The notes under the pieces: generated by a model
Databases searched by the model: none
The model's input: the letters and a program-made list of their open reading frames with translations, nothing else
What the model was told of the DNA's origin: nothing
In this document: piece after piece, positions 1-64,000 of the stretch
Layout of the letters: each line of letters starts with the position of its first letter
Numbering within the stretch: the first letter of the stretch is position 1
DNA from: Escherichia phage EC150
Sequence record: ON210137.1
Reading direction: 5' to 3' (one strand)
Length of the DNA stretch: 64,000 bases
Position numbers and translations under genes: made by a program

Positions 1-38
1 GCACGATGCTGACCAGACTTTAATTCAATGGGTAAGGT

Positions 39-464
39 TTGATAACACTGGCGGCGGCAAGTATCGCTACTATGGCGATGAGCGATTCACCACTAAATTC
101 TATAAGGTACTCGACCATGGCTCATGTTAAAGACGAAGTGTTGTTTGGCGCAGAGATTAAGAAACGTGTCAGAGAAATGGCAGGAGAAGAAATAATGAAG
201 CCGCTGCGAAAAGGTTTTGATCACATCAATGGCGTATCCGGCACGAAGGAGATGGGCGTGTTGGTAAAAGACATCCGCATTGGCGATGTCATGGTCATCG
301 ACCGACAAGCACGAGTCGTTATCCAGGTGCAACCGAACGATGGTGAAGGTTGCGTCCTATTGAAGCTGAAGAAGCTTTCATCCAGCCCAGCAAAGGCCGT
401 CATCAAGAAGGTATGGCCCGAAGGATTACGCAAACTCATTCGTCGACCTGTGGAGAATGTGTGA
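39..464 (+). CDS. hypothetical early protein (141 aa)
   Basis: Long ORF at window edge, first of a tightly packed same-strand array; stop overlaps next start; no recognisable motif. Confidence 0.45.
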   Translation: MITLAAASIATMAMSDSPLNSIRYSTMAHVKDEVLFGAEIKKRVREMAGEEIMKPLRKGFDHINGVSGTKEMGVLVKDIRIGDVMVIDRQARVVIQVQPNDGEGCVLLKLKKLSSSPAKAVIKKVWPEGLRKLIRRPVENV

Positions 465-700
465 TGGAAGATTATATCAACGCCATGTATATGGCATTCT
501 ATGTCGTGCAACTTCCCAATGGCGCGGTATTCTATGGCGAGTATACCTTTGACGTTCAATATGACGTTTCAGAGCGTACAGTGTTAACAAGGGAGTTGAT
601 TGCGGACCTTAAGGACGACATCAAGCGCGTCGCGCGGCAGCAGTTCAATTTGGATGACACCGTCATCGTTCGAATTACCGGAATAACAGAGGTGCAGTGA
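464..700 (+). CDS. hypothetical protein (78 aa)
   Basis: Start adjusted to internal ATG that overlaps the upstream stop (TGATG); same-strand array. Confidence 0.45.
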   Translation: MEDYINAMYMAFYVVQLPNGAVFYGEYTFDVQYDVSERTVLTRELIADLKDDIKRVARQQFNLDDTVIVRITGITEVQ

Positions 701-1029
701 TGACCCGTGATCAGATACTCGCCGCGCATGAGCGTGAAAAGGTTAAAGAGATTTGGAAAAGGCACAACTACTTTGCCGAATCCTATTATTTCTTAAAGAA
801 GTGCATAAAGGAAAATGCAAAGATGGACAGTACAACATTAACATTTCGTTTATCTCCACATATAGCAAAGCTTAATGCGATATGCGCTTGTCGACTAGCA
901 AGTATGAAGTTCGATAGAGGAAATGACGGAGAGTTGACCATCTATCGATTCTCCCACCGGACCGGAGACACGAAGATAACAAGGACGCGTGAAGAGCTGG
1001 AGATTGACCTACTCCACTATGTAAAATGA
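700..1029 (+). CDS. hypothetical protein (109 aa)
   Basis: ATG 7 nt after GAGGTG, overlapping upstream stop; followed by hairpin plus U-tract. Confidence 0.5.
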   Translation: MTRDQILAAHEREKVKEIWKRHNYFAESYYFLKKCIKENAKMDSTTLTFRLSPHIAKLNAICACRLASMKFDRGNDGELTIYRFSHRTGDTKITRTREELEIDLLHYVK

Positions 1030-1038
1030 ATATCAAAA

Positions 1039-1068
1039 AGGTGAGCTAAATGCTTGCCTTTTCTTTTA
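1039..1068 (+). terminator. rho-independent terminator, copy 1 of a duplicated terminator-promoter element
   Basis: 8-bp stem AGGTGAGC/GCTTGCCT (two G-U pairs, so it folds only in plus-strand RNA), 5-nt loop TAAAT, then TTTCTTTTA. Confidence 0.5.
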
Positions 1069-1114
1069 TCAATACTTATACTCTTTTCATCAAGACTAAC
1101 AAGCGAGGTGAATT

Positions 1115-1363
1115 ATGGAACGTTATATAGATGCAGAGTGCTTGATAAGTGCAGGTTTGAATGAGGCTGTAGAAGGAAGTAAATATGCCATCTGTCAATC
1201 TGATTATCCGTACAAAGATACTTTTTGGATTGAATTTGGATCAAAAGGGAGTAAGCACCACGCCACTTATGACGTTTGGAAAGCACCAAGCGGACTTTTT
1301 TACATTTTAAAACGTCATTGCCAGCCAGAGTCAGGCGTATTGGCTGTCTTCAAGGAGGTGTGA
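1115..1363 (+). CDS. hypothetical protein (82 aa)
   Basis: GAGGTG ribosome-binding site a few nt upstream of ATG. Confidence 0.5.
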   Translation: MERYIDAECLISAGLNEAVEGSKYAICQSDYPYKDTFWIEFGSKGSKHHATYDVWKAPSGLFYILKRHCQPESGVLAVFKEV

Positions 1364-1365
1364 TT

Positions 1366-1683
1366 GTGATTTACTTAGGCATCGACCAGGAACAAGACGA
1401 GCGGTTAGGAAGCGTGTTAAACGTAGACTTGAACACAGCTGTACACATCAAGCCTTGGCCAGAGGACCACGGCGACGTAGTTGTACCCGTTGCGCCTTGG
1501 ACGCGTTACGTTGCCATTGACAATAACGGCCTTGTTCATTGTTACTCAGAAAGGCCAACGTATTTCGAGATGTACCGCGAATGGCTGATGACTAGTTGGG
1601 CAAAGGTGCGCTGTTGCGGCGAAGTCGGCCTGGAGGGGTGGAGCTTCGAGGCTAGTGAATCGTGTGTCGAGGTGAAATTATGA
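1366..1683 (+). CDS. hypothetical protein (105 aa, GTG start)
   Basis: GTG 7 nt downstream of AGGAGG, directly after upstream stop; Trp/Cys-rich product. Confidence 0.4.
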   Translation: MIYLGIDQEQDERLGSVLNVDLNTAVHIKPWPEDHGDVVVPVAPWTRYVAIDNNGLVHCYSERPTYFEMYREWLMTSWAKVRCCGEVGLEGWSFEASESCVEVKL

Positions 1684-1898
1684 ATGCCGTGCTGGGTAAG
1701 CTGTCTTTCAACAAGCGCAATGAGTTGCGCATGGTGTCTCGTTTTCAATTTTTATTAAATGCTATGTCAAGCGTTGCCATAGCAATGCTTCGCGCTGATT
1801 GCCCTGCTGAAAAGCGTGAGACTTTATTCAAGCGTCACCAACAATTACGAAATGCTGCTTATAAACTGCAGCAATATGCTATGGAGTATGCAAAATGA
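1680..1898 (+). CDS. hypothetical protein (72 aa)
   Basis: Start adjusted to internal ATG overlapping upstream stop (ATGA). Confidence 0.45.
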   Translation: MNAVLGKLSFNKRNELRMVSRFQFLLNAMSSVAIAMLRADCPAEKRETLFKRHQQLRNAAYKLQQYAMEYAK

Positions 1899-2287
1899 GA
1901 ATGAAGCGTTGCCCTTACTGCCACGATGTAATGCATCTTCCACATGAAGAGTTTGTGCAGCACATGACTAATTGTGATAAGAATCCTAAGAGCGAAAGCC
2001 AGCTTGAAGAAAGAATGTTTCTGGTGTCGTTTAAAGCTTCTGCCTATGGCGTGAAACTGGCTTATGGCGCGAGCGGCGCACCAAGTGCTATCAACTGCCC
2101 AACGACATTGAGAAGTGAAATCGACTCGATGCAGCTTGCGGCTTGGATTAACGTCAAGGAAGGCCTCACGCCGCACTTCATCGCGCGCATCCAGTCCCAG
2201 ATTCTTCAAATCAAGCGCGAATACAACCGCGACGTTACTGAAGTGAAGGTCTTGTCCATCACGCCGATGAATAAGGAGCTGGCTTGA
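1895..2287 (+). CDS. hypothetical protein, possibly zinc-binding (130 aa)
   Basis: CPYCHD...H...C Cys/His cluster near N-terminus; ATGA overlap with upstream gene. Confidence 0.5.
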   Translation: MRMKRCPYCHDVMHLPHEEFVQHMTNCDKNPKSESQLEERMFLVSFKASAYGVKLAYGASGAPSAINCPTTLRSEIDSMQLAAWINVKEGLTPHFIARIQSQILQIKREYNRDVTEVKVLSITPMNKELA

Positions 2288-2544
2288 ATAAGGGACCGAT
2301 GGCGCCACTGGCCCTTGCCGCGCGGAAGCTTCGACAGGCCGTTAATGGGTCGCGGCCCGTGGTGTTAACACTAGACGATGCAAAGGCACTGGTAGAGCTA
2401 CTCGACGAGAACAACCGACGCAAGAATAGAGAGAACACATTAAAGTACCGCGTCACGCCAGCCGGACGCGAGTGTGAAAAGAAAGCTTACTTGCGGCGTA
2501 AGTTAAGGTCAGTCGGTCTACACGAAGAAGCCGACCAGATTTAA
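2284..2544 (+). CDS. hypothetical protein (86 aa)
   Basis: ORF in same-strand array with start overlapping upstream stop; followed by terminator copy 2. Confidence 0.45.
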   Translation: MNKGPMAPLALAARKLRQAVNGSRPVVLTLDDAKALVELLDENNRRKNRENTLKYRVTPAGRECEKKAYLRRKLRSVGLHEEADQI

Positions 2545-2551
2545 TTCGAAA

Positions 2552-2580
2552 AGGTGAGCTAAATGCTTGCCTTTTTATTT
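2552..2580 (+). terminator. rho-independent terminator, copy 2 of the duplicated element
   Basis: Same stem-loop as 1039-1059 (AGGTGAGC TAAAT GCTTGCCT) followed by TTTTTATTT. Confidence 0.5.
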
Positions 2581-2622
2581 GTCTGTATTATACTTACTTC
2601 ATCAAGCAAAGGAGAGGTTATT

Positions 2623-2928
2623 ATGAGTACCGAAGCTATGAAGAGCAAGTTGTTTGAGGTGATGCAGCCCGCTGTCGAGTGCGGAGCTATTCAGGAGTTC
2701 AAAGAGACGCAAGAAGGCGGTGAGCCAGTATTCTTCTTCAAGAACAAGAAAGGTGCGGCGGCTGCGGTGATGCTCTTGAAGAACAGCGACACGACCTTTA
2801 TCCTTTGCGCAGGCGGTTATGACCTTGTTGCCGATGATGCCTACATCACCTGTGCGACGGGTCTTAATCCTATGTTAACGTTTGAGCGTCGCGGCATTCG
2901 TGTTGCGACGTTTGGAGGCGGTTTATGA
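2623..2928 (+). CDS. hypothetical protein (101 aa)
   Basis: Start adjusted to internal ATG 5 nt after AAGGAGAGG. Confidence 0.5.
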   Translation: MSTEAMKSKLFEVMQPAVECGAIQEFKETQEGGEPVFFFKNKKGAAAAVMLLKNSDTTFILCAGGYDLVADDAYITCATGLNPMLTFERRGIRVATFGGGL

Positions 2929-3110
2929 GCACCGAAGTCCATAACGCATCAGCACTGGTAAGCTTTTACCGAAACAAAGGCGTGTCGCTAGTTAAAACGC
3001 CGCAAGGCATGCTGTTCTTTGGCACGCGATTCCTTAAGGCTTCGGAGCGTGAAACGCTGTCTAAATTCGACCAGAAGACATTACACGCAGTTTGGAGAAG
3101 ACAGCAATGA
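2925..3110 (+). CDS. hypothetical protein (61 aa)
   Basis: Short ORF with start/stop overlaps on both sides. Confidence 0.35.
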   Translation: MSTEVHNASALVSFYRNKGVSLVKTPQGMLFFGTRFLKASERETLSKFDQKTLHAVWRRQQ

Positions 3111-3307
3111 CATCAAATCTTAAGGCCCGTTTATTATTCATCAAGCCGCATGTGCCGTATAAGATTAGTAAGCGCACCTGGATTAACATTTACAACCGCA
3201 GCGGCGACCGTTGTTTGTACAAGGCAAAGCGGCGCAAGAAGGTATATTTAAAGGCTGTGATGTCGCAACCCGTCGATGCATTCAACATCGGCGAAAATGA
3301 ACTGTAA
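3107..3307 (+). CDS. hypothetical basic protein (66 aa)
   Basis: Internal ATG overlapping upstream stop (ATGA); track ORF begins with TTG at 3092. Confidence 0.4.
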   Translation: MTSNLKARLLFIKPHVPYKISKRTWINIYNRSGDRCLYKAKRRKKVYLKAVMSQPVDAFNIGENEL

Positions 3308-3339
3308 ATCGGCTATCAAATTGAACTCGGAGTAAAGAA

Positions 3340-3849
3340 ATGAAAATCGAACAACTCGAAGCAGTATTGGAAATGGCTGTAAAGGCAGGCGCAATCAGAA
3401 GCTATAGCCGCGAGAAGTCGGATGACGCTGCGCACTTTTGTCGCAACTTCTATATCGTCGGCAACCTTAATGACCACTACACCATCGAGTGGTATACTAA
3501 TATGATGGCTCTTAAGTCGCGCACCATGGAGCTTTGGTGTGATGATGTCTGCTTATCCAACACCCATCCATCCTACGACGTTGCGTTAGCATTCTATTAC
3601 GGAAGCCGTCAACCTGTCGCCCACATCGGTGAGAAGTATGAGCACCTTAAGGCGCGACCAGAGGAATCAATGGACGGTTGGATTTATTGGGCTGGCGTCA
3701 ACAATCCTGTTCCTGGTAAGAAGGTCATGTTTAAATTGCGCTTCGGCTATGAATCTAAATCACCTGCTCTTTCAGATGATTTGAGATGGGAGATTGTTGA
3801 CGATGCTTATGCAACTGACATCATTGCTTATCGAGTCATGGAGGAATAA
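3340..3849 (+). CDS. hypothetical protein (169 aa) sharing a C-terminal domain with 5004-5429
   Basis: C-terminal ~58 aa (W.G.NPVPGK.V.F.L..GY.SK...SD.L.W...AYRV) is paralogous to the C-terminus of the 5004-5429 product. Confidence 0.55.
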   Translation: MKIEQLEAVLEMAVKAGAIRSYSREKSDDAAHFCRNFYIVGNLNDHYTIEWYTNMMALKSRTMELWCDDVCLSNTHPSYDVALAFYYGSRQPVAHIGEKYEHLKARPEESMDGWIYWAGVNNPVPGKKVMFKLRFGYESKSPALSDDLRWEIVDDAYATDIIAYRVMEE

Positions 3850-4190
3850 TGGAAGAGCAAGAAGGCCGTGAGCTAACGTTCGACGAGCAAATGCAAGAGC
3901 TTCAGCGCACATCGTCGCTGCGCGGTAAGGTTGTTGACATCGAGGCGAGCGAATCCAACCTCACCCAGTGGCGGCTCAAGTGCACCAGCACAAGCAAGGA
4001 TATGTTAAGCTTCAAAGTCGGTCAGACTTATTTGCTTTATGAGGCAAAAGGACTTATTATTGATGGAAGGCAAATTGTCTTCACGGTAGTCAGCGGAATG
4101 CATTGGTTCGTGAAGCGTGATGTCGAGGGCCGTGACATGTTTGTCGCAGGATTTCCAGAAACAAGATTCCAATTGGAGAAGGTTAAATGA
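3849..4190 (+). CDS. hypothetical protein (113 aa)
   Basis: ORF in same-strand array; start abuts upstream stop. Confidence 0.5.
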   Translation: MEEQEGRELTFDEQMQELQRTSSLRGKVVDIEASESNLTQWRLKCTSTSKDMLSFKVGQTYLLYEAKGLIIDGRQIVFTVVSGMHWFVKRDVEGRDMFVAGFPETRFQLEKVK

Positions 4191-4519
4191 AATTGAAATG
4201 GTACGTGGACCCTGAGACGACAGGCTCATACAGGTCATTCCAACGTCGCGGCTGGCCGATTTGTTACAGCGGCAATCCCGATAAAGAAGACTGCGAGATG
4301 CTCGCCGCGATAGTAAGTCTTAATCATGACGGCTATGAAGGCCACTACGCGAGAGCAACCAACCTTCGGCTCAAGGTGCGCATCCATTTCAAGGTCGCAG
4401 GCGAGGACCGCACCGGACTCTCCAAAGAAGAGTTCAGCAGCATTGCCGAAGCAAAGGCATGGCTAAAGGCGTTCTACAAGGCCAATCCTAAATTTTATCC
4501 AACTAAGGGTGCATCATGA
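4187..4519 (+). CDS. hypothetical protein (110 aa)
   Basis: ORF in same-strand array; ATGA overlap. Confidence 0.5.
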   Translation: MKLKWYVDPETTGSYRSFQRRGWPICYSGNPDKEDCEMLAAIVSLNHDGYEGHYARATNLRLKVRIHFKVAGEDRTGLSKEEFSSIAEAKAWLKAFYKANPKFYPTKGAS

Positions 4520-5007
4520 CTAACAAAACGCAACGCATCAATTTTGAAGGTAAAGAATACGAAATAGACGCTCGTGCAAGATTCGTTGCGCGCGATTCTA
4601 ACGGAACCATCTGGGCGTATGAGGGAAAGCCTGCATGGAACGATTGGTGCGGCCAGTGGGGATATGCAATTGGCGATTCACTTTGGTGTAAGCAAATTGG
4701 TGATGGAAAGATGTTCAAAGAGAATAAACCATCATCACGTGATTCATTGAAGGAAGTCGAATCAATCAAAATCCAAGACCAAGCGCCATCGACAGATAAC
4801 CAATACGCAGTCGGGCAACGTGACATCGAGCAACTCGACGAGGGCGGCTATTATACGCGCCACATCTATGCCATGACGCATGAAGGACTTTGCAGCAAGT
4901 CGGACATCGCCGCTGAACTGGCCCATCGTGACTTACAAATCGACCTTCTCAAGATAGAAGTGCAGAACTTACGAAACACCCTGTTAAATACTTGGAGCTT
5001 AAAATGA
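4516..5007 (+). CDS. hypothetical protein (163 aa)
   Basis: ORF in same-strand array; ATGA overlap. Confidence 0.5.
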   Translation: MTNKTQRINFEGKEYEIDARARFVARDSNGTIWAYEGKPAWNDWCGQWGYAIGDSLWCKQIGDGKMFKENKPSSRDSLKEVESIKIQDQAPSTDNQYAVGQRDIEQLDEGGYYTRHIYAMTHEGLCSKSDIAAELAHRDLQIDLLKIEVQNLRNTLLNTWSLK

Positions 5008-5429
5008 TACAACGTTACGACCTGACATATGATGTGGTATCAGAAGATTGCTCCATCACTCCCGTTCCAGAGAGTCATGAAGGACGTTTTGTTGCATATG
5101 AGGACTATGCCGCGCTGGAAGCGAAATACAGTGAAGCGCAACGCGAGTTGGTTGCATTACGCTCACAGGTCCGTGATGCATCGGTGCTTGTTAAGCAGTT
5201 GCACGACGTTGTTGCTACTATAGGCGTGGATGATGATGCGCCGAAGGAGGAAGCGTGGACCGTGTGGCTTGGTGGCGCGAATCCGGTGCCTGGGAAGATG
5301 GTTGAGTTTGAATTACTCAACGGTTATAAATCAAAAGAGGCCGTCCCTTCGGATAATTTGAACTGGGGTGCAGTGGCAAGCCCGACTGGCGCAAAGATTG
5401 TTGCTTATCGGGTCGTTAAGGAGGGGTGA
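5004..5429 (+). CDS. hypothetical protein (141 aa) sharing a C-terminal domain with 3340-3849
   Basis: Internal ATG overlapping upstream stop, GGAG 6 nt upstream; C-terminal ~58 aa paralogous to 3340-3849 product. Confidence 0.55.
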   Translation: MIQRYDLTYDVVSEDCSITPVPESHEGRFVAYEDYAALEAKYSEAQRELVALRSQVRDASVLVKQLHDVVATIGVDDDAPKEEAWTVWLGGANPVPGKMVEFELLNGYKSKEAVPSDNLNWGAVASPTGAKIVAYRVVKEG

Positions 5430-5962
5430 TGGGCGGCTTTTGGCGTAAAGCTAAATACTCTAAAGACTTGCATTACTTCTTGGATAATGAAGGCATAAGT
5501 ATATGTGGTAGGTACAGAAGGGATAATGAATCAGCGTCGCAAAGTAATAAGGCTGAATGGTTACTCAAGGAAGAATGCAAAGTTTGCCGCAAACGTTTTT
5601 GTGACAAAACTAGCATAACTGATTACATAAAGGAGCTTAGAAAAAGATGTAAAAGCCCGCAAGAGTTTGCCATAGCTCTTTGGGATGATCACCCTGAGTT
5701 GAGAAGCGAATGGTTAAAGACTGATGCAATCAATTATATCTTCAAATCGAAATACAGGACGACAGCAAGATATAAAATGGATGAAGCAGTAATTCAGAAG
5801 GTATTTTCTTATTGGAGGGATACAGTCGATATTGTGAAAATAAAGAAATACCAAAACGAAGTGCTGCTGGAATTGGAGAGGATTGGCTATAAAGTCACCA
5901 ATAAAATGATAAAAGAAGAAATAAAAAGGAGAACGGAAAAGGGACTGATGCCTAAGATATAG
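5426..5962 (+). CDS. hypothetical basic Cys-containing protein (178 aa)
   Basis: AT-rich coding region whose composition differs from neighbours; no recognisable domain. Confidence 0.45.
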   Translation: MMGGFWRKAKYSKDLHYFLDNEGISICGRYRRDNESASQSNKAEWLLKEECKVCRKRFCDKTSITDYIKELRKRCKSPQEFAIALWDDHPELRSEWLKTDAINYIFKSKYRTTARYKMDEAVIQKVFSYWRDTVDIVKIKKYQNEVLLELERIGYKVTNKMIKEEIKRRTEKGLMPKI

Positions 5963-6209
5963 TGAATAAACGAACACTGTTTACGTGTTTTGAAGAATGG
6001 AATGTGTGCAATGGGTCGCTTTATGCGGCCTTTTGTCGTTTGGGTCGTGTTTTGCGATGGAATAATTATGATGAGGTGTTTTATTTATTGATTGTGCGGA
6101 AATATTTAGAAATATATTTCATAGGTCGTGTCTATTGGTCCGTGGTGTTTGTTAGATTATATCTATGGATTGAAATTTTAGTGTCGTGAAACGTGGTGTT
6201 TGAACACAT

Positions 6210-6575
6210 TTGATACGCCTAAAATACGGCTAAAAATTAAGCGTATCATGGCTGCAGGCCGCGTCGTTCCTGGATTCTTCTTTTTAAAATTGGTACACCC
6301 TTACGTCATGATACGTCATGGTTTTTTATCCGTATCAGTGTACAGCCCTTGCCGCGCCTGGCTTGTACATTAATCTTACGGATGATACGGATAAAACTGG
6401 GCATCGTTATATATAAAACTCCAAAAATAAATAAACTCCATTTTAAAAACATTTATATTAATTTTTTTCATATCCTCATACTTATGTTAATTTATATATT
6501 TAACGTATCATCCGTAAGATATAAGTAAAAACAAAGACTTGCGGCAATACGGATGATACGTCATGATACGCTTCA
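6210..6575. repeat. repeat-flanked AT-rich element, copy A
   Basis: Multiple copies in both orientations of CGTATCATCCGTA / TACGGATGATACG (9-mer unit TCATCCGTA) flanking a ~100-bp AT-rich core (6400-6500); homologous to 22190-22460. Confidence 0.6.
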
Positions 6576-6717
6576 ACCAGCCAGCAGCGGCTAAGTCATT
6601 GATTTGCATAACAAGCGGCGAAAGGGATGGATTTCTTTTATACGTATCAAACAGTACACCACGCACCACGGTCCGCTATTCATTCAGTACTATGATTTGT
6701 GTACGTTTACAGCCAAT

Positions 6718-6746
6718 TTGAACATCAATCTGCACTTGAATATAAT
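6718..6746 (+). promoter_or_regulatory. sigma70-type promoter, near consensus
   Basis: TTGAAC, 17-bp spacer, TATAAT, about 50 bp upstream of the ATG at 6799. Confidence 0.55.
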
Positions 6747-6774
6747 GTTCATTCATTGTATAATTCACACTATT

Positions 6775-7981
6775 AATTTGCACTATGGGATTTGCACTAT
6801 GAGTCAAGATTATGTAGCAATGCCTGAAGACTTTGAAGACCCGCGATTTGCAGAGCATAATCAGGCATTATTCGATGAGTTCATTGACCTTGTTATTCAG
6901 GGCCATGACATGCGCGCAGCTTTTGCACTAGTATTTGGCATGGAGGTTGCGACCGATAACTACACTGGCCAGCGAGTCCTCTGCACGCAACGCAATCCGT
7001 ACTACAAGATGCGCTACAAAAAGCGTATGGAAGAGATGCCATTGAAGGAATTGTGGAGCGTAAAGAGTTCCATCCACAATTTAGTGAAGCTTGTGCGTGA
7101 TCCAGAAGTCGCGGCGTCAGCCAAGCTTAATGCCATTCGTGAACTGAATATCATCTACGGCATCACGATGATTGATGAGAATGGCAATAGTAAAATGGGC
7201 CGTTCCATGGACGATTTCTACAAGGATTTTGGAGAGGCAGCCAAAGAGGGTGAGCAATTCTCCCGCCACTAGCCAATTTGCACTATAAAACGGCCCTAGA
7301 ACACATTTTCTCCACTTCTAGGGCCATCGGTAATACGACGGGGAAGGTTACAACCATAAACGCGTTAGAAAGTGTATTATTATAAGTCATCTTTTAGTCA
7401 CTTTACGTAACAATTTACGACCTTCCGCCGTCCAGTCGAACGACTCCACCAGCAGATTTGCACTATAACCTAAGACGATGCGCCCTTTCTCGTTATCGAC
7501 CCGCCAACAAGTCTCGAATAGCATTCGATTTGCACTATTAACTATCGCCGCAACGCGCGCTGGGTAAGCGCAATTTGCACTATGGTCGTAAAGGGATAAG
7601 GTGCGACCACTTCCGATGGACAACGTAGCGATGAGAATAAGCGTATTCATAAGCCACCAATTTGCACTATGAAAAGCGACCCCGAAGGGCCGCCATTCGA
7701 TTAGATGATCTGGAATGTGTATGACTTGTTGCCGAACTCGAAGTTCAAGCGCCCAGCTTCCTTAAGCTTCATGCGGAAGCGAATGTGCTTGCTATCCGGT
7801 AATCCCAGCGCGATGAAAGCTACGCGGACCGATTTGAACTCGCCTACACCCTCGACCATAACGCCGTTACGGGTGAGACGCTTTTGCGCCACTTCCTTAT
7901 TATCCCAACTTTTTGCAATGCCTTCGCTATTCGAACGGCGATGGGAAGAAGTTCCATTTTGCACTACGCAATTTGCACTAT
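6775..7981 (+). repeat. array of 9 same-orientation copies of an AATTTGCACTAT-like 11-12-mer
   Basis: Copies at 6775, 6790, 7275, 7456, 7528, 7572, 7659, 7956 and 7970; irregular spacing; two copies overlap the start of the 6799 gene. Confidence 0.6.
6799..7272 (+). CDS. hypothetical protein (157 aa), possible regulatory or DNA-binding protein
   Basis: ATG embedded in a motif copy and downstream of the near-consensus promoter; function is inference only. Confidence 0.5.
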   Translation: MSQDYVAMPEDFEDPRFAEHNQALFDEFIDLVIQGHDMRAAFALVFGMEVATDNYTGQRVLCTQRNPYYKMRYKKRMEEMPLKELWSVKSSIHNLVKLVRDPEVAASAKLNAIRELNIIYGITMIDENGNSKMGRSMDDFYKDFGEAAKEGEQFSRH

Positions 7982-8327
7982 CGTTTAGGCCGCTCTTAAC
8001 GAAGGCTTCATACTCTTCGTCGGTCATCGCGTCGAGTTCTTCCTGAGTCGGCTCAGACTTTTTAACGACCGCACGCGCCTTATGCGTTTTTACATCGCTG
8101 GGCACTTCCTCGCGCGGCTTCGCGTCGGGAATGGGCGATTCGTTGGACGGCTCATCGAGCGCGTTCAAGGACTCGATTAACGCGATTACGCGAGTCTCGG
8201 CGGTCCGGCGGTCCGCGAACTTTTTAATCGGCTTCGAACCGGAATTTGCGTTGTAAAATGCAACGAGGTCGGCGGTCTTAGTTGCGATAACGTCGCCGCT
8301 AGTCGAGAAGCGATTTAAGCTAACCAT
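7701..8327 (-). CDS. hypothetical protein (208 aa)
   Basis: AGGAG 6-7 nt upstream of start at 8327; 5' half CpG-rich like the adjacent island; 3' part overlaps two motif copies so extent is uncertain. Confidence 0.5.
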   Translation of the reverse strand: MVSLNRFSTSGDVIATKTADLVAFYNANSGSKPIKKFADRRTAETRVIALIESLNALDEPSNESPIPDAKPREEVPSDVKTHKARAVVKKSEPTQEELDAMTDEEYEAFVKSGLNDSANCVVQNGTSSHRRSNSEGIAKSWDNKEVAQKRLTRNGVMVEGVGEFKSVRVAFIALGLPDSKHIRFRMKLKEAGRLNFEFGNKSYTFQII

Positions 8328-8407
8328 AATAAACTCCTATTTGTTAGGGCGCTAAGCGCGAAAGAATTTTATTAAAGCGCCGCGCACGACGCTCTTAAAA
8401 TCCTCTC

Positions 8408-8692
8408 TTACGCTTCGACGAGGGAGAAGGTTTCAAATTCTTCTTCGCCCATAACGAGTAAAATATTCCCGATTTCGACCGCTTCGAAGAAGTATCCGTT
8501 AACGTTTACTTCGAAGGCTTCGCGGTCCGATTCCGGTAACGCCGCGTAAAGTTTAAAAGCCTCGGCGACCGTTACCCCACCCGCTTCGATAGTTTGGTCT
8601 ACGTTCGCGGCGTAGACTTCGGATAAATTTTGTTTTACGCCGTAGTTCTCGACGATAGCGTTACGGATAGAAGAAACGTTAAGAATAGCCAT
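8408..8692 (-). CDS. small acidic protein (94 aa), paralog of 9326-9616
   Basis: N-terminus and V.(V/I)NG(Y/F)...(V/I)EIG block align with the 9326-9616 product; conserved leader CTCCCAACTAGGAG upstream. Confidence 0.55.
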   Translation of the reverse strand: MAILNVSSIRNAIVENYGVKQNLSEVYAANVDQTIEAGGVTVAEAFKLYAALPESDREAFEVNVNGYFFEAVEIGNILLVMGEEEFETFSLVEA

Positions 8693-8832
8693 TTTAAACT
8701 CCTAGTTGGGAGAGGCGTTAACGACCTATTCGTTAACTCATCCCGTCCCGATATGAGTACATTATAATATAGTGTAGAAAAAAGTAAAGCACTTTTTCGA
8801 TAAAAATGCGATAAATTATTTTATCTTTTTCC

Positions 8833-8860
8833 TTTACTTCTTCGTACACTCGCGTATACT
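8833..8860 (+). promoter_or_regulatory. sigma70-like promoter, duplicated element copy 1
   Basis: TTTACT, 16-bp spacer, TATACT; whole ~45-bp unit (CTTTACTTCTTCGTACACT ... TTTATATCGAGA) repeated at 9229-9272. Confidence 0.4.
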
Positions 8861-8915
8861 TGTTTATATCGAGACGGGCGATGGCCTTCCTTCTACTAGC
8901 ATCGGGAGTTTTATT

Positions 8916-9218
8916 ATGACTACTTTAATCTCTTCTATCCTTACTTACGACGAAGACCGTTTAACCGTTCGTTCTCTTATCGCCGCCGTTAACGCGGAAC
9001 TAGAATCCACCATCATTAAGGTCCGCGCGGTCGCTTTCGTCGGCCTTTCCTTCGACGATATTAAGTATGCCGAACGTAGCGCCATCCGCTTCGCGAAGAC
9101 CGACGACGAAGCCGTTACCCTTATCGAGACGGTTACGCCGCGCGGCGAAGCGTTAATTATCGTCGAGTATATCGACGTAGAGGGCGATAAGGCTTATAAA
9201 TATTTTATCGCAAAATAA
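8916..9218 (+). CDS. small acidic protein (100 aa)
   Basis: ORF with its own copy of the duplicated promoter; CpG-rich codon usage unlike the rest of the window. Confidence 0.5.
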   Translation: MTTLISSILTYDEDRLTVRSLIAAVNAELESTIIKVRAVAFVGLSFDDIKYAERSAIRFAKTDDEAVTLIETVTPRGEALIIVEYIDVEGDKAYKYFIAK

Positions 9219-9229
9219 CGAAAAAGTGC

Positions 9230-9258
9230 TTTACTTCTTCGTACACTAAGACTATAAT
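9230..9258 (+). promoter_or_regulatory. sigma70-like promoter, duplicated element copy 2
   Basis: TTTACT, 17-bp spacer, TATAAT; same unit as 8832-8874. Confidence 0.4.
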
Positions 9259-9325
9259 GTTTTATATCGAGAGGGGAGAGGAAGCGAATAGGTCGCCTTC
9301 CCGCCCTCCCAACTAGGAGAATATT

Positions 9326-9616
9326 ATGATTACTTTATCCGCTATCCGTTCCGCTCGCGTCGAGACTTCCGAAAACTCTAACGTATTTGGCGAAACCTTA
9401 GAGAGCGTTTATCTCTCTAACGTCGACGCGACTATCGAATCTATTTATGAGCCGATCAACTTCCTCGACCTTTACAAGTATCGCGACGAGGACATCGTAT
9501 CATCCCGCGTAACTATCAACGGCTTCGTCTATACGATTACCGAAATCGGCGGCGAATATATCGCGGTCCCGCAACTCGGCGGCGAAGTAACTTATTTTAA
9601 AATCGTCTCCTTATAA
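9326..9616 (+). CDS. small acidic protein (96 aa), paralog of 8408-8692
   Basis: Aligns with the 8408-8692 product; AGGAG RBS inside conserved leader CTCCCAACTAGGAG. Confidence 0.55.
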   Translation: MITLSAIRSARVETSENSNVFGETLESVYLSNVDATIESIYEPINFLDLYKYRDEDIVSSRVTINGFVYTITEIGGEYIAVPQLGGEVTYFKIVSL

Positions 9617-9781
9617 TACCCTTCCGTTACTAATAGGCCGCGCTTAGTCGCGGCTTTTCTTCGTCCCTATCCCGATGCGCGTCTACGCGAAAACTCCTTT
9701 ATCCTTCCCTTCGTCGTCGCATAATCTTCTTCGAGATGCTCCTTAGTTCGCATAACAGGTATTACGTTAAATGGAGAACAT

Positions 9782-9854
9782 CGCGTAAGTCCTTGTTTTA
9801 TATAGACACCTATATCGGACCGTTAGGGCGGGTCGCGTAAGTCGTTGTTTTATA
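9782..9854. repeat. 21-bp direct repeat, 2 copies
   Basis: CGCGTAAGTCCTTGTTTTATA at 9782 and CGCGTAAGTCGTTGTTTTATA at 9834. Confidence 0.4.
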
Positions 9855-9979
9855 AAGGCGCAAAACTTTCCCTTCGTTCCGAACTAAAACGAGAAATGTG
9901 CCGACCCTTCGCCCGAAAATAGTACGTATGCGAAATTACATGCATCTCGAATAATCCCTCCCGATATTATCCTACACGC

Positions 9980-10042
9980 AATCATTCGCTTTCGAATCAT
10001 TATGCTTCATATTGTTATGCGTCGAATCATTCGCTTTCGAAT
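9980..10042. repeat. 18-bp direct repeat, 2 copies
   Basis: AATCATTCGCTTTCGAAT at 9980 and 10025. Confidence 0.4.
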
Positions 10043-10131
10043 TGTAACGCTGGAAACTGTAACGGCGATTGATTATTGCGTTCGTGTGGTTTTTATGGCA
10101 TGGGTCTTTTGGTGCGTTTTGGTACTTGATG

Positions 10132-10244
10132 AAATTTGCAGTACACTAATCAAAATACGACACATTTGGTCCACTAACTTTTCAAAGAAAAAGTCCTAGA
10201 CAGTACCGTACTATTTTGTACCCACAGGAAATTTGCAGTACACT
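10132..10244 (+). repeat. 16-bp direct repeat, 2 copies, related to the AATTTGCA motif family
   Basis: AAATTTGCAGTACACT at 10132 and 10229. Confidence 0.4.
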
Positions 10245-10314
10245 CCTGCGCGGCAGGCAAAACAAAGGGCCGCACTAAGCGACCCACGATTCACGGTTAA
10301 ATCAGCAACACCCA

Positions 10315-10695
10315 CTATTCGCTCTTATGGGCATCACCAAAGCCATCCGCAATCTGGCTGATCAATGATTCAATGGACACAGTTTTACCAATTGATCGAG
10401 CGGTAATAGCAAGCATATTATCAATCAAACCATGATTGGATGCGTATGGTTCAGGTTTTGAATCATCTTCAGGACAACCAAAAAGCTGGTCGCGCAAACT
10501 TTCGAGAGAACGCTCAACATTTTCCAACTTCTCTTCTAAATCGGATTGGCGACGTAAAACCCATGTCAAGTCACGGTTGCCAACTTCCAATCCATCAGAA
10601 TAGCAAGGTGGAGCGTCAATTTTGTTGCTGGAACCAAAAGCAGTGCCGCTGCCTTTAGTATAAGTATGGCTCATAGAATCATTTTTATTTGACAT
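10315..10695 (-). CDS. hypothetical protein (126 aa)
   Basis: Minus-strand ORF in accessory block; no recognisable domain. Confidence 0.45.
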   Translation of the reverse strand: MSNKNDSMSHTYTKGSGTAFGSSNKIDAPPCYSDGLEVGNRDLTWVLRRQSDLEEKLENVERSLESLRDQLFGCPEDDSKPEPYASNHGLIDNMLAITARSIGKTVSIESLISQIADGFGDAHKSE

Positions 10696-10769
10696 ATCAT
10701 TACCTTTAATATTTGGTGATTAACAATAACTATAATAAAGCCGCATAGCGCGGCATTCAAATCGATTTA

Positions 10770-11018
10770 TTAATTGTGACGATTGGATTCATCAATCGAT
10801 ACCAATTGTGCAGGGTTGCCGGATACCGTTGCGCCGATGATTCCCATTTGAGAGAAAAATTCTGAATAAACCTCTTTCCAGTACTTGCGCGCTGCTTTCT
10901 GGGCTTGACCTTTGCGCTTATAACTTTTGCCTTGAAAGATGAAGCGGTCTTTTGGAGCGTAATACTCCACCACACCTTCCAGCCATTGTAAGAATGCTAC
11001 TGATTCATTTTTATTCAT
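10770..11018 (-). CDS. hypothetical basic protein (82 aa)
   Basis: Minus-strand ORF in accessory block. Confidence 0.4.
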   Translation of the reverse strand: MNKNESVAFLQWLEGVVEYYAPKDRFIFQGKSYKRKGQAQKAARKYWKEVYSEFFSQMGIIGATVSGNPAQLVSIDESNRHN

Positions 11019-11025
11019 GTTAACC

Positions 11026-11481
11026 TCAATATTTTAATAAGAAAGCGCCCAACCAACTTTCCTCAATCTCGCGGCCAGTAGCCACACGGTCGGTCTTTGA
11101 TATGGGTCTGGATTCGCCACAGGGCAACCCGTCCTGTAGTTGTGTACTATTGCCAATCCTCACCAGAACCTTTCCATCAGGGTCGATATAAGCGCGACAA
11201 CCCATGATTTCGAGTCGTTGTAGACACTGGCGAATCGTTTTCAGCTTCTCACCGGACCTGATAGAGCGCGGTCGCGACCGCTGACCGTTCTTATTCACTT
11301 TGCGCTTTGCAACCGGAATATCATTGATGCGCTGCGACTTGGGTCGATAATAGGCTTCTTCGCCAGGAGTTGCACCTGGCGTCAGTTCGCGTTTGAGATC
11401 CTTTTCAATATCGATGATCATGATTATGCCGCTGCAGCGTAAACAATTGCATAAGCAATTCCAAACAGCGCAGCAATACAT
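11026..11481 (-). CDS. hypothetical basic protein (about 151 aa)
   Basis: Start set at first ATG (11481); track ORF begins with TTG at 11493; Cys-rich N-terminus, Arg/Lys-rich middle. Confidence 0.4.
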   Translation of the reverse strand: MYCCAVWNCLCNCLRCSGIIMIIDIEKDLKRELTPGATPGEEAYYRPKSQRINDIPVAKRKVNKNGQRSRPRSIRSGEKLKTIRQCLQRLEIMGCRAYIDPDGKVLVRIGNSTQLQDGLPCGESRPISKTDRVATGREIEESWLGAFLLKY

Positions 11482-11522
11482 ACCGTGCCCCAAAATGCAA
11501 AGCGTCGTGACTCTTTATCCAT

Positions 11523-11768
11523 TTATTTATCCCCCAACGTCCATGAATTAAACACTAATTTTGCCATTTCATCTTGTGAAACCACATTATAGTGCTTAGG
11601 CAAATCGCTTTCTGATAATACCTTCTGGGCTTCTTCTTTTGTCTCAAAGAGAGGGATGAAAAAGACCAAGCGGTTATCTTCAGGATCAATGCCGCAGATG
11701 ACGTATTTTGGCAATGCTTTTGCTTTTTGAGTCTTATCAATATCTTCAAATTTCATAATACACCTCAC
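11523..11768 (-). CDS. hypothetical protein (81 aa)
   Basis: ORF immediately downstream of the tail-fibre gene on the same strand. Confidence 0.45.
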   Translation of the reverse strand: MRCIMKFEDIDKTQKAKALPKYVICGIDPEDNRLVFFIPLFETKEEAQKVLSESDLPKHYNVVSQDEMAKLVFNSWTLGDK

Positions 11769-11810
11769 TTGTTAACGTATAATGAGTATAACTTAATCGA
11801 GCATAAAGTA

Positions 11811-11830
11811 AAGGCGCTTTTCAGCGCCTT
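11811..11830 (-). terminator. putative terminator after tail-fibre gene
   Basis: Hairpin AAGGCGC/GCGCCTT with 5-nt loop, then a T-rich stretch on the minus-strand transcript. Confidence 0.4.
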
Positions 11831-11837
11831 GAGTGAA

Positions 11838-14153
11838 TTATTTTGCTGATTTCAGCACGGCTATCTCTGCCTTGAGTTCATCAATCTGATCCATCAATGC
11901 GAGAATAGCCTCGTGGTGCAATGCCGCTGCAACGCCGTAAGTGTCAACTGACTTGATATCTTCGACAACAGTCCCATCCTTGAGTTCCGTGTTTGAATAT
12001 TTCAAAGTTTTTACTGCGTCAGGAAATACACCTTCTACATCTTGAGCTATAAATCCGATGCCATTCGGTTTCTCTGACTTATCAAGGCGCTCCCAAGTCA
12101 CACCCTTGATCAATCTCATCTTTCCTAACGGGTCGGAAATCCTTTGAATATTTGTTTTGACCCTCTCATCAGACGTGCTGACCCAGTTCCCTGCAGTAGC
12201 AGTACCATCAGGCATAAATTTGAAATCTGCTGCAGCGCCTTGCCCATTGTTTATGGATATTTGCGCGTGCATCAAATCAGTTCCAGTACCTCGAACGCCT
12301 CCGAATGTATAGCTGCCAGCATACCAATCCCCTGAAAAATATGATACATACCCAGGCGTTGACTGGTTGAAGTTTATCATCCTCATACCGTTGCTTTCAT
12401 ACGCTGAAACGCCTACTGAATTCAACGGTTGCACAACAAGGTCTTTTGGTCTGAGATATGCATTAACATTCAGCGCCCCGTCTGTCCTTTCCGTACTAAT
12501 TTGATTTATGGAGTTAGGGAAATAAAATGTGCCATCTTGCGCAAACTTCCATTCTTGCACCCCATTAGATATCACAGCACCTTGTTCAGACGTTAATCCA
12601 TCAATCTTACCGTATGCTTGCAAGAATGCTTGATACGCAATGTTGGTGCCAATTTTATATTCAGATTTTACACTGCCGCCACTGACAAGCGTTCCGGTTG
12701 CAGGTTTTACTGCGTCACCATTAATAACGCTCCAAGTCGTATTCGCAGCAGCAAATCCACCCGATGCACGAATCACCCAAACGCCTACAAAGTTACGACC
12801 CATTATTTCACTGTTTGAACGGCCATAAACCGGACTTACTCGCGAAGCATCAAAACTCACCCTAATAACACCATTACCAGTTACCGGTTCTGGTGACAAT
12901 GGTGTTTCTACCTGACCCGGTACAATAGCACCCGTCTGCCCGTAGGCGACGACGCCACCAATATCCCCGTAAATGTTTGGTGCAGCTGAATCAAACACAA
13001 CACCATCAGCGTTGGAGTTTGCGGTGCCATTTCCTGCGCCGTCACCTCGTCCATAAAGAGCGGCTAATGAACCGACTTGAACGCCGTTTTTGTCGGGCAC
13101 ACGGAAAGTCGTTGAGCCATTACCAAGAGAATACTTTCCGCGCTTTGTTGGGTCCGCAAGCCAATCCGCATCAGCAATAGGAGTCAGCATTTGAGCATAT
13201 GCCCAAAGCTCAGGCCAGTCTGCGCGGTTAAGCAATTGCCCGTCTGCAACAACTTCATATGGCTGGATGTAAGCACGGCTATCACGAAGATGAAAATCAC
13301 CAACACCATAGTTCATTACACCGTTCATGTTCGGTCCAACGGTGCCAGTGTTGATAAGGTTTTCAACCCAACGTTTAGTCGCAGCATCATAATCATTCAC
13401 AGGGTCACCAGCAAGCGGAGTTGGGCCTGTCGGTCGAATATTCAACCAAGCCTGCGCATTATCCCCTGATCCTGTGCCGCCCATGGAAGTGGGCACGATA
13501 TTTTGATCAGCGACTTGTCCGAATCCAAAAGCAGACTTCATGCCCTGAATAGTACTCTGCCCTGTGCCACCGTTTGCCACTGGTACTACATCAAGTTCGC
13601 TATAAACCTTTTTCCAAGGTGACCAAAAGTCGCCATTAAATACCCTGTTGTATTCAGGGCCAACCGTTGCTGTGTATTTTTGTGAACAAGCATTTGCTGA
13701 AATTTGGATTACTTCCAATACTCCAGACGATAAGGTTGGGTAGTTCAAAGCAGGTGATGCTGATAGACTGTTCGGCTGGTAATATTGGCCAAACCATGAA
13801 CCAGTCAAAGCATTGAGATTTATTCCGTTAGGAATCTCTCCAAAGTTTCGGACAGTACCCGTCAAAGTCGCAGCAGTAGTTCGAATGGAAAGCATGTCGC
13901 CAGCCGCCCATGCACGCGCTGCAGTTCCTTCCTGTGCACGCTGCACGGTCAGGACGTTTCCAACAACGGCTGTTACTGTGACGATTTCGAATTGGAGGCC
14001 TGTCGCAGCGTCTACGATTGTCGCCACTACACGCTCGTTTGCAGCCAAGGTCGGAAATCCCGACCCTGAGCGAATTGTGATTGTGGTGTCTGAAGTCGTC
14101 GTTGGCTGAGCGAGCGCGACCTCAAAGTTGTTTTTGAATATTAGCCTTGGCAT
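11838..14153 (-). CDS. tail fibre/tailspike with C-terminal intramolecular chaperone (peptidase S74-like) domain
   Basis: 771 aa; DAATKRWVE collar-like motif; Gly/Ser/Thr-rich body; C-terminal SDERVKTNI...ISDPLGK...GVTW...GFIAQDVEGVFPDAV typical of auto-cleaving chaperone domains. Confidence 0.85.
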   Translation of the reverse strand: MPRLIFKNNFEVALAQPTTTSDTTITIRSGSGFPTLAANERVVATIVDAATGLQFEIVTVTAVVGNVLTVQRAQEGTAARAWAAGDMLSIRTTAATLTGTVRNFGEIPNGINLNALTGSWFGQYYQPNSLSASPALNYPTLSSGVLEVIQISANACSQKYTATVGPEYNRVFNGDFWSPWKKVYSELDVVPVANGGTGQSTIQGMKSAFGFGQVADQNIVPTSMGGTGSGDNAQAWLNIRPTGPTPLAGDPVNDYDAATKRWVENLINTGTVGPNMNGVMNYGVGDFHLRDSRAYIQPYEVVADGQLLNRADWPELWAYAQMLTPIADADWLADPTKRGKYSLGNGSTTFRVPDKNGVQVGSLAALYGRGDGAGNGTANSNADGVVFDSAAPNIYGDIGGVVAYGQTGAIVPGQVETPLSPEPVTGNGVIRVSFDASRVSPVYGRSNSEIMGRNFVGVWVIRASGGFAAANTTWSVINGDAVKPATGTLVSGGSVKSEYKIGTNIAYQAFLQAYGKIDGLTSEQGAVISNGVQEWKFAQDGTFYFPNSINQISTERTDGALNVNAYLRPKDLVVQPLNSVGVSAYESNGMRMINFNQSTPGYVSYFSGDWYAGSYTFGGVRGTGTDLMHAQISINNGQGAAADFKFMPDGTATAGNWVSTSDERVKTNIQRISDPLGKMRLIKGVTWERLDKSEKPNGIGFIAQDVEGVFPDAVKTLKYSNTELKDGTVVEDIKSVDTYGVAAALHHEAILALMDQIDELKAEIAVLKSAK

Positions 14154-14191
14154 TTTACGGTCCTCGTTTTGTCGACAACCGTATTATAACC

Positions 14192-14533
14192 TTAATTTCT
14201 TTTGAGAGGAATATGGCGGTTGCTGTCATTATTTGGTTTAATAATGAGCATAAAAACGATTAGAAAGATGATGGCTGATATACTTAATTCAATCAGCGCG
14301 GCTTGAGATATAGATTGATCTTCATGATACTGCTTTTGCATTTCTGCTTTCTTCTGAGCGCAAACTTCAGGTGATATGTAATCGCCTTTTGAGTTGCCAT
14401 AATAAATCTCGCCATTCTCAGAAATAAGCCTGCCGCAAATATCCGTGTCAGCCTTTGCGCTTGACATCATAATAACGGTGCCGATGATAGCGGCAATTGT
14501 CCAGATTAGCAGTTGTGATAAGGTATTATTCAT
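14192..14533 (-). CDS. membrane protein (113 aa)
   Basis: Hydrophobic segments at N-terminus and near C-terminus. Confidence 0.5.
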   Translation of the reverse strand: MNNTLSQLLIWTIAAIIGTVIMMSSAKADTDICGRLISENGEIYYGNSKGDYISPEVCAQKKAEMQKQYHEDQSISQAALIELSISAIIFLIVFMLIIKPNNDSNRHIPLKRN

Positions 14534-14728
14534 GATAACCTCTTTAATTCCCTTCCCATATCGGGAAGGGTGAATATTATTTTACGCGAAAGAATAGGCG
14601 CGTGCCACACAGCGAGTCCCAACGGCCCTCACCATCCCATATCGACCCAACACCAGCGGTGATTGGGCCAGCAGAATTGGCGGCATTGGCCCAGGCTAGA
14701 CGTTTCAACTTCCAACTGCACCAACGAT

Positions 14729-14962
14729 TCACATTTCATCTCCAGATTGCAAAACAAGTCCCGCATAGATGATTGCTAAAGCTAAAGGCGCACCACTTCC
14801 CGCCTCTCTGTTCTCTTTAATCTGAAGAGCATCCTTAAGGAATTGCAACTGAACGTTGAATTCATTTTCAATTCCAAGCACTCCAGACAATCCTTTTACA
14901 GAATCTGCATATGCCTTGTCTAGCACTTCTTTTGGTACTGTTAAAGTCAATTCATTTGCCAT
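14729..14962 (-). CDS. hypothetical protein (about 77 aa)
   Basis: Start adjusted to internal ATG (MANELTL); overlaps upstream gene by a few nt. Confidence 0.35.
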   Translation of the reverse strand: MANELTLTVPKEVLDKAYADSVKGLSGVLGIENEFNVQLQFLKDALQIKENREAGSGAPLALAIIYAGLVLQSGDEM

Positions 14963-15173
14963 TTTCTTTCCACTCCACGAATGTACTGCCACTTGTTTCT
15001 CTATTTAGCAGGTATCTGCCGCGCATTCCATGAAGGCTGAACTCAACCGTCGATGGATTAGATTTTGAAAGCCACATCACTTGACCGTCGAATGGTCCGC
15101 CGATGCATGTGTATTTGGCCTTTGGCTCACTCCTTTTGGGTCGCTTTGCCCGCTCTTTGATTGATAGTCTCAT
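14952..15173 (-). CDS. hypothetical basic protein (73 aa)
   Basis: ORF abutting the stop of 15173-15388. Confidence 0.4.
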   Translation of the reverse strand: MRLSIKERAKRPKRSEPKAKYTCIGGPFDGQVMWLSKSNPSTVEFSLHGMRGRYLLNRETSGSTFVEWKENGK

Positions 15174-15388
15174 CAGTCTTCACCTTGAGATTCAAGACAA
15201 GTAAGGACAAGCCACGTCATCGGAAGAATCAAAACCAGAGAAATAAGTGACCAAATGGACCAACACAAGATGACAGACTTGAATGTGTGAACGTCGCCAA
15301 ACGTAGCAGTGAAACAAAATCCCATTACGAAAGCAATCGCTGTGGAGTGATTATCAATGGCTTTGATGGCGCGGTCGATGAGTTTCAT
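15173..15388 (-). CDS. small membrane protein with two predicted transmembrane segments (holin-like)
   Basis: 71 aa; hydrophobic stretches TAIAFVMGFCFTATFG and VILCWSIWSLISLVLILPMTWLVLTCL; holin role is inference. Confidence 0.4.
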   Translation of the reverse strand: MKLIDRAIKAIDNHSTAIAFVMGFCFTATFGDVHTFKSVILCWSIWSLISLVLILPMTWLVLTCLESQGED

Positions 15389-15566
15389 ATTACCTCCGGT
15401 TTTGAGTTAATATGATTATAATGCAGAATTTCAGAAAGGCAAACTTTTTGTGAATTTAAATTAAAAAAATGGCCAGAAATAATCTGGCCAAAAAGATCAC
15501 CCTTTATCCACTACTAAGCTGGAATCATAATTTTACTTGATATAGCTGTCTCAAGCAAACTATAAT

Positions 15567-17027
15567 ATGAATAAAATATTAACACATAATTGGAAAGTCA
15601 TGTACCAGTTGAATCCTGCTTTAAGAGAAGTCTGGAAGACGAAAGCGCGATACAAAGTCATATACGGCGGTCGTGCATCTTCCAAATCGCACGATGCCGC
15701 TGGTTTTGCTATTTATTTGGCGGCAAACTTCAAATTAAAATTCCTTTGCGTTCGACAATTCCAGAACAAGATTTCTGAATCAGTATATACGCTATTAAAA
15801 GACAAAATAGAAATTTCTGATTTCAAAGACGAGTTCAACTTATTAAAGAACTCTATTGAACACAAAAGAACAAAATCTGAATTCTTATTTTACGGTATCG
15901 CACGCAACGTTGATGAAATCAAATCAACAGAAGGCGTTGATGTTCTTTGGCTTGAAGAAGCGCATGCGCTGACTGAAGAGCAGTGGGACATCATTGAGCC
16001 GACAATTCGTAAGGAAGGGTCCGAAATATGGATCATATTTAACCCTGATGAAGAGGCTGATTTTGTCTACCAGAACTTTGTCATGCGACCGCCGAAGAAT
16101 GCCATCGTTAAGAAGATTAACTGGCAAGACAACCCATTCTTGTCGCAAACAATGCTGGATGTTATCGCTGGCATGTATGAGCGCGACCCGAAAAAGGCAG
16201 AACACGTTTATGGCGGAGTACCGAAGACTGGCGGCGACAAGTCGGTAATCAACCGTGCATTCGTCAAGGCCGCGCTAAACCTCCACAAACACCCTACGCT
16301 GGGATGGAGCTTGTCAGGGTCTAACCGTATAGGCTTTGACGTGGCGGACGACGGCGACGACTTAAACGCCACAGCATTTGTCACTGGCAACGTATTGCGC
16401 GGCATCAAGACATGGGAAGGTCTGGAGGATGAATTGCTTAAGTCCGCAAGCGGAGTCTGGAAAGACGCATTGACATTCGGCGCATCAATCACCTATGACG
16501 CCATCGGTGTTGGTGCATTTGCTGGTTCAAAATTTGATGAGCTTAATGAGTGTGCAATCCATGAAAATCCAACATTCCCAAGAATCGAATTTAATGCGTT
16601 CAACGCGCAAGGTGCTGTTGATGATCCTGATGACGTTTTCCTTGAGTTACCACACGTTGAAATACTCAATAAAGACCATTTCGCAAACATAAAAGCGCAA
16701 AAATGGACTGAGATTGCCGAACGATTCAGAAAGACATATGAGTATGCGACAGGGCAAGCCGTATATCCGACCGATGAGTTGATTTCCATCGACACAGACG
16801 GCATCCCAGAACTTGGTATTCCCGCTTGGTCTGCGGAAGAGATTGAGACGTTTCTTTTTGAGATGTCAGCGCCGCGCAAAGATACGTCTGTTCTTGGTAA
16901 GTTCAAAGTTGAATCGAAAAAAGATATGGCAAAGCGTGGAGTCAAATCGCCTAACAAAGCGGACGCAGCAATCATGGCATTGATGAAACCAATTGTTGCA
17001 GCATCCGGCTTCTTCTCTAACCTTTAA
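15567..17027 (+). CDS. terL: terminase large subunit
   Basis: 486 aa; Walker A-like GGRASSKS; LWLEEAH Walker B-like; C-terminal nuclease-like region with acidic residues. Confidence 0.9.
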   Translation: MNKILTHNWKVMYQLNPALREVWKTKARYKVIYGGRASSKSHDAAGFAIYLAANFKLKFLCVRQFQNKISESVYTLLKDKIEISDFKDEFNLLKNSIEHKRTKSEFLFYGIARNVDEIKSTEGVDVLWLEEAHALTEEQWDIIEPTIRKEGSEIWIIFNPDEEADFVYQNFVMRPPKNAIVKKINWQDNPFLSQTMLDVIAGMYERDPKKAEHVYGGVPKTGGDKSVINRAFVKAALNLHKHPTLGWSLSGSNRIGFDVADDGDDLNATAFVTGNVLRGIKTWEGLEDELLKSASGVWKDALTFGASITYDAIGVGAFAGSKFDELNECAIHENPTFPRIEFNAFNAQGAVDDPDDVFLELPHVEILNKDHFANIKAQKWTEIAERFRKTYEYATGQAVYPTDELISIDTDGIPELGIPAWSAEEIETFLFEMSAPRKDTSVLGKFKVESKKDMAKRGVKSPNKADAAIMALMKPIVAASGFFSNL

Positions 17028-17030
17028 CAA

Positions 17031-17270
17031 TTAAATCATTCCGTGCTGAAGGTCGAGCTTTCTTGCGGCAAACGACCTGGCACGGAATCGCTTACCCGCC
17101 CTTACTGCCTGTCGAATTTTCTTTTGCAAACACTTACGGTCAAAATCGTTGCGGTCGACGGCTTCGAGTAAATCGCGACGCAGTGCACCCAGTGTCGACT
17201 TTTCGGAGACTTCAACGCCCAGCGCGGCTGCAACATCTTTCAAAACATCGAGTTCGGTTAAAGTTCTCAT
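17031..17270 (-). CDS. small HeH/SAP-like domain protein with basic tail (79 aa)
   Basis: LTELDVLKDVAAALGV...STLGALRRDLLEAV resembles Rho-N/HeH motif; C-terminus Lys/Arg-rich; 4-nt overlap with upstream gene. Confidence 0.45.
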   Translation of the reverse strand: MRTLTELDVLKDVAAALGVEVSEKSTLGALRRDLLEAVDRNDFDRKCLQKKIRQAVRAGKRFRARSFAARKLDLQHGMI

Positions 17271-17683
17271 TTGATAATCCCCTTGATGTCTGATTCTGCC
17301 ATAAAGATTGGAGTGCCGCCGCCAGGAACAATAGAGCGCGTGACCTTGTCAAACATATCGTTTTCTTCAACTTGAATACGATAAAATTTATTTTTGGATG
17401 AAGATGGGCACAATCCCATAAATTTTCCGATGCCGCGAACGCATTCATCTTCAAAGTATACTGTTTCACCTTGAATGGAGTCGATGTCGTCTACTGGATA
17501 GACCTTGCGACCCAATAGCCACTCATCCAAAGTCGCCTGCAAGACGTTGCGCGCATCTAAAATCCACGGGTCAATAGTAGCACCTTCATATCGCGCAGCA
17601 GTGGCCTTTGCCAGTTCTTCATATTCGCATACGTTAACGACTTCGCCGTTGTGCAAGACGACAAATACAATTGTTGTGCTCAT
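17267..17683 (-). CDS. hypothetical protein (138 aa)
   Basis: First gene of a two-gene minus-strand cassette inserted between terminase and portal. Confidence 0.5.
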   Translation of the reverse strand: MSTTIVFVVLHNGEVVNVCEYEELAKATAARYEGATIDPWILDARNVLQATLDEWLLGRKVYPVDDIDSIQGETVYFEDECVRGIGKFMGLCPSSSKNKFYRIQVEENDMFDKVTRSIVPGGGTPIFMAESDIKGIIK

Positions 17684-17778
17684 TTCAATCTCCTTTCGTT
17701 TGGTTAACTAAAATATAACTCAAAATGATACAAAAGCAAAATATTTTATGAACTATTTATGATCACCATACATATCAT

Positions 17779-17807
17779 TTGCTTACAAACACATGAATAT
17801 TTATAAT
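17779..17807 (+). promoter_or_regulatory. sigma70-type promoter upstream of portal gene
   Basis: TTGCTT, 17-bp spacer, TATAAT in the AT-rich divergent intergenic region. Confidence 0.5.
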
Positions 17808-17845
17808 ATAGATTGATTCCCTTTCACTGTCAGGTGGCGTTAACA

Positions 17846-20221
17846 ATGAAAATTCTTGGCATAAAACTCTGGGAGAAGACGCAACCAGAAGCCGAACCAG
17901 CGGAGATGCCGCCAGGCGACCCATTGGCACCGTTTGAACGCCTTGAAAGGCGCGGCAGCGGTCAACGCTGGGAAAAGACTGAAAGCAATCGACCGACCTT
18001 TAAAACGGTTGATGACTTCCCTTTATATGAGCCTGATATTAATGGCGATGGTGTTGCAATCATAAAAGGTCGTTCAGTCGATTCCGCAACAGTATCCAAA
18101 AAGGTTATGGATAATGCCTTAAAGAACATCAGTTCAGAAGGGCAAGTCAACCCATACACAGTACCTATTCAACTTCAAAACTGGTATTTGTCACAGTCAT
18201 TCATCGGCTATCAAGCTTGTGCCATCATCGCACAGCATTGGCTGGTGAACAAGGCATGTTCCATGGTAGGCCGCGATGCGGTCCGTAAAGGTTGGGAAGT
18301 CAAATCCAGTTCTGAGTCAGAATTGTCAGTACAGGCAAGCGAACGCCTAAAGCAAATTGATAAAGAATTTAATATCAAAGAGCACTTAGTTGAAGCCGAA
18401 CGATTCAAAAATATTTTTGGTATCCGCGTCATCATATTTGATGTGCGTAGTGATGACCCAGAATATTACAGCAAGCCTTTTAACATTGATGGTGTGACAA
18501 AGGGGTCTTATAAGGGAATCATTCAGGTTGACCCTTATTGGATGATGCCGTTTCTGACGTCTGAAAACACAGCAGACCCTGCATCACAGCACTTCTATGA
18601 CCCAGAATATTGGGTAATCAGCGGACAACGTTATCATCGCAGCCACCTCATAATCTTGCGCAACGATGAGCCAGCTGATATTCTCAAGCCGACTTATATT
18701 TACGGCGGCATTCCTCTGACTCAGCAGATTTATGAACGCATCTATGCCGCTGAACGTACCGCCAACGAAGCGCCATTGCTGGCGATGTCCAAGCGTACAA
18801 CGACGCTGCGGACCGACGTTGACAAGGCTATTGCCAATGAGCGGTCTTTTGCAGAACGTCTGATGATGTGGATCAAGTACCGCGACAACTATGCAGTCAA
18901 AGTGCTTGGCCAAAAAGAAGAGATGGACCAGTTTGACATCAACTTGTCAGACTTCGACAGCATCATCATGAACCAGTACCAGCTTGTGGCCGCAATCGCA
19001 AAAGTTCCGTCGACCAAACTGCTTGGGACTTCGCCAAAAGGCTTTAACGCCACTGGTGAATTCGAGATGGTCAGCTATCACGAAGAGTTGGAAACGTGCC
19101 AGCAGCATGACCTGACAAAAATTCTCGACCGCCATTACAAAATCCTTCTCAAATCAGAAGGGGTGGATGTCGATGTTAAGGTTGCATGGGAACCAGTTGG
19201 CTCACTTACTGCTACTCAACTTGCAGAAATCAATGATAAGCGAGCCAACACTGGCAAAACTCTTATTGATGCTGGCGTCATTTCTCCTGATGAAGAGCGC
19301 GACCGCATCAAAGACGACAAAAACAGCGGCTACAACCGTCTGCCGGAAGACGCAGCAGAAGAAACCCCAGGGATGTCTCCAGAGAATATGGCATTGCTTG
19401 GCAAGTCTGCTGGTGAAGTCCTGCAAGGTAAGGCCGATATTGAACAGGCGAAAGCTGATGTCGTTAAGATGGGCGGCCAGTTCTATAGCGAAACAGGTAT
19501 TATGCCAGAGGGTGCCGCGCGCGGTGAGTTGGCGGAAAACCCTGACAAAGCGCCTGTCGAAATCAACATGGACGATACCGATGATGAATCGAGCCATCAC
19601 ATTGATGTCCTAACGCAGTTGAAAGAAGGGCTGGAGGGTATTGCGGATTACTACCTGAAAGAAGGTCAGGATGTGGATTTTGACCCTCAAAAAGATTCAC
19701 GGTCGGTGCAACCGTCTACCCTTCCAAGCGTTAAAGGACACGTAGTCAACTTACGCCACAACGTGGGTAAAATGGACGCAGCATCATTACCTAAGATGAA
19801 GTTGCACGGAATGATTCTTGGCATTGAGAATCCGCGAAACAGCATTCGTAGAGGAAACAGCATTGACGGTGAATGGGCCGTGAAGATGCCGCACCACTAC
19901 GGATTCATCAAGGGCACCAAGGGCGCAGACGGTGATGAAGTCGACTGCTTTGTGGGTCCAAATCTGAAGTCGCCGAAAGTCTTTATTGTGAACCAAAACG
20001 ATAACTACTCTGGCGAGTTTGATGAACACAAGTGTATGCTTGGATTCGATTCAGCAGAAGAAGCGAAAGAAGCTTATCAAGCATCATTTGGTAACGGTTG
20101 GAACGGCTTCGACTCAATCCACGAATTAGATGTGAACTCATTCAAGGAGTGGTTGAAGGGTGATTGCTCTCAAGCATACGGAGCACTCAATAATCCTACT
20201 AATTCACCGAAGCAAGGTTGA
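17846..20221 (+). CDS. portal protein with C-terminal inorganic-pyrophosphatase-like extension
   Basis: 791 aa from ATG after AGGTGG; position after terminase; C-terminal ~150 aa contains HYGFIKGTKGADGDEVDCFV, matching the family I pyrophosphatase signature as recalled. Confidence 0.8.
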   Translation: MKILGIKLWEKTQPEAEPAEMPPGDPLAPFERLERRGSGQRWEKTESNRPTFKTVDDFPLYEPDINGDGVAIIKGRSVDSATVSKKVMDNALKNISSEGQVNPYTVPIQLQNWYLSQSFIGYQACAIIAQHWLVNKACSMVGRDAVRKGWEVKSSSESELSVQASERLKQIDKEFNIKEHLVEAERFKNIFGIRVIIFDVRSDDPEYYSKPFNIDGVTKGSYKGIIQVDPYWMMPFLTSENTADPASQHFYDPEYWVISGQRYHRSHLIILRNDEPADILKPTYIYGGIPLTQQIYERIYAAERTANEAPLLAMSKRTTTLRTDVDKAIANERSFAERLMMWIKYRDNYAVKVLGQKEEMDQFDINLSDFDSIIMNQYQLVAAIAKVPSTKLLGTSPKGFNATGEFEMVSYHEELETCQQHDLTKILDRHYKILLKSEGVDVDVKVAWEPVGSLTATQLAEINDKRANTGKTLIDAGVISPDEERDRIKDDKNSGYNRLPEDAAEETPGMSPENMALLGKSAGEVLQGKADIEQAKADVVKMGGQFYSETGIMPEGAARGELAENPDKAPVEINMDDTDDESSHHIDVLTQLKEGLEGIADYYLKEGQDVDFDPQKDSRSVQPSTLPSVKGHVVNLRHNVGKMDAASLPKMKLHGMILGIENPRNSIRRGNSIDGEWAVKMPHHYGFIKGTKGADGDEVDCFVGPNLKSPKVFIVNQNDNYSGEFDEHKCMLGFDSAEEAKEAYQASFGNGWNGFDSIHELDVNSFKEWLKGDCSQAYGALNNPTNSPKQG

Positions 20222-20222
20222 T

Positions 20223-21074
20223 ATGGCTTTTAAAGCTTCGAAAAAACGTGAACGCCGCTCACCCGATAGAGTCGGGCGCGGCAGTCCGATAATCCCATCC
20301 AACGCTATTGCGATGGCCTATCGTCGTGAGATGAAAGGTCTTTGCTATGCGATGATTGACGACTATCAAGCAGGAATTGCTGAGTGGCTTGAAAAGAAGC
20401 AGGTTAAAAAGTTCTTTGCGCAAGACTCTGCTGATTCAACTTTTCAGACCTTGATGAAGCGACTGCAACTGAAATGGGCAAAAGCTTTCGCCCGTGTCGG
20501 GTCAAAGATTGCCGCAGATTTCATCAAGTCAGTTGAAAAGGGCGCCACTTCTGCTACATTTGCAAGTCTTAAATCTGCAGGAATAGAAGCGCCAAAAGCC
20601 ACATATAATAAATTCGTTGAGAACACTCTTAAAACAAGCGAGACGTTCAACACGACTTTAGTGACTAAGGTTGGCGAAGATATTCACAACAGGGTGTACG
20701 AAGCGGTGATGCTTTCGCTGACTTCGCCAGACCCAGCACAACAAGGCACGTCAGGCATTCAGGCGGCATTGCGAAACGTAAAACACTTCTCTGCAAAGAG
20801 AGTCGACTTGATCGCTAAAGACCAGACAAGCAAGTTGTATTGCGTTCTAAGCGATGAAAGGATGCGCCAGAATGGAGTCGAAGAATTTGAGTGGGCGCAC
20901 TCAGGAGCAGGAAAGGAGCCGCGAATCTCTCATGAACACGTCGACGGAATGAGATTCAAACTTGATGACAAGCGCCTATGGGAAGTTGGCGGCGAATTGA
21001 AGTTCAAAAAGGGTGACATCGGTCCTCCTGGATGGGCAATACACTGCAAGTGCAGAAAAATACCAATCATTTGA
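20223..21074 (+). CDS. head morphogenesis protein (MuF/SPP1 gp7-like)
   Basis: Start adjusted to internal ATG right after portal stop; position and length typical of minor head protein. Confidence 0.7.
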   Translation: MAFKASKKRERRSPDRVGRGSPIIPSNAIAMAYRREMKGLCYAMIDDYQAGIAEWLEKKQVKKFFAQDSADSTFQTLMKRLQLKWAKAFARVGSKIAADFIKSVEKGATSATFASLKSAGIEAPKATYNKFVENTLKTSETFNTTLVTKVGEDIHNRVYEAVMLSLTSPDPAQQGTSGIQAALRNVKHFSAKRVDLIAKDQTSKLYCVLSDERMRQNGVEEFEWAHSGAGKEPRISHEHVDGMRFKLDDKRLWEVGGELKFKKGDIGPPGWAIHCKCRKIPII

Positions 21075-21081
21075 GGTCATT

Positions 21082-22002
21082 ATGACGATACCAATCAGCA
21101 CGTTTCCTCTATCTGGACAAACGCCAGTATTGCCTGCTGTATATGCTAACGGTTTGGCGATTGTTTCAGAATTTACATCCGATAAAAACCTGATTGTTCC
21201 ATTGAGTCCGCCATTGGCATCTGGATACAATTCAGTTGGTCAATTCTTTATGATCGGTAATGATGGCGATTCTACCAGCAAGCCGAATCTGACACTTTCA
21301 GTTCCCAAAATGAACATAACAGACGTGCAGACTGGTTTAACTGCATCTACAATCACCATCGCTTTTGGAGAAGCAGTGATTATAGGCATGGAGTCTGGAG
21401 GGTCCAAGAATGCTGTCGCCGTTAAGGTAGTCAAATCCAGCGGCAACCAATACACGTTACCAGCGGCAACGGCTTCTGTTCTCGGCGGCGTCAAGATAGG
21501 AAGTGGCATAAGTGTTGCAGGTGACGGTACAATTAGTGTTACTCAATACTCGTTACCGATTGCATCAGCATCAACCTTGGGTGGCGTAAAAGTAGGAACG
21601 ACACTATCAATTGATGGTTCTGGAGTTCTTAATGCTGCTGCAAGCAATGTGCAAAACACAAGCAATAGTGTAAGCAATCCTCCGACAACTCTGGTGAATC
21701 TGGCAACATTAAACCTGCCTGCAGGGAAATGGCTTGTGACAGCAAGTCAGTTGACTGTCGCAACAGAAGGAGTTCAAGCGAATACCGGAATTACAGTAAA
21801 ATTGTCAACAAGTAATTCAGATATTACGGATGATGCATTCACGATGTCTGCTGGCATTCGGGCTGCAGGTCGTTTCGGCGGCAATATTCCAACAAAGATA
21901 ATTACTCTTGCCGCGCCTGGCAACGTGTATCTAAACTATCAATGCACAGACGCATTGACATCTACCGTTTACGGACAGATCACCGCAATTAAGTTGAACT
22001 AA
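21082..22002 (+). CDS. structural protein with fibre-like repeats (possible head fibre or decoration)
   Basis: Repeated ...A(T/S)AS(V/T)LGGVK(I/V)G... units; Gly/Ser/Thr-rich; GAGG RBS. Confidence 0.55.
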   Translation: MTIPISTFPLSGQTPVLPAVYANGLAIVSEFTSDKNLIVPLSPPLASGYNSVGQFFMIGNDGDSTSKPNLTLSVPKMNITDVQTGLTASTITIAFGEAVIIGMESGGSKNAVAVKVVKSSGNQYTLPAATASVLGGVKIGSGISVAGDGTISVTQYSLPIASASTLGGVKVGTTLSIDGSGVLNAAASNVQNTSNSVSNPPTTLVNLATLNLPAGKWLVTASQLTVATEGVQANTGITVKLSTSNSDITDDAFTMSAGIRAAGRFGGNIPTKIITLAAPGNVYLNYQCTDALTSTVYGQITAIKLN

Positions 22003-22012
22003 AGAGGAAGTT

Positions 22013-22150
22013 ATGCAAAAGATTATGCAGTCACGTTACGTTAAAGTGCGAAATATTAATTGCAACTCTTTGCTTTCTTGGAAATGGGCTGTTTACGACT
22101 CGATGCTGATTGGCGTTTTAGTTGCTGGAGTGCTTTTTAATATTCACTGA
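22013..22150 (+). CDS. small hydrophobic peptide (45 aa)
   Basis: ATG 5 nt after AAGAGGAAG; product has hydrophobic C-terminal half; below the size cut-off of the ORF track. Confidence 0.3.
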   Translation: MQKIMQSRYVKVRNINCNSLLSWKWAVYDSMLIGVLVAGVLFNIH

Positions 22151-22189
22151 ATCGCCTGGCAATGGATTGCCGCAGGATTTCACGCGTAT

Positions 22190-22460
22190 AATGACGTATC
22201 ATCCGTATCAAGTAAGTAGTTGTTTTCAAAAGAATCTTACGGATGATACGGATGATACGCGTTGCCGCGATACTTTATAGGAATTCAAATAAATTAATTT
22301 AAAATTATATATCTAATTTAATTTTATTTTTTTATAAACTCTTATATATGAAAAGTATCCGTATCATCCGTATCATCCGTAGCACACCAGTGATAGCGCG
22401 GCTTATACACCGATACGGATAAAAATACGCCTCATTTTATCCGTATCATCCGTATCACAC
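22190..22460. repeat. repeat-flanked AT-rich element, copy B
   Basis: Tandem and inverted copies of TCATCCGTA / CGTATCATCCGTA around an AT-rich core (22280-22350); homologous to 6210-6575. Confidence 0.6.
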
Positions 22461-22574
22461 TAATTAAGGCGCGCGGCTATATCGGTTGTTATACATATTC
22501 AAACCATAATTATTGTTTGCCTAAGTTTTTTTCATTAGATATAATACACAATACTTATTTGAGGGTGGATGCGA

Positions 22575-23987
22575 ATGCAAACGGCACGCGAAATTGACAA
22601 AAATGGATTCTTGACGATTGTGGGTTGTCCCATTTCGTCATTTGGCATTTTTGATTATTCTGCAGGTCAGGTTGGACTTGATGGTGATCCGAATCGCATC
22701 GTAAAAGTTTATCGCCCAGAGTCAGCGGTGAAAGACCCCGAAGCGATAGATTCATTCAAAAATATCCCTTTCATCGACAATCACGAAATGCTTTCTGGAT
22801 TCGAAGGTGATGAGGATAACACAGCACCCGAAGAGTATGGCGTTGATGGCGTTCTAACTGGCAATGTTTATTATGACAAGCCATGGATGCGCGGCGACCT
22901 TAAAGTTTTTAGCCGTCGTCTGAAGAAAGCCATCGATTCTGGAAAGGTTGACTTGTCTTTGGGCTATGACTGTGAATTCATCATACAGTCTGGAGAGTTT
23001 GACGGGCAGCCGTATGAAGTGGTACAGACAACTCTTCGCGGCAACCACATTGCTCTCGTGGACGTTGGTCGAGTACCAGGTGCACGGGTGCTGGATGGTC
23101 GTTGCTTTGACCATCTTTGTTTGACGACTGTAACACCATCCAACGAGGATTTAGACATGCCAAAACCGTTAAAAGGTAAAGCGCGTGATAATGCTGTTGA
23201 ACAGCTGAAGTCGCTGATCCCTGCGCTCGAACAATTTCTGAATGAAGAGAGCACCGAAGCTGCTCATCAGGACGAAGTTGAAGTGAAAGCAGAAGAGAAG
23301 GATTCAACCGAAGAACGTGAAGAAGTGATGGTTGATCCAGAAGTCAAAGCAGAAGCTGAAGAGACTCCAGAAGGTGAAGAGAAGTTTGAAGTTGAAACTG
23401 AATCTCACGCTGGCGGCGAGCTTCCGCAACTGATCAGCCAAATCGAAGCACTTATTGCAAAACTGAAAGGTGGCGCGGTAGGTGATGAAGAAGAAGTTGA
23501 AGCCGAAGTCAAAGACGAAGAAGTTGAAGTCAAGGCTGAAGATGTATCACCTTGCGACAAAGCTGAAGATGTGGTTAGCGGCCTGCAAAACAGCAACGTA
23601 AAGGGGGCTTCGGTCGAAAAAGATGACAAACCGACAAAAGCGGCGAAAGCGTCGCCAGGTCCAGCAAAAGGGGAACACTCAATGGCATCTGATTCAGCAG
23701 TTGCTGCTTTCTACGCTGATTCTGCTCGTAAGAATAGCCTCTACCAGCGCCTGTCTAAAGTTGTTGGTGCCTTTGATCATGCAACTATGGACTCCAAGTC
23801 CGTAGCGAAATATGGCGCTAAAAAGTTAGGCTTGAAGTGCGTTGATGGTGCTGAGTTTGACGTGGTGGATAATTATCTGCGCGGCGTTGAACACGGTCAA
23901 AAACAGCGTGTAGTCGCAAAACAAAAGGCTGCTGCGGATTCTGCAGCAACTGACGAAGCGTTTGAAGCTTGGTTGAAAGGGGAATAA
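22575..23987 (+). CDS. scaffolding protein (possibly with prohead-protease-like N-terminal domain)
   Basis: Position between head morphogenesis and capsid genes; highly acidic Glu/Val/Lys-rich central region; start adjusted to ATG 6 nt after GAGGGTGG. Confidence 0.55.
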   Translation: MQTAREIDKNGFLTIVGCPISSFGIFDYSAGQVGLDGDPNRIVKVYRPESAVKDPEAIDSFKNIPFIDNHEMLSGFEGDEDNTAPEEYGVDGVLTGNVYYDKPWMRGDLKVFSRRLKKAIDSGKVDLSLGYDCEFIIQSGEFDGQPYEVVQTTLRGNHIALVDVGRVPGARVLDGRCFDHLCLTTVTPSNEDLDMPKPLKGKARDNAVEQLKSLIPALEQFLNEESTEAAHQDEVEVKAEEKDSTEEREEVMVDPEVKAEAEETPEGEEKFEVETESHAGGELPQLISQIEALIAKLKGGAVGDEEEVEAEVKDEEVEVKAEDVSPCDKAEDVVSGLQNSNVKGASVEKDDKPTKAAKASPGPAKGEHSMASDSAVAAFYADSARKNSLYQRLSKVVGAFDHATMDSKSVAKYGAKKLGLKCVDGAEFDVVDNYLRGVEHGQKQRVVAKQKAAADSAATDEAFEAWLKGE

Positions 23988-23989
23988 AC

Positions 23990-24607
23990 ATGACTTTCCA
24001 AACTAGTGTAGGCCGTCAATATACAACTGGCTTTCCTGGCGACATCGTTCGCGACGGCCCACAGCGTGGGAAGCCAGGCCGAATTGCCAACGCTAACGAA
24101 GGCGCAAACGTAAACGCCATCAGCCGTGTGTTCGGTTTTAAGACTGACGTATCCTTAATGGGTACTGGTCAAACCAAAACTTTGGGCGCGCAGGACTTTG
24201 AAGTTGAGCTGGGCGGCACTAACTACTACGGCATCCTCGGCAATAGCAAGCGTTACGCGCTGTATGGCAACTCTACTGGCCCTTTGGGTGCCAGCATGGT
24301 TCTGCCTCAATATAGCGAAGGCGAGTTCTATGATATGTGCACGGGCCTCGTAGTTGAAGTATTCAACCCAAGCACCAGTCCGCAGACGCTTAACTATGGC
24401 GACCTGCTTGCTTATGTACCTAAAGGCATTTCCAGCGGTAACAACCCGAACAACTTGCCTATTGGTGCAATTATCGCCTATACTGGCTCATTGCCAACTG
24501 GCATGGTTGCCATCCCAGGCGGTATTGTGATTGACCCGACGACTATTGCCCTTTCCGGCCCAAGCGTCCAGTCTTCCACTTATACCATTGTACAATTGAC
24601 TCGTTAA
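23990..24607 (+). CDS. head protein (about 205 aa)
   Basis: Gly-rich ORF between scaffold and major capsid genes; start adjusted to internal ATG. Confidence 0.5.
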   Translation: MTFQTSVGRQYTTGFPGDIVRDGPQRGKPGRIANANEGANVNAISRVFGFKTDVSLMGTGQTKTLGAQDFEVELGGTNYYGILGNSKRYALYGNSTGPLGASMVLPQYSEGEFYDMCTGLVVEVFNPSTSPQTLNYGDLLAYVPKGISSGNNPNNLPIGAIIAYTGSLPTGMVAIPGGIVIDPTTIALSGPSVQSSTYTIVQLTR

Positions 24608-24621
24608 TAGGCAGGTGAATA

Positions 24622-25761
24622 ATGACTCGCATTAGCCAAACACACTCTCGCCTCCCAGCGAGCAAGGTGCGCCCTTTTGATATGCAATCCGTGACCGACG
24701 CGGCTGTTTCCCAGCTTGCGCGTATCGGTATTGTGTTTGATTCCGCGATTGTGCGTGATCAGATTGAGCACTTAAACCGTGCAGGCGCTTTCCGCGTAGG
24801 TGACGCCGCATTTACTGCGCCGCAGACCACGCCATCAATCCCGACCCCGCTGCAGTTCCTGCAACAGTGGCTGCCTGGCTTCGTCAAAATCATGACCGCT
24901 GCCCGTAAAATTGACGAGCTGGTTGGTATTGATACTGTTGGTCAGTGGGAAGATGCAGAAATCGTTCAGGGCATCGTTGAACCAGCTGGCACCGCAGTTG
25001 AATATGGTGATTTCACCTCTATTCCTCTGGCAAGCTGGAACGTGAACTTTGAACGCCGTTCCATCGTTCGCGGTGAAATGGGCATGGCAGTCGGCATGCT
25101 GGAAGAAGGCCGCGCGTCTGCGATGCGTCTGAACTCTGCAGAGACCAAGCGCCAGCAGGCTGCTGTATCTCTGGAAATCATGCGTAACGCAATCGGCTTC
25201 TATGGTTGGTATAACGGGAACAACCGCACGTTCGGCTTCCTGAATGATCCAAACCTGCCAGCGGCAATGACTTCAAACACCACTTCCGGCTGGGCTACTG
25301 CGACCTTCCAACAGGTGACTGCAGACATCCGTTTGATGGTTCGTCAAATCCGTGTCAACTCTCAGGACCAGATTGATCCAGAGAAGGTTGATATGACTCT
25401 GGCGCTGCCGACCAACTCTATTGATTGGCTGTCAAACACCACCGACTTCGGTATTTCTGTACGTGACTGGATCACCCAGACTTATCCGAAGATGAAGATC
25501 AAATCTGCACCGGAACTCAACGGCGCACTTGGCAGTGACCCGACTTTCCTGAACGTGGCATATCTGTACGCTGATCACATCGATTCCTCAATTGATGGCT
25601 CAAGCGATGATGGTTCCGTATTCAGTCAACTGGTCCAGACTAAGTTTATGACTCTGGGCGTTGAGAAACGCGCTAAGAGCTACGTTGAAGACTACGCAAA
25701 CGCAACAGCAGGCGTTCTGCTCAAGCGTCCTTTCGCAGTCGTCCGTATGACTGGTATCTAA
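24622..25761 (+). CDS. major capsid protein
   Basis: 379 aa; position after scaffold; followed by a stem-loop (25787-25816). Confidence 0.7.
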
Positions 25762-25876
25762 TTGCTGTGATTACACAGTAAAACACATGGGGCGTGGTCG
25801 AAAGGCTTCGCCCCATATCAATAGACCTCAAGGGCTGTAGGGGCTTATCTGAGGCTTATATAAATAGGACTACAAA

Positions 25877-26341
25877 ATGCCAAAATACATCGTTTCAACT
25901 ATGTCTATGTCAGTCAACTACACTTTCTATACGGAAGTGAAAGAAAACCCGAATGCAAAAGCTGGTTCAGGCGCTCTTCCAAATATTCGCAAACAGATTC
26001 TGATCAAGGGCGGTGCTGGTCTTACTTCGGCAACTTCCGGCTTTGGTGAAATGGCAAAAGGCGCTGATGGTGCACCTTTGTGGACTCCTGAAGGAATCGT
26101 CACCGTTGTAAGCGATGCTGATTTTGAACATTTAAAAGATCATCACGTATTCAAGCAGCACCTTGAAAAAGGTCTGGTTAAAGTGGTTAACCACGACATC
26201 GTTGGCAATCATAAAGCTGTCGCTAAAGAAGCGCGCGGCATGTCAGATGACCCGTTCGCACCTATGACGCGTGAGACGGCTGACAAGCGCATCAAGGTTA
26301 AATTGAGCGGCGAACAAGAAGATGATTTGTTCCGCGTTTAA
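25877..26341 (+). CDS. hypothetical head/neck protein (154 aa)
   Basis: ORF in structural operon. Confidence 0.5.
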   Translation: MPKYIVSTMSMSVNYTFYTEVKENPNAKAGSGALPNIRKQILIKGGAGLTSATSGFGEMAKGADGAPLWTPEGIVTVVSDADFEHLKDHHVFKQHLEKGLVKVVNHDIVGNHKAVAKEARGMSDDPFAPMTRETADKRIKVKLSGEQEDDLFRV

Positions 26342-26346
26342 ATAAG

Positions 26347-26811
26347 GTGAATGCCATGTCATTAGATTACGAAAAGTTCAGAATAAAATTTCCACAGTTT
26401 GCTGATCAGGTAAAATTCCCTGACACAACGCTTCAAGTATTCTATGACATGGCATGTGAATTTATTGAATCACAAGACAGTCCTTGTCGTGTTTTAAATG
26501 GCAGTAAATTGGAGCTGGCATTGGAATATATGACGGCTCATCTTTTATGCATAGCCACAGACCAACAGGTGTCTGTGTCTTCTGGTGACGGAGTTGAACA
26601 AGGCGGCTTCGTGACTGGTGCAACAATCGGTGACATCACCGTGAATAAGGTAGCGCCGCCTGCAAGTGATGGTTGGGAATACTGGCTTTCAAGCACTCCT
26701 TATGGCATGGCGCTTTGGGCGCTTCTGCAAGCACTGGCTGTCGGCGGCTTGTCGTTTGGCGGTCTTCCAGAGCGCGAAGGATTTCGTAAAATTGGTGGGG
26801 TATTCTGGTGA
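26347..26811 (+). CDS. head-tail adaptor-like protein
   Basis: Position between capsid and tail genes; 154 aa. Confidence 0.45.
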   Translation: MNAMSLDYEKFRIKFPQFADQVKFPDTTLQVFYDMACEFIESQDSPCRVLNGSKLELALEYMTAHLLCIATDQQVSVSSGDGVEQGGFVTGATIGDITVNKVAPPASDGWEYWLSSTPYGMALWALLQALAVGGLSFGGLPEREGFRKIGGVFW

Positions 26812-27194
26812 GGATTCCTGGCGTAAACTTATATCGAGTTGCGACAAAGGTCATCGGTCGCCAACCGATTCAATATTACATGTACAAGGGGCGCACTCTT
26901 GATAAAATGCGCAACTACGTTACCACTTATGAAGAACCAATCACGCTACTTGCTTCGGTGCAGGCTGTTCTTCGAAATCAATACGTCGAGCTTGGATTGG
27001 AGCTTCAAAAGAACTATGTCAAAATCTGGGTAGACAAAGACATTGTTGACCTTGACCGCGACGCTTCCGGCGACTATTTTGTGTTTGGTGGGAAAACGTA
27101 TAAAATGGAAGATGAAACGACATGGTTTGACCAAGATGGTTGGACGACTTGCCTTGCCGTGGAAATAAAACAAAGCTTTCCAGTGTCTACTTGA
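26808..27194 (+). CDS. neck/head-completion protein (128 aa)
   Basis: ORF in structural operon with overlapping start. Confidence 0.5.
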   Translation: MRIPGVNLYRVATKVIGRQPIQYYMYKGRTLDKMRNYVTTYEEPITLLASVQAVLRNQYVELGLELQKNYVKIWVDKDIVDLDRDASGDYFVFGGKTYKMEDETTWFDQDGWTTCLAVEIKQSFPVST

Positions 27195-27195
27195 G

Positions 27196-27777
27196 GTGTA
27201 TATGACAGATGTCGACCTGATTGACATGCTGGCAACGCGAATTGAAGAAGGTCTGGCGGCGTATAGTCGTGCAGACCTTTCTGCTGTTCCGGTCCAGAAA
27301 AAGTATCAACCGACTCAACAGGGTATTCCGACTGGTGACCAAATTTGGTTTAACCTTTTATTCTCAGTTCCGTTTGGATGGTCCATGAGGAAAAGTGAAT
27401 TTGTCAATGATGAGTCTCAATTTGTAAACGGAAAATTCAAAGATATTGAAGATCAAATATACGCTACACGTTTTCAAATCAGCGGCTTATTTCCAGAAGT
27501 TCCTGGCAATCCAGAAAAGCCTACTGCTAATGACGTATTGACTTATTTGGCAAGATTCATAACTCATAAAGCGAATTTGAGGGATTGGTTCAAAAAGCAT
27601 CAGGCATCAGTATATCGAATCGACATGAATAATAATGAAAAGTTTTATGATGACATGTCGCAATTTGAATCATTCCCTTCTTTTGATTTGGTAATACTTC
27701 ACAGAAACGCAATTTCAATTGATACTCCTGCTGTTGCAAGAGCTGTTAATAATGATTTGGGTGATATTCCGGTGTAA
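27196..27777 (+). CDS. neck/tail-completion protein (193 aa)
   Basis: ORF in structural operon. Confidence 0.5.
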   Translation: MYMTDVDLIDMLATRIEEGLAAYSRADLSAVPVQKKYQPTQQGIPTGDQIWFNLLFSVPFGWSMRKSEFVNDESQFVNGKFKDIEDQIYATRFQISGLFPEVPGNPEKPTANDVLTYLARFITHKANLRDWFKKHQASVYRIDMNNNEKFYDDMSQFESFPSFDLVILHRNAISIDTPAVARAVNNDLGDIPV

Positions 27778-27778
27778 T

Positions 27779-28264
27779 ATGACAAAATCAAAAATGATAG
27801 AAAAACAGATTAAGGCGCTTCAGTCTATGAAGGGTCTTACTGTTGAGGCAGGATGGTTTGATTCTACCAGATACCCTTCAGAAACTGGTGGAGAAGGAAT
27901 ACTGGTGTCAGAAGTCGCGCGACTTAACGAGTTTGGTCACATAGCTGTTTTGAACTTTGGACAAGGCCCAGTCAGGGTAGAAGTGCCACCCAGACCATTC
28001 ATGAGATATGCCTATGAATTATTCGTTAGTGAGCGCAGTGAAATAGAGAATAAAATTGCTAAAAAGATTTTTTCCGGTAAAATAGACGCTAGACAGGCAT
28101 TGGGTCAAATTGGGCTTGCGATGGAAGCAAAGATTGTCGAATCAATTAAAAACGGACCGTGGCAACCAAATGCCAGATATACTGTACGTGTGAAGGGATT
28201 CGACAAGCCTTTGATTCACACTAGCCTCATGTGGCAATCTGTCAGCAGCCAAGTCATTAAATAA
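27779..28264 (+). CDS. hypothetical structural protein (about 161 aa)
   Basis: Start adjusted to internal ATG just after upstream stop. Confidence 0.5.
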   Translation: MTKSKMIEKQIKALQSMKGLTVEAGWFDSTRYPSETGGEGILVSEVARLNEFGHIAVLNFGQGPVRVEVPPRPFMRYAYELFVSERSEIENKIAKKIFSGKIDARQALGQIGLAMEAKIVESIKNGPWQPNARYTVRVKGFDKPLIHTSLMWQSVSSQVIK

Positions 28265-28276
28265 GAGGACACCGAC

Positions 28277-29815
28277 GTGATCAGTCAATCTCGTTATATT
28301 AAAATTGTATCAGGGGTCGGAGCAGGCGCGGCTGTTGCAGTTCGCAAACTGTCGCTTCGCGTCATGACTTCTAATACAGTTCTGCCGCCGGGCATTGTAG
28401 CAGAATTTTCAACGGCTGATGCTGTTGGATCATATTTCGGTTATTCTTCCGAAGAATATAAGCGCGCAGCATTATATTTTGGATTCATCAGCAAGCAAAT
28501 TAACTCGCCTGATTCAATCAGCTTCTCGCGTATTGTTTCAACTGCGATTCCAGCAATGGTCATCGGTGATACTGAGCCTAAAGTGCTTGCTACGTTTCAA
28601 GCATTCACTGGCGCTATTTTAAGCATCACTTATGATGGCACAGACTACCTGACTGACGCAATTAACCTTTCAGCGGCAACAAGTCTGGCGAATGTGGCTG
28701 AACTTCTGGAAACGGCAATCAATACTAAATTTGCAGCAGAAGGTGGCACGTCGGTGCCTGCACTTGCTGATGCAGAAGTGTATTGGAACGCTAATACTCA
28801 GCAGTTCACGCTGGAAGCAGCGCCGTCGACCGCTGGCGCAGGCAACCTGTCTATCAACGTCACAGGCCAACCGACCGACCCGTCTCAAGCATTGGGTTGG
28901 ACCACCACTGGCACCGTAACCGTTGCAGGCCAGGGCGTTTCAAGTCCGGTAGAAGCAATCGCAGCATCTGTGGAAATCTCCAACAACTTCGGCTCATTCC
29001 TTTTTGCTGGGGCTGACCGAACTCTGGAAGAAATTACCGCTGTGGCAGCGTGGAATCATTCGCAGAATAATATGTACATGTATTTATTCTCGACTTCGTT
29101 TGCTAATATCGGGTCATACTACACCGCTCTGAAAGGGTACTCAGGCGTTGGCATGATGATTCGCGCAACTAACCTTGCCAACGATTACATCGACCAAGCA
29201 CCTGCTGAAATCCTCGCGGCAACAAACTATAATACTGTGAATGCGACTCAAAACTACATGTATTATCAGTTTGATACTCGCAACGTGACTGTTTCAACTG
29301 ACTCTCGCGCAGATACTGCTGATCAAAACCGTGCGAACTACATCGGCGCTACTCAGCAGGCCGGACAAACCTTGGCATTCTTCCAGCGCGGCGTATTGAT
29401 GGGCGGGTCAACAGCAGCAGTTGATATGAACACTTATGCCAACGAAATGTGGCTCAAGTCTGCTATTACATCTCAGCTGTTCAGCATGTTCTTGAATCTT
29501 GGTCGCGTCCCTGCTAACGAAGAAGGGAAAGCGACTGTGCAAGCCATGATTCAGGTTGCTGTGGATAACGCAAAAGTGAACGGCACCATCTCTGTTGGCA
29601 AGGCGCTGACTGAGATTCAGAAACAATACATCACGCAAACTTCCGGTGACAACACTGCTTGGCGGCAGGTTGAAACTATCGGTTACTGGCTGACTGTAGA
29701 TTTTGATACTGAAACCACTTCCGATGGGCGCACCGAATACTATGCAACATACACGCTAATCTACTCTAAAGATGATGCTGTGCGTCGCGTTGAAGGTCGT
29801 GACGTTCTTATCTAA
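28277..29815 (+). CDS. tail sheath protein
   Basis: 512 aa; immediately upstream of tube genes; Gly/Ala/Thr-rich. Confidence 0.7.
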   Translation: MISQSRYIKIVSGVGAGAAVAVRKLSLRVMTSNTVLPPGIVAEFSTADAVGSYFGYSSEEYKRAALYFGFISKQINSPDSISFSRIVSTAIPAMVIGDTEPKVLATFQAFTGAILSITYDGTDYLTDAINLSAATSLANVAELLETAINTKFAAEGGTSVPALADAEVYWNANTQQFTLEAAPSTAGAGNLSINVTGQPTDPSQALGWTTTGTVTVAGQGVSSPVEAIAASVEISNNFGSFLFAGADRTLEEITAVAAWNHSQNNMYMYLFSTSFANIGSYYTALKGYSGVGMMIRATNLANDYIDQAPAEILAATNYNTVNATQNYMYYQFDTRNVTVSTDSRADTADQNRANYIGATQQAGQTLAFFQRGVLMGGSTAAVDMNTYANEMWLKSAITSQLFSMFLNLGRVPANEEGKATVQAMIQVAVDNAKVNGTISVGKALTEIQKQYITQTSGDNTAWRQVETIGYWLTVDFDTETTSDGRTEYYATYTLIYSKDDAVRRVEGRDVLI

Positions 29816-29862
29816 ATAATTGCCGCCGTAACTGGCGGCCATCTCTCTGAGAGGAATCTGTA

Positions 29863-30330
29863 ATGATTAACGTTTCCGGTTTTGGCGCTTCGATTCGTTT
29901 AGTGGCATCAAACACTTTTCCAAATGGTGTAACCCTTTCTGATTTCGCAGATGATGCTGATCCGATTGACGCGCCTGATCTTCAAATCTCTGAAGCCGCA
30001 ATGGGGCTTAACGGTGACCTGGTAGTCTGGAACCGTGCCAACCCTCTTGAAGTAGGCGTCAACATCATCCCTACTTCTGAAAGCGATGTAAACTTAGATG
30101 TTCTGGCAGCGGCTAACCGTGTAGGCAAGCGCAAGAACTCTGCGAAAGACGTGATCACCCTTATTCTGACCTACCCTTCTGGCATGGTCATTACACTGAA
30201 CAAGGGCACTTTGACGACTGGTTCAGTAATTCCTGGCATCCAGTCTCAGGGTCGTGTAAAAACACGTCAATATCGCTTTAAGTTTGAGAACGTAGTCAAA
30301 ACTGGCGTGAGCAACCAAGAGATTTTATAA
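29863..30330 (+). CDS. tail tube protein
   Basis: 155 aa directly after sheath; N-terminus MINVSGFGASIRLVA; paralog at 31281-31778. Confidence 0.65.
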   Translation: MINVSGFGASIRLVASNTFPNGVTLSDFADDADPIDAPDLQISEAAMGLNGDLVVWNRANPLEVGVNIIPTSESDVNLDVLAAANRVGKRKNSAKDVITLILTYPSGMVITLNKGTLTTGSVIPGIQSQGRVKTRQYRFKFENVVKTGVSNQEIL

Positions 30331-30659
30331 TGTATCAAATACCACTTGACAGCGTACCTAACCAGAATATCAGCTTTAACGTTGACGGGGCTTATTGGCA
30401 GCTGCACATATTCGCCGCAATTGAGCACATGTGCGCAGATGTTTACCGCAATGGCGAATTGTTGATTCAAGGGGTGCGCTGTTTTGGTGGTATACCAATG
30501 GTGCCTTATAAATATCTCATGATTGGGTACGGCAATTTTATTTTTGACAGCACGCCCGATTATGAGAACTTTAATTCTGGCGGCTGTAATTTATATTACA
30601 TGTCAGAATCTGAGTTGGCTGAATTCCAGAAAACTGCTGAAGCGGAGTTTGCAATTTGA
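30330..30659 (+). CDS. hypothetical tail protein (109 aa)
   Basis: ORF in tail operon. Confidence 0.45.
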   Translation: MYQIPLDSVPNQNISFNVDGAYWQLHIFAAIEHMCADVYRNGELLIQGVRCFGGIPMVPYKYLMIGYGNFIFDSTPDYENFNSGGCNLYYMSESELAEFQKTAEAEFAI

Positions 30660-31012
30660 CAACTCTAACGATTGAAGTTAATGATAACAACGACCTGTTT
30701 CTGCCTGATGGAAGAAATTTGAATATTCTGTCAGGAGAAAAGGCCATGGTACAAGTTATCAAGGCAGCGCATCAAATGCGACTTGGTGAAGACTTGTACG
30801 ATGTTGAAAACGGAGTCGATTATTTAGGCACTGTTTTCAAATCGCCCGTTGATGAAGACGGTGCGAGAAAGTCGATTGCAGATGCTATTCTGAAGAAAGC
30901 AGACGTTGCCGGAATCGACTCATTGACTGTCACCATCCAAAACGGTATTCTTGGATTCACCGCTGAAGTGGTGACTATTTATGGCGAACGTATAAAGGTG
31001 AGTAATCAATAA
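30656..31012 (+). CDS. hypothetical tail protein (118 aa)
   Basis: ORF in tail operon. Confidence 0.45.
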   Translation: MTTLTIEVNDNNDLFLPDGRNLNILSGEKAMVQVIKAAHQMRLGEDLYDVENGVDYLGTVFKSPVDEDGARKSIADAILKKADVAGIDSLTVTIQNGILGFTAEVVTIYGERIKVSNQ

Positions 31013-31278
31013 TGGCACAAGTAATTCATTTTGCTAATGGCGTCATGAAATTTGGCGAAAAATTTGAAGACGCATCTGAATTATTTAACAAGACTTCAAA
31101 GCCTGTTGTGGAGAAGAAAGAACAGGTTGAAGAGAAGGCAGTAGAATCGAAAGTTGATTTTGATTCGATGAGCGTCTCTGAATTGAAGGCTTATGCAAAG
31201 GAACATGAGATTGACATCAAAGGTCTTTCTTATAAGGATGAAATTCTTGCAGCAGTTAAATCTGCATCTGCGGAGTAA
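31012..31278 (+). CDS. small protein with C-terminal HeH/SAP-like motif (88 aa)
   Basis: MSVSELKAYAKEHEIDIKGLSYKDEILAAV resembles Rho-N/HeH DNA-binding motif. Confidence 0.45.
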   Translation: MAQVIHFANGVMKFGEKFEDASELFNKTSKPVVEKKEQVEEKAVESKVDFDSMSVSELKAYAKEHEIDIKGLSYKDEILAAVKSASAE

Positions 31279-31280
31279 AC

Positions 31281-31778
31281 ATGGTCAATATTAGTGGATT
31301 TGGCACAAGCATTAGAATTGTCGCTCTCCAATCTTTTCCTGTTGGGCTGAATATCAGTTCTTTGTCTGATGACCAGGATTCGCTAATTATTGAGGAAGTT
31401 GAATCAGTAGGCTATCAACTTACTTATGACGGCGGCATTTGTATTTATGACAAGGCCGCCGTCGTTCGCGTATCCATTGCGGTGATCCCAAACACTGAAG
31501 ATGACATAAACCTAAAGCTTTTGCTTTCCGCTCGTAAAGGCGGATTCAAGTGGCTTCCTATACAGGATGTCACGTCAATGCTTATTACATATCCTGATGG
31601 CGGCAGAGTAGCATTTTCGAACGGGACCATAATCAGCGGTCCGCTTGGCGACTCCATTGAGCAATCCGGTCGTCGCAAGACAAACAGATATACATTCGTG
31701 TTTGCCAGCTACGGCGGCGCACAGAGCACATCGCAAATTGCAAAAGGCGTGGTGCAGAGCATATTGGGGTCAATTTAA
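31281..31778 (+). CDS. tail tube protein paralog
   Basis: N-terminus MVNISGFGTSIRIVA and overall pattern align with the 29863-30330 product. Confidence 0.6.
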   Translation: MVNISGFGTSIRIVALQSFPVGLNISSLSDDQDSLIIEEVESVGYQLTYDGGICIYDKAAVVRVSIAVIPNTEDDINLKLLLSARKGGFKWLPIQDVTSMLITYPDGGRVAFSNGTIISGPLGDSIEQSGRRKTNRYTFVFASYGGAQSTSQIAKGVVQSILGSI

Positions 31779-32311
31779 TGGCTATCGATTTATTGTCATA
31801 TAGTCTTTCAAACAGAAGCTTCAAAATAAGAAGCTTCAACCTTGGGGAAGTGTCAACGCTTGGTTGGGCTATTGTTAACGTAAAAATAAGACTCCAAGCA
31901 AAGATATTCAAAAACCAAAGGGAAGACGGAAGCTATATCGTCGATGGCAGAGTCAAAATGCCTAGAATATTGACTGTGACTGTAATAGCACAGACAAAAA
32001 GCGCGTCCGACGCAATCGCAAAGATGTTGCAGAACAGGTCCACGATATACACAATAAATTCTCGTGGGCTAATCTTTGAACGTATGGTACTGCAAAATAA
32101 CAATTTCAGCCAAGATGCTGACAATATAACCTCACAACCCATACAACTAGTCTTCCATGAGATATTAACACAGCAGGATGTGTCTATTCAAACAGCGCAA
32201 GCAGCCGACTCAACTGTCATTGAGCGCGGCATCGCTTACATAAAAGAGACTACTGCCAGCGTCACTGGCGTTGCAACAAAGGTGATGAATGGCATCAAGG
32301 GGATGTTCTGA
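31778..32311 (+). CDS. hypothetical tail protein (177 aa)
   Basis: ORF in tail operon. Confidence 0.45.
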   Translation: MAIDLLSYSLSNRSFKIRSFNLGEVSTLGWAIVNVKIRLQAKIFKNQREDGSYIVDGRVKMPRILTVTVIAQTKSASDAIAKMLQNRSTIYTINSRGLIFERMVLQNNNFSQDADNITSQPIQLVFHEILTQQDVSIQTAQAADSTVIERGIAYIKETTASVTGVATKVMNGIKGMF

Positions 32312-32871
32312 TGGACTTTGTTTCGATTCTGCTTTCTGGTCAATCTCTGACCATAACGAATGAGTCGACAGGGCTTCCTGTCTGGACAAGGCTTTCTCCA
32401 GTGTCTGCAGAAATAACATCACCAGCAGAAACTACTCAATTTCCACTTGCTGGAACGGCGATGCAGGTGGTGGAAGTATCAAGCACATCCTCAGTAAGCA
32501 ATTTACAGGCGGCAAAAGTAATAATGCCAGCGCACATGGCGCTAAACGTAATTTGCAACGACCAATCGACTATTGAAAACATAATTAATACATTCGACAA
32601 TGATGAAGTCACATTTTCAATAGCTTCTCGAAGCATAATTGCAAGTAAAATGTCGATGTCTGATGTCGAAATAACTCAGTCAGAAGAAAACCTGAATGGA
32701 GTCTCAATTGTAATAACATTTGAACAGACGTCATTTAGTATTCAAGGAAGCTTTGACCCTAAACAGTCCGCAGATGAATCGTCAAATGGCGTGGCTATTA
32801 AAGAGCCAGTCAGTTTGACTACAACTGTGAGTTCGTTATATAATAAAATAAAATCAACAGTAGGAATATAA
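32311..32871 (+). CDS. hypothetical tail protein (186 aa)
   Basis: ORF in tail operon upstream of tape measure. Confidence 0.45.
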   Translation: MDFVSILLSGQSLTITNESTGLPVWTRLSPVSAEITSPAETTQFPLAGTAMQVVEVSSTSSVSNLQAAKVIMPAHMALNVICNDQSTIENIINTFDNDEVTFSIASRSIIASKMSMSDVEITQSEENLNGVSIVITFEQTSFSIQGSFDPKQSADESSNGVAIKEPVSLTTTVSSLYNKIKSTVGI

Positions 32872-32872
32872 A

Positions 32873-33289
32873 ATGAAGATCACCAATAAACAAACTGGTC
32901 GTAAAGTAGAAATTAAAATCAGCAAAATGACTGCGATGGAAGGTTGGAACATACAGCGCCGATTTATCGAATTTGCAATGTCAAAAGACCCTGCATTCCG
33001 TTCAGAATACACAATGGAAGTATTAAGCTTTGCAAAGGTTGAACTTGATGTCGGGCAAGAAATTCCGCTGAGCACTGGCGCACTTATTGACAACCATCTT
33101 GGCGACTGGGAAAACTTGAAATTGGTTTTCGAAGCGGTGTTGATGGAAAACGGAATCAACCCAGAGACTCACGCTGAACGTGAAGGATACTGGGAACAAG
33201 CTGGCGGCGAAATGGCTGCAGCATTTATTGGCGAATCGATGCGATTAATCGCGCCATTCCTCAGCGGCGAGACTCCAAACAAGGGGTAA
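32873..33289 (+). CDS. tail assembly chaperone-like protein
   Basis: 138-aa ORF immediately upstream of tape measure gene. Confidence 0.45.
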   Translation: MKITNKQTGRKVEIKISKMTAMEGWNIQRRFIEFAMSKDPAFRSEYTMEVLSFAKVELDVGQEIPLSTGALIDNHLGDWENLKLVFEAVLMENGINPETHAEREGYWEQAGGEMAAAFIGESMRLIAPFLSGETPNKG

Positions 33290-33292
33290 ACT

Positions 33293-35473
33293 GTGTCTGA
33301 CTCATTAGAAAAATTTGTTCTTCAATATACGGTGGACTTGAAAGAGTCCATCAATCGTCTTGAGCAATTGCAAGATAAGGTTGATCGGTTGATCAGACAA
33401 ATAAAGGCCGCTGGTAAGGACTTCACCGGAGCATTCAAAGATGTGTTTGGTGAGCTGAAGCCTCTCACAGCTGAACTGGGGTCCATTGACGGAATCCTTG
33501 CGCGGCTTACTTATCGCTTTGCCGCGCTCGTTCCTGTTGTCGCAGGATTGGCTGTCGTAGTCAAATCCATTGTTGATGTTCGAAAAGAATACGAAGCGCA
33601 AAGGAAGCTGGGTTTTGAAGCAGGACTTTCACCAATTGGCGTGGAGCAACTACAGCGACAATTGAATGAGAGTTCAGGCGGAGTTCTTGGTGCGCAAGGG
33701 TCAAGGGATTTGATCAGCAAGGCTTCTAATCTCGCATTCAACGCATACACCAACCCAGATGTTATGAACAAGGACAACTTGTTACTTAACAAGATGGGAA
33801 CCAGTCCTTTCAACAGTAACGGCGGCATCAAAGACACAAACCGGCTGCTTGATGAAATTGGCACAAAGCTGAGAAGTGTGAATGAGCAAACCGCTCGTGC
33901 TATTGGTGCTCTGGCAGGTTTTACCGCTGATGAAGTCCGTGCGCTTCGTGAGCGAAATCAATCAGTCAAAGAAAGCACCCGTATAAGCGACGAAGAAACC
34001 GCGAAGCTGCAAAGACAGCAGGTCGCACTTGAAACGATACGAAACAGCATGGGCCAAATTCAAGAAGACTGGCGACGCATTGAACTGGTAATCGGCGAGA
34101 ACGTGATGCCGGCATTCTCGACGCTTGTCAGCAAGACTGCCGATACAGTCGAAGGATTCCAGATGATGTTTCAAAGAATGTCTGATGGATGGTCTGAATT
34201 TGTCGACAATTTCATCGCTGACTTGAAACACCCGTTTGATAAACAGGCGGCTGTCAACGAGCGCCACGAGCGTGCCGTTGATAGATGGATCACTCAGATG
34301 GCTGACGGCGATGTGAAACGCCAGAGGAGTCAGGAGCAAAACGCGGCTGAACAACGTTCTGCGCAAGCACTTTTCACTCGCGATATAAACCTGTTTTCAA
34401 GCGCCGTTTCAACCTTTGCTGGTGTTATTGATGAGCGACAAGCGTGGGCTGCATGGGCTGGTGAGATAGGACGAAGCGCAGGCCAATCCGCAATGCCTGG
34501 CACGCCAGCACTAAGCACTGGTGCGACCGTAGGCAACAACTTGGGGTCAGGAAATCCGACTGCATATGACTCAATCTATGAGGAAGCCTCCAAGCGTTAT
34601 GGAATCCCTGTTGCGATGATGAAGGCCGTCACAGAAGTCGAATCTGGATTCAACCCTAATGCCGTAAGCGGAGCAGGCGCGACCGGACTGATGCAAATAA
34701 TGCCTTCCAACTTCAAGGGACTTGGTATCACAGACGGTAATGACCCAAGACAAAACATTATGGGCGGCGCTCAACTTCTCAAGGAATATTTAACTGCTGC
34801 CAATGGCGATTGGAATCTTGCACTGACTATGTATCACGGCGGATATGACCGCAGCGGATGGGGAAAGAACACCCGTGCATACCCTGGCAAGGTGATGGCC
34901 GCTCTCGAACGACAGGCGAATGGAGAATACGCCACGGGAGCGCCGCAAGGTGCACCAGTTACTCCAGTGCTTAGCGGTAGCGGAGTAGAAGCGTCAAAAG
35001 GCAGCTACGCTCCAGTACAGGGCCAATCCCGCCAAACGGTGCAATACAGACAGTTGCAAGAAGCCATTGCAGGATACCTAAACGTGCCAGTTGAGCAGCT
35101 GATGCAAGGACAAGTCAACAAAGGTGATATTGACTTTGCTCAAACTTACCTTAAACTTGGAACGCAAAGGGATTATATTAAAAACATGCAGCTGGCTTCA
35201 ACTCCAGGTGTAAGGCCGAACATTCAGGCCGAAGCCATGAAGAATGCTCGTCTCGCGGCATTCCAGCTTGAAGCATTCCAGAAATACGGCGGCGACCTTT
35301 CCGCGAATAGTCGACCTGGTGGGCGTGATATTACTATGGGTCAGAAAAACGTTGTCATCAACGTCAACGGCGCTCAAGACCCAAGAAGCACGGCGATTGA
35401 GACTAAGCGTGTGCTTGAACAAGATGATATAAACGACATAAACAACCTTACTGCTACACCTTTGAAGTGGTGA
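33293..35473 (+). CDS. tape measure protein with lytic transglycosylase (SLT) domain
   Basis: 726 aa; coiled-coil-rich N-terminus; TEVESGFNPNAVSGAGATGLMQIMPSNF ... YHGG matches SLT catalytic region. Confidence 0.85.
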   Translation: MSDSLEKFVLQYTVDLKESINRLEQLQDKVDRLIRQIKAAGKDFTGAFKDVFGELKPLTAELGSIDGILARLTYRFAALVPVVAGLAVVVKSIVDVRKEYEAQRKLGFEAGLSPIGVEQLQRQLNESSGGVLGAQGSRDLISKASNLAFNAYTNPDVMNKDNLLLNKMGTSPFNSNGGIKDTNRLLDEIGTKLRSVNEQTARAIGALAGFTADEVRALRERNQSVKESTRISDEETAKLQRQQVALETIRNSMGQIQEDWRRIELVIGENVMPAFSTLVSKTADTVEGFQMMFQRMSDGWSEFVDNFIADLKHPFDKQAAVNERHERAVDRWITQMADGDVKRQRSQEQNAAEQRSAQALFTRDINLFSSAVSTFAGVIDERQAWAAWAGEIGRSAGQSAMPGTPALSTGATVGNNLGSGNPTAYDSIYEEASKRYGIPVAMMKAVTEVESGFNPNAVSGAGATGLMQIMPSNFKGLGITDGNDPRQNIMGGAQLLKEYLTAANGDWNLALTMYHGGYDRSGWGKNTRAYPGKVMAALERQANGEYATGAPQGAPVTPVLSGSGVEASKGSYAPVQGQSRQTVQYRQLQEAIAGYLNVPVEQLMQGQVNKGDIDFAQTYLKLGTQRDYIKNMQLASTPGVRPNIQAEAMKNARLAAFQLEAFQKYGGDLSANSRPGGRDITMGQKNVVINVNGAQDPRSTAIETKRVLEQDDINDINNLTATPLKW

Positions 35474-35477
35474 TAAT

Positions 35478-36350
35478 TTGAAAAAGAGAATCCTTAAGGT
35501 CACCTTATCTATGCCGGATGGCACAAGCCAAGTTCTTGATGAAGGATTGATGCTCAGATGCCGAATCAAAAAGGCAGCACTTTCCGTTCAGAATAAGGCC
35601 ACGATTGAAGTCGCAGGATTAACAGGGTACTTGAGAGAGTACCTGCTTTCCAACTTCACGGCATTCAACAAACGTCTGCGTGATCAAGGTCAGTTGGCGG
35701 CGAACTACGTTAATGTGACTATTGAAGCTGGATACAGAGAAGGGAGCGTAATCAGCAGCAACTTGGTATACAAGGGACAGGTGACTACGGTGGAGATAAC
35801 AGCGCCGCCGCCGAATATCGTCATCAGAATCACGTGTTATACAAACCAAATAAACAGAACGAAGTTCATAACTCAAGCCGCGCCATCCAACCCGACTTTC
35901 AAAGAGTTTGTGGAATGGTCTGCAAAGCAAATGGACATTGATACTGTTATTTGCGACACGTCGATTAACAATCAGCGCCTTGTAAACCCAGGAAGAACGA
36001 CATATGTTGCTGCTGCGCTGCTGCTTGAGATCCAGAACTATCAACGCAACTCCATCGCGGCATACATTGATGACGATACGTTAATTGTTAAGGATAAAGA
36101 CAAAATTCTAAATCCAGACCAGATTACGGTCATTGAGGAATTTGTCGGAATACCGATGTGGAACGAGTGGGGTGCAGACTTCACTTGTATGTATAACGCA
36201 GATTTGAAGCTTGCACAAGGTGTTAAATTCAAATCAGTCTTAAACCCAAGCTTGAACGACACCACATTTGTCATCATGCAACTTGAATATGATTTAGCGA
36301 GTCGTGATGACATATTTACGGTGACGGGCGGCGTTGCACCATCGGCATAA
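35478..36350 (+). CDS. baseplate hub-like protein
   Basis: 290 aa directly after tape measure. Confidence 0.45.
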   Translation: MKKRILKVTLSMPDGTSQVLDEGLMLRCRIKKAALSVQNKATIEVAGLTGYLREYLLSNFTAFNKRLRDQGQLAANYVNVTIEAGYREGSVISSNLVYKGQVTTVEITAPPPNIVIRITCYTNQINRTKFITQAAPSNPTFKEFVEWSAKQMDIDTVICDTSINNQRLVNPGRTTYVAAALLLEIQNYQRNSIAAYIDDDTLIVKDKDKILNPDQITVIEEFVGIPMWNEWGADFTCMYNADLKLAQGVKFKSVLNPSLNDTTFVIMQLEYDLASRDDIFTVTGGVAPSA

Positions 36351-36352
36351 AT

Positions 36353-36874
36353 ATGAGAAAGAATAAAATAATCGACTTGTTTGGCGTAACTTATGAAATT
36401 CATCAATTCAGCGCAATAGATGCATTTGAAATGGTCGATGACATAAGTATATTAACCCCACTTGAATTATTGAGTGAATGTTATGTAATAAAATACGACG
36501 GGTCCAAAGTAAGGCTTAATTCTGAAAAAGTAATTAGTGAAGAAGTGAAAAGTATTCCTAATCACTTGCCGCCTAATCTTGTGTTGAAAGTGTTAATGGA
36601 AGCCGTTAAAAAGCACAACTTTGGATTCCTTAGCGATTGGAAAAGCACCAAAATTCCAAATAGATTCTTGGCGGATGCACCGACAGTAGAGCCTAATTAT
36701 CTTGAGCCAATGGTTGCAAGTCTAATAAATAACGGCCTTGCATCTTTAAAGGAGTTGGAAGAATACTATTCACTGCGTGATGCATTTGCTATGTTTGATG
36801 GTTTAATAGCAAAATCACTTAATGAAGCCTACTCAAACGAAGCTGCCATTAAAGAATCAAAGTCAAATCGCTAA
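36353..36874 (+). CDS. hypothetical protein (173 aa)
   Basis: AT-rich ORF inserted between baseplate genes. Confidence 0.45.
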   Translation: MRKNKIIDLFGVTYEIHQFSAIDAFEMVDDISILTPLELLSECYVIKYDGSKVRLNSEKVISEEVKSIPNHLPPNLVLKVLMEAVKKHNFGFLSDWKSTKIPNRFLADAPTVEPNYLEPMVASLINNGLASLKELEEYYSLRDAFAMFDGLIAKSLNEAYSNEAAIKESKSNR

Positions 36875-36934
36875 AATATTGCTTATAGACTCCTTATAGA
36901 TTATAATTTGTTGATCAGATATAAGGAGTCTATG

Positions 36935-37660
36935 ATGGCAGAAAAGTTAACCCAACTTACAAGCCCCAACCAAACTGACAAATCAAGTATGTTTGCCGCG
37001 CTTCAGGGAATGCTGGACCGTGGCAAGTATACCACTGATGGCATGATTCCTGCGCAAGTAATATCTTATGACCGCAAGAAAAATTTAGCAGTCATAAAAC
37101 CTGTTATTCATTTCGTAAGTCTTGATGATAAGCCAGTGGAGCGTCAACCTTTGGTGTCAATTCCGGTACTGGCAATCGGCGGCGGCGGATTCGTGATCAA
37201 CTTCCCTTTGAAGGAAGGCGACTTGGGCTGGATATTCGCTGGCGACCGCGAGTTGTCGACATTCCTTGAAGAATTGAAGCCGGCCGCGCCTACCAATGGC
37301 CGTGTAAAAACTTTCGCTGATGGACTGTTCATACCGGATGTATTCCGAAAATACACCATAAGCGGAGAGGATGCAGGGTCAATGGTAATTCAATCCCTCA
37401 GCGGCGCTGTGAGAATTGCACTAAGCGATGACTCAATAAACATAATTGCGTCTGCTGGAGTAAACGTCAAGACCCCGATAACCACTATCGATCAACAATT
37501 GATAGTAAATGGAAAGGCAACATTCAATGGTGGGATAGAAGGCAAAGAAGGAACGACGGCAACGCTTCCGACTGGCACAACGGTCGGTGGCATTGATGTA
37601 TCCACTCACGGGCATATCGGTAACGGGCCTGGAAACAGAACTGGGAATATGATAGAATGA
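36935..37660 (+). CDS. baseplate spike/central-spike-like protein
   Basis: ATG 6 nt after AAGGAG; Gly-rich VLAIGGGGFVINFPLKEGDLGWIFAGDRE segment. Confidence 0.45.
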   Translation: MAEKLTQLTSPNQTDKSSMFAALQGMLDRGKYTTDGMIPAQVISYDRKKNLAVIKPVIHFVSLDDKPVERQPLVSIPVLAIGGGGFVINFPLKEGDLGWIFAGDRELSTFLEELKPAAPTNGRVKTFADGLFIPDVFRKYTISGEDAGSMVIQSLSGAVRIALSDDSINIIASAGVNVKTPITTIDQQLIVNGKATFNGGIEGKEGTTATLPTGTTVGGIDVSTHGHIGNGPGNRTGNMIE

Positions 37661-38928
37661 GTGCACAATATTCTTACATAGTAAGCACTGGTGTGATCAC
37701 CATTGACACGGCAGATTTATTGGCTGATATTCAAGGTGAATGGATTGAGTCTTTAGGGGTCGGGCTTGATGTTGATGCTTCGACGCCGCAAGGCACGCTA
37801 ATCGCAACAGAGACGTTGGCAAGAACTTCAGTGATGAAGAATAATGCCGAATTGGGAAGTCTCATCAACCCTAACTACTCATATGGAGTATACCTTGATG
37901 CAATAGCGGCGCTTCTTGGCATCGAGCGCACAAAGAATGTAAGCACAATGTTGAAAGGTGTGACTGCAGAGGGAACGCCGCTGCTGGAAATTCCTGCTGG
38001 AAGTCTTCTTACTGATTCAAATGGTACATACTGGTATGTGCTGGAAGACGTTCAAATCACTTCGACTGGCAAGACAAGCAATATGACTCTTGCTTCAAAA
38101 GAGTATGGCTCATTCACTGTTGCGCCTGATGAAGAGTTTACAGTTGTGCAAGGTTATGACGTCATCGGATGGTCAAGAACTTATTCAACATCATCAACGA
38201 CGACCGTGCCAGGCACGCAATACATGGGCGACGGAGCATTAAAGGCCGCTCGCGTTAAGCGTCTTTACCAGCAGGGAATCGCATCGCTTGGTGCCATTCG
38301 CGCTCGCGCCATGTCGGTCGACGGTGTAGAATCTGTGATGGTCGTGGAGAATGACACGGGAGTCCCTGGAACGGTGCGCGGCATTACGTTCTCAACGCCT
38401 AACGGTGTTTGGGTATGTGCAAGCGGAACATTTGACAAGCAGGTGTTTGCGGAGACGATATTCAAGGCGAAGATGGGCGGTCAACCTTGGGACTTTGGTG
38501 CTACTAATCAAGGGAATCCGGTAAACTCGCCTGATGGAATCGAAGTGGTCGATGCAGAATCACAGTTGTCTTATTTCGTCAAATTTAACACTGCAGTGAT
38601 ATATGATTTGTATGTTGACATAACCGTTTCAAGAGGAACGGCGACCGCTGATGCAGAGTCCATTATTGCCGCTGTACTAAATTACGGAAATGGCAATTTT
38701 AACGGTGAGCAGGGATATACAGTAGGCCAATCTCAATCTTCTTTTGAAATTGCTTCGGCAGTATCCTGCGAATATCCAGGACTTTATATCAAAGATTGCA
38801 AAATTGCAGCAGTTAAAAGCGGACAGGCAGCGCCAACTTATCCTTCCGATTATGGCAGCGAGTGGATTGCCAATCCTTGGGACAAGGCCAATACTATGCG
38901 CGGCTTCATCAACGTTAAATTTGTGTGA
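37657..38928 (+). CDS. baseplate J-like protein
   Basis: 423 aa; position after spike and before wedge/fibre genes. Confidence 0.5.
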   Translation: MSAQYSYIVSTGVITIDTADLLADIQGEWIESLGVGLDVDASTPQGTLIATETLARTSVMKNNAELGSLINPNYSYGVYLDAIAALLGIERTKNVSTMLKGVTAEGTPLLEIPAGSLLTDSNGTYWYVLEDVQITSTGKTSNMTLASKEYGSFTVAPDEEFTVVQGYDVIGWSRTYSTSSTTTVPGTQYMGDGALKAARVKRLYQQGIASLGAIRARAMSVDGVESVMVVENDTGVPGTVRGITFSTPNGVWVCASGTFDKQVFAETIFKAKMGGQPWDFGATNQGNPVNSPDGIEVVDAESQLSYFVKFNTAVIYDLYVDITVSRGTATADAESIIAAVLNYGNGNFNGEQGYTVGQSQSSFEIASAVSCEYPGLYIKDCKIAAVKSGQAAPTYPSDYGSEWIANPWDKANTMRGFINVKFV

Positions 38929-38934
38929 GGAACT

Positions 38935-41673
38935 ATGCAAAAGTTTGACACAAACCTGTTGCAAAACCTTAAGTGGATGCAGAACAACGCGCCAAACATC
39001 ACATCTTTGGTTCAGAAGAAGAGTGATTGGTATGAGCGATATCAAGATCAGTTTTGGATTGACTGGTACAAAAACATATTCAACATTGATACTTGTGATG
39101 CAATGGGCATCTATATTTGGTGCGACATCCTATGCATACCAAGAGACTTTGTTGACTTAAGTAACTATGAGCACAACTGGGCATTCGGGCCAACACGCGA
39201 CAACTTTGAAGGGCCGGACAATATCGGCGGCAACTTCTTTGGTGCTGGCGGAAAGGTTGTGAAAAACATTGAAGAAGCGCGCATCCTTCTGAAGCTTCGT
39301 TATCTGACGCTTACAAGTGATGGCCGCATCGAAAGCATCAACCGTATGCTTAAGTGGATTTTTAACCGTGGGGAAGCTTGGGATTACTCTTCATCCCGAT
39401 ACGCATATGTGACAGACAATACTCAAGGCGCGGTGTCTTCTTCTGAATCAACAAACGGTTCATTCCTTCTGTATGACTGGCAGGGGTCGACTGAGATTCA
39501 GCACGATTATAAACAAATTCTTTTGAGTCACGGCAACAACGCAGGACTTACCATAAGTGGGGTGGCAGGGACTGTTTCGCGAATGGCACACCCAGACTGG
39601 TATTCATGGGGTAATGGGTCCGGCGCTGGTATTGTCGGCGGTGATACACGCCAATATGGCGGCCCTGACTATTACGGCCAACTGTGCGGTGATTACCCAG
39701 GAGAGGCCATAGAGAATTTCGCCAACGCAGTACGGGTCATCAAGACTGCTTCCAGCGGCGAGCCTGTGTATTCTTTGGCCAGTAATCCAAGTGCCCAATC
39801 TATTGCGCTTCCTTCTCAGGCTGGTGTCAACGTTTGCTATAGCTTCTACATAAAAGTGCTTTCTGAAAACGTGGCTTCTGTTTCCGTAACAGAGAACAGT
39901 GATGCATCGAGTAATGGAAAACTTTTCGACCCAGTGACTGGGCAGTTCAACCTTGACTCTTCTTTGAGTTATTTCATCACAGGCAAGTTCGACGGTGTGA
40001 GAAGGGAATCAAACCGTGGTGGCATCAAGGCAATCGGCGGCGATTGGTACAGAATCTGGATTGTAGAACAAACTGCGAACGCGACAGCTGGGGTAAACAC
40101 AAGCTTTTCAATTGAGTTGAAAGCAACTGCCGCTGGATCAACCCAGACTCGCGAATTGCCTGAAGGGTCTGATGCACTTCTTTTTGGATACTCCATTTGC
40201 GTTTGCGACCCTGTTCAGAATCCTAATGGGCCTGAGCCTTATTTCTATGGGACTCAAAATCCGCCTGCAGATGGAACAGCAATTTTGTCTGTCACGGCAG
40301 GAACGCTCAACAGCATTTCTTGCGCAAACGGTCCGTTGACGACAAGAAATGGCGTGGTGGGCGAGTCATTTATGCAGCCTGGGTCATCACTTGCGTACTC
40401 TGGTTCAATCGGCGGCTACCCGTACCCAGGAAACGCCACTCTAATCGCAGAAACAGACGGAATCAGACGCTCATGGAACGTTAGCCGATTGGACGGAGTA
40501 CCGCCGCCGCCGACCGCTGACTATTACATGGAATACGTCATCGGGCCTTATTTCGCCAACAACTTGTCTGATAACTTTAAGACGCTAGTTGGTGACAGGA
40601 ATGAAGGATTCTTGCCAGCAAATGCCGGAATACGTTGGCAGCTTTACCAAGAAGTCGCAGACTTATCTGATATTGATTTGACTGTCAGCAACATAACAGA
40701 CACGCGAGTAGGATTCGAAACGGAAGGTGTCGCATGGATTAACACTGACGGCATCATCAGAGTTGGCGGCATTAACGAGTGGCCGTTGAACAACTTCAAA
40801 GGTGTTATACGACAGCTTGAGTCTTTGAAAGGTGTGAACCAAGTTATCGACGGCGCACTTGTCAACGACTATTCAATCTCAAAAGCATCAAGAGATGACT
40901 TTGGTCGTGAAATCCCACGTGCCGCGATCACAAACTACTGGCGATACACACAGCCCAATGACGGCACATCTTTTGGCAACATCGTCAAGGACGGAGACAA
41001 CACGGTAACGGCAACGCCAATAAGCGGTGTGCCCAACCAGTTTCCATCATTCAAGCTTTCCGCTACAATAGGGACTGTGCCAGCGTCCGGCTATGCACGC
41101 GCTGTACTTGCTACTAAATACACTGGCAGCCTGACTGGTCCTTTGTCATTTATCGCAATAGTTAAAAACAACACGGTAAACGGTCAAAAACTTTTCGTAA
41201 CCGTACCGGATGGTATGGGCGGCTATATCCCTAAATTCTACAGCATAGGCGCAGGTGATTTGCAACGTATCGAAATTGACCTTGCCGCTGAGATTGTTGC
41301 AGGAACGACTTGGGATGGTTCGACGGGTGGAGTCAGTATTGGTTTGATATCAGGGAAAGACTTGCCGACCGAAGTTGGTACGACTCTTGAACTTGATATT
41401 TTAAGCTTGATGCTTGTTTCTGGTAATACGATGAATGCGCTTGCGATTTCAACAAGCGAAGATTTTGCAAAGAAAACTGCAACTTCTATATACATCAAAA
41501 ACCCAGGGTCACTGGCGACTGGAGTGCAATTGATAGCTTCGAATGGGGATGTTGTAGCGACAGTAAACTTTCCAAGAAGTGCTGCTGGCGGTTATGTTTC
41601 AAGCATGAATATAACTGACTTAACTGGTGATTGGGCATCAACCCTTTTATCAAAAATTAAATACATCGTGTAG
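38935..41673 (+). CDS. baseplate wedge / tail-fibre-associated structural protein (912 aa)
   Basis: Large Gly/Ser/Thr/Asn-rich protein downstream of baseplate J-like gene. Confidence 0.55.
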   Translation: MQKFDTNLLQNLKWMQNNAPNITSLVQKKSDWYERYQDQFWIDWYKNIFNIDTCDAMGIYIWCDILCIPRDFVDLSNYEHNWAFGPTRDNFEGPDNIGGNFFGAGGKVVKNIEEARILLKLRYLTLTSDGRIESINRMLKWIFNRGEAWDYSSSRYAYVTDNTQGAVSSSESTNGSFLLYDWQGSTEIQHDYKQILLSHGNNAGLTISGVAGTVSRMAHPDWYSWGNGSGAGIVGGDTRQYGGPDYYGQLCGDYPGEAIENFANAVRVIKTASSGEPVYSLASNPSAQSIALPSQAGVNVCYSFYIKVLSENVASVSVTENSDASSNGKLFDPVTGQFNLDSSLSYFITGKFDGVRRESNRGGIKAIGGDWYRIWIVEQTANATAGVNTSFSIELKATAAGSTQTRELPEGSDALLFGYSICVCDPVQNPNGPEPYFYGTQNPPADGTAILSVTAGTLNSISCANGPLTTRNGVVGESFMQPGSSLAYSGSIGGYPYPGNATLIAETDGIRRSWNVSRLDGVPPPPTADYYMEYVIGPYFANNLSDNFKTLVGDRNEGFLPANAGIRWQLYQEVADLSDIDLTVSNITDTRVGFETEGVAWINTDGIIRVGGINEWPLNNFKGVIRQLESLKGVNQVIDGALVNDYSISKASRDDFGREIPRAAITNYWRYTQPNDGTSFGNIVKDGDNTVTATPISGVPNQFPSFKLSATIGTVPASGYARAVLATKYTGSLTGPLSFIAIVKNNTVNGQKLFVTVPDGMGGYIPKFYSIGAGDLQRIEIDLAAEIVAGTTWDGSTGGVSIGLISGKDLPTEVGTTLELDILSLMLVSGNTMNALAISTSEDFAKKTATSIYIKNPGSLATGVQLIASNGDVVATVNFPRSAAGGYVSSMNITDLTGDWASTLLSKIKYIV

Positions 41674-41683
41674 AGGAACGGCA

Positions 41684-43471
41684 ATGCCAACACTTATTAA
41701 CAGACCTTTCGCGCAAAGCGGTGATGTATCCGTGGTGCCGGATGCAAGCCCAAGCGGTTATGTGAACTTCCAGCGCGGCTACACCCCTGACTATGCACTT
41801 GCCCTGGAGGCTGGAAACGTCGCCGCGAAAGCTGTTGAGCGCGAATCAATGAACTGGTTGCTGAATTTGATTACAGACAACCTTATGTTTATTCAAGATC
41901 ATGGCGCTCAACAATATTTCTCTTCTGACTTGAAGCCGGATGGATACCCGAAAAACGCCATCGTAGTAAGCAACTCTGGAACGCCTTCAGCGCCTGAGTG
42001 GCGCATCTTTCAAAGCGTGGTCGACGGCAACACAAGCGCCGTACCAGCTAACGGAGAAACGGAATCTTGGCAGGAATTAACGTTGCCCAGCGAAGCGCGA
42101 AAATACATTCCGATGCCTGCTGGCGGCGATGCGCAAAACCCGTACTTTGTTCGCGGATTGATTTCAAGTTTTGTGGACTTCGATAATATTACGACTTCCA
42201 CCACTATTGTAATTCAATCCGATTCCGTCGCTGCTCTGTGCTCTAACATCCCGAATGCGGTTGGCGCAACGAAGGTTGCAGGTCGGCTGCAGGTCTGCGC
42301 TTGGCAGGTCGATGCACAAACATTTGCCTTGCAGCAATATACATCAATGAATGGCTATTTGTTTACTCGCTCTTACACTTCTGGTGCTTGGAGTGCTTGG
42401 ATTCAAAATGCCACTGTTCAAGACGTGCAAATCGGAACTCCAAACCTTGCATCTGGTAAAGGCGCGCAAGATATAATCCTCACCGTTCCAGCAGGGTATT
42501 CATGGCCACCTTCTGCGGGTAGTCGTTTGACCATCGTCAATGACGTGACTACTACCGGACCTGTCACCGTGACCATTGGTGTAAACAAAGTTGCCGTTCT
42601 TGGATTCGACGGCGGCGAGTTACCAGCTGGCGCTATCGTAGGCTTGTTGCCATTCACCATCATTTATGACGGCGCTGTTTGGCGTCTCCTTCAGGCATTT
42701 GGCGCGGCGCAAATCGGCGTTGATGCTACTGAGCCGCAACAGTTTGTTACAAAGCGCCAACTCGATGCTTTGGCTGCGAAGTTGATCACTATGGGTGATG
42801 TATTCGAAGTAGGTGAGACTCGATTCCTCACCAACGGGACCAACCCAAACACTAAACTGGGCGCTTACGGTCAGGTATGGACACGACTTCCTGATAACAT
42901 GGTCATCAGAACATCTGGCACGGCGCGAAACGGTCTTGCCACTGGCGGCGCGGACTCTGTTACTCTTACCGCCGCCATGCTTCCTCTCCACAATCACAGC
43001 GTCAACATAACAACGCGCCAGAGCGGACCATGGTCCAATACAACTGGAGACGCAGGTAACCATAACCACACAGGCGATACAAGCCAAAACGGCGCTCACG
43101 TCCACGGTATGGATGCAGCAGGGAATCACCATCACGACAGCGGTTGGGGAGAGTCAAACGTTCAAGATGCAAGGTACGGCGTTTATGATGGAACGCAAAA
43201 CAACTTCGGAAGTCGAAAGGGCGGCGACTGGGATAACTACAAATACAATACTTCAACTAATGGCAACCATGTCCATAATATTCAATCTTCTGGATCACAC
43301 ACCCATGGTTTGAATATAAATTACGCTGGTAATCATAGCCATGGCTATACACTTCCCGCTCACACTCACGATGTGGTCGGGAATACTGGCGATGCAGGAC
43401 AGTTGGTGCCAACGGCTGTTGCGACTTTGCCGCGATACGTTGTTTTGAATGGCTGGTACAGAAGCGCATAA
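41684..43471 (+). CDS. tail fibre with His-rich repeated C-terminal region
   Basis: 595 aa from ATG after GAGGAA; C-terminal HNH...NHNHTGD...HVHG...NHHHD...NHVHN...SHTHG...NHSHG...HTHD repeats. Confidence 0.7.
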   Translation: MPTLINRPFAQSGDVSVVPDASPSGYVNFQRGYTPDYALALEAGNVAAKAVERESMNWLLNLITDNLMFIQDHGAQQYFSSDLKPDGYPKNAIVVSNSGTPSAPEWRIFQSVVDGNTSAVPANGETESWQELTLPSEARKYIPMPAGGDAQNPYFVRGLISSFVDFDNITTSTTIVIQSDSVAALCSNIPNAVGATKVAGRLQVCAWQVDAQTFALQQYTSMNGYLFTRSYTSGAWSAWIQNATVQDVQIGTPNLASGKGAQDIILTVPAGYSWPPSAGSRLTIVNDVTTTGPVTVTIGVNKVAVLGFDGGELPAGAIVGLLPFTIIYDGAVWRLLQAFGAAQIGVDATEPQQFVTKRQLDALAAKLITMGDVFEVGETRFLTNGTNPNTKLGAYGQVWTRLPDNMVIRTSGTARNGLATGGADSVTLTAAMLPLHNHSVNITTRQSGPWSNTTGDAGNHNHTGDTSQNGAHVHGMDAAGNHHHDSGWGESNVQDARYGVYDGTQNNFGSRKGGDWDNYKYNTSTNGNHVHNIQSSGSHTHGLNINYAGNHSHGYTLPAHTHDVVGNTGDAGQLVPTAVATLPRYVVLNGWYRSA

Positions 43472-43479
43472 GGTGATTT

Positions 43480-44124
43480 ATGATTAATGCAAACGTAATA
43501 TCTAAAGGGACCGGATGCAGCATGGATGTTGCAGAGAAATGGGTGGACCCTTTCAAGCAGGCTTGTGAGCACTACGGAATCAAAAGCAAGAATGCCATCG
43601 CGGCATTCCTTGCAAACGTAGGAGTAGAGACGGGCAGCTTGAAGACCTTTGTGGAAAATCTCAACTACTCTGCTCAAGGTCTTGCCAATACATGGCCTAG
43701 TCGTTACAGCGTCAGCGGTCGCTCTGGAAGTGCCCCGAACTCATTGGCCCTGTCGATTGCCCGTAAACCTGTGGAAATCGCCAATAATACATATGCAAAC
43801 CGCATGGGCAACGGTTCAGTAGCATCTGGCGACGGTTGGAAGTACCGTGGCCGTGGTGCCATTCAGCTGACTGGAAAGGCCAACTATGCGGAATATACGC
43901 GTCAATCAGGCTATGATGCATTGAACAATCCTGATATTCTGACTGAACCAAAATACATTGCTGACAGCGCGGCATGGTTCTTTAAGAATAGCGGCTGTAT
44001 TCCTCTTGCGGATGCAGGAAATTTTGATTCAACCGTTAAGCGGATTAACGGGGCCGCGCCGAACGCAGCAAACCACGGTGAGTTGCGAAGAAAGCGTTAC
44101 AAAGATGCACTAGCAGTTATGTAA
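43480..44124 (+). CDS. endolysin, glycoside hydrolase family 19-like
   Basis: AIAAFLANVGVETG and GDGWKYRGRGAIQLTGKANY motifs typical of GH19 lysins; no signal peptide. Confidence 0.8.
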   Translation: MINANVISKGTGCSMDVAEKWVDPFKQACEHYGIKSKNAIAAFLANVGVETGSLKTFVENLNYSAQGLANTWPSRYSVSGRSGSAPNSLALSIARKPVEIANNTYANRMGNGSVASGDGWKYRGRGAIQLTGKANYAEYTRQSGYDALNNPDILTEPKYIADSAAWFFKNSGCIPLADAGNFDSTVKRINGAAPNAANHGELRRKRYKDALAVM

Positions 44125-44150
44125 GAAAAAGGCCCATATGGGCCTTTGTT
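44125..44150. terminator. bidirectional rho-independent terminator
   Basis: Palindrome GGCCCATATGGGCC flanked by an A-run upstream and T-run downstream, between convergent endolysin and minus-strand genes. Confidence 0.6.
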
Positions 44151-44380
44151 TATTTTACGGCTTCAACTTGGACGGGCGGAGCGGAACTTGTATCAATGTC
44201 TGGTAAGTCGAAATAATACCCCGCCATACCAATTGCACCCACAATCGCGGCCCGTGCCACCTTGCTGCTAATTGACTCCCCAATAAGCTTTACCAACAGG
44301 GATAAGATTTGAGACATCAAAGCCTTTTTCAGCCTTTTGTTTTCTTCCAAATCTTTCTGCATAACTACCACCCATGTCAA
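44150..44380 (-). CDS. hypothetical protein (76 aa)
   Basis: Last gene of the minus-strand block; contains hydrophobic AAIVGAIGMAGYYF segment. Confidence 0.35.
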   Translation of the reverse strand: MTWVVVMQKDLEENKRLKKALMSQILSLLVKLIGESISSKVARAAIVGAIGMAGYYFDLPDIDTSSAPPVQVEAVK

Positions 44381-44919
44381 CGCACTTCCTGTGTCTTAAC
44401 ATTACCTGAAGCATCTCTCAAGGGCAGTGGATAGTAGGCCATTTGGTAGTCTGATACGCCTTCAATGTGATAAAACACGATTACGTCTTTGCTGTTGATG
44501 AGCATGTTAACGATATCTGATTTATCTTCTGGAGTGAGTATTAGTGCGCCGCCTGTCCTGCTGTCTACTGCAACAGGGTATGTCTTGTCGACAAGGCCGC
44601 TGTCCAATGTATTATACCTGACAACGATTTCAGGGGCATCAACTTTTTCCATTGACATTCCGAACACAAACGACACGACCTGCCGACCGCGATCATTCAT
44701 TACGCACATCTTTTCTTTGTCAAATCTTTCTTTTATTGCGTCGTATTTATTCCAGCAAAACTCAAATGACTGCCCATTGTTGAAATATCTTGTCAAAACT
44801 TTTGCACTTCCATTCGGCGGCGTAAACATATTTTCAGCCGATGCAGTCTTGGTGAAGAATATAACTGTCAGCACAGCCATGATGATGATCAAAACAATCT
44901 TTAACTTGTTCGCTTTCAT
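44377..44919 (-). CDS. secreted/periplasmic protein (180 aa)
   Basis: N-terminal signal-peptide-like sequence MKANKLKIVLIIIMAVLTVIFFTKTASA. Confidence 0.5.
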   Translation of the reverse strand: MKANKLKIVLIIIMAVLTVIFFTKTASAENMFTPPNGSAKVLTRYFNNGQSFEFCWNKYDAIKERFDKEKMCVMNDRGRQVVSFVFGMSMEKVDAPEIVVRYNTLDSGLVDKTYPVAVDSRTGGALILTPEDKSDIVNMLINSKDVIVFYHIEGVSDYQMAYYPLPLRDASGNVKTQEVR

Positions 44920-45003
44920 TATAATTCACCTTTTGATTATGAATATTAATAGTATAGGCTCAAGGTTTTGAAAGTAAATACGCCGAAAGTAAATAAAAGA
45001 AAA

Positions 45004-45022
45004 GCCGGAAATTTCCGGCTTT
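45004..45022 (-). terminator. rho-independent terminator after ligase gene
   Basis: Palindrome GCCGGAAATTTCCGGC flanked by A- and T-runs. Confidence 0.55.
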
Positions 45023-45094
45023 ATGTATACACTGTATATTAAATTCTAGAAAACGGCGCGATAGATTATACGCACCAATTATTTATCCAGTGTG

Positions 45095-46072
45095 TTAAAA
45101 ATACTCCATATCGGTAATATCACGGAAGCATTTATACAAGGCAGAGCGCGGCACGTCAACGATGCCAAAGTTGAAGAATTTATATGTCAGATACTTGTTG
45201 CGATAATTCTCGCGATTCTCCCAAAGCATTTTTCTCTCTGCCATAGGCATTGAACCAGCGGATACGCGGAAAGGAATCATTTCACCTTTCTCATCAACAT
45301 ATTTTGGATTGACAACCACAAATGATCCAAGGTATCCTTTTGCAACTAAGCCTTCAGCCTCTTTCGAACGCTTAGTGCGACCCAACTCATCAATGAATGC
45401 TTCGTTGTTATTCTCCATCATCTCAACGAAGTCTATGATCAGACCTTCTTCATCGGTCCACGGCTTGTCCTTCCACACATCACGTGACTTTGGCGTCGCG
45501 CGGCCATGCTTGTATTTGCCCGTCCAAGACTTGCCATACAAGCCTTCATAGCCAAGCTGGTCTGCTTCGATTTGCATCGCCGCGTACTGTTCCATATTTT
45601 CGATGTTTCGATATTCGAGAGCGCGAAGGAATGGGCGTCGACCATGGTTGAGGAGGTGCTGATTGACTTCAGCAACTCTAGCGCGATAGTTTGCATAACG
45701 CTTTTCAAAAGGCAAATCAGGGTCGCTGAAGTCATCAAACACCCACCATGTAAAGTTAGTGATTGCATCAGTGTTCATGCATGCAGTATAGGCCTGTTGC
45801 ATGACGTTCTTGTCGTTCGGATTACCGTCAATTAGCTCTCCATCAAGTCCGTGAATCAATTCACCCAAGAATAGGAACTCTTTTTTGATTTGAATATTGC
45901 GCAGCGCCATGCCGGACGTGCCCATTGGCAAGTTGTCATACGCCATCGCGCGTATGCCATCGACCTTGAAGGATAATCCGCAAGGCAGCGGCACATCTTC
46001 GCCGCGCTCGATGATTTGTTTACGCTGACAGCCTTTCATTGGTTTTAATGCTTTGATTTCTCCTGCCATCAC
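45095..46072 (-). CDS. ATP-dependent DNA ligase (nucleotidyltransferase superfamily)
   Basis: 325 aa; adenylation motif I KxDGxR present as SFKVDGIRA. Confidence 0.65.
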   Translation of the reverse strand: MMAGEIKALKPMKGCQRKQIIERGEDVPLPCGLSFKVDGIRAMAYDNLPMGTSGMALRNIQIKKEFLFLGELIHGLDGELIDGNPNDKNVMQQAYTACMNTDAITNFTWWVFDDFSDPDLPFEKRYANYRARVAEVNQHLLNHGRRPFLRALEYRNIENMEQYAAMQIEADQLGYEGLYGKSWTGKYKHGRATPKSRDVWKDKPWTDEEGLIIDFVEMMENNNEAFIDELGRTKRSKEAEGLVAKGYLGSFVVVNPKYVDEKGEMIPFRVSAGSMPMAERKMLWENRENYRNKYLTYKFFNFGIVDVPRSALYKCFRDITDMEYF

Positions 46073-46662
46073 TCAAACTCCTTATTCATCACTTGTTCCA
46101 GCGCATAGGCATAAGCCTGATCAGTCGATTTGATAAACGTTCCGTTGTACATCACACCTTTACGGTCCTTGATGTCTTCATAGGCGGCTTGAGCGCAATC
46201 AGACAGTCGAAGTCCATAATCATGTGCTACGCCGGAAAGATAATCGACTGCGCCCATGATGGTGACATCAATATCCATACTTTGATTTTTAGCAATGGCG
46301 TCACCAAGCCGTCCAAGAGTCTTTGCCAAGCGAAGGATAAACGAGTGAGGGTGAGCGCCTTTGTCAGCGCAACCGCCGCCGTTGATGTCTTCGATTTTTG
46401 CACCGTTTTGCGCGGCAAGAATAGTTAACACAACAAGGCAATCGCCGATGTCATCCTTGATTGCGGATTGTAAATCACAGATGGCCTGCTCTGTATATCC
46501 GATTTCAGGGTCAAAGAACACAAGGTCATGTAATTGATCAACGTGGTCGGTCAACTCCCCAAACTCGCTAATAAGCTTCGGGTATTGGTCCTTAAGGTCG
46601 CAGCCTTGGATGATGTTACGTTCAGAAGCCCACTGGCGAATGTTTGCATAAATCTGGTTCAT
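46069..46662 (-). CDS. mazG: MazG-like nucleoside triphosphate pyrophosphohydrolase
   Basis: KLISEFGELTDHV and DIGDCLVVL motifs of the all-alpha NTP-PPase fold. Confidence 0.7.
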   Translation of the reverse strand: MNQIYANIRQWASERNIIQGCDLKDQYPKLISEFGELTDHVDQLHDLVFFDPEIGYTEQAICDLQSAIKDDIGDCLVVLTILAAQNGAKIEDINGGGCADKGAHPHSFILRLAKTLGRLGDAIAKNQSMDIDVTIMGAVDYLSGVAHDYGLRLSDCAQAAYEDIKDRKGVMYNGTFIKSTDQAYAYALEQVMNKEFE

Positions 46663-47177
46663 TTATTTTCCTTTGATGCGTTGAATTGATCGATTTTAAT
46701 TTTAGCCTGATTATAAGTATCAATCAAGCTATTAACCTTCTCTTTTAATCGGTTTGTTTCTGCGGCGAACTGAACAAGAAATCTGACATCGTCTTCTGAT
46801 AGTCCACAGTTTCCTTCTGGGATAGAGAGGCGTCCAGTGGTCGCAGAGTCGGGCACACTCCTGAGTAACTCACGGGAGCAGCTGAGTTGCTCGCGCAGCT
46901 TGATATTCCCAGACTTGTAACGAGCAATAGTGTCATCAGCAACCAGTTGCGCTTCCTGGCGACCCTTCTCATATGCCGATGCCGATTCAACCTGTAAAGA
47001 TGCAATTTGCTCTTCGAGTGCATTTATCTTGTCCTTACGCTCATTAAGCGATGTCAGATATTGATTATCCTTTGCCAGTGATGCGTTGGTTTGCTGCAGG
47101 TCTTCAACGTATGATCCAGCGGCAAACGCGCCAACAAGGGCAAGAATCTTCAGGAGCGGTACAATTCTTTCTATCAT
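46659..47177 (-). CDS. Rz-like inner-membrane spanin (i-spanin) candidate
   Basis: 172 aa; N-terminal transmembrane segment IVPLLKILALVGAFAAGSYV then coiled-coil-like domain with Cys residues; o-spanin-like ORF embedded in +1 frame. Confidence 0.45.
   Translation of the reverse strand: MIERIVPLLKILALVGAFAAGSYVEDLQQTNASLAKDNQYLTSLNERKDKINALEEQIASLQVESASAYEKGRQEAQLVADDTIARYKSGNIKLREQLSCSRELLRSVPDSATTGRLSIPEGNCGLSEDDVRFLVQFAAETNRLKEKVNSLIDTYNQAKIKIDQFNASKENK
46745..46972 (-). CDS. embedded Rz1-like outer-membrane lipoprotein spanin (o-spanin) candidate
   Basis: Alternative frame inside 46659-47177; MRRVARKRNWLLMTLLLVTSLGISSC gives basic n-region, hydrophobic core and lipobox-like ISSC; short Pro/Cys-containing mature part. 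Confidence 0.35.
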   Translation of the reverse strand: MRRVARKRNWLLMTLLLVTSLGISSCASNSAAPVSYSGVCPTLRPLDASLSQKETVDYQKTMSDFLFSSPQKQTD

Positions 47178-47234
47178 GATGCACCAGATAAATAAAAGGC
47201 CGCCAATCGGCAGCCTTGTTGATTTGATTGTCGA

Positions 47235-48095
47235 TTAAAACTCTTCTGCGTCGGTCGGAGTTTCATTGACAGGACCAGCGGCACCGCTTGCTTCTTCCTG
47301 CTTGCTGCGGTCAATGTTAACGTTGCCGCCAACTACGTCGTTGTGGAATGCTTTGGCGACTTCGTACAAACCTTTGTCCTGCACCAGACCTTCCAGCTCA
47401 AACTTCAGAACTGACCATGTGTTGCCGTCTTTGGACTGGGATGCAGTACCCATGCGAACGATGTTCATAAAGGTCGGCGGCGTTTTCAGACCCTGCGGAG
47501 TCTGAACTTTCTTCTGCTGCAGAGCGGTCATCAGCATGCGAGACGGCTTGATCATGGAAGAAGTCAGAGACAGCATTGCGCTACCAAATTCACCAGTTTC
47601 TTCGTTCAACAGAATCACAAAGTGGTTGCGTGTATCTGCGTAGTAAGGCGATTTCTTCTCGTGCACCTTGCCGTTTTCGTCCGGCACGAATACCTTACCG
47701 TTGATCTCAACAGCGCGGCCTGCCGCGACTTCTGCATCAACGTGCTCTTTGGTGAATTCACCTTTAAAGCCTTTATCGTCGGACTCGCGACCGCCCCAAA
47801 GGATGAAGGTGCGTTTGAATGCGCAAGGGATGATCTGCACGCCTTTCTTACCGTCATACAACTCACCAGTAACGGTGTTGTAAAGCATTCCGGCTTTTGC
47901 GCCAGGAACGTGTTTTGGATCATCTTCGTCGACCATAGGAGACATCTTCTGCAGGACGACGATAAAAGGAATGGCATACGCATCGGCATCGGCACCTTCA
48001 AAACCAGCGCCAAAATCGGTCATGTCGACAAAATCAGCCATAGCGGACATCTGGGTGTTTTTCACTGCAACTTCGGTAGTTTCTTTCTTAGACAT
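47235..48095 (-). CDS. hypothetical protein with acidic C-terminal tail, possible ssDNA-binding protein
   Basis: 286-aa ORF is solid; C-terminus ...TDAEEF is an acidic tail ending in Phe as in some phage SSBs; function is inference. Confidence 0.35.
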   Translation of the reverse strand: MSKKETTEVAVKNTQMSAMADFVDMTDFGAGFEGADADAYAIPFIVVLQKMSPMVDEDDPKHVPGAKAGMLYNTVTGELYDGKKGVQIIPCAFKRTFILWGGRESDDKGFKGEFTKEHVDAEVAAGRAVEINGKVFVPDENGKVHEKKSPYYADTRNHFVILLNEETGEFGSAMLSLTSSMIKPSRMLMTALQQKKVQTPQGLKTPPTFMNIVRMGTASQSKDGNTWSVLKFELEGLVQDKGLYEVAKAFHNDVVGGNVNIDRSKQEEASGAAGPVNETPTDAEEF

Positions 48096-48154
48096 TTGAT
48101 ATTTTCCTATAGTATCAAGTTTCGTGGCAACCTGATTTCAAGATAAAGGTTAAA

Positions 48155-48712
48155 TTACTTTTTGCTTTTAGGCAAGGTTATTTTAGCTTCTTTGTATTCA
48201 AAAACGCTAATATCTTCACTAACTGGATTGCCTGCTTCCAGCTGTTCTTTTACAAATGACTTCAGTGTAGCAGAATGAACGCCTTGTTTCAAGGTGGCTT
48301 CAACACCATCTTCACGCAGCGCGGCAACAATCTCTTGCGCCTGTTCGATTTCTTCGCGACCAAACTCAGCCGTGACGCTGGACTTGATCAGGCCGCCGTA
48401 ACCGTTGTTTACAAGCCAATCGAAAACTTTTAATTCGTTTTCTTTCTTGATTGAAGCGTTCACCTTGGACTCGACCTTGATTTTGGTCTTGTCCTCAAGC
48501 TTGATTTCGGACACGCCAAGCTCATCCATAACGCCAGGAAGCAAAACAGTTTTGATTTCACTGATACGCTGCTTTTGCATATCAGCTTCATCTTCAAGCT
48601 CTGTCAAAGCTTCTTGGCGTTCTGCCAGTTCAGATACTAAGCGCGCAAGGCGCTCTTGAATGCTCTCAGGAGCAACCTGCGGCAAATCATCTTCCCAATT
48701 AATATTGCTCAT
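48155..48712 (-). CDS. hypothetical acidic protein (185 aa)
   Basis: ORF in replication block; coiled-coil-like N-terminus. Confidence 0.5.
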   Translation of the reverse strand: MSNINWEDDLPQVAPESIQERLARLVSELAERQEALTELEDEADMQKQRISEIKTVLLPGVMDELGVSEIKLEDKTKIKVESKVNASIKKENELKVFDWLVNNGYGGLIKSSVTAEFGREEIEQAQEIVAALREDGVEATLKQGVHSATLKSFVKEQLEAGNPVSEDISVFEYKEAKITLPKSKK

Positions 48713-48972
48713 ATTTTACCTTCTTGCATTAGCCCTTCAACACGGGTCATTTGATAACGTTCAGGTTTCCAAGCCGCCAAAGCCTTCTCAGCGCCTTTTA
48801 AGGTTTTATACGCCTTGATGCCAGGCGTGATAACAGTATTCACCCCAGCACCGTTGCCATAATCAAACTCTTTAACAACGCGAAACATTCCGTCAATTTC
48901 TTTGACCAAAAGACGTTTGAAAGCGATTGCGCCAGTAGCTTCATTTTTGTAACGTTCAAGGATGCGTACCAT
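48709..48972 (-). CDS. hypothetical protein (87 aa)
   Basis: ORF with 4-nt overlap to downstream gene. Confidence 0.45.
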   Translation of the reverse strand: MVRILERYKNEATGAIAFKRLLVKEIDGMFRVVKEFDYGNGAGVNTVITPGIKAYKTLKGAEKALAAWKPERYQMTRVEGLMQEGKI

Positions 48973-49046
48973 TTTGTATTCCTCTGTTTCGTTTCGATGA
49001 AGTAATTATGACTCATCTTCCATGACAAGTCAAATTATTTTTGATA

Positions 49047-50570
49047 TTAATTCATCTTTTTGCCGTCGAGGATGTGATCAGCAAGCATAGATTTCATGCT
49101 CAGTGAACGCTGAATTTCTTCGTCGATGGTATCAACGCCAATAAAATCAACATACAACACGCTTGATTTGGTGCCGATGCGGTGATTTCGGTCTTCGGAT
49201 TGTTTGCGCAGCTCGTTGTCGTAGTTGCAAGAATAATAAATTGCCAAGTCAGCGGCGGTAAGCGTGATTCCGATGCCTGCCGCTGCAGCGTGACAAACCA
49301 AGACTTGCGTTCCACCGTTCTCGACTGTGTTTTTCTGGAAGTCATCAATCAAGAACTCGCGCTGCTCTTTTGACGTCTCACCGTTATATACACCAGTGAC
49401 CACGCCTTCAGACTCAAGCCAATCCTTAATCTGGTTCATCTCTTCCTTAAAGATGGCCCAAACGATGAATTTGCGCTCTGGGTCGTCTTCCAGCACCCCT
49501 TCCACATAATCCTTAAAGGCCGTGAATCGTGGGTTGTCTTCCATGTAAACCATCTCATCATACACCTTAACAAAGCCTGATGTCACCTGCTTCATCTTAG
49601 TGCGCGACGCGATCATCTCAAACTTGACGTTTTCTTCTTCGCCCTTGTATTCCATCAAATAGTTGTACTCATTCTTGAGTTCATCGTAAACATCACGTTG
49701 TTTAGGCGACAACTCGAAGTCAATAAACTTGTACACCTTCTCTGGAAGGTCAGGCAAGTATTCTGCTTTTGTTGCACGAAAATAGTGCGGTTCCATCAGC
49801 CGGATAAGCTTGTCAAGGTTTTTGTACATCGGTCGGCCAAACTGGTCTTTGCGCGGCACTTGCGGAATCCCATAGCCATTGCCGCCGATTTTCTTGAGGA
49901 TGGCTTGCATCTCTGGGTCGTGCGCTTCAAGCAGCACTGTAAATTCAGAGTTAAAGGCACGGAATGATTTAGTGCCGAGCAATCCTGCTTCAAGGAAGTG
50001 GTATTGCATGTAAATATCCGCAGGCGAGCGCGGCAACGGCGTGCCAGAAAGGATTCGACGGGCCTTTGCCAGCCGTCCCAATTCCACAACCTTGATGGAG
50101 CGTTTGGCTGTGTTATTCTTGATGCGCGTTGATTCGTCGATGATCATCAGGCAGCGGTACTTCTTCAAGACCGACTCGATGTGTTGATAACCGACTGGTG
50201 TGTTGACAGTGTCGATGTTGAATGAGAAGATGCGCGCAGGCACTTCGCCTTCGGGGTAGTGATCAGCAAACATCTTCTCCCAAAGCGCCTTGCCCTTTTT
50301 AGTTTTCATCTTATCGTTGCCGCGCCAGTAGTGTCCAATCCACTTGATGGAAAGGTGCTCTGGTGCTTCACGACGAATCCAGTTTGAGTGGACACCGTTT
50401 GGAGCGATGACGACCATGGCATCGAACGCGCCAGCGGCGAAGTGCTTTTCAAACTCTGCCAAAGCGGTCCAAGTTTTACCAAGACCCTGTTCCATGAAAT
50501 AGGCAAAGTATTTTCTGCGGCCTGCTTTATCAAGCGCCAGAAGCTGGTGGCGCATCCCTTGTGTTTTCAT
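49047..50570 (-). CDS. SNF2/RAD54-family helicase
   Basis: Walker A GLGKT, DExx box IIDESTRIKN, C-terminal helicase domain. Confidence 0.8.
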   Translation of the reverse strand: MKTQGMRHQLLALDKAGRRKYFAYFMEQGLGKTWTALAEFEKHFAAGAFDAMVVIAPNGVHSNWIRREAPEHLSIKWIGHYWRGNDKMKTKKGKALWEKMFADHYPEGEVPARIFSFNIDTVNTPVGYQHIESVLKKYRCLMIIDESTRIKNNTAKRSIKVVELGRLAKARRILSGTPLPRSPADIYMQYHFLEAGLLGTKSFRAFNSEFTVLLEAHDPEMQAILKKIGGNGYGIPQVPRKDQFGRPMYKNLDKLIRLMEPHYFRATKAEYLPDLPEKVYKFIDFELSPKQRDVYDELKNEYNYLMEYKGEEENVKFEMIASRTKMKQVTSGFVKVYDEMVYMEDNPRFTAFKDYVEGVLEDDPERKFIVWAIFKEEMNQIKDWLESEGVVTGVYNGETSKEQREFLIDDFQKNTVENGGTQVLVCHAAAAGIGITLTAADLAIYYSCNYDNELRKQSEDRNHRIGTKSSVLYVDFIGVDTIDEEIQRSLSMKSMLADHILDGKKMN

Positions 50571-50989
50571 GACAATTCCTCTAAATACTTGATGATGTGG
50601 TGAATAGTTCCCTTCACGATTATCTCACGTTGAACGTCTGCAATATTATAACGCTTTAATTCAATCGAAGGGTGGACTAAATAAAACATCTTCTCAGAAT
50701 CGACTTTAAGCAAAACAAATGATGGGTATTTCCAATCATTCCACGAAGAAAGAAAGCTGCACTGACCTTTCTCAAATGCATTTCTGAAAGGTGCAGTGGT
50801 GGCCCTTGCAGGCCACGATTCAAAGAACTTCATTTCAAGCCAAAAGCCGCGCCCTTTCCGGTTGGTGCCGATTACATCCGGCACACCATCACCCGTCATG
50901 GATTCGATTCTTTGAAGCTTCAATGCTGATTCTGAATGCTTCTTCAGGGGCACAAAAATGTATTTTTGTTCACGGTTGTTTGTTGCCAT
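50567..50989 (-). CDS. VRR-NUC domain nuclease
   Basis: GVPDVIG...GFWLEMK matches PD-(D/E)xK VRR-NUC pattern; start adjusted to internal ATG (MATNN). Confidence 0.6.
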   Translation of the reverse strand: MATNNREQKYIFVPLKKHSESALKLQRIESMTGDGVPDVIGTNRKGRGFWLEMKFFESWPARATTAPFRNAFEKGQCSFLSSWNDWKYPSFVLLKVDSEKMFYLVHPSIELKRYNIADVQREIIVKGTIHHIIKYLEELS

Positions 50990-53873
50990 CTGGATACACC
51001 TGTTTGATAACGTCGACGATGAACATATCAATGCCTTCAAGCTTGCGGCCTTTCATCAGGAAGAATGCACCGTTCCCGACGTACTCTGCAATGTACTTCC
51101 CGTATTTCTGGAACTTCTCTGGGCGAATCCTGAAGCGCATTGGCGAGTCGGTCGAATCGTCCTTGCACATAAGGTCGATGAATTGAGTTTCAAGCTTGTT
51201 TCCATACTGGTCAAATTCTGCGTAGCGGCCATCGGCCTGAAGACCCTTTTTAAGCTTGCCGTGCTTTGTATAAATGCCGCGCTCAAGACGTTTACGGATG
51301 CGTGTTGCTTCGTTCTCGTCTGCCAGCACTTTCTTGGTCAGCTTGCCGATTACTATTGCACGCTCATCATCGCCTACTTCCTTCATCTGGCGTATTGAAG
51401 CGCCGGAAGTGACGCCAATCAGATATGGGTCATTATATGCCCAGCCGAACTTGGTGTGCATCTCTGTAAGGTCGCCGTATTTAACTTCAGCATTGGCCAA
51501 TGCATCCTTCTGCTTTTGCGTTAAGGTTCCGGCTTCACGTGCTTCGATGTACTTCATCGCCTTCACCATTCCGTACCCTTTAGCGTTCATGATGCCGCCG
51601 ATTAGCTTTCCGTTAGCGATGGTCCAGTTCATTGAAGAGTGATCAGGGTCGATTGGCACATAATCCACGCCTTCCTTCGCAAGTTCACGTAATATCGCAA
51701 TCGTCTGGTCTTCGTCCTTAGCAGCGCGTAAGCAAGCAGCGGCAAATTCCAACGGGTAGTGTCGTTTAAGCCACAAGGTCCAGTAGGTTACGACCGCGTA
51801 TGACACGGAGTGTGACTTGTTAAAGCCCCATGACCCGAACGTCGCCATCGCCTGCCAAAGCTTTCTTGCATCCGCTTCCGGTACGCCGTTATTTATTGCG
51901 CCTGCAACGAAGTCTTCGCCAAGCTTGTTAAAGTATTCCTCGCCCTTACGACCTGACATCGCCTTACGCACGGCTGATGTTTTCGCCCAGTCGAATGAAC
52001 CAATCTCTTTAACCACGGCCATGATTTGCTCTTGGTAAAGAAACACGCCGTAAGTCTCTTTTAAGTACGGCTCAAGCTGCGGCACGTCGTACTCAATCGG
52101 CGCACGCCCTGCCGCGCGTTCAATGTATTTCTGGGCCATACCGGATGACAACGGGCCAGGTCGACCAAGTGCTGTCAGGTTATCGATTTTGTTGAAGTTG
52201 TCAACGTGCACAAAGTTGGTTACTGAGCGCACAGCGTCACCTTCAAACTGAAAGATTCCTGACATCTTGTTTTCGTTAAGGATATCAAGGACGCTTTGGT
52301 CATCAAGCTTGATTCCGTATAGCGTTTCAGCATCTATCACGCCAGTATCAGAAATGATTCCGAGGGTGCGAAGACCCAACGCATCAAGCTTCAAAAGGTT
52401 AAGGTATTCGCTGTCAGGCTTATCAATTTGCGCAATCCCTTCCGCCGTTACCGTACAGTAATCAGAGATTGGGTCATTACACACGATGATTCCCGCTGCG
52501 TGAACGCCAGTGTGGGAAGGGTGAATCTCAAGGTCACCCATGCATCGCGCGGCGTCAGGATATTTCGCCACGAACTCTTGGCCCGTGGTCGTTGTTGCAA
52601 AAGTATCCTCCAGGCCGTGACCATAACGGGCGTCACCGGATGAGTATTCAAGCAATGCGTTTTTAATGTTGGCCGTTTCGTGATATCCAATGTTGAACTT
52701 CTTACCAACCTGAGCCATTACTGAGTTGGCCTTAAGCGTGTTGATGTTGCCAAGCTTTGCAACGTTCATTTCGCCATATTTTTCTTTAAGGTAATCAAAC
52801 ACCATATAACGTTTGGTGTCCTCAAAGTCAATATCAATATCAGGGAGGTCGGCGCGGCTTACGTCGATGAATCGGGCAAATAGCAGCTTATACGGGATTG
52901 GGTCAACTTCCGTGATGCCGAGGCAATAACAAACCAGTGAACCAGCCGATGAGCCGCGTGCAGGACCGACAAGCATTTTTGTTTTTGCGAATCGTACAAG
53001 GTCCGCTACTACCAGAAAGTATGAGTCGAAATCTTTCAACTGAATCTGGTGAATTTCTTCGTTGAAGCGGTCCTCATATTCCTGAGTCCATTCTTTGATG
53101 TGACCTGCTTTGAGACGGTACTCCATCCCCTCACGCGCAAGCTTTACCATATCACCAGCAAGGTGAATAATCGGTGCCTTGCGTAATTTCAGGTCAAGTC
53201 CGACTATGCCGTTTGCTATGTCAACAGCATTGGCCGTTGCCTGATTCAGCTCATCTTCCGTCAAGATGCCTTTAAGCTGTTTGCGCAAGTCTTCCGCGTC
53301 AACGATGCAGTGCGGCTTGACCGTGTCGCGCACTTCCCAAGCATAAGCAAAGTCAACGTGCTCAGGTGAAGGCATGTGGTTGTATCCGGTTAAAACCAGC
53401 GGCCTTCCGTTGCTGCGGTGAGCCAACACCTGGCGCTTAGCCAAAAGGAACGATGATGGGTTGACGTCTATATAATCGTAGTCCTCTGGCCGCAGCAGCT
53501 CAACGGCACCGCCACAGAATTTAACGACGCCATCAAGCGCACCGAACTCTTCACGGGTAAGCCCACCGCGCTGCGTTGAAAGTGTTGTAGCGTTGTAAAA
53601 AGATTTTAAGTCAAGGGACAGTATCCAAGCCTTCGGTTTGAATCCCTTTTTCGGGTCCGCATCAGGGTCGATGATTGGAATCTCCATCCCAAACATAGGC
53701 TTAATATCATTTTTCTGGCATTCCTTTTCCCAGCGGACGTGACCCCATGTGTTGTTATCAACTAATGCCGCGACTTCGCAGCCCAACTCTTTGAGCCGTG
53801 CTATAATTTCAGGATGCCGTCCATAAACTTCTTTGAACGTGTAACCGCTGCGAACTCTCAATTGTGGAAACAT
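50970..53873 (-). CDS. dnaE: DNA polymerase III alpha-type (DnaE-like) replicative polymerase
   Basis: 967 aa; GPARGSSAGSLVCYCLGIT, PDIDIDF and YQEQIM motifs; N-terminal PHP-like region lacks the usual His pairs (LRVRS). Confidence 0.9.
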   Translation of the reverse strand: MFPQLRVRSGYTFKEVYGRHPEIIARLKELGCEVAALVDNNTWGHVRWEKECQKNDIKPMFGMEIPIIDPDADPKKGFKPKAWILSLDLKSFYNATTLSTQRGGLTREEFGALDGVVKFCGGAVELLRPEDYDYIDVNPSSFLLAKRQVLAHRSNGRPLVLTGYNHMPSPEHVDFAYAWEVRDTVKPHCIVDAEDLRKQLKGILTEDELNQATANAVDIANGIVGLDLKLRKAPIIHLAGDMVKLAREGMEYRLKAGHIKEWTQEYEDRFNEEIHQIQLKDFDSYFLVVADLVRFAKTKMLVGPARGSSAGSLVCYCLGITEVDPIPYKLLFARFIDVSRADLPDIDIDFEDTKRYMVFDYLKEKYGEMNVAKLGNINTLKANSVMAQVGKKFNIGYHETANIKNALLEYSSGDARYGHGLEDTFATTTTGQEFVAKYPDAARCMGDLEIHPSHTGVHAAGIIVCNDPISDYCTVTAEGIAQIDKPDSEYLNLLKLDALGLRTLGIISDTGVIDAETLYGIKLDDQSVLDILNENKMSGIFQFEGDAVRSVTNFVHVDNFNKIDNLTALGRPGPLSSGMAQKYIERAAGRAPIEYDVPQLEPYLKETYGVFLYQEQIMAVVKEIGSFDWAKTSAVRKAMSGRKGEEYFNKLGEDFVAGAINNGVPEADARKLWQAMATFGSWGFNKSHSVSYAVVTYWTLWLKRHYPLEFAAACLRAAKDEDQTIAILRELAKEGVDYVPIDPDHSSMNWTIANGKLIGGIMNAKGYGMVKAMKYIEAREAGTLTQKQKDALANAEVKYGDLTEMHTKFGWAYNDPYLIGVTSGASIRQMKEVGDDERAIVIGKLTKKVLADENEATRIRKRLERGIYTKHGKLKKGLQADGRYAEFDQYGNKLETQFIDLMCKDDSTDSPMRFRIRPEKFQKYGKYIAEYVGNGAFFLMKGRKLEGIDMFIVDVIKQVYPDGNKQP

Positions 53874-54415
53874 TATTTACTCCAGATGTCATATACGCCA
53901 ATTTGTTGGCAGACTTTGTGCAGTAATATTACGTCGTCTAATGCACGGTGCTTCTGTTCATATTTTCCGAAATATAATTCATACAGCTCTTGAAGCTTAA
54001 CTCTTCGGCCAAAAATAGGCAAGGTTTGCTCAACTGTACATATGTTTATTTCTGGAAAATTAACATCATCAAGCGTAAGTCCTTCGCGCTGTAGTGCATA
54101 ATCAAGAATGTTTTTATCGAACGCATGGTTGTGCGCGATAGTTGCATCAGTCTTCTTGAAGATTTCTTTTAGCTGCGGGACGAAATTGATGAACGGTGGA
54201 TTGCACTCAAGGTCTTCATTAGTTAATCCGGTAATCTTTGTGATGATTTCTTCAATCACAATTTCAGGATTAATTATGAATTCAAACGTTTCAAGAATCT
54301 CTTTGCCGTCTGTCAACAGACCTGCAAATTCAATAGGACGCGGCTGCATCCCAAGCGGCGCTTTCGGGTGCACGGTCAATCCGGTTGTTTCGAAGTCATA
54401 AGGGAGAAATAACAC
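53873..54415 (-). CDS. DnaQ-like 3'-5' exonuclease (DEDDh)
   Basis: Exo motifs YDFETTGL, AHNHAFD and HRALDD. Confidence 0.8.
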   Translation of the reverse strand: MLFLPYDFETTGLTVHPKAPLGMQPRPIEFAGLLTDGKEILETFEFIINPEIVIEEIITKITGLTNEDLECNPPFINFVPQLKEIFKKTDATIAHNHAFDKNILDYALQREGLTLDDVNFPEINICTVEQTLPIFGRRVKLQELYELYFGKYEQKHRALDDVILLHKVCQQIGVYDIWSK

Positions 54416-54426
54416 ATTAGCCTCCT

Positions 54427-54453
54427 ACAAAAAGGCCGCCCATTAGGACGGCC
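54427..54453 (-). terminator. putative terminator after accessory operon
   Basis: Imperfect hairpin GGCCGCC/GGACGGCC preceded on the plus strand by an A-run (U-run in the minus transcript). Confidence 0.35.
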
Positions 54454-54469
54454 ACAGATTCACGATTCG

Positions 54470-55021
54470 TTATACGGTGTACGGAGTACCGTCTTGATTC
54501 AAGCGCACGATAAACTTAAGGTCGACGCCAATAATATCACGCGTGTCAAAGATCACATAGTTGTAGCGACGTTGACCAGCAATGTTAGGATTGGTGTGGG
54601 AGTCGGTGATGACTTCCTGCGCAACCTGAATATGTTCGTTCTTAAAGAACTCACGCCATTCGGCAAGTTCTGCGGCAGTCACGTGCATGCCAAGGTGGCT
54701 AACCTGATTATCGTGCGCATCGATGTATTCAATGTTTTCGTTAATCCAGTTGCAGCCCTTTGTGTAGTCAAGGATTTCAAGCTCAAGAGGCTTACCAGCG
54801 CTGCCATCAGTTCCGTTTCCAGCTTGATAGTTGAAGCGTAAATCAGCTTCGTTGGTGCAATCGCCGCGCTGGCCTTTAAAGTCATCAGATTCAAATACGC
54901 GACCAGTAGCAACAACGTGATCATGGAACCATTCTGTCAGGCCGATTTTAGCCAGGAAATTCTGTGCGCGCTGAGCACCTGGGATTGACAGGGCGATTTG
55001 TTCAATTTTAAAATGTGGCAT
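54470..55021 (-). CDS. VOC/glyoxalase-fold protein
   Basis: FKIEQIALSIPGAQRAQNFLAKIGL and VSHLGMHV fit the two-module pattern of glyoxalase-like proteins. Confidence 0.4.
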   Translation of the reverse strand: MPHFKIEQIALSIPGAQRAQNFLAKIGLTEWFHDHVVATGRVFESDDFKGQRGDCTNEADLRFNYQAGNGTDGSAGKPLELEILDYTKGCNWINENIEYIDAHDNQVSHLGMHVTAAELAEWREFFKNEHIQVAQEVITDSHTNPNIAGQRRYNYVIFDTRDIIGVDLKFIVRLNQDGTPYTV

Positions 55022-55117
55022 TTTGTTTCCTTAATTAAATATTATTGATTAATTACTGTGTTATCTTCGTCCTGTTTCTTTTCAGGAGCGGGTGTGACAA
55101 CTTCAAATGTTCGTGAT

Positions 55118-55801
55118 TTATTTCCCAAATGGAATATCAGTACCAGACATAAAGCGCCATGCGCCCGTAATTAAGATATGGCGAATGAAGTCAGCAATTA
55201 CTTGCGGCTCAGTCTCCAATCCATTCATCAGTGCCTTTTTCTGGTATTCAGCAGCATACTCAGGAGTCCAGCCGCGAGTCGCGCAAACAGCATCTTCAAT
55301 CTGTTTGGACATGCCAGTACCACGTAGCTTGTTAGGACTAATAGAGAATACCGTGATGCCGTATTTAGGCGTAAGCTCGTGAGCCATCTGCTTGCTAATC
55401 ATAAGCGCAGCAGCCTTGGATGCATTATAACACAAGCTGGACGTCATAGGAATGTGCGCAGCGTTAGAAACGATATTGATCACAAAACCTTTGTTGTCGA
55501 TAAGACTTTTCAGCGCGGCTTGAGTCGTGTTAACGAAAGAGAATGCGTTGGTGTGCATAACGCGATTGAACTCTTCGTAGTTAACATCTTCGAACCAGTT
55601 GTTGGAGTTGACGCCAGCGCAGTTGATCAAGCCTTCTACATCATATGGGCTTAAAATTTCTTTCATCTGTTTAGCGTCGCGGACGTCATATCCGTATGCT
55701 GAATCGATGCCAAGCACGTTATGACCGTAAGCGCCAAGGGTGTCAAAAATAGATTTACCAAGACCGGAATTGGAACCTGTTACAACAATTACTTTTTTCA
55801 T
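55118..55801 (-). CDS. short-chain dehydrogenase/reductase (classical SDR)
   Basis: TGSNSGLGK cofactor-binding motif, NCAG, catalytic YNASK. Confidence 0.8.
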   Translation of the reverse strand: MKKVIVVTGSNSGLGKSIFDTLGAYGHNVLGIDSAYGYDVRDAKQMKEILSPYDVEGLINCAGVNSNNWFEDVNYEEFNRVMHTNAFSFVNTTQAALKSLIDNKGFVINIVSNAAHIPMTSSLCYNASKAAALMISKQMAHELTPKYGITVFSISPNKLRGTGMSKQIEDAVCATRGWTPEYAAEYQKKALMNGLETEPQVIADFIRHILITGAWRFMSGTDIPFGK

Positions 55802-55866
55802 TTATTTATCCTTTTTGGACTTCGTTTCGATGAGATAAATATAACTCATCGAAACGCACAAGTAAA

Positions 55867-56739
55867 CTATTTATTGAAATTAATATTATGGGTGTTGACA
55901 AGACGTTCACACATGGCGCTGTAAACACCATCGTCGTGTATTGAGTCTTCGTGCTTCAGGCCGCTGATTGCGAAGCGTGTAAGCTTGACAATCTTAAGCT
56001 CGAACAGATGCCACATGTGGTAGTCTTCCGGCGTTTTCAACGTTACGCCATTAGGGAAAAGCACCTGCATAACCTGGCCTACCATCACAGCGTTATCGCC
56101 ATAGACAGCGTTGCGCTCACGAAAGGTTGCTGCCATTGCATCAAGAATATCGGCGGCAGTTGCCGGAGATTGTTCAACTTCCACAGCCTTAGTCTCTTCT
56201 TGCCCTGTTGCGCTTGGATCAATTGCTAATTGTTGCACCACTTCACCTGCCTTGCAAAGATTAAATGTAAAAGCGATTTTATTTTGAGCAACGGAATTAT
56301 AATACAATGCTTCATCTTGCATCCGCGCGAGTACGTCTTGTCGGTCGTCGAATACGTTGATGATTCGATAATCGCCGTGGCGCAATGCGTGCGATAGCCA
56401 TGCAGATTTCATAATAGTTGATGGACGTTTGTCGCCATAGTCTCTCATCTTGATTGTAAATTCATCAAAAGGAAAAACATTGTCCAGACGTTCAAAAGTC
56501 ACTTGTCTGTATTTTTCTGGCCTTGCAGTCCAATATTCAACCGCCTCACCGCGAAGAGATGCCGACTCTACTGCTGATGCAATGTGAGGATAGAACTGAT
56601 CATAACCAATACCGCTATGATAGTCATCATAGTCTGACAACGGACCTGCCACCTTGATGCGGTCTAAGCGCCAACGGTCATCAAACAGCGTTCCGTCAAG
56701 GTCGAATACGTTTAAGATTTCGCTGTTTTTAATGCTCAT
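55867..56739 (-). CDS. HAD-superfamily phosphatase (T4 Pnk phosphatase-like) fused to an uncharacterised C-terminal domain
   Basis: VFDLDGTLF motif I; later DDRQDVLARM resembles the Pnk phosphatase domain; C-terminal ~140 aa unassigned; 4-nt overlap with upstream ThyX-like gene. Confidence 0.65.
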   Translation of the reverse strand: MSIKNSEILNVFDLDGTLFDDRWRLDRIKVAGPLSDYDDYHSGIGYDQFYPHIASAVESASLRGEAVEYWTARPEKYRQVTFERLDNVFPFDEFTIKMRDYGDKRPSTIMKSAWLSHALRHGDYRIINVFDDRQDVLARMQDEALYYNSVAQNKIAFTFNLCKAGEVVQQLAIDPSATGQEETKAVEVEQSPATAADILDAMAATFRERNAVYGDNAVMVGQVMQVLFPNGVTLKTPEDYHMWHLFELKIVKLTRFAISGLKHEDSIHDDGVYSAMCERLVNTHNINFNK

Positions 56740-57539
56740 CCTTTTGATACTCCATCTTTAGCAACTGGATTGTTGGTGATTGGCATCGCACTCCAAAACT
56801 GGATGCGCAACTCTTCTTGCTGTGACGTGGTATCCATCCAATCACGATACCAAGGGCAATGGGCTTTGCCATGACGAGGAAACGCGCATTTACCCATACC
56901 GATGCATTGCGGCTGTAATAATGGATTTGCCCACGGGTGCACCTTGAGGACTTCCGCAACCATTGCGCGGAATACTTCTTGATACTCGCCTTGAGTGCGC
57001 GTGCACAAGCGGTTTGACGCCATCTGCTGCAGCGTGCGCAAGTTGAACTTTGCCATGATATGCGTTTGCATATTAGAAGGCAACACGGCACGTGCATCTT
57101 GAATCTCTGCGCCAGCCGCGCGAAGCTCTTGATACAAAGCATCGATAGTCGCCATCGCATCATCCCACTTCTCTGCCAGTTCAGCGGCCTTCTCGTCATG
57201 ACGAGTCCATCCCTTTGGATCATCCTCTGGGTAAGTGAATTTAGCAGGACGAATCGCATCAAATGCAGACGACTCCTGAGCGCGGCTGGTGCGTTCTTGA
57301 TATGCGCCTGTGCGTGTGCGTACCATCTGATGGGTCATGTTCTTTGATACATCTGTGATATCAAAGATATAGTCCACAAAGTCAAAAGGCGACTTGATTG
57401 TATCAAGCATGTAGCGCCAATGCTCTTGCTTCTCTGATTCCGTCATCTCAGAGACAGGCTTACCAGTCATGCGCGTGTTCTTTGTTTCCAGCAAAAGGTC
57501 AAGTGCATCTTGGGTGTATCGAATTAATTCAACTTTCAT
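56736..57539 (-). CDS. thyX: flavin-dependent thymidylate synthase (ThyX)-like protein, divergent
   Basis: 267 aa; QMVRTRTGAYQERTSR aligns with the ThyX signature region but His of RHR is Thr; C-terminal TRTQGEYQ...HPW resembles the ThyX SHAQ.E...CPW region. Confidence 0.65.
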   Translation of the reverse strand: MKVELIRYTQDALDLLLETKNTRMTGKPVSEMTESEKQEHWRYMLDTIKSPFDFVDYIFDITDVSKNMTHQMVRTRTGAYQERTSRAQESSAFDAIRPAKFTYPEDDPKGWTRHDEKAAELAEKWDDAMATIDALYQELRAAGAEIQDARAVLPSNMQTHIMAKFNLRTLQQMASNRLCTRTQGEYQEVFRAMVAEVLKVHPWANPLLQPQCIGMGKCAFPRHGKAHCPWYRDWMDTTSQQEELRIQFWSAMPITNNPVAKDGVSKG

Positions 57540-57552
57540 TTTAATTATCCTA

Positions 57553-57999
57553 TTAACGGTAATTCACTAGTTGCTGATCACCAGAGAAGGTGCAATGATA
57601 AACGAATTGTGCGTTATAAAGCAACTGAAAACTTTTCTTTGGTTCATTATTAGAACTCATCGATGTAAAGATTTCTGCACCAGAACGGTTTTCACCAATC
57701 AGATTAATAAAGCCGCCAGTTGAACGAGGCTGGACGAAAGTGAAACGTTGCATCCACGGAGTACGGTTGGCACCTTTCCCTGTGAATCCCTGAATCTGAA
57801 TATTCAGACCTTCTTGCTCGTTCACACCGATGTAAGTGGTAATCTTCGCACCAGTCGTTGCTGCGGTCTTACCGTCCATCGCTTCGCAATCGTAAACAGC
57901 GATTGAATCGGAAGTACGGATGGCAGCTTCAGTCGCTTCCATATACATGGTGCCGAGAATAGCAGTTGCGGCAAGCGCGATTCCAGTGATTCGTTTCAT
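57553..57999 (-). CDS. secreted protein of unknown function (148 aa)
   Basis: Signal-peptide-like N-terminus MKRITGIALAATAILGTMYMEATEA; two Cys in mature part. Confidence 0.5.
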   Translation of the reverse strand: MKRITGIALAATAILGTMYMEATEAAIRTSDSIAVYDCEAMDGKTAATTGAKITTYIGVNEQEGLNIQIQGFTGKGANRTPWMQRFTFVQPRSTGGFINLIGENRSGAEIFTSMSSNNEPKKSFQLLYNAQFVYHCTFSGDQQLVNYR

Positions 58000-58064
58000 T
58001 TCCGTTTCCTCTATGAGTTCTGCTTCAATGATTAAAGTATACGCCCATTGAAGCAGAAAGCAAA

Positions 58065-59060
58065 TTATTTATTAGCAATATAAGCAAATTTTTGATAGTT
58101 ATTTGCTTTGATGAGTTTTTCAACTTCAACAAGGTCATGAGCGACGTCATCAAGCAAAATGTTGCGCCAGGTAGCAAATCGACCGACACTAAACACGTTC
58201 AAATCCATGGTCAGCTGCAGGAGTAGGGCGTGTCGCAAGTCTTTCGGAATGTCGACAATCTTGCCATATTTCTGGTCGACCTTTTCAACTTCTTCAAGAG
58301 CAATGTCACTCCATGAGAGGCCAAAAGCTGTCAACACTTCGTCGACTTCTGCGCGCAGCTTGATGTCACGGTAACGAGTGATGCCGCCAGCGGCTTCAAC
58401 TGCAGCTTCACTCACGCTGACCAAAGGAATTGTTTCAATGATCAGTGTGTCGCCAGTGATTGATGCGCGGTAAGTTCTGACGGAGTAGTCAGGGAAGTAA
58501 ATTGTTTGATACAAATCACACTTACGTTTAATCTTAAAGCGGTAAACGCGAATGTTTGCTTTATCAAATGAGAAATCAAGCTTTTGATCAATCCCAGCCA
58601 GCTTCATCATGACTGGCAGCGGCGACGTGTTGATGATTGGCGTCTCGCTATAGCCGCAAAGAGTATCAACCGGAGTATTAAAGAATATGCGGTCACCCAG
58701 TTTGTCGACAAGCTGATCATAAAAGTCATCAGGCGCAATATAACGTGTTGCAGTCTTAAGCTTCATGATTGAACGGCTGCCAAACTGATTGGTGACCTTC
58801 ATGGAATACATATTGGCAAGGTTGATTGGGCAATGGTCGTGGTAGTAGTTGCCGCGAAAATACACAGCCTTGTCAACTGTCACGGCCTTGAAAGGGATTC
58901 CGGTAATACGGCTTACTTCTTCGCCGCGAAAGCGTAGAAGCGCCTTGTGCTGTTGCGCTCGTTCCCCTGCTTCGTACACAATAGAGTTCGGGAAGTGACA
59001 CGCTGTGATAAGTCCTGCCAGTCCGCCGCCGATAATCATTACAGGTTGTTTCATGTTCAT
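58065..59060 (-). CDS. FAD/NAD(P)-binding oxidoreductase
   Basis: N-terminal Rossmann dinucleotide-binding motif VMIIGGGLAGL; 331 aa. Confidence 0.65.
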   Translation of the reverse strand: MNMKQPVMIIGGGLAGLITACHFPNSIVYEAGERAQQHKALLRFRGEEVSRITGIPFKAVTVDKAVYFRGNYYHDHCPINLANMYSMKVTNQFGSRSIMKLKTATRYIAPDDFYDQLVDKLGDRIFFNTPVDTLCGYSETPIINTSPLPVMMKLAGIDQKLDFSFDKANIRVYRFKIKRKCDLYQTIYFPDYSVRTYRASITGDTLIIETIPLVSVSEAAVEAAGGITRYRDIKLRAEVDEVLTAFGLSWSDIALEEVEKVDQKYGKIVDIPKDLRHALLLQLTMDLNVFSVGRFATWRNILLDDVAHDLVEVEKLIKANNYQKFAYIANK

Positions 59061-59137
59061 TTGTCCTTTGTGGGTGATATGAGAAGTATAATAGCTAAAT
59101 TATTTTACAGCAACAAGTCATTTTATTTAGTACAGAT

Positions 59138-59165
59138 GAAAAAAGACCCACAACAAGTGTGGGTC
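59138..59165 (-). terminator. rho-independent terminator after Lys/Ala/Glu-rich gene
   Basis: 8-bp stem GACCCACA/TGTGGGTC, 5-nt loop, U-run in the minus-strand transcript. Confidence 0.5.
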
Positions 59166-59192
59166 AATTACCGCTGCATAACCGTCCTAAGG

Positions 59193-60038
59193 TTATTCCG
59201 CTTGATCACCGTCTTCGGCATCTTCGTTGGATTCAACATCGACAAACTCGATGTGACCCATCTCTTCCAGCTTGCTCAGGTAGGAGCGAACTGAAGCGCC
59301 AAACAGTTGATCTTTAACTTTTTCGCCCAGCTCATCGATAGACTGTGCCACGCCAACTTCGCCTTCTTTGATCGCCGCCAGAACGCGTCCACGGGTGGAA
59401 TGCTCTTGCGGCTGACTCAGGCCATTGCCAGTGTAGATGAAGTGAGTAGCTTTTGCACGACGCTGACCATTGGCCTTTTTGGCAGCCTTACGTTCTGCGA
59501 TGGCTTTGCGACGTTCTTCAGCTTCTTGCTTACGCTGTTCTTTCTGCTGTTCTGCAGCTTCTTTCGCCGCAATCTTAGCAGCTTCACGCTCTGCCTTGCG
59601 TTTCGCTTTGGCTTCTTCTTTGGCCTTCTCTTTTTCGGCCTTCGCTGCAGCACGGGCTTGATCACGCTCTGCTTTCTTAGCAGCAGCTTGTTCAGCTTTC
59701 AGGCGCTTGGCTTCTTCTTTAGCCTTTGCCTTTTCGATTTCTTTCGCTGCTTTAGCGGCTTCACGCTCTGCTTTCTTAGCAGCAGCCTTTTCTGCACGCT
59801 CTTTGGCCTTCTTGGCTGCTTCTTCAGCACGCTTCTGAGCCTTCTCATCAGCAGCCTGCTTGCGTTTCAGGGCAGCTTCTTCACGCTTGGCTTGTTTTTC
59901 CTGCTCACGCTTCTGGCGTTTTTCTTCGGCTTCTTTCTTTTTAGCCAGACGTTTTTCTTCAGCCACGCGACGACGTTCTGCTGCAGCTGCTTGTTTTTCT
60001 TCTTTAGATAATACTTTGATTGCTTCGGCCATGTTCAC
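59193..60038 (-). CDS. Lys/Ala/Glu-rich low-complexity protein with acidic C-terminal domain
   Basis: About 190 aa of charged helical repeat (EEKR..KAK.EA...) then a ~90-aa C-terminal domain ending in an acidic tail. Confidence 0.6.
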   Translation of the reverse strand: MNMAEAIKVLSKEEKQAAAAERRRVAEEKRLAKKKEAEEKRQKREQEKQAKREEAALKRKQAADEKAQKRAEEAAKKAKERAEKAAAKKAEREAAKAAKEIEKAKAKEEAKRLKAEQAAAKKAERDQARAAAKAEKEKAKEEAKAKRKAEREAAKIAAKEAAEQQKEQRKQEAEERRKAIAERKAAKKANGQRRAKATHFIYTGNGLSQPQEHSTRGRVLAAIKEGEVGVAQSIDELGEKVKDQLFGASVRSYLSKLEEMGHIEFVDVESNEDAEDGDQAE

Positions 60039-60191
60039 AGTCCTTAAATAAATTAGTTTATTTTATATTCCCCGTTTGGGATAACTTAATTATGCCTTCA
60101 GTCGCCGCCAGTAGCAACTAAAAACTCTGGCAGCAATGCCACTTTAATTAAACTGATTTTCAGTTTTATTTTTCGTAAATTTACGTCAACA

Positions 60192-61376
60192 TTAACGCGC
60201 TTTCAAATCACGGTACACGGTCAGATTCTTTTTAGCGCGGGTAATAGCGGTGTACATCATCTTTGCATACGGAACGCCGCGCAGGATTTCTTCCAACACG
60301 CACACATTGTCCCACTCGCTGCCTTGCGATTTGTGCACCGTTATGACATAGCCATAGTCCATGCCTCCAACGGCTCGTTGGGCCTCTTTGCGCACTTCCT
60401 GATCAGTAGAGAAGGAAAGAGGATTTATCTTCACCTTTATATCTTTGCCATCGGTAAGCGAGCGCAAGTTGACATACATGATTTCATTAGACTCGTCTTC
60501 ATCCCTTTCAAAGTCCGGCACTGGCTCATAACTAATAACAATCCCTTGCTCGCCATTACAGAATCCTGGACCGTGTTGGTTGAATGTGCAAATAACTTTC
60601 TCTCCGATTCCTGGCATCGGCGTTATACGTCCGCTCACTTGCCGCAATAATGAATTCCATTTATCTTTGGTGCTATTATATGAGCAAATAATTTGATCAT
60701 CTTCGCCCATGAATTTCTTCAACGCAGTAACGCGCGGCGATTCAGCCAACACCTTGACATCATCGTATTCACGCGGAGGAAGTCGGTTGCCCTGTCGCAC
60801 GAAGAAGGAAGCGCGGATGATGTTGGACTCTTTCCCTTGCCGCATGATTTCGGTTAACAGTACGTCAACGGCATCTTCAGTAAAGTAGGCGGCGGCTTTT
60901 ACCGGAGGGACTTGTCCAATGTCGCCTAATGCCAGAACAGGGATGCGGTGATCAAGAAGGCGCTCTGCGTCCCACTCGCCAACCATTGAAGCTTCATCAA
61001 GGACGACAAGATGCGGCCTTTCATCAAGCGTTGACTTCCTTGCAAAGATTGGTTCATTGTCATCGTTAACGCCGCGCACGTTATAGATGAACTGGTGAAG
61101 GGTCTTAGCGCCACGACACCCTTTCTGCTTCAATCGGCTGGCGGCCTTTCCGGTCGGCGCAATATAAATGGCACCGTACTCACCGACACAACGGCGCACA
61201 ATCTCACGCGCAATAGAGGTTTTACCTGTTCCTGCATAGCCAGCGATGAAAAACACGCGCTTCGTTGTTTTGCCGTCCTGCAATCGCTTGTACCATGCAA
61301 CGGCCTTTTCGATGGCGTCAATCTGTTGCGCGTTAAACTGAATCACTGGCTCATCATTAAATTCTGGAATGTTCAT
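60192..61376 (-). CDS. SF1 helicase (Dda/RecD-like)
   Basis: Walker A GYAGTGKTS, Walker B VVLDEASMV, C-terminal HKSQGSEWD motif. Confidence 0.8.
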   Translation of the reverse strand: MNIPEFNDEPVIQFNAQQIDAIEKAVAWYKRLQDGKTTKRVFFIAGYAGTGKTSIAREIVRRCVGEYGAIYIAPTGKAASRLKQKGCRGAKTLHQFIYNVRGVNDDNEPIFARKSTLDERPHLVVLDEASMVGEWDAERLLDHRIPVLALGDIGQVPPVKAAAYFTEDAVDVLLTEIMRQGKESNIIRASFFVRQGNRLPPREYDDVKVLAESPRVTALKKFMGEDDQIICSYNSTKDKWNSLLRQVSGRITPMPGIGEKVICTFNQHGPGFCNGEQGIVISYEPVPDFERDEDESNEIMYVNLRSLTDGKDIKVKINPLSFSTDQEVRKEAQRAVGGMDYGYVITVHKSQGSEWDNVCVLEEILRGVPYAKMMYTAITRAKKNLTVYRDLKAR

Positions 61377-61702
61377 TATAACTCCACTACGCTTTCAAGG
61401 TCCAGATATACTGGAATAAAATGGCAATCTTCTTTTCGTTCAAACATCTCACCGTCAACATGACTGAAGAAAACAGTTGTGTTTGGTATCTTCCACCCTT
61501 GCTCGCCGCGCACTAGGTATGCCATGGATTCAACAGGGATGTAAAGCGATACCGGATTTGCGGCAAAGATGAATTTGATTCTGTCTGGTTGACCAAGGAA
61601 TCGCATAATTGTAAGACTTGAATTCAGTCTTGTATTAAGGAAGGACTCAACGATGCCGACGTGTGTTGCACGTTCGCGTTGCTTCGTATCTTTTTCGTTC
61701 AT
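61376..61702 (-). CDS. hypothetical protein (108 aa)
   Basis: First gene of the minus-strand replication block. Confidence 0.45.
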   Translation of the reverse strand: MNEKDTKQRERATHVGIVESFLNTRLNSSLTIMRFLGQPDRIKFIFAANPVSLYIPVESMAYLVRGEQGWKIPNTTVFFSHVDGEMFERKEDCHFIPVYLDLESVVEL

Positions 61703-61862
61703 TTCAGGCGACCTTTGTTAGTGCGGAAATATTTTCTGATAGTATAATTGCAGATATAGTATAAAGCAAAGTAAATCGAAATTGTGAACTAAATGGTAAA
61801 TATTGTTGACTTTGTATCACTCAATATTATACTGCAGGTATTGATCACCGAAGGAAAGAAAG

Positions 61863-62945
61863 ATGGCTAGTTTAAGAGAAGAAGCAAAAATAATCGAAGA
61901 GTTTTTGACAGAACTCCAAAGAGGCATTCCAGAAGATGAACGCGTCATGACCGTGTTTGCGCCTGAAGCAACGGTGCAGACCGACGAGCGCGGCAAAAAG
62001 ATTAACAGCAGCTTCTGGCCTAAGCCTTGGAAGCTTGGCAAGCCGCTGATGCAACATCAGAACGGTTACGCCTGCATAAGTTCAATGCGTAAGTCTCCCA
62101 ACCCAAAGACAGGCGAGATGCGATACTGGCGCACGGAATCGGCTTTCGGTCATGGCATGGCGATGATGGTCGACGACATCGGTCACGGTAAAGGGTCCAA
62201 AGGCGATTTAGATTTAGAGTTCTTTTTCGAGCGTCTGAAGCCAACCGTCATTGTTGAGACTTCACCGAACAACCACCAGCTGTGGTATTTCTTTAAAGAC
62301 CCGATTGACCATCTTATCCAGTTCAAAGCATTCCTTGGGTCTTTCGTAAACATGGTACTCAAGAAGGGCGGCGACAACACGATTAAAGACGTGACGCGCG
62401 TGGGCCGTGTTCCTGGTTGCATCAACAACAAGCGTGTGACTCACGACGGCCCTTACAAATATGTCGATGAGAACGGCGACCCGTTCCGCTGCCGACTTGT
62501 CCATGCAGACTATTCTTTGCGATACACAATCGAAGAGATTTGCCAAGCCTTCGGTTTCCACGTCGTTATGCCGCAAAAGCGTGAAATTCAAATTGACGTT
62601 GACGAATACAAATATGATGCTGTTTGGTATAAAATAGCCCAGCAAATCCTTTCGCGCAATAAGATGGGTGAAGGGTCCGATGGCGATGTTGTTGAAAACA
62701 TGTCAGGTAAATGCCGCATCATCTGCCCTTGGGGTGAAGAGCACACCAACGGCGACCCATATGGCGCTTACTTTCGCGGCCCAATCCCTGGCGCTGAACA
62801 TGAATTCGTTTTCGGTTGCGCTCACGACTGTCACCGGAAAGGTGAAGGTAAGAAAGGCTGGACAGCTTTTGTTGAAGCAGTAGTCATGCCTTATATTGAG
62901 AATCAACTTGATATGATAAATCGTCGCGCAGGTGGCATAAAATAG
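61863..62945 (+). CDS. primase-like / replication initiation protein with zinc-binding region
   Basis: 360 aa; MMVDDIGHG acidic motif; Cys/His cluster CRIICPWGEEH...FGCAHDCH; assignment is tentative. Confidence 0.4.
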   Translation: MASLREEAKIIEEFLTELQRGIPEDERVMTVFAPEATVQTDERGKKINSSFWPKPWKLGKPLMQHQNGYACISSMRKSPNPKTGEMRYWRTESAFGHGMAMMVDDIGHGKGSKGDLDLEFFFERLKPTVIVETSPNNHQLWYFFKDPIDHLIQFKAFLGSFVNMVLKKGGDNTIKDVTRVGRVPGCINNKRVTHDGPYKYVDENGDPFRCRLVHADYSLRYTIEEICQAFGFHVVMPQKREIQIDVDEYKYDAVWYKIAQQILSRNKMGEGSDGDVVENMSGKCRIICPWGEEHTNGDPYGAYFRGPIPGAEHEFVFGCAHDCHRKGEGKKGWTAFVEAVVMPYIENQLDMINRRAGGIK

Positions 62946-63003
62946 TTTGCTTTTATTTTTCTAGCAACTATAATCATTTTATGAACTGAAGCAGAGGTGA
63001 TTT

Positions 63004-63150
63004 ATGAAAAGCGAAGAATTGAATATCGAGCTTGAAGGTCTGTTAAAGTCGTTAGAACCTAAGCCCGTAGAGCTTCCCACCCTTGAAGGTGTCATGGCTC
63101 ACCACCAATCGGCTGCGGCCAAACACTACTATGAATTTATTAAGGAATAA
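63004..63150 (+). CDS. small protein (48 aa)
   Basis: ATG after GAGGTGA; stop 2 nt before the next gene; below ORF-track size cut-off. Confidence 0.3.
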   Translation: MKSEELNIELEGLLKSLEPKPVELPTLEGVMAHHQSAAAKHYYEFIKE

Positions 63151-63152
63151 AA

Positions 63153-63443
63153 ATGAACGAACCAAAAATGATGACTGTTGAAGAAGCGCAAAAGCTTCGT
63201 GTTGAAAACGAGCTTAAGCTTGTCAACCAGATTCTTCCCTTGTTTGCAGGCTACGCAGTTGAGGAAGTTGTTGGTGCAATCCTTAACGTATCCACGCACG
63301 TAGCGATGAATCTTCAGGCCGAGCGATTCAACACGCTGCTGACTATTAAAAATCTTACGGTCAGTGCAACGTTCACCGTTGAGCCAGTCAATTTTGACGA
63401 AGCTTCAGCCGCGATTCAACAGCAAAGAGATCAAGAGGTGTAG
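63153..63443 (+). CDS. hypothetical protein (96 aa)
   Basis: ORF with AAGGAATAA upstream. Confidence 0.45.
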   Translation: MNEPKMMTVEEAQKLRVENELKLVNQILPLFAGYAVEEVVGAILNVSTHVAMNLQAERFNTLLTIKNLTVSATFTVEPVNFDEASAAIQQQRDQEV

Positions 63444-63444
63444 C

Positions 63445-63708
63445 ATGGGCGCTTTCCGTAACGAGTTCATCTGGAACGTTACTAGCAATCTCTCGACTTG
63501 TCCTAACTGTGCGAGCGATGTGATCAAGGTGCGGCAGCATCGCAACGCAGAGGAAGGTGCCTGGGAGGACGGCGACCTTGTAGAGTGCCAGTGCTGCTCT
63601 CACGAAGGCGTGGTGGAGCTTTACGCAGGAGAAGGTTGTCCACCAGCAGAACGTTCAGCACGCGTTGAATGGGATGCGACAGACTCCATCGGTGATCCTC
63701 AACAGTAA
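63445..63708 (+). CDS. small zinc-ribbon protein (87 aa)
   Basis: CPNC...CQCC Cys pairs; start adjusted to internal ATG right after upstream stop. Confidence 0.45.
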   Translation: MGAFRNEFIWNVTSNLSTCPNCASDVIKVRQHRNAEEGAWEDGDLVECQCCSHEGVVELYAGEGCPPAERSARVEWDATDSIGDPQQ

Positions 63709-63726
63709 ATTTAGGTATAGATACAT

Positions 63727-63831
63727 ATGAAAGCCGTAAAGAAATACACATTAATCATTTCCCTTGTTATCATCCTGGGGCTATTATATGTATTGGATAT
63801 GGCATATTATTTGGCAGGGGTGAGTAAGTGA
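63727..63831 (+). CDS. small hydrophobic peptide (34 aa)
   Basis: Single hydrophobic segment; overlaps the start of the next ORF. Confidence 0.25.
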   Translation: MKAVKKYTLIISLVIILGLLYVLDMAYYLAGVSK

Positions 63832-64000
63832 ATATTGTAATTCTTTATGGTGAGAATATCAGCGATGACGACATCGAAGTTGCCGTTGATGTTTACGGTA
63901 TCGATGAGGTGAAACGTGTTGAAGAAATTAATGGCGCAAATCTTAACGAGATTGTCAAAGAAGCTGGTTGCCCTTCGGAAGAGATTCTGGTGGTTACTAA
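63828..64000 (+). CDS. hypothetical protein, 5' part only (runs off window)
   Basis: Open frame from GTG 63828 to window end. Confidence 0.3.
   Translation, partial: MNIVILYGENISDDDIEVAVDVYGIDEVKRVEEINGANLNEIVKEAGCPSEEILVVT

Follow-up and report, generated by a model that had tools for sequence, protein, structure and literature searches.

A candidate second replication origin upstream of the head protease gene in Wifcevirus phages

Phages of the genus Wifcevirus carry two related elements, copy A and copy B, in which short repeats surround a strongly AT-rich core. For copy B, which lies beside the head genes, the best explanation is a second, distal origin of replication of the Rep type ('oriB'), with an iteron and unwinding-element architecture, and for copy A an origin that also serves as the start of packaging; based on sequence comparison and structure prediction, this explanation is held with roughly even confidence. 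The part common to the two copies is read as a Rep-type origin because opposed iterons flank a melt-prone core and because an initiator resembling the Rep proteins of SaPI elements is encoded in the genus, and copy B is assigned as the second origin and copy A as an origin plus packaging start because only copy A shows features tied to packaging. An earlier sequence-only reading of the same DNA had listed paired origins among several possible roles of the two elements, and this is the role that the opposed iterons, the location of the cores in the two stretches of the window that melt most easily, and the SaPI-Rep-like helicase favor for the common part.

In the proposed mechanism, the CGTATCAT repeats of copy B, about 11 units arranged in two opposed sets around a core of 75–80 bp with 90% A+T, would be bound by the winged-helix C-terminal domain of a VapE-like, SaPI-Rep-like self-loading helicase. 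One hexamer would load on each side, the core would melt, and synthesis would then be begun by the RepB-type primase of the phage together with a polymerase; the identity of the repeat binder and the start of DNA synthesis at copy B are both putative. Copy A would be a sister origin with an acquired second role as the start of packaging: terminase generates the left genome end by a cut in its AT core, the small terminase gene terS follows, and extra outer repeats are present that are missing from copy B.

A limited literature search found no paper describing the two elements and no mapped origin for Pbunavirus or Wifcevirus, and in the literature searched the pac site of the clade is either undefined or given only as a tentative coordinate. 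Exact DNA candidates are now in hand for both the origin and the packaging functions.

Setting and layout of copy B

The window, meaning the whole 64-kb stretch of DNA that was analysed, comes from a Wifcevirus, a PB1-like E. coli myovirus, and shows 99.6% identity to phage FEC19 across positions 21000–24000. Wifcevirus phages are myoviruses of E. coli and Shigella of about 68 kb and are distant kin of the PB1-like Pbunavirus phages of Pseudomonas, which are among the Pseudomonas phages most used in personalised therapy (PMC11990801). The Wifcevirus phages themselves have been proposed for biocontrol and biotechnology. Copy B fills a 418-bp gap between two genes on the + strand. On its left is a small conserved ORF of 45 amino acids with a hydrophobic C-terminus (22013–22150), which lies 3' of the head-fibre gene and is annotated as a hypothetical protein in WFH, WFC, and Bas99; counterparts that end in ...ILH also precede the element in MyoSmar and MTx. 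On its right, the next gene downstream encodes the head maturation protease (22569–23987).

The repeats are far more frequent than chance would allow. The words ATCCGTATC and TCATCCGTA occur 9 and 10 times in the window, where 0.36 and 0.41 occurrences would be expected, respectively, and no shuffled sequence reaches either count (0 of 100 shuffles for the 9 occurrences of the former). With the exception of a single occurrence at 21825, all of these words lie within 6328–6556 (copy A) or 22199–22456 (copy B), and 18 of the 35 CGTATC/GATACG hexamers in the window are found in the 840 bp that the two elements make up. Copy B comprises about 11 CGTATC(AT) units, of which 9 have an exact and 2 a degenerate CGTATC, in opposed arrays that flank the AT core; the unit consensus in the window is CGTATCAT, with a period of 9 bp. 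Tandem Repeats Finder reports three perfect 9-bp arrays, at 22238–22259 (2.4 copies, in the inverted sense), 22357–22381 (2.8 copies), and 22439–22457 (2.1 copies), and a repeat search shows that the core is surrounded by a perfect 22-nt inverted repeat (22238–22259 and 22360–22381). The repeats, the three-unit tandem, the inverted copies, and the AT-rich core that had been noticed from the sequence alone are all borne out by these counts and arrays. The element is nevertheless larger than first described, extending over approximately 22158–22480 rather than 22190–22460.

Read from left to right, copy B is nearly palindromic, with two units on the + strand, three on the − strand, the AT core, three to four units on the + strand, two on the − strand, and two on the + strand. 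It opens with a short hairpin, GGCAA-TGGA-TTGCC, accompanied by an outer-left GCCGC box (22158–22173), and the arms of this hairpin are kept in all seven aligned Wifcevirus genomes; the stem at 22158–22171 is the only short hairpin evident in the surroundings of copy B. It is followed by the outer-left repeat pair CGTATCATCCGTATC (22195–22209, + strand) and by the inner-left iteron array CTTACGGATGATACGGATGATACG (22236–22259, − strand), whose three units are directed away from the core and are invariant in the seven genomes. An inner-left GCCGC box (22264–22268), found with the same orientation in 14-1, the metagenomic relative L035, and BcepF1, borders the core (22269–22349). On the other side, the inner-right iteron array GTATCCGTATCATCCGTATCATCCGTAGC (22352–22383, + strand), with three to four units, mirrors the left array and is followed by an inner-right GCGGC box (22398–22402), opposite in orientation to the boxes on the left. 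The outer-right inverted units CGATACGGATAAAAATACGCC (22411–22431, − strand), which represent the sub-motif common to copy A, the outer-right tandem pair TTTTATCCGTATCATCCGTATC (22436–22457, + strand), and an outer-right GCGGC box (22473–22477) complete the element. The polarity of these boxes, GCCGC to the left of the core (22169 and 22264) and GCGGC to its right (22398 and 22473), is the same in other genera; the pentamer as such is not statistically enriched in the window, where it occurs at 4.6 per kb. A search of Rfam found no family for copy B, the best score being 31.8 bits against a gathering score of 80, and these sub-threshold hairpin matches reflect the inverted repeats.

The core is 90% A+T overall and reaches 95% at 22289–22349. 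When nearest-neighbour free energies were ranked over the 64 kb for segments of 60, 80, and 100 bp, the core of copy B was the least stable duplex of all, with a z of about 5, and the core of copy A (6423–6503) was the second least stable stretch, which would fit a putative DNA-unwinding region in each element. GC skew and cumulative skew follow gene orientation in the window and give no origin signal. The core of copy B is almost invariant in sequence within the genus, which exceeds the needs of a simple unwinding element and counts against its reading as an origin.

The position of copy B also raises the question of whether it controls transcription of the protease, scaffold, and major-capsid operon, with its repeats acting as operators and its AT core as a bent or UP-like element, and with copy A acting likewise on terS. 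The element sits between the small ORF with its hairpin and a good sigma-70-like promoter of this operon (TTGCCT-17-TATAAT, 22517–22545, + strand, 10 of 12 matches), which adjoins the repeat element on the outside, 59 bp past the last repeat. The GATATAATACA −10 region of this promoter is also present in MyoSmar, MTx, and Pbunavirus, tandem sigma-70-like promoters follow copy A as well (6718–6764, + strand, upstream of terS), and an invariant core would fit specific protein contacts. This promoter leaves some weight to the earlier suggestion of late-operon control. Against this role, a promoter scan found no promoter-like site within the core itself, the one weak match (22348–22376) beginning only at its right edge, and most of the repeats lie 130–320 bp upstream of the −35 hexamer. 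For an operator, a symmetric array of 300 bp enclosing a melt-prone stretch of 75 nt would be an unusual geometry, no candidate regulator was found, and the genome terminus in the twin element would be left unexplained, such that transcription control is considered distinctly improbable.

Repeat words that change in concert at two loci

Copy A (6209–6650) is a paralogue of copy B, with nine exact CGTATC/GATACG units and three degenerate ones around an AT core at 6408–6508. Local alignment of the two copies yields scores of 55 in direct and 88 in inverted orientation, compared with 20.7 ± 3.0 for shuffled sequences, in agreement with the homology that had been proposed for them. The GATACGG sub-motif that the sequence-only reading had seen in both copies is likewise confirmed, GATACGG-ATAAAAATACGCC in copy B (22412–22431) having its counterpart TGATACGCCTAAAATACGGC in copy A (6211–6230). 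The alignment of the two copies is significant in each genus, with a clear preference for the direct orientation in WFH, 14-1, and MyoSmar.

Copy B is present in all 28 Wifcevirus records, with 94–99% identity. In an alignment of seven Wifcevirus genomes, the arms, core, and promoter are almost invariant, and the AT core shows no substitution and only a single 1-nt indel. The neighbourhood of copy B is a recombination mosaic in which the identity of third codon positions ranges from 67% to 99%, and conservation within the genus is therefore weak evidence of selection; copy B is nonetheless conserved at least as well as the neighbouring genes.

Both elements occur at the same two positions in Pbunavirus 14-1, the Serratia phage MyoSmar, and the Burkholderia phage BcepF1, a comparison that the earlier reading had suggested as a check. 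The location of copy B had been thought unexpected for an origin; the site upstream of the protease gene is in fact kept across at least four genera (Wifcevirus, Myosmarvirus, Pbunavirus, and Bcepfunavirus). The element is absent upstream of the protease gene in the more distant relatives L010 (61.8 kb), L011, and L012, which confines it to the PB1-like clade.

Each lineage has its own repeat word, which is common to its copies A and B and nearly absent elsewhere. The word at copy B is CGTATCAT in the Wifcevirus window, TACTTTTCG in the Serratia phages MyoSmar and MTx, GGTAATTTGG or CCTAATTTCC in the Pbunavirus phages elmo and 14-1, and TAACTA(A) in the Burkholderia phage BcepF1. The words of 14-1 are found genome-wide only at 12.8–13.1 kb, the position of copy B, and at 59.0–59.4 kb, the position of copy A, which in this phage lies between the VapE-like gene gp75 and the terS gene gp76. 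In BcepF1, TAACTA(A) is present in 9 copies at B, in at least 7 at A, and in none across 16 kb of early genes. Further relatives have the copy-A words ACGTATCA (L037), TATCCGCAAGA (L038), AATAGTTG (L035), and ATAGTTAAC (Maja), and copy A of L038 has TCCGCA in all nine units where Wifcevirus has TCCGTA. Because the repeat word changes in concert at two loci, these sequences would mean that one and the same sequence-specific factor, evolving with the phage, reads both A and B.

The homology of the two copies, and an apparent exchange of arms between them in some genomes, would also be expected if copy B were a functionless duplicate of copy A or a small mobile insertion derived from it (a miniature inverted-repeat element). 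The retention of copy B at one syntenic position in the four genera, the way in which its repeat word tracks that of copy A in each lineage, its conservation relative to the neighbouring genes, and the absence of copies other than A and B in the genomes examined all argue against this reading, which is regarded as highly improbable. The arm exchange is also what remains of the earlier suggestion that the elements are recombination sites; recombination was not seen as their function.

A SaPI-Rep-like helicase and known origin systems

A candidate reader of such repeats is encoded in the genus. The VapE-domain protein P0001, which is 99% identical to Bas99_0064 and annotated as 'DNA primase', has the features expected of a cognate Rep, which would be a self-loading helicase of the SF3 type that ends in a winged-helix domain. 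According to the gene order in Bas99, its gene lies just beyond the end of the window, in the approximately 4.4 kb outside it, and its presence in this exact phage is expected from these relatives. P0001 matches SaPI1 Rep1 in sequence (PDB 7PDS, E 7e-11), and its AlphaFold2 model (pLDDT 87) contains an H-b-H-H-b-b winged helix at residues 436–505. In a Foldseek comparison, the model aligns with Rep1 over about 480 columns (E 1.6e-16, TM 0.51/0.61), and the next-best chains are eight orders of magnitude weaker. The resemblance to Rep1 in sequence and predicted fold covers nearly the whole length of the phage helicase, including the winged-helix C-terminal domain.

In SaPIs, the Rep proteins are initiator helicases that load themselves, and their C-terminal winged helix recognises 6–12 short iterons. 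The iterons directly follow rep and are split equally between the two flanks of an AT-rich region, the two halves facing opposite ways (PMC9371898). This Rep and ori module (PMC9371898; PDB 7PDS, 7OLA) is the closest known system in both mechanism and protein homology. Copy B has the two sets of opposed short repeats around an AT-rich region that are typical of a SaPI-like origin, the repeat sequence is specific to each element in both systems, and the analogues of copy A lie right after the rep-like gene in most lineages, namely in 14-1, JG024, MyoSmar, L035, Maja, and BcepF1. The order of rep-like gene, element, and terS is kept in Pbunavirus, MyoSmar, L035, Maja, and BcepF1; copy A of Wifcevirus is about 8 kb from the rep-like gene. 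In contrast to the SaPI system, the host of the elements is a virulent 68 kb myovirus rather than a satellite island, binding of the helicase is putative, there are two copies per genome, and a packaging cut is made in one of them. Copy B also departs from an origin located immediately downstream of rep, since it lies between the head-fibre gene with its small ORF and the protease gene. This lack of an adjacent rep-like gene counts against the reading of copy B as an origin. If the reading holds, replication in a large clade of virulent myoviruses may likewise depend on a SaPI-type Rep and iteron module, present there in duplicate.

The helicase and the small terminase protein TerS are both candidate binders of the repeats. 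The C-terminal domain of the helicase is its least conserved part between genera, and the N-terminal part of TerS, which is putatively DNA-binding, likewise diverges. Among three close lineages (Wifcevirus, L037 with the same CGTATCA core, and L038 with TCCGCA), the Rep C-terminal domain and TerS both change with overall divergence, and covariation therefore does not tell the two candidates apart. Nor does adjacency, given the kept order of rep-like gene, element, and terS. TerS is an equally placed candidate, since terS adjoins copy A in each lineage and the arms of copy A enclose the terminus, which counts against the origin reading.

Other replication systems resemble the pair of elements in part. 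The satellite phage P4 contains two sites, ori and crr, which are kilobases apart, carry the same short iterons, and are both bound by the C-terminal DNA-binding domain of the alpha primase-helicase; one of the two is located just downstream of the initiator gene. As in P4, copies A and B are two separate cis elements with the same short iterons. However, crr lacks its own AT-rich core, does not serve as an initiation site, and is separated from ori by 4.5 kb, whereas both phage copies have the full layout of repeats, AT core, and repeats and are spaced 16–20 kb apart. The two-site arrangement is also reminiscent of the Bacillus phage SPP1, in which oriL and oriR are bound by G38P and share the same repeat boxes and an AT-rich part, with one of the two in the late region. 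In SPP1, unlike here, the origins and pac are separate loci served by different proteins, while the Wifcevirus terminus is inside one of the origin-like elements; SPP1 packages by a headful mechanism and Wifcevirus has exact terminal repeats.

A further comparison is offered by oriV of the IncQ plasmid RSF1010, with its RepB' primase and its ssiA and ssiB sites. A primase of the RepB family is encoded in the replication module of the window (61863–62945, + strand; Pfam PF16793, E 4.1e-36), and oriV and the phage elements have in common iterons, an AT-rich stretch, and, to either side of it, GC-rich boxes that face opposite ways. This comparison is only a lead, as the phage has no RepC homologue and no demonstrated ssi hairpins, and its GCCGC boxes show no enrichment. 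Three features set the phage elements apart from all of the systems compared, namely the presence of two complete copies in a virulent myovirus, the location of one copy far from rep, and the cutting of a genome end inside one copy.

The genome end in copy A and the role of the small terminase

The left physical end of the virion DNA falls within the AT core of copy A, between 6439 and 6440 (...TTAACTCC/ATTTT, the slash marking the cut), where the direct terminal repeat begins. By homology, this repeat spans 6440–10109, with its right boundary at ...GGGTCTTT/TGGTGCG. The terminal repeat of WFH is exact and 3,701 bp long, and its boundaries map to 6439/6440 and 10109/10110 of the window. A direct terminal repeat of 3,673 bp has been determined for Mansfield by PhageTerm (PMC6753283), and WFC and WFH were published with terminal repeats of about 3.7 kb (PMC6563267). 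The boundaries of Mansfield and WFH are homologous to the base at both ends, from which it follows that the genome ends are precise and reproducible. In MyoSmar, a terminus boundary has been placed by PhageTerm (PMC6753285), and in JG024 a putative pac site has been located at 59,376 (PMC10913387); both fall in the copy-A analogues of these phages, 30–46 nt to the right of the left repeat arm, as in Wifcevirus.

Further features of copy A are tied to packaging and are found at this copy only. The terS gene (6799–7272, + strand, 157 amino acids) follows the element; its product matches the small terminase of E217 by phmmer (PDB 7UXE, E 1.3e-32) and is annotated as TerS in Mansfield, and neither TerS nor the small neighbouring ORFs have a Pfam match. 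Two CGTGGTG outer repeats (6141–6198, + strand) occupy the left flank of the element, and two CACCACG repeats (6657–6670, + strand), inverted with respect to them, occupy the right flank; the relative L037 has 20-mer versions of the CGTGGTG repeats, and neither kind of outer repeat is found near copy B. Ten ATTTGCACTAT units form a one-stranded array across the first 1.5 kb of the terminal repeat. The cut sequence TTAACTCC/ATTTT is absent from copy B at the homologous place, no DNA end at copy B appears in any record or paper found, all of the determined ends being 6439/6440 and 10109/10110, and copy B is about 15 kb from terS. The earlier idea of a packaging signal accordingly fits copy A, whose AT core contains the left boundary of the terminal repeat and which is followed by terS, and does not fit copy B. 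Copy A would explain why terS is located far from terL, beside the genome end. An IMG/VR contig that ends exactly at the left arm of copy B was considered as a physical terminus and rejected, since A and B share at least 30 nt there, which is typical of an assembler break point.

The location of the terminus between the repeat arms, on which two independent studies agree to the base, together with the corresponding positions in MyoSmar and JG024 and the presence of terS after copy A in all lineages examined, could also suggest that the small terminase docks at copy B as a second site, paralogous to the pac or terminus element A. TerS rings would bind the arrays of both elements, and copy B, remaining uncut, could synapse with A for concatemer sensing or packaging timing, or could keep TerS close to the head operon. 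The placement of repeats to the left and right of a cleavage region corresponds to the layout of SPP1 pac, where TerS has multiple contact points flanking the cut (PMC9611059), as copy A may have. The structure 7UXE is a decamer of E217 TerS, and the C-terminal helix of this protein may join two rings, according to a review that also describes the twin-ring synapsis model of Black for T4 (PMC9611059). In that model, two homologous sites are joined by rings of gp16, the second T4 site being regarded as fortuitous and not as conserved (PMC9611059). E217 TerS, however, showed no appreciable DNA binding in vitro (PMC9611059), and the repeats specific to copy A, which copy B lacks along with the cut sequence and an end, are better candidates for TerS binding. 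An extreme A+T core with opposed short iterons is equally a signature of Rep-type origins. The pac site of phage P1, with short repeated hexamers on both sides of the cleavage region, resembles copy A in layout; P1 has a single pac site, and no cut is known at copy B. No phage is known in which a second pac-like site is conserved, and a role for copy B as a TerS docking site is considered unlikely.

The reading of both copies as Rep-type origins, with packaging tied to A, can be extended to a model in which the shared element type runs both replication and packaging in PB1-like phages. A Rep-like helicase would open either sister origin, terminase guided by TerS and the A-specific repeats would cut the genome end in the opened AT core of A, and the uncut copy B, 16–20 kb away, would pair with A by protein bridges (handcuffing or twin-ring synapsis), timing the switch from replication to packaging or sensing concatemers. 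This scheme is speculative and is thought quite unlikely as a whole. To our knowledge, a physical coupling of origin firing and packaging initiation has been described for no model phage, and a terminus cut inside an origin, if true, would connect replication and packaging in a new way. Both elements, and also the boundaries of the terminal repeat, represent cis-acting sequences that genome engineering and synthetic rebooting of these phages must keep intact.

The left half of copy A is not part of the terminal repeat and occurs in three variants that are unrelated to one another, their breakpoint being the cut site; one of these variants bears an arm nearly identical to that of copy B.

Terminal-repeat boundaries and the small terminase gene

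By homology to the Wifcevirus relatives WFH and Mansfield, a direct terminal repeat of approximately 3,670 bp is predicted in the window, with exact boundaries at 6439|6440 and 10109|10110; the ends of WFH and Mansfield, which were determined independently of each other, fall on the same base at both boundaries. The first gene within the terminal repeat is the small terminase gene terS (6799-7272), which matches PDB 7UXE (E 1.3e-32). Most Wifcevirus records, those of the BASEL phages among them, label this gene "hypothetical protein"; it is separated by 8.3 kb from terL (15567-17027).

The window contains 11 matches to the sequence TTGCACTA, compared with an expected 2.5. Ten of these read (A)ATTTGCACTAT, all on the plus strand, and they surround and follow terS (6778-7980) within the initial 1.5 kb of the terminal repeat. 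The related sequence TTTGCAGTACAC is found twice, at 10135 and 10232, just beyond the right terminal-repeat boundary. Repeats of the TTGCACTA, ATTTGCACTAT, or TTTGCAGTACAC type number zero in copy B, the repeat/AT-core element upstream of the head protease gene, and the three sequences are candidate packaging or regulatory repeats.

Mosaicism and possible exchange between the two copies

Across Wifcevirus genomes, the left half of copy A (6180-6440), the paralogous element upstream of terS, is mosaic: it comes in three variants that are unrelated to one another, with a breakpoint that coincides with the terminal-repeat boundary. The variant in the window is of the WFC type, even though the structural genes of the window are 99.6% FEC19. 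In the variant shared by FEC19, WFH, ECML-117, and Mansfield, the left arm of copy A is almost identical to the left arm of copy B, suggesting from sequence comparison that the two copies have exchanged sequence. The 68,520-bp metagenomic IMG/VR contig L006 has its position 1 precisely at copy B's left repeat arm, corresponding to approximately 22234 in the window; rather than being a physical DNA end, this start most likely arose where the assembler broke the contig, within the sequence of at least 30 nt that is common to copies A and B.

Inverted repeats around the elements

In the Pbunavirus 14-1, each AT core is bracketed by an inverted repeat of 12-17 nt, which reads CTACTGCCGCG...CGCGGCAGTAG at the copy B position (12858-13090 of the 14-1 stretch L017) and TTAGTGCCGCG...TGCGGCACTAA at the copy A position (stretch L018, 59,210-59,420 of the 14-1 record). 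The inverted repeats of the two copies differ from each other, with matching changes in both arms, which hints at either pairing or arm-to-arm copying. Copy A of the window is the only copy flanked by outer inverted repeats, comprising two CGTGGTG and two CACCACG motifs at 6141-6198 and 6657-6670, respectively, and a 20-mer form of these outer repeats, GAACCGTGAACTGTGGTGTA, is present in the related contig L037.

Other genes

A RepB-type primase gene (61863-62945; PF16793, E 4.1e-36) lies beside the replication module, and its presence suggests a comparison of the oppositely oriented GCCGC and GCGGC boxes of both elements with IncQ RepB'/ssi priming. Directly upstream of copy B, a conserved ORF of 45 amino acids (22013-22150) has a hydrophobic C-terminus (...LFNIH), and its counterparts in the Serratia phages MyoSmar and MTx, which end in ...ILH, occupy the equivalent place.

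Follow-up and report, generated by a model that had tools for sequence, protein, structure and literature searches.

The major tail tube and a baseplate tube paralog in the tail module of a Wifcevirus, with a small accessory protein candidate encoded between the adaptor genes and the baseplate tube gene

The DNA analysed here, a window of 64,000 nucleotides from Escherichia phage EC150 (ON210137.1), belongs to a Wifcevirus, an E. coli myophage with about 98% identity to phages kaset and ECML-117. The genes of its tail module run collinear with those of the Pbunavirus phages E217 and Pa193, whose virion structures have been solved, and all features described below lie on the plus strand. The gene order sheath, tube, adaptor, sheath initiator, an uncharacterised protein that we call X, tube-B, ripcord-1, ripcord-2, a 138-aa protein and tape measure protein is common to PB1, MTx, XcP1, Maja and two metagenomic contigs. 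A third metagenomic contig (L014) has the same order, but starts just one gene ahead of X. The tail sheath gene (28277..29815, 512 aa) matches PF11863 (E=2.3e-120) and is labelled 'tail sheath' in kaset and ECML-117, and its product, with 54.87 kDa, has the mass of vB_Eco4M-7_48 in the mass spectrometry (MS) data discussed below. The tube gene begins 47 nt after the sheath stop. The gap between them holds a GC-rich stem-loop, GCCGCC-6 nt-GGCGGC (29822..29839; MFE -14.9 kcal/mol, z=-2.3), which is not followed by a T-run, and a stem-loop of different sequence occupies the same place in six of the seven relatives that were folded. The transcriptome paper on phage 14-1 does not mention a sheath-tube hairpin, and a promoter and terminator scan within 29863-31778 gave nothing convincing, with counts near the shuffled expectation.

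A preliminary description of this region had recognised two paralogous tail tube genes separated by three small ORFs. Both are present exactly as described, at 29863-30330 and 31281-31778, with ORFs of 109 aa (30330-30659), 118 aa (30656-31012) and 88 aa (31012-31278) between them. The 155-aa and 165-aa products align by BLASTP without gaps over 143 positions, with 47 identities (33%), 61% positives and E=2e-32, and the N-terminal motif on which the relationship had been proposed, M(I/V)N(V/I)SGFG(A/T)SIR(L/I)VA, lies inside this alignment. Such similarity is far above chance, and comparison of the two sequences confirms them as true paralogs. Moreover, both exceed the 27-bit gathering threshold of PF22764, the E217_Gp32 tail tube family, with 202.5 bits for the 155-aa protein (residues 2-144) and 180.4 bits for the 165-aa protein (residues 3-144), and both fall into one and the same PHROG family.

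It had also been suggested that one copy is the main tube subunit and the other a specialised paralog, and this division holds, each copy having its own solved ortholog, a tube for one and a baseplate tube for the other. The product of 29863..30330 (paralog A, 155 aa, 16.5 kDa) matches 'gp33 Tail tube' of Pa193 (PDB 9b42_M) over residues 1-150 with E=1.9e-48 and E217 gp32 (8fuv_T) with E=5.8e-42, and it favours the solved tube over the baseplate tube (3.4e-25). These alignments make it an ortholog of the solved tube and identify it as the major tail tube protein, and it falls in one clade (A) with the tubes of PB1, MTx, XcP1, Maja and Gekk3-15. The KPP12 ortholog of the tube is a major virion band, as seen by SDS-PAGE and N-terminal sequencing. 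The product of 31281..31778 (paralog B, 165 aa, 17.6 kDa) shows the opposite preference: residues 1-162 align to residues 1-164 of 'gp37 Baseplate tube' of Pa193 (9b45_M) with E=1.1e-52, as compared with 1.4e-21 for the solved tube, and the match to E217 gp36 (8env_I) has E=2.2e-49. By the same kind of evidence this protein, which falls in the B clade, is identified as the ortholog of the baseplate tube, or tail tube-B. The PDB entries 8env and 8eon give E217 gp36 the title 'Ripcord/Baseplate component gp36'.

The neighbours of tube-B could be assigned in the same way. The 109-aa product of 30330..30659 is the 'helical bundle' baseplate adaptor, matching Pa193 gp34 (9b45_A, E=3.9e-26), E217 gp33 (8env_G, E=7.5e-26) and the family PF22479 Pam3_gp18 (E=2e-17). 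The 118-aa product of 30656..31012 is the sheath initiator (Pa193 gp35 'Sheath initiator', 9b45_G, E=4.6e-23; E217 gp34, 8env_H); its gene uses a TTG start, and the alignment to Pa193 gp35 begins at residue 1. Downstream of tube-B follow ripcord-1 (31778..32311, 177 aa; Pa193 gp38, 9b45_S, E=7.6e-20; E217 gp37, 8eon_A; PF22760) and ripcord-2 (32311..32871, 186 aa; Pa193 gp39, 9b45_V, E=2.5e-26; E217 gp38, 8eon_D; PF22760 with E=8.3e-72).

Both paralogs, and not just one of them, were detected in particles. MS on CsCl-purified Wifcevirus particles detected tube, tube-B and X (PMC7048862), and the orthologs of both paralogs have been built in cryo-EM maps. We assigned the vB_Eco4M-7 locus tags to genes via molecular mass and gene order, and the detected masses equal the computed ones for tube, sheath initiator, X, tube-B and ripcord-1. 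The tube was found in two Wifcevirus phages (vB_Eco4M-7_49 and ECML-117 PI34_gp47), as was the sheath initiator, of 12.8 kDa (vB_Eco4M-7_51 and PI34_gp49), and tube-B was found in vB_Eco4M-7 as the 17.6 kDa vB_Eco4M-7_53, from three peptides and at a score of only 4.5 (PMC7048862). Tube-B (PI34_gp51) was not detected in the ECML-117 MS, as would be expected for six copies per virion, but this is not proof.

The third small ORF between the paralogs (31012..31278) encodes X, a protein of 88 aa and 9.8 kDa assigned to phrog_10541, a family of unknown function. An acidic linker connects its N-terminal motif, VIHFANGVMKFG, to an HeH/SAP-like module at the C-terminus (about residues 50-87), and the whole protein has a pI of 5.1. 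The gene slot and the motif are also found in PB1 ORF33, MTx gp044, Maja_021, XcP1 gp19, Gekk3-15_00026 and three metagenomic proteins (P0005, P0033 and P0034), although the motif is kept only weakly in Gekk3-15. Overall length in the family is 78-168 aa, with a very variable linker; in PB1-type phages the gene in this slot encodes 142 aa, is rich in Pro, Ala and Thr and lacks the HeH module, whereas in the present phage it encodes 88 aa with HeH. A word-indexed homolog search with X returned three close clusters only, and an exhaustive HMMER search returned mostly unrelated proteins sharing the HeH module alone, plus three full-length relatives; no meaningful relative was found among PDB sequences. 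From the gene numbering in the cryo-EM papers and from PB1 ORF33, we take X to be the positional ortholog of E217 gp35 and Pa193 gp36. Neither paper discusses these two proteins (Pa193 gp36 is absent from the main text), and the E217 paper says nothing of unassigned density.

The preliminary description had ascribed to X an HeH/SAP-like DNA-binding motif. As regards fold, the prediction agrees: AlphaFold2 gives a helix at residues 55-64, an extended segment and a helix at 75-87 with pLDDT >90 (about 92), so that the modelled protein would have the helix, extended linker and helix that define HeH. The score against Pfam SAP (PF02037) is 22.0 bits (E=1.2e-4), just below the gathering threshold of 23.9 bits, and a precomputed PF02037 match exists for two of the close homologs, P0002 and P0003. 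The best Foldseek matches in the PDB, all with E>1, are mostly SAP/HeH domains, namely the FAN1 SAP, the Rho N-terminus, the CDNF/MANF C-domain, T4 EndoVII and YqbF; on the SAP-like domain of CDNF the module superposes over 39 aligned columns with 1.2 A rmsd and a target-normalised TM of 0.82. Residues ~50-87 are alike, by predicted fold, to SAP/HeH/Rho_N modules (PF02037, PF07498), including that of the B. subtilis prophage protein YqbF (PDB 2hjq). Similar HeH modules sit on many other, small phage proteins, and we found nothing relevant in the literature on HeH modules in phage virions.

DNA binding is another matter. The SAP domains that bind DNA are basic. The X module is net acidic, with a charge of -4 over the last 40 residues (-6, -1 and -3 in relatives), which, as far as composition can tell, argues against nucleic-acid binding, and HeH is missing from the orthologs of the five other lineages compared (MTx, PB1, Maja, XcP1 and Gekk3-15), while the N-terminal motif is mostly kept. 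On these two grounds a DNA-binding role is unsupported, and the reading of X as a DNA-binding regulator of the classical kind was rejected. We regard it as unlikely that X acts on DNA more broadly, either as a regulator of late genes or as a protein that is ejected with the DNA and binds to or protects the end of the genome, despite the predicted module, its SAP, Rho_N and Ish1 matches near the cut-offs and the 'endonuclease VII'-type HeH similarity in phrog_3281. Several HeH-less orthologs do end in a basic tail rich in Lys, Thr and Ala, but the tail of the MTx ortholog is strongly acidic. The MS detection of X in CsCl-purified particles (vB_Eco4M-7_52, with 10 peptides, 65% coverage and a score of 2929; also PI34_gp50; PMC7048862) is strong, but scores in that data set do not follow copy number, the tail fibre having 7387 and the major capsid protein 936. 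Moreover, the same preparation held non-structural proteins such as helicase and protease, and X may therefore have co-purified.

Our best guess is instead that X would be a small factor with an accessory or assembly role, which could be anchored via the conserved N-terminal beta-hairpin motif, while its flexible acidic tail would escape symmetrised maps; in the Wifcevirus-like clade this tail ends in the HeH module, more likely an interaction module than a sequence-specific DNA binder. A more far-reaching proposal, which we put forward only tentatively and consider rather doubtful, is that the family comprises conserved and so far undescribed virion-associated proteins of E217-like myophages, with a beta-hairpin anchor, a disordered acidic linker and, in the Wifcevirus-like clade, a C-terminal HeH; invisible in symmetrised maps, they might remain mobile, at the baseplate or inside the tail lumen, with a role during assembly or ejection. 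X, conserved in the module and detected in purified particles, makes a reasonable small follow-up target.

For the two tube proteins the solved structures suggest a definite arrangement. In E217 and Pa193 six copies of the tube-B ortholog (gp36 and gp37, respectively) close into a ring on the axis of the tube. This ring is placed at the end nearest the baseplate, with the last tube ring on one side and the ripcord ring on the other, and is the platform for three gp37/gp38 heterodimers (gp38/gp39 in Pa193) (PMC10329688, PMC11456595). By homology, the major tube protein of Wifcevirus would polymerise into a stack of hexameric rings within the sheath, and tube-B would form a single hexameric ring, coaxial with it, at the baseplate end. 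Its distal face would carry three heterodimers of ripcord-1 and ripcord-2 (31778-32871), which would step the symmetry from six-fold down to the trimeric hub and tail tip, and the helical-bundle adaptor and the sheath initiator would tie the baseplate cap to the mobile wedge ring and the sheath. Since the proximal face of tube-B should present a tube-like surface where the major tube protein can stack, tube-B would act as the tube initiator within the static 'baseplate cap'. The ring position is carried over from orthologs about 52% identical. Tube-B differs from paralog A in a C-terminal extension that the alignment shows in all six B sequences and that falls inside the alignment to Pa193 gp37; as the two cryo-EM papers differ slightly on which adaptor is bound to which C-terminal arm, we make no claim on its contacts. 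We consider the scheme as a whole, a tube and an ancient baseplate tube-B ring with adaptors between them and X as an accessory factor, very probable.

The specialised paralog had been described as a tube initiator or terminator, and only the first of these roles is compatible with an orthologous ring at the baseplate end. The tube terminators of some phages share the tube fold. A tube-fold paralog such as the 165-aa protein might on that account have been a terminator or neck-proximal cap instead of a baseplate-proximal ring. We judge this very improbable: its orthologs, 52% identical over their full length, were built in baseplate and not in neck maps (9b45 and 8env/8eon being baseplate entries), and its gene adjoins the ripcord-1/ripcord-2 pair directly upstream and follows the adaptor and sheath initiator genes, as it does in PB1, MTx, XcP1, Maja and the metagenomic contigs L012-L014. 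A separate gene before the sheath is already labelled 'tail completion or Neck1 protein'; the corresponding ORF (27779-28261) had no match in the PDB search, and this role hence comes from database annotation only.

In a tree the A copies form one clade and the B copies another, and single-copy relatives group with the A clade. Identities are 43-55% among A copies, 36-58% among B copies and 26-39% across the two clades. As these clades extend across six lineages (Wifcevirus, Pbunavirus, Myosmarvirus, Carpasinavirus, Bcepfunavirus and an Aeromonas phage), the tube/tube-B duplication is, on the evidence of the tree, ancient, and tblastn found 735 places in 379 phage records, with two places in nearly every record listed. 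That the pair is instead a recent and possibly redundant duplication, with interchangeable tube subunits or one copy decaying, has in its favour the shared Pfam family, PHROG family and N-terminal motif, but it is contradicted by the tree and is hardly credible given the extension found in B copies only, a tube-B conserved to 99% identity or more in 27 phage records and the detection of both products by MS.

The tube and tube-B arrangement is confirmed as real but ordinary, since cryo-EM of the related Pseudomonas phages E217 and Pa193 had already solved it. E217 gp32 (tail tube) and gp36 (tail tube-B) have the same two-paralog arrangement, the same gene order, with adaptor and sheath initiator genes lying between the paralogs, and the same PF22764 family, although E217 has a host of another genus, belongs to another phage genus and shows about 52-55% identity. 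Pa193 gp33 and gp37 (9b42/9b45) are the best PDB matches for the two paralogs, and the neighbouring baseplate-cap and adaptor proteins of Pa193 were all matched too. In T4, gp48 and gp54 are tube initiators by the same principle. In the Pakpunavirus P7-1, tail tube-B and -C (gp78 and gp79) are again tube-fold ring paralogs that extend the tube into the baseplate and seed polymerisation (PMC12697256); P7-1 adds two tube-like rings and has a homohexameric ripcord, whereas Wifcevirus would add a single ring and have a heterohexameric pair of ripcords. Biologically, this part of the module offers little that is new, as tube and tube-B, the adaptors and the ripcord pair have been described near-atomically for E217 and Pa193, and structural genes of Wifcevirus have already been annotated from a Pbunavirus cryo-EM structure (PMC11990801).

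Downstream of the ripcord genes lies the gene for the 138-aa protein (32873..33289), which belongs to phrog_4627, of unknown function, and had no match in a Pfam search. Its position upstream of the tape measure gene is kept in all relatives, and from this position it is probably the tape-measure chaperone. The tape measure protein itself (33293..35473, 726 aa) has a lytic transglycosylase domain (PF01464 SLT, E=3.5e-24) and was found in MS at 79.0 kDa (vB_Eco4M-7_57 / PI34_gp55; PMC7048862). In GenBank and RefSeq records of Wifcevirus, the tube, tube-B and both ripcords are labelled 'tail fiber protein', a label apparently taken over from the PDB/Pfam title and from the annotation in PHROG; these four proteins can now be relabelled with confidence.

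Two genes of this tail region, 29863-30330 and 31281-31778, had been proposed to encode paralogous tail tube proteins, one probably the main subunit and the other a specialised copy. Both ORFs are present at these coordinates, and their paralogy is borne out by an ungapped alignment of 143 residues (33% identity, 61% positives, E=2e-32) that includes the N-terminal motif on which the proposal was based; the likeness is not due to chance. Both products also fall in a single Pfam family (PF22764, cut-off 27 bits; 202.5 and 180.4 bits, respectively) and in phrog_2420. When each product of the region was searched against the sequences of solved structures, the first (tube, 155 aa) gave a full-length match to the 'Tail tube' gp33 of the Pseudomonas phage Pa193 (9b42_M, 1.9e-48) and matched gp32 of phage E217 (8fuv_T, 5.8e-42), and the second (tube-B, 165 aa) matched the Pa193 'Baseplate tube' gp37 (9b45_M, 1-162 to 1-164, 1.1e-52) and E217 gp36 (8env_I, 2.2e-49). 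The preference is reciprocal, with tube reaching only about 1e-25 against baseplate-tube chains and tube-B only 1e-21 or weaker against tube chains. The proposed pairing of a main subunit with a specialised paralog is right.

The solved virions indicate what the specialised copy does. In structure, gp36 of E217 ('tail tube-B') is similar to the tube protein gp32 (RMSD 3.6 Å). It forms a hexameric ring, described as 'concentric' with the tube, to which three gp37/gp38 heterodimers attach; these change the symmetry from six-fold to three-fold for the trimeric hub gp41 and the tip gp43 (PMC10329688). The 'cap' made of these proteins remains at the tube tip after contraction, and the adaptors gp33 and gp34 connect it to the mobile wedge 'nut' (PMC10329688). 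The same picture was obtained for Pa193, with numbers shifted by one, the ring (gp37, 'baseplate tube') described as coaxial and gp38/gp39 named 'ripcord-1/-2' (PMC11456595). Thus, of the two roles suggested for the second copy, that of a terminator does not hold, and the solved orthologs favour an initiator-like baseplate ring. The two cryo-EM papers differ in details of which adaptor binds which C-terminal arm, and for this reason we claim no partner for the C-terminal extension of tube-B. The Pakpunavirus P7-1 has a related design, but with two extra tube-like rings (PMC12697256). Solved structures of related phages already show the whole arrangement, which is ordinary for this phage family.

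The genes lie in a tightly packed run of ORFs on the same strand (28277-35473). Megablast of 28000-33500 retrieved 28 phage records, all with query coverage of at least 80%, and the best matches (Escherichia phages kaset, RCIP0363, ECO71P1, Ro157lw, FEC19, WFH and ECML-117, 98% identity) all belong to the genus Wifcevirus, distant relatives of the Pseudomonas genus Pbunavirus; the structure of one Pbunavirus, from cryo-EM, 'greatly helped' the annotation of Wifcevirus structural genes (BASEL-collection paper, PMC11990801). As first described, exactly three small ORFs separate the paralogs: a 'helical bundle' adaptor (30330-30659, 109 aa; Pa193 gp34, 3.9e-26; E217 gp33, 7.5e-26), a sheath initiator (30656-31012, 118 aa; Pa193 gp35, 4.6e-23; E217 gp34, 1.3e-21) and an 88-aa protein, here called X (31012-31278), for which the search of solved structures gave no relative and no meaningful match. 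The TTG start of the sheath initiator at 30656, overlapping the preceding stop codon, is supported by the alignment with Pa193 gp35, which begins at residue 1. In phages kaset and vB_Eco4M-7n a truncated, 88-aa sheath initiator starting at an internal ATG is annotated. Adjoining tube-B on its 3' side is a second paralog pair (23% identity, E=2e-5 in BLASTP, PF22760 in both), formed by ripcord-1 (31778-32311, 177 aa; Pa193 gp38/E217 gp37, 7.6e-20) and ripcord-2 (32311-32871, 186 aa; Pa193 gp39/E217 gp38, 2.5e-26); the counterparts of the pair in Pa193 and E217 make up a heterohexameric ring that takes the symmetry from six-fold to three-fold. Then come a 138-aa ORF of unknown family and the 726-aa tape measure protein (TMP), with an SLT domain.

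In the public records NC_025441, NC_048073, NC_048194 and PV245935, tube, tube-B and both ripcords are labelled 'tail fiber protein', in agreement with the PDB/Pfam title 'Tail fiber protein gp32' (8fuv, PF22764) and with the annotation of phrog_2420; the label is wrong for all four genes. The ripcord-2 homolog of Burkholderia phage Maja (4526-5511) is recorded as a 'tape measure chaperone' that has a programmed frameshift product; in view of the structural role solved for the E217/Pa193 counterpart, this is probably an error of annotation.

The duplication is widespread. With tube-B as query, tblastn found 735 places in 379 phage records, two in nearly every record among those listed, from phages of Pseudomonas, Escherichia, Burkholderia, Serratia, Bordetella, Xanthomonas, Vibrio, Pantoea, Erwinia and Aeromonas; in 27 phage records the identity of tube-B is 99% or higher. 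In a neighbour-joining tree of both copies from six lineages (the window, PB1, Serratia MTx, Xanthomonas XcP1, Burkholderia Maja and Aeromonas Gekk3-15) and two single-copy relatives, the tube (A) and tube-B (B) copies form separate clades, with identities of 43-55% within A, 36-58% within B and 26-39% between them, and the single-copy relatives group with A. Each B copy, unlike A, is extended at the C-terminus by about 15-20 residues. From the separate clades and the B-only extension, the duplication is older than the divergence of these genera, and the two copies would not be interchangeable. In the distant relative Gekk3-15 (2072-6566) the gene order departs from that of the window: sheath, tube, adaptor, sheath initiator, X-like ORF, 141-aa 'tail assembly chaperone', tube-B and tape measure, with no ripcord pair between the last two; the module has thus been rearranged at least once.

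The possibility that only one paralog is expressed or present in particles is contradicted by the LC-MS/MS data of Necel et al. on CsCl-purified vB_Eco4M-7 and ECML-117 (PMC7048862), as both were detected in vB_Eco4M-7. The masses computed from the window (tube 16.52, adaptor 12.42, sheath initiator 12.81, X 9.81, tube-B 17.61, ripcord-1 19.66 and TMP 79.08 kDa) agree with consecutive locus tags in both tables; ECML-117 tags were checked against the RefSeq record, and those of vB_Eco4M-7 were assigned by mass and order only. In vB_Eco4M-7, tube (_49) gave 6 peptides, 52% coverage and a score of 283, and tube-B (_53) 3 peptides, 25% coverage and a score of 4.5; the sheath initiator (_51), ripcord-1 (_54) and TMP (_57) were detected and the adaptor (_50) was not. 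In ECML-117, tube (gp47), adaptor (gp48), sheath initiator (gp49), X (gp50) and TMP (gp55) were detected, and tube-B (gp51) and ripcord-1 (gp52) were not. That tube-B was detected so weakly is in keeping with a virion holding 6 copies of it and roughly 30 rings of tube. N-terminal sequencing identified one of the three major virion bands of KPP12, a PB1-like phage, as the tube ortholog (MINISAFGSIVQFTASRTFP; PMC3474789).

Only X remains a question in this module, and a modest one. X (vB_Eco4M-7_52) gave 10 peptides, 65% coverage and a score of 2929, the fifth-highest in purified vB_Eco4M-7 (sheath 891, major capsid protein 936); protein scores in this study do not follow copy number, and this value is a lead only. 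Such strong detection in purified particles makes it possible that X is a real virion component. AlphaFold2 on the single sequence predicted an N-terminal hairpin (residues 4-13, low confidence), a disordered middle and, with high confidence (pLDDT about 92), two helices joined by an extended segment (residues 55-87). The best Foldseek matches, none significant, were mostly SAP/HeH (FAN1 SAP, Rho N-terminus, CDNF/MANF C-domain, T4 endonuclease VII and YqbF), and X scored 22.0 bits against Pfam SAP, slightly under the threshold of 23.9. Of the 'HeH/SAP-like DNA-binding motif' in the preliminary description, the HeH (helix-extended-helix) fold is supported but DNA binding is not: the module is net acidic (-4 in X; -6, -1 and -3 in relatives; whole-protein pI of X 5.1), and it also occurs on many unrelated small phage proteins. 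Both the DNA-binding reading and the word 'unusual' were thus weakly founded.

X belongs to a PHROG of unknown function. An exhaustive HMMER search found three divergent full-length relatives (98, 118 and 168 aa), in which the N-terminal motif is joined through a variable-length linker to a C-terminal HeH; all three lie in the X slot of metagenomic contigs. The module order is identical in two of these contigs, and the third starts with the gene preceding X, with the order after X unchanged. Same-slot genes of other genera (PB1 ORF33, 142 aa; MTx gp044, 84 aa; Maja_021, 78 aa; XcP1 gp19, 150 aa; Gekk3-15_00026, 103 aa, where the motif is only weakly recognisable) share with X only this short motif, hydrophobic-x-F/Y-x-N/G-G-hydrophobic-M, followed by a low-complexity tail without HeH. 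On this distribution, the HeH was added in one clade to a protein that is older. The corresponding numbers in E217 ('gp35') and Pa193 ('gp36') are not mentioned in the main texts of PMC10329688 and PMC11456595. Our best guess is that X may be an accessory protein or an assembly factor, flexible and held in place by its N-terminal hairpin.

Sheath and tube genes are separated by 47 nt, in which lies a GC-rich stem-loop (29822-29839, GCCGCC gtaact GGCGGC; MFE about -15 kcal/mol over 50 nt) with no T-run behind it. A conserved RNA element, such as an attenuator or a processing or stability site, is suggested by strong stem-loops that differ in sequence but occupy this place in PB1, MTx, XcP1, Gekk3-15 and two metagenomic relatives too.

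Follow-up and report, generated by a model that had tools for sequence, protein, structure and literature searches.

The histidine-rich block of the Wifcevirus EC150 baseplate fiber as the probable needle of a T4 gp37-type receptor-binding tip

The fiber locus

The window analyzed here is a stretch of 64,000 nucleotides from Escherichia phage EC150 (sequence record ON210137.1), a myovirus of E. coli that belongs to the genus Wifcevirus. Members of this genus are myoviruses of E. coli and Shigella, and their genomes measure about 68 kb. A gene for a baseplate J-like wedge protein (37657-38928) is followed by the genes for a DUF2612 protein, a tail fiber and an endolysin, and the same order is seen in the sister phage Bas99. 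The features of this region, with the segments of the fiber distinguished below, are:

38935..41673, plus strand: upstream gene for a 912-residue DUF2612 protein, the probable attachment partner of the fiber (phmmer, Pfam DUF2612)
41684..43471, plus strand: whole tail-fiber gene, 595 codons and the stop codon (ortholog of Bas99_0031)
41684..42799, plus strand: N-terminal baseplate anchor and proximal shaft, residues 1-372 (phmmer against 9b45 gp47)
42800..42988, plus strand: collar-like domain, residues 373-435, with GGADSVTLTAAMLP as its last residues, directly ahead of the first HxH motif (alignment, profile)
42989..43135, plus strand: putative outward needle strand, residues 436-484, with motifs 1-4 (HNH 436, HNH 460, HVH 472, HHH 482)
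43136..43267, plus strand: head insert, residues 485-528, DSGWGE...DWDNYKYNTSTNGN, predicted to be the distal end that contacts the receptor (variability, alignment)
43268..43369, plus strand: putative return needle strand, residues 529-562, with motifs 5-8 (HVH 529, HTH 539, HSH 551, HTH 560)
43370..43468, plus strand: C-terminal return segment, residues 563-595, with the family signature LNGWYRSA at its end
43480-44124: GH19 endolysin, the next gene after the fiber

The fiber gene runs from the ATG at 41684 to a stop codon at 43469-43471, an extent shared with the annotated orthologs, including the CDS of Bas99. The sequence GAGGAA at 41674-41679, directly past the stop codon of the preceding gene, provides a Shine-Dalgarno element 4 nt 5' of this ATG. 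A program-made list of open reading frames had placed the start at a GTG at 41627; that codon overlaps the upstream gene, and the ATG is preferred on the strength of the Shine-Dalgarno element and the orthologous extents.

The gene is matched at about 87-95% nucleotide identity, with complete or nearly complete coverage, in 28 Wifcevirus records, among them those of ECML-117, WFH, FEC19 and Bas98-100. Judged by full-length orthology and synteny, the 595-residue product is the conserved Wifcevirus baseplate fiber, orthologous to Gp32 of Bas99. The latter corresponds to GenBank Bas99_0031, and the T-shaped fiber Gp114 of the same phage to Bas99_0109, the numbering in the paper running ahead of the locus tags. 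The two fiber genes occupy the same locus, are 88.6% identical in nucleotide sequence and have identical HxH positions. They differ as alleles, with 595 residues and the head sequence GGDWDNYKY in EC150, as against 594 residues and TDYDNYKF in Bas99.

In a phmmer search, residues 2-372 of the protein align with residues 4-368 of gp47, the tail fiber of Pseudomonas phage Pa193 (PDB 9b45), at E 5e-32. In Pa193, residues 1-340 of gp47 have been seen by cryo-EM as a trimeric, beads-on-a-string fiber seated on the baseplate triplex loop, with six such fibers per virion, and the fiber-binding element is the loop 80-113 of gp46 (PMC11456595). The product of the upstream gene likewise matches, over its residues 4-185, both gp46 of Pa193 (9b45, baseplate wedge 2; phmmer E 1.2e-41) and the triplex protein gp45 in 8env (phmmer E 4.4e-41), and is thus a homolog of the Pa193/E217 baseplate wedge 2 or triplex protein and the probable attachment partner of the fiber. 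Since both the N-terminus of the fiber and the protein encoded just upstream of it are homologous to the fiber-baseplate parts of Pa193, we take the EC150 protein to be a canonical baseplate-attached fiber of the Pbunavirus gp47 type. The label "second tail fiber" given to it in the initial annotation agrees with published usage. The kinship with the gp47 proteins of the Pbunaviruses Pa193 and E217 extends over the N-terminal 370 residues and the upstream baseplate partner, whereas the distal 590 residues of those proteins are unrelated to the EC150 tip and yielded no match to an HxH needle.

Eight paired-histidine motifs

The in-frame translation of 42989-43372 on the plus strand gives 128 residues that contain, in order, HNH, HNH, HVH, HHH, HVH, HTH, HSH and HTH, so that the eight H-x-H clusters first noticed in about 128 residues are borne out to the residue. 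The motifs start at residues 436, 460, 472, 482, 529, 539, 551 and 560 (42989-43369) and are separated by 24, 12, 10, 47, 10, 12 and 9 residues, with a split into four and four. Six of the eight take the form G-x-H-x-H and the remaining two LP-x-H-x-H. The block holds 17 of the 18 histidines of the protein, and more than one HxH is found in no other open reading frame of at least 100 residues in all frames of the window.

In 100,000 shuffles of the whole protein, the mean number of HxH motifs was 0.51 and the maximum five; none reached eight. When the histidine-rich 128 residues alone were shuffled 100,000 times, the mean rose to 2.1, and eight motifs were reached in only eight cases, which points to a non-random pairing of the histidines beyond their mere abundance. 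A search for tandem or direct repeats at the DNA level under the block, as a sign of recent motif duplication, found none, and hence the block is not an artefact of low complexity or recent duplication. All 16 paired histidines are invariant in seven Wifcevirus orthologs, and the residue between them varies (N/S, V/S and, in the HHH motif, H/Y).

The description of the block as the C-terminal tip of the fiber needs to be qualified. It does lie in the C-terminal domain, but 33 residues follow it before the C-terminus of the chain; moreover, the expected physical tip is the 44-residue insert between motifs 4 and 5, and not the histidine motifs themselves.

Relationship of the C-terminal domain to the T4 gp37, gp10 and gp12 tips

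A search with the C-terminal 225 residues recovered tail fibers of Photorhabdus, Xenorhabdus and Izhakiella prophages at 27-36% identity, which bear the Pfam domain PF21939 (Gp10_C, the gp10/gp11/gp12-type C-terminal domain). This single-sequence search returned only eight distant proteins and missed a 95%-identical cluster, which was recovered solely by a profile search (as P0250). In the PDB, hmmsearch with profile A1, built from the C-terminal domain and its relatives, detected the tip of T4 gp37 (2XGF, chain 2xgf_A) with E 3.4e-6 and the C-terminal domain of T4 gp10 (2FKK) with E 0.0064. The gp37 relationship was recovered by hhalign, in which a 100-sequence family alignment matched the gp37 tip over 35 columns with 98.7% probability and E 1.9e-16, pairing motif 1 and a later motif with H883/H885 and H915/H917 of gp37. 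It was also recovered by pairwise BLASTP, in which residues 460-564 aligned with gp37 917-993 (E 5e-5); here the return strand falls on gp37 966-993, a stretch with three out of the seven HxH motifs of the gp37 tip region. From these comparisons, the C-terminal 225 residues belong, by sequence, to the T4 gp37/gp10/gp12 tip family, and the likeness to the HxH arrays of T4-type long tail fibers, which the initial annotation had pointed out, turns out to be one of homology.

The gp37 tip (approximately residues 785-1026; 2XGF) has three of its seven HxH motifs N-terminal to the head (883, 915 and 929) and four C-terminal to it (966, 980, 989 and 998), giving spacings of 32 and 14, then 37, then 14, 9 and 9. 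Both proteins appear to be built of a collar, a needle of HxH motifs and a head, and they share the G-x-H-x-H form, a spacing of 9-14 residues, the arrangement of the motifs in one run on either side of a central head, and a C-terminus that would return toward the collar. The EC150 tip differs in having eight motifs (four and four) instead of seven (three and four), and its head is of another sequence and slightly longer, with a 47-residue gap against 37 in gp37. It is also borne on a Pbunavirus-type baseplate anchor, in contrast to the gp34-36 long-fiber assembly that carries the gp37 tip. Further, no gp38-like gene follows the EC150 fiber, the next gene being the endolysin.

In Photorhabdus and Xenorhabdus tail fibers that carry PF21939, the collar has its counterpart, by alignment, in the region YPVG...GG.DS.TL...LP.H.H. 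At the other end, a W..R.A C-terminus is kept across the family: W221 is invariant in profile A1, and W221 and R223 are nearly so in A2. The LNGWYRSA end of the EC150 fiber is matched by the C-terminus of T4 gp10 (...YRWIRIA), and the end of gp37 is similar (...NYIVRLA). The EC150 tip accordingly shares both the collar and the C-terminal signature with the gp10 C-terminal domain (2FKK, PF21939). In terms of HxH content, the EC150 tip with its eight motifs stands apart from T4 gp10, which has none, and from the receptor-binding domain of T4 gp12, which has one. Direct Pfam and NCBIfam scans did not recognize the tip, with no match to PF21939 in the whole protein at E<=0.1 or in the 225-residue tip at E<=10. 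The relatives at about 36% identity do match PF21939 (E 1.6e-10 to 2.5e-19), and the membership of the EC150 protein is thus transitive only, through these relatives and the match of A1 to 2FKK. Only the PHROGs tail and tail-fiber families recognized it.

The tip family is very large: at E<=1e-3 it numbers 18,859 cluster representatives. The 157 proteins collected from the searches, mostly best-scoring representatives, have between 1 and 15 HxH motifs each, most often 4-5, and in that light the eight motifs of EC150 are unremarkable. The closest non-phage relatives, at about 36% identity, carry counterparts of motifs 1, 4, 5 and 8 only; EC150 therefore exceeds them by two motifs before the head and two after it, which is what the lengthening of a hairpin would demand. 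In 123 family representatives, the number of motifs ahead of the largest gap is correlated with the number behind it (r 0.75), the use of that gap being a rough heuristic. Outside the genus, the nearest relatives of the tip in cultured phages are the Felixounavirus fibers (Bas63 gp26/gp27 and Sf14 gp52/gp53), which are about 27-34% identical over 99-100% of the EC150 tip. Their tips, likewise described as gp37-like, have a collar, a needle, a head, 6-7 HxH motifs and a chain that doubles back (PMC12609058), and the Sf14 fibers apparently do without a separate chaperone. They differ from the EC150 fiber in their N-terminal anchors and shafts and in having fewer HxH motifs.

AlphaFold2 monomer models of the 225-residue tip had a mean pLDDT of 46.9 with nine sequences and 56.1 with 100; the collar was the best-predicted portion (pLDDT 60-80) and the only one of moderate confidence. 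These monomer models were poor, and fold searches gave no matches.

A hypervariable, mosaic head insert

The 44-residue insert between motifs 4 and 5 occupies the largest gap between HxH motifs and is the only hypervariable segment of the fiber. An alignment of seven Wifcevirus orthologs has variable columns in these numbers, segment by segment:

N-terminal part: 13 of 370
Collar: 2 of 65
Outward strand: 6 of 49
Head insert: 16 of 44
Return strand: 4 of 34
C-terminal segment: 3 of 33

The 16 variable columns among the 44 of the head compare with 28 in 551 for the rest of the protein (Fisher p 5e-9). The same disparity is seen at the nucleotide level, where the orthologs are 69-83% identical to the window in the head and 83-97% elsewhere. 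Moreover, the three head alleles (the GGDWDNYKY, TDYDNYKF and SDYDNYKY types) do not track whole-gene similarity: the ECML-117 fiber, for instance, is 97% identical to that of EC150 in the N-terminus and 74% in the head. This pattern points to mosaic exchange of head alleles. Variability of this kind is expected of a receptor-contacting end, and we predict that residues 485-528 probably make the contacts.

The head and motif 4 align weakly with residues 445-484 of T4 gp12, with motif 4 falling on the Zn-binding pair H445/H447, and the register is constant across methods. The scores for the gp12 receptor-binding domain (1OCY; PF14928, S_tail_recep_bd) are low: 13.5 bits for PF14928 against a cut-off of 23.8, E 0.6 by phmmer, E 0.16 with profile A1 and E 1e-4 by pairwise BLASTP. 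A profile of the head alone, made from 21 sequences, matches gp12 in the expected register at E 4.4 only, and we therefore treat the gp12-like head as a lead.

Proposed architecture of the tip and alternative readings

We consider it probable, with good confidence, that the histidine-rich block is the needle of a gp37-type collar-needle-head receptor-binding tip on a trimeric baseplate fiber. In the gp37 tip, seven Fe ions are each held octahedrally by the HxH motifs of three chains, and octahedral Fe bound by three HxH motifs is likewise seen in R-pyocin fibers and in the P2 and phi92 spikes (PMC6116203); the collar-needle-head topology, with the chain doubling back at a small head, has also been described (PMC12609058). 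By analogy, the chain of the EC150 fiber would leave the collar and run outward with four HxH motifs, form a small distal head (residues 485-528), and run back with four more motifs to end, with its last 33 residues, in the collar. Trimerization would bring the outward and return strands of all chains together in a six-stranded β needle with eight levels, at each of which the two histidines of one motif from all three chains would point inward and coordinate a single metal ion octahedrally. This ion would be Fe(II), as in gp37, with Zn(II) as a possibility. About eight buried ions per fiber are thus predicted, which would fix how the three chains line up as they fold and would make the needle stiffer, while the head would contact the host surface. 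If there are six fibers per virion, as in the Pbunavirus relatives, a particle may carry up to 48 ions.

That the clustering of histidines is a product of compositional chance, low complexity or recent duplication, with no structural role, could be entertained given the abundance of G, N, H, S and T in this stretch. This origin is refuted, and its probability close to nil, in view of the shuffles, the absence of DNA repeats, the invariance of the paired histidines while their neighbors vary and the retention of the same motifs in thousands of distant relatives. The identity of the metal is a subtler matter. A needle loaded with zinc or another divalent ion in place of iron is in keeping with the Zn found at the HxH site in the crystal structure of T4 gp12 (PMC6116203), with which motif 4 is in register; we nevertheless regard it as improbable, given the Fe identified at the HxH sites of gp37 and the other fibers and spikes above, and metals are not distinguishable from sequence alone. 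Much further down the scale of likelihood lies a "Ferrojan" or "Trojan horse" role, in which the iron of the fiber would mimic siderophore-bound iron and dock on a TonB-dependent iron receptor. It has been published as a hypothesis for HxH-bearing fibers (PMC11705849), and a virion would have as many as 48 ions to offer for the purpose; however, the ions of gp37-type needles are buried on the three-fold axis and unexposed (PMC6116203, PMC12609058), Wifcevirus isolates depend on O-antigen (PMC11990801), and nothing in the window indicates a siderophore receptor.

A more serious contender, though still one we hold to be on balance unlikely, accepts the same structure but denies the fiber a part in specificity. 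As a conserved element, the fiber would act mechanically or as a trigger, or would bind a secondary receptor that is itself conserved, for instance the LPS core, in the manner of the T4 short tail fibers. The other fiber, the T-shaped one (11838..14153, minus strand), would be what determines host range. Humolli et al. indeed propose a "more mechanical role" for this protein, which is highly conserved in the genus, and their isolates depend on the O16 O-antigen, a dependence attributed to the fibers (PMC11990801). The near-constancy of the N-terminal columns and the weak alignment of the head, in constant register, with the gp12 receptor-binding domain are in line with such a role. Against it, the gp12 similarity is not significant at the database level (E 0.16-4.4), and a hypervariable, mosaic head is the pattern of a receptor-contacting surface under diversifying pressure, which argues against a purely mechanical, receptor-blind role for the fiber.

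Within the favored gp37-type needle model, we tentatively raise the possibility, somewhat doubtful as it is, that the fiber is a functional analog of the T4 short tail fiber on a simple pyocin-like baseplate. Such a fiber would combine an eight-metal gp37-style needle with a gp12-like head of which interchangeable alleles exist. The target of this head would be a secondary receptor, for example an LPS core epitope, bound after the T-shaped fiber has engaged the O-antigen.

Relation to published work and implications

The histidine-rich block of EC150 is a module already known. For the orthologous fiber of Bas99 (ManiWeber), Humolli et al. presented an AlphaFold-Multimer trimer model with a gp37-like tip and conserved HxH motifs (PLoS Biol 2025, PMC11990801), and they noted that this "second tail fiber", Gp32, is conserved across the genus (PMC11990801); their description is prediction-based and not experimental. 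With the same feature described in a sister phage, the finding is an ordinary one, and it opens no new question, since the HxH metal needle is well described and widespread and the ortholog is in print. To this the present analysis adds one small point, the hypervariable and mosaic nature of the head insert.

The main value of the analysis lies in correct annotation: the histidine-rich region can be assigned to the distal tip of a baseplate fiber in a group of fast-replicating E. coli phages that has received little study, and the probable receptor-contacting residues can be located at 485-528. This is of use for host-range engineering, because swaps of the head are more promising than swaps of the whole fiber. 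Should the fiber indeed be an analog of the T4 short tail fiber, then its small hypervariable head would co-determine host range and trigger contraction, and its role would not be merely "mechanical".

The fibre gene and its neighbours

The baseplate tail fibre of 595 aa is translated from the ATG at 41684, a start supported by a Shine-Dalgarno sequence (GAGGAA) at 41674-41679. The GTG at 41627 called mechanically as the start of the ORF entails a 47-nt overlap with the upstream gene and was rejected. The genes flanking the fibre are:

38935-41673, (+), 912-aa DUF2612 protein, a homologue of the Pbunavirus baseplate wedge 2/triplex protein
43480-44124, GH19-type endolysin, starting 8 nt past the fibre stop codon

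No tail-fibre chaperone gene lies downstream of the fibre, the junction with the next gene occupying 43469-43480. The T4 gp37 fibre requires both gp38 and gp57A. The gp37-like tips described in the Sf14 paper likewise occur without a separate chaperone. In the upstream DUF2612 protein, the homology to the Pbunavirus protein (about 500 aa) is limited to aa 4-185, and no clear match was found for the other ~730 aa. The only matches of this remainder are to PHROG families of unknown function and, weakly and below the cut-off, to the GTA head-spike-fibre domain NF048003 (E 0.002). It could constitute an extra surface-exposed module of the baseplate.

Other virion and lysis proteins

Elsewhere in the window we identified:

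17813-20221, (+), 802-aa head protein, with aa 99-523 matching portal families
33293-35473, (+), 726-aa protein of the "lytic tail protein" family
46659-47177, (-), 172-aa ORF enclosing a 92-aa ORF
46745-47023, (-), 92-aa ORF lying entirely within the 172-aa ORF in a different frame
11838-14153, (-), 770-aa tail fibre (phrog_6921, E 5e-216)

Towards its C-terminus the head protein has a module, at roughly aa 660-790, that matches parts of very large proteins associated with the virion, among them internal virion proteins and antirestriction proteins of the DarB type. These matches point to a domain for cargo or ejection that has been fused to the protein. In the 726-aa protein, a possible tape-measure protein, an internal segment from about aa 420 to 590 resembles lytic transglycosylases. 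By position, the nested ORFs match the annotated Rz-like i-spanin with an embedded o-spanin of phage Bas99 (ManiWeber). The gene for the 770-aa fibre is distant from the baseplate cluster; its product corresponds to the published T-shaped, dual-receptor-binding Wifcevirus fibre, Gp114 of Humolli et al. and Bas99_0109 in GenBank (PQ850618). The baseplate fibre orthologue, their Gp32, is Bas99_0031 in that record; the numbering offset increases along the genome, and caution is needed when cross-referencing Bas99 genes between the two.

Variability of the fibre head

Comparison of the window with the Wifcevirus orthologue loci L001 and L004-L008 revealed a single hypervariable segment in the otherwise conserved baseplate fibre, namely the head insert that separates HxH motifs 4 and 5 (aa 485-528; 43136-43267). 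Three alleles occur in this set, RKGGDWDNYKY, RK-TDYDNYKF and AR-SDYDNYKY, with a one-residue indel among them. The fibre of ECML-117 shows 74% identity in the head versus 97% in the N-terminus. Whole-gene similarity does not predict which head allele an orthologue carries, and this departure suggests that the tip has been exchanged by recombination. The mechanical role proposed by Humolli et al. for this genus-conserved fibre sits awkwardly with such a variable head.

Follow-up and report, generated by a model that had tools for sequence, protein, structure and literature searches.

Embedded spanins of lambda, PY54 and Mica and the locus in the window

The Rz/Rz1 pair of phage lambda is the prototype of the embedded two-component spanins. 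The i-spanin Rz has an N-terminal transmembrane domain (TMD) and a helical periplasmic part, the o-spanin Rz1 is a lipoprotein whose gene is fully embedded in the +1 frame of the i-spanin gene, and both proteins possess periplasmic cysteines. Embedded spanins are also encoded by phages PY54 (ORF63) and Mica (gp32/gp31), where the pair directly follows the holin and endolysin genes and is the last element of a classical holin-endolysin-spanin cassette. The T4 spanin genes pseT.3 and pseT.2, which are remote from the holin gene t and the endolysin gene e (PMC6139136), are separated rather than embedded.

We analyzed a candidate locus of the embedded type in the window, that is, the whole 64,000-nucleotide stretch of Escherichia phage EC150 (ON210137.1). 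It shares with lambda all the features listed above, and its embedded gene occupies codons 69-145 of 172, compared with codons 74-135 of 153 in lambda. The resemblance of the i-spanin to Rz is barely detectable, however, and, unlike in lambda, the pair is adjacent to neither a holin nor an endolysin gene. PY54 and Mica contain detectable homologues of both proteins in their lysis cassettes, whereas the pair in the window is located in a replication block. This remote location is shared with T4, but the sequence families of the T4 spanins are unrelated to the pair studied here.

The window represents a Wifcevirus myophage, and 28 records of this genus, including WFH, WFC, ECML-117, Mansfield, FEC19 and Bas98-101, match the region of the locus at 94-97% identity over 4 kb, with 97% identity for WFH, Mansfield and ECML-117. 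In the GenBank entry of Mansfield, the genes CPT_Mansfield_057/058 at equivalent coordinates are annotated as i-spanin and o-spanin (171/172 and 90/92 identical residues, respectively), and the Bas98-101 entries are annotated likewise. Mansfield, ECML-117 and Bas98-101 have the same genes, the same flanking genes and the same upstream terminator as the window, with few point substitutions. Moreover, ECML-117 is listed among the singleton families of embedded i-spanin/o-spanin pairs (Kongari et al. 2018, PMC6139136). Given the annotation in near-identical phages and the catalogued ECML-117 pair, the spanin pair of the window is already known and consists of ordinary phage lysis genes. Our literature search found no published experiments on Wifcevirus spanins.

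The i-spanin gene and its product

Both spanin ORFs are on the minus strand, which the preliminary description of the locus had not stated. The outer gene and its predicted membrane anchor are as follows:

46659..47177, minus strand: i-spanin gene (172-aa ATG ORF; match to PHROG 1327; i-spanin in Mansfield and Bas101; helices in the AlphaFold2 model)
47112..47165, minus strand: predicted transmembrane anchor, i-spanin codons 5-22 (coordinates converted by hand from codon numbers)

The sole strongly hydrophobic stretch of the i-spanin comprises residues ~5-22 (IVPLLKILALVGAFAAGS), with a Kyte-Doolittle maximum of 2.33 in the best 15-residue window (IVPLLKILALVGAFA); by this hydrophobicity measure, the protein has a single N-terminal TMD. 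A single-sequence AlphaFold2 model of moderate confidence (mean pLDDT 71.5, below 50 in the transmembrane segment) consists of helices 5-88, 94-114 and 128-170, with a non-helical linker at 115-127. In a crude test with a simple score, the heptad a/d score of the periplasmic part exceeded those of 497 of 500 shuffled sequences. The model and the heptad score agree with the helical, coiled-coil-like periplasmic domain with a central linker that characterizes i-spanins. Thus the preliminary description of a 172-aa product with an N-terminal transmembrane segment and a coiled-coil-like domain, for which a coiled-coil prediction had been proposed as a check, is borne out. The periplasmic part contains two cysteines, C100, which is invariant in four homologues, and C124.

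In the subgroup of WFC, Eco4M-7, SP13 and F13, one nucleotide is inserted shortly before the i-spanin gene ends (~46669 in the window), which alters the last few residues of the protein and limits the tblastn match in these phages to residues 1-170.

The embedded o-spanin frame

The second gene is read in the +1 frame and extends beyond the i-spanin gene at neither end:

46745..47023, minus strand: o-spanin ORF (o-spanin in Mansfield; kept in LIET2, PY54 and Mica)
46895..46906, minus strand: lipobox ISSC, its Cys being the predicted lipidation and cleavage site (pattern match)
47032..47036, minus strand: Shine-Dalgarno-like AAGGA, 8 nt upstream of the ATG at 47023 (sequence; a ribosome-binding site is annotated there in Mansfield)

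The ORF ends at 46745 and has two possible ATG codons, at 47023 (92 aa) and at 46972 (75 aa); from either one, the mature predicted lipoprotein has 50 aa. The predicted signal peptide consists of a basic n-region, a hydrophobic core and the lipobox ISSC (MRRVARKRNWLLMTLLLVTSLGISS, with cleavage immediately before the lipobox C), as had been read in the preliminary description from the ORF at 46745-46972; all these elements are seen in the translation. The lipobox Cys is invariant in seven Wifcevirus sequences and three distant homologues. The string LLVTSLGISSC fits a PROSITE PS51257-type pattern. When translation is started at 46972, the lipobox Cys is residue 26, within the range of 15-35 set by the position rule, and the sequence also agrees with the K/R rule, whereas a start at 47023 places it at residue 43, outside this rule. 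A scan of the six reading frames of the 64-kb window found the lipoprotein pattern in three ORFs only, the o-spanin among them; one of the other two is a false positive caused by an FAD motif.

The '+2 rule' describes Lol sorting in E. coli, and the o-spanin has Ala rather than Asp at position +2 after the lipobox Cys, as expected for an outer-membrane lipoprotein. The mature part contains four Pro and two Cys among its 50 residues. The predicted short Pro- and Cys-containing mature domain is therefore present, but it is only modestly Pro-rich; it is longer and less Pro-rich than mature lambda Rz1 and lacks the penta-proline stretch of the latter. The second Cys (C57 of the 92-aa form, mature Cys15) is invariant within the genus. 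Both spanins thus have the periplasmic Cys expected for homotypic intermolecular disulfides (PMC6139136).

The choice of the o-spanin start codon, 46972 or 47023, is ambiguous. The GenBank records of Wifcevirus begin the gene at the upstream ATG (47023), whereas the preliminary description began it at 46972. The form starting at 47023 is preceded by a Shine-Dalgarno sequence, but has a 27-aa highly basic n-region and its lipobox Cys at position 43. The form starting at 46972 has a canonical 25-aa lipoprotein signal, as in the PY54, LIET2 and Mica homologues, but inspection of the sequence upstream of this ATG revealed no comparable Shine-Dalgarno sequence.

Distant homologues and dual coding

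The i-spanin matches the PHROG 1327 profile 'Rz-like spanin' (E 2.7e-26, residues 6-160 on profile positions 9-156 of 158), and the product of the embedded ORF weakly matches PHROGs 4306, 1275 and 11621, each labelled 'Rz-like spanin'. Scans of both window proteins against Pfam and NCBIfam found no spanin family; in particular, the i-spanin had no match to PF03245 (Rz) at E<=1 and did not reach the gathering threshold. However, PF03245 is matched by three of the four aligned i-spanins (LIET2, PY54 and Mica; best E 6.1e-17), which makes the link of the window i-spanin to this family transitive only. Both proteins are tied to Rz through PHROGs and homologues only.

In tblastn searches, the i-spanin detected homologues in Yersinia phages P840 (E 2e-13) and PY54 (4e-13), Pantoea phage LIET2 (1e-11) and Burkholderia phage Mica (2e-6). 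At the equivalent position, all four contain an ORF in the +1 frame whose product has a short signal peptide and a lipobox of the form ISGC or MSGC. The i-spanins of the window, PY54 and Mica have in common the motifs ...GN(I/V)(K/R)L... and C(G)LS(D/E)(A/D)DV.FLV, and their o-spanins share ISGC..CP..P.D..L...ET.D(Y/F)Q..MS.FLF. In the alignment with LIET2, PY54 and Mica, identity to the window proteins is 27-30% for the i-spanins and 42-48% for the o-spanins; the lipobox Cys, a P-x-D/L motif and the C-terminal M-x-x-F-L-F are invariant in the latter. A profile of the four o-spanins aligns with lambda Rz1 over 54 columns (hhalign probability 92.3%, E 5.6e-7), a match that is supportive but not strong because the signal peptide makes up much of the alignment. 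The corresponding i-spanin profile matches lambda Rz weakly (hhalign probability 25.6%).

The greater conservation of the o-spanin relative to its host frame across distant relatives provides strong sequence evidence that dual coding at the spanin locus is conserved. One may suppose instead that only the i-spanin-like gene is functional and that the +1 ORF inside it, a by-product of the amino acid sequence of the outer gene, is not translated. Three observations are in line with such a by-product. When the i-spanin was re-coded with synonymous codons, 16% of trials gave an alternative-frame ORF of 75 aa or more and 2.3% gave a lipoprotein-like one, so that the i-spanin sequence accounts for part of the o-spanin signal; as the i-spanin protein fixes two-thirds of the o-frame bases, this recoding null cannot serve as an estimate of chance. 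Within the genus, the o-frame shows 11 non-synonymous versus 4 synonymous changes among seven Wifcevirus sequences, too few for recent constraint on this frame to be demonstrable. Finally, the ATG at 46972 has no obvious Shine-Dalgarno sequence. On the other hand, the +1 ORF, the signal peptide and the lipobox Cys have been retained in four lineages whose i-spanins are just 27-30% identical, the o-spanins being the better conserved partners; AAGGA precedes the ATG at 47023 by 8 nt, the o-spanin profile matches lambda Rz1, and i-spanins are not known to function in the absence of an outer-membrane partner. Taken with this evidence, the by-product explanation is extremely improbable.

The substitution counts for the remainder of the locus come from the same seven sequences. 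Outside the overlap, the variable sites of the i-spanin gene are synonymous in 12 cases and non-synonymous in 2. Within the overlap, 16 sites vary; neither Cys of the o-spanin is affected, and the lipobox has one conservative change, from I to M. A scan of IMG/VR yielded four near-identical Wifcevirus loci only, which are too similar to be used in selection tests.

We conclude that the locus very probably encodes a two-component spanin of the lambda Rz/Rz1 embedded architecture. This agrees with the reading given in the preliminary description, and it is supported by the sequence anatomy of the pair, by Rz-like homology (PHROG 1327 among others), by the deep conservation of dual coding, with a +1-frame ORF in distant relatives, and by the annotation of near-identical phages.

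Genomic neighborhood

The genes and signals surrounding the pair are the following:

46069..46662, minus strand: MazG-like pyrophosphatase gene (PHROG 1992, E 6e-62)
47196..47217, minus strand: intrinsic-terminator-like hairpin just upstream of the i-spanin start (9 bp, 6 GC, T-run; annotated terminator in Mansfield and WFH)
47235..48095, minus strand: gene of a Pam3_gp34-like protein, the upstream neighbor of the i-spanin gene (PF23977, phrog_2402; Pfam)
43480..44124, plus strand: GH19 endolysin gene, the last gene of the tail(-fibre) module (PHROG 181, E 3.9e-70; PF00182; endolysin in Mansfield and Bas101)

The spanins belong to a minus-strand block that also encodes DNA ligase, MazG, two helicases and the alpha and epsilon subunits of Pol III. 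The endolysin gene is convergent with this block and 2.5 kb away from the 3' end of the spanin genes. The preliminary description had placed the pair in the replication module, about 3 kb from the endolysin, and considered the lysis genes dispersed, all of which holds with the separation now measured. Of the two flanking genes that it named, MazG was correct, whereas the other neighbor is the Pam3_gp34-like gene and not a demonstrated replication protein. The Pam3_gp34-like protein has an acidic C-terminal tail ending in ...TDAEEF. Among its homologues, that of Pseudomonas phage Cisa bears the label 'putative holin' and that of phage Nello the label 'putative structural protein'; the two conflict, and neither is supported. 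A sequence search of PDB with this protein gave no match.

The i-spanin stop codon overlaps the start codon of the MazG-like gene as ATGA, an overlap that makes translational coupling of the latter to the i-spanin likely. No sigma-70-like promoter was found between the strong hairpin at 47196-47217 and the i-spanin ATG, and transcription of the spanin-MazG-ligase genes may require read-through or a promoter specific to the phage. A second hairpin (44128-44147, plus strand) lies between the convergent endolysin and minus-strand genes. Next to the endolysin gene, positions 44150-44362 (minus strand) encode a 70-aa protein (phrog_5165), kept in Wifcevirus, Kylevirus, Myosmarvirus and Pbunavirus, in which an amphipathic helix is followed by a weakly hydrophobic one.

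Such surroundings bear on whether the pair acts in lysis at all. An envelope-spanning complex with a non-lysis role, for instance in superinfection exclusion or as an anchor of a replication or injection complex, would explain the site in the replication block. The position between MazG and the Pam3_gp34-like gene with probable translational coupling to MazG, the distance of 2.5 kb to an endolysin on the opposite strand and the presence of a different membrane protein at this site in sister genera (see below) would all fit such a role. However, the PY54 and Mica homologues reside in holin-endolysin-spanin cassettes and thereby tie the family to lysis; no other spanin candidates are annotated in Mansfield (~49 kb inspected) or Bas101; and the T4 spanins are likewise remote from t and e (PMC6139136). 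A non-lysis role is therefore very improbable. The lysis genes of Wifcevirus, as those of T4, are dispersed.

The corresponding position in sister genera and the holin

The neighborhood of the locus is syntenic in Pbunavirus (Cisa), Kylevirus (Kyle), Myosmarvirus (MyoSmar) and Salmonella phage PCSE1, with the gene order endolysin, small conserved protein, ligase, MazG, X, Pam3_gp34-like gene, helicase. In the sister genera, X encodes a protein of 201 aa that combines a glycine zipper near the N-terminus with two hydrophobic segments near the C-terminus (phrog_1544, unknown function). This Gly-zipper protein with two TMDs is not a spanin and is unrelated to the pair of the window. No homologue of it was found in the window, and Wifcevirus appears to have replaced it by the Rz/Rz1-type cassette. 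A broader proposal, which we regard as rather unlikely, is that the position between MazG and the Pam3_gp34-like gene constitutes a conserved 'envelope/lysis slot' of the PB1-like supergroup, where Wifcevirus swapped the phrog_1544 protein for a horizontally acquired Rz/Rz1-type cassette. If the phrog_1544 protein functions in lysis, this exchange would uncover a new class of lysis genes and an unusual lysis locus within a replication block. In phages such as MTx, the phrog_1544 protein could serve as a holin or disrupt the outer membrane. The genome announcement of MTx reported no holin or spanin, and none is annotated in the inspected stretch of MyoSmar.

We searched the Pbunavirus locus for a u-spanin with an AWAC lipobox and found none there. 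A 'U-spanin' label has been given to ORF85 (621 nt) of Pbunavirus JJ01 (PMC9583000), which corresponds by position and length only to the following gene of the window:

48155-48712, minus strand: gene of a phrog_2378 protein (positional counterpart of JJ01 ORF85)

The phrog_2378 proteins of Cisa and of the window have no signal peptide, lipobox or TMD; consequently, the label of JJ01 ORF85 looks like a mis-annotation.

The annotations of Bas101 and of the Mansfield stretches inspected (~49 kb) include no holin. The window contains two small membrane ORFs as holin candidates, neither of which matches a PHROGs or Pfam family:

15173..15388, minus strand: 71 aa, two hydrophobic segments and a charged C-terminus
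14192..14533, minus strand: 113 aa, signal peptide and C-terminal TMD

Proposed mechanism

By analogy with Rz/Rz1, from which we infer the localization, complex formation, membrane fusion and expression timing of these proteins, the i-spanin would sit in the inner membrane through its N-terminal TMD and extend a largely alpha-helical, coiled-coil-like domain into the periplasm. The +1-frame prolipoprotein would be lipidated at the lipobox Cys and then cleaved by signal peptidase II. Having Ala and not Asp at position +2, the o-spanin would be sorted to the outer membrane, the Lol system delivering it to the inner leaflet. The C-termini of the two proteins would then join to form a complex that spans the periplasm, passing between the strands of the peptidoglycan mesh, and is probably stabilized by homotypic disulfides (i-spanin Cys100 and Cys124, mature o-spanin Cys15). 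Spanins are inactive while the peptidoglycan is intact. Once the GH19 endolysin, released by the holin, has removed the peptidoglycan, the spanin complexes would fuse the inner and outer membranes and complete lysis. As for T4 pseT.3/pseT.2, spanin genes should be tolerable within a replication block because their products are inert until the peptidoglycan is gone.

Implications for Wifcevirus

A very short latent period has been reported for the genus (bioRxiv 10.1101/2024.09.12.612763), to which the identity of the holin is relevant. As to the spanins, the phage carries a standard outer-membrane disruption system. The significance of the pair lies mainly in correct annotation, as several GenBank records of the genus name the spanin genes 'hypothetical protein' or omit the o-spanin.
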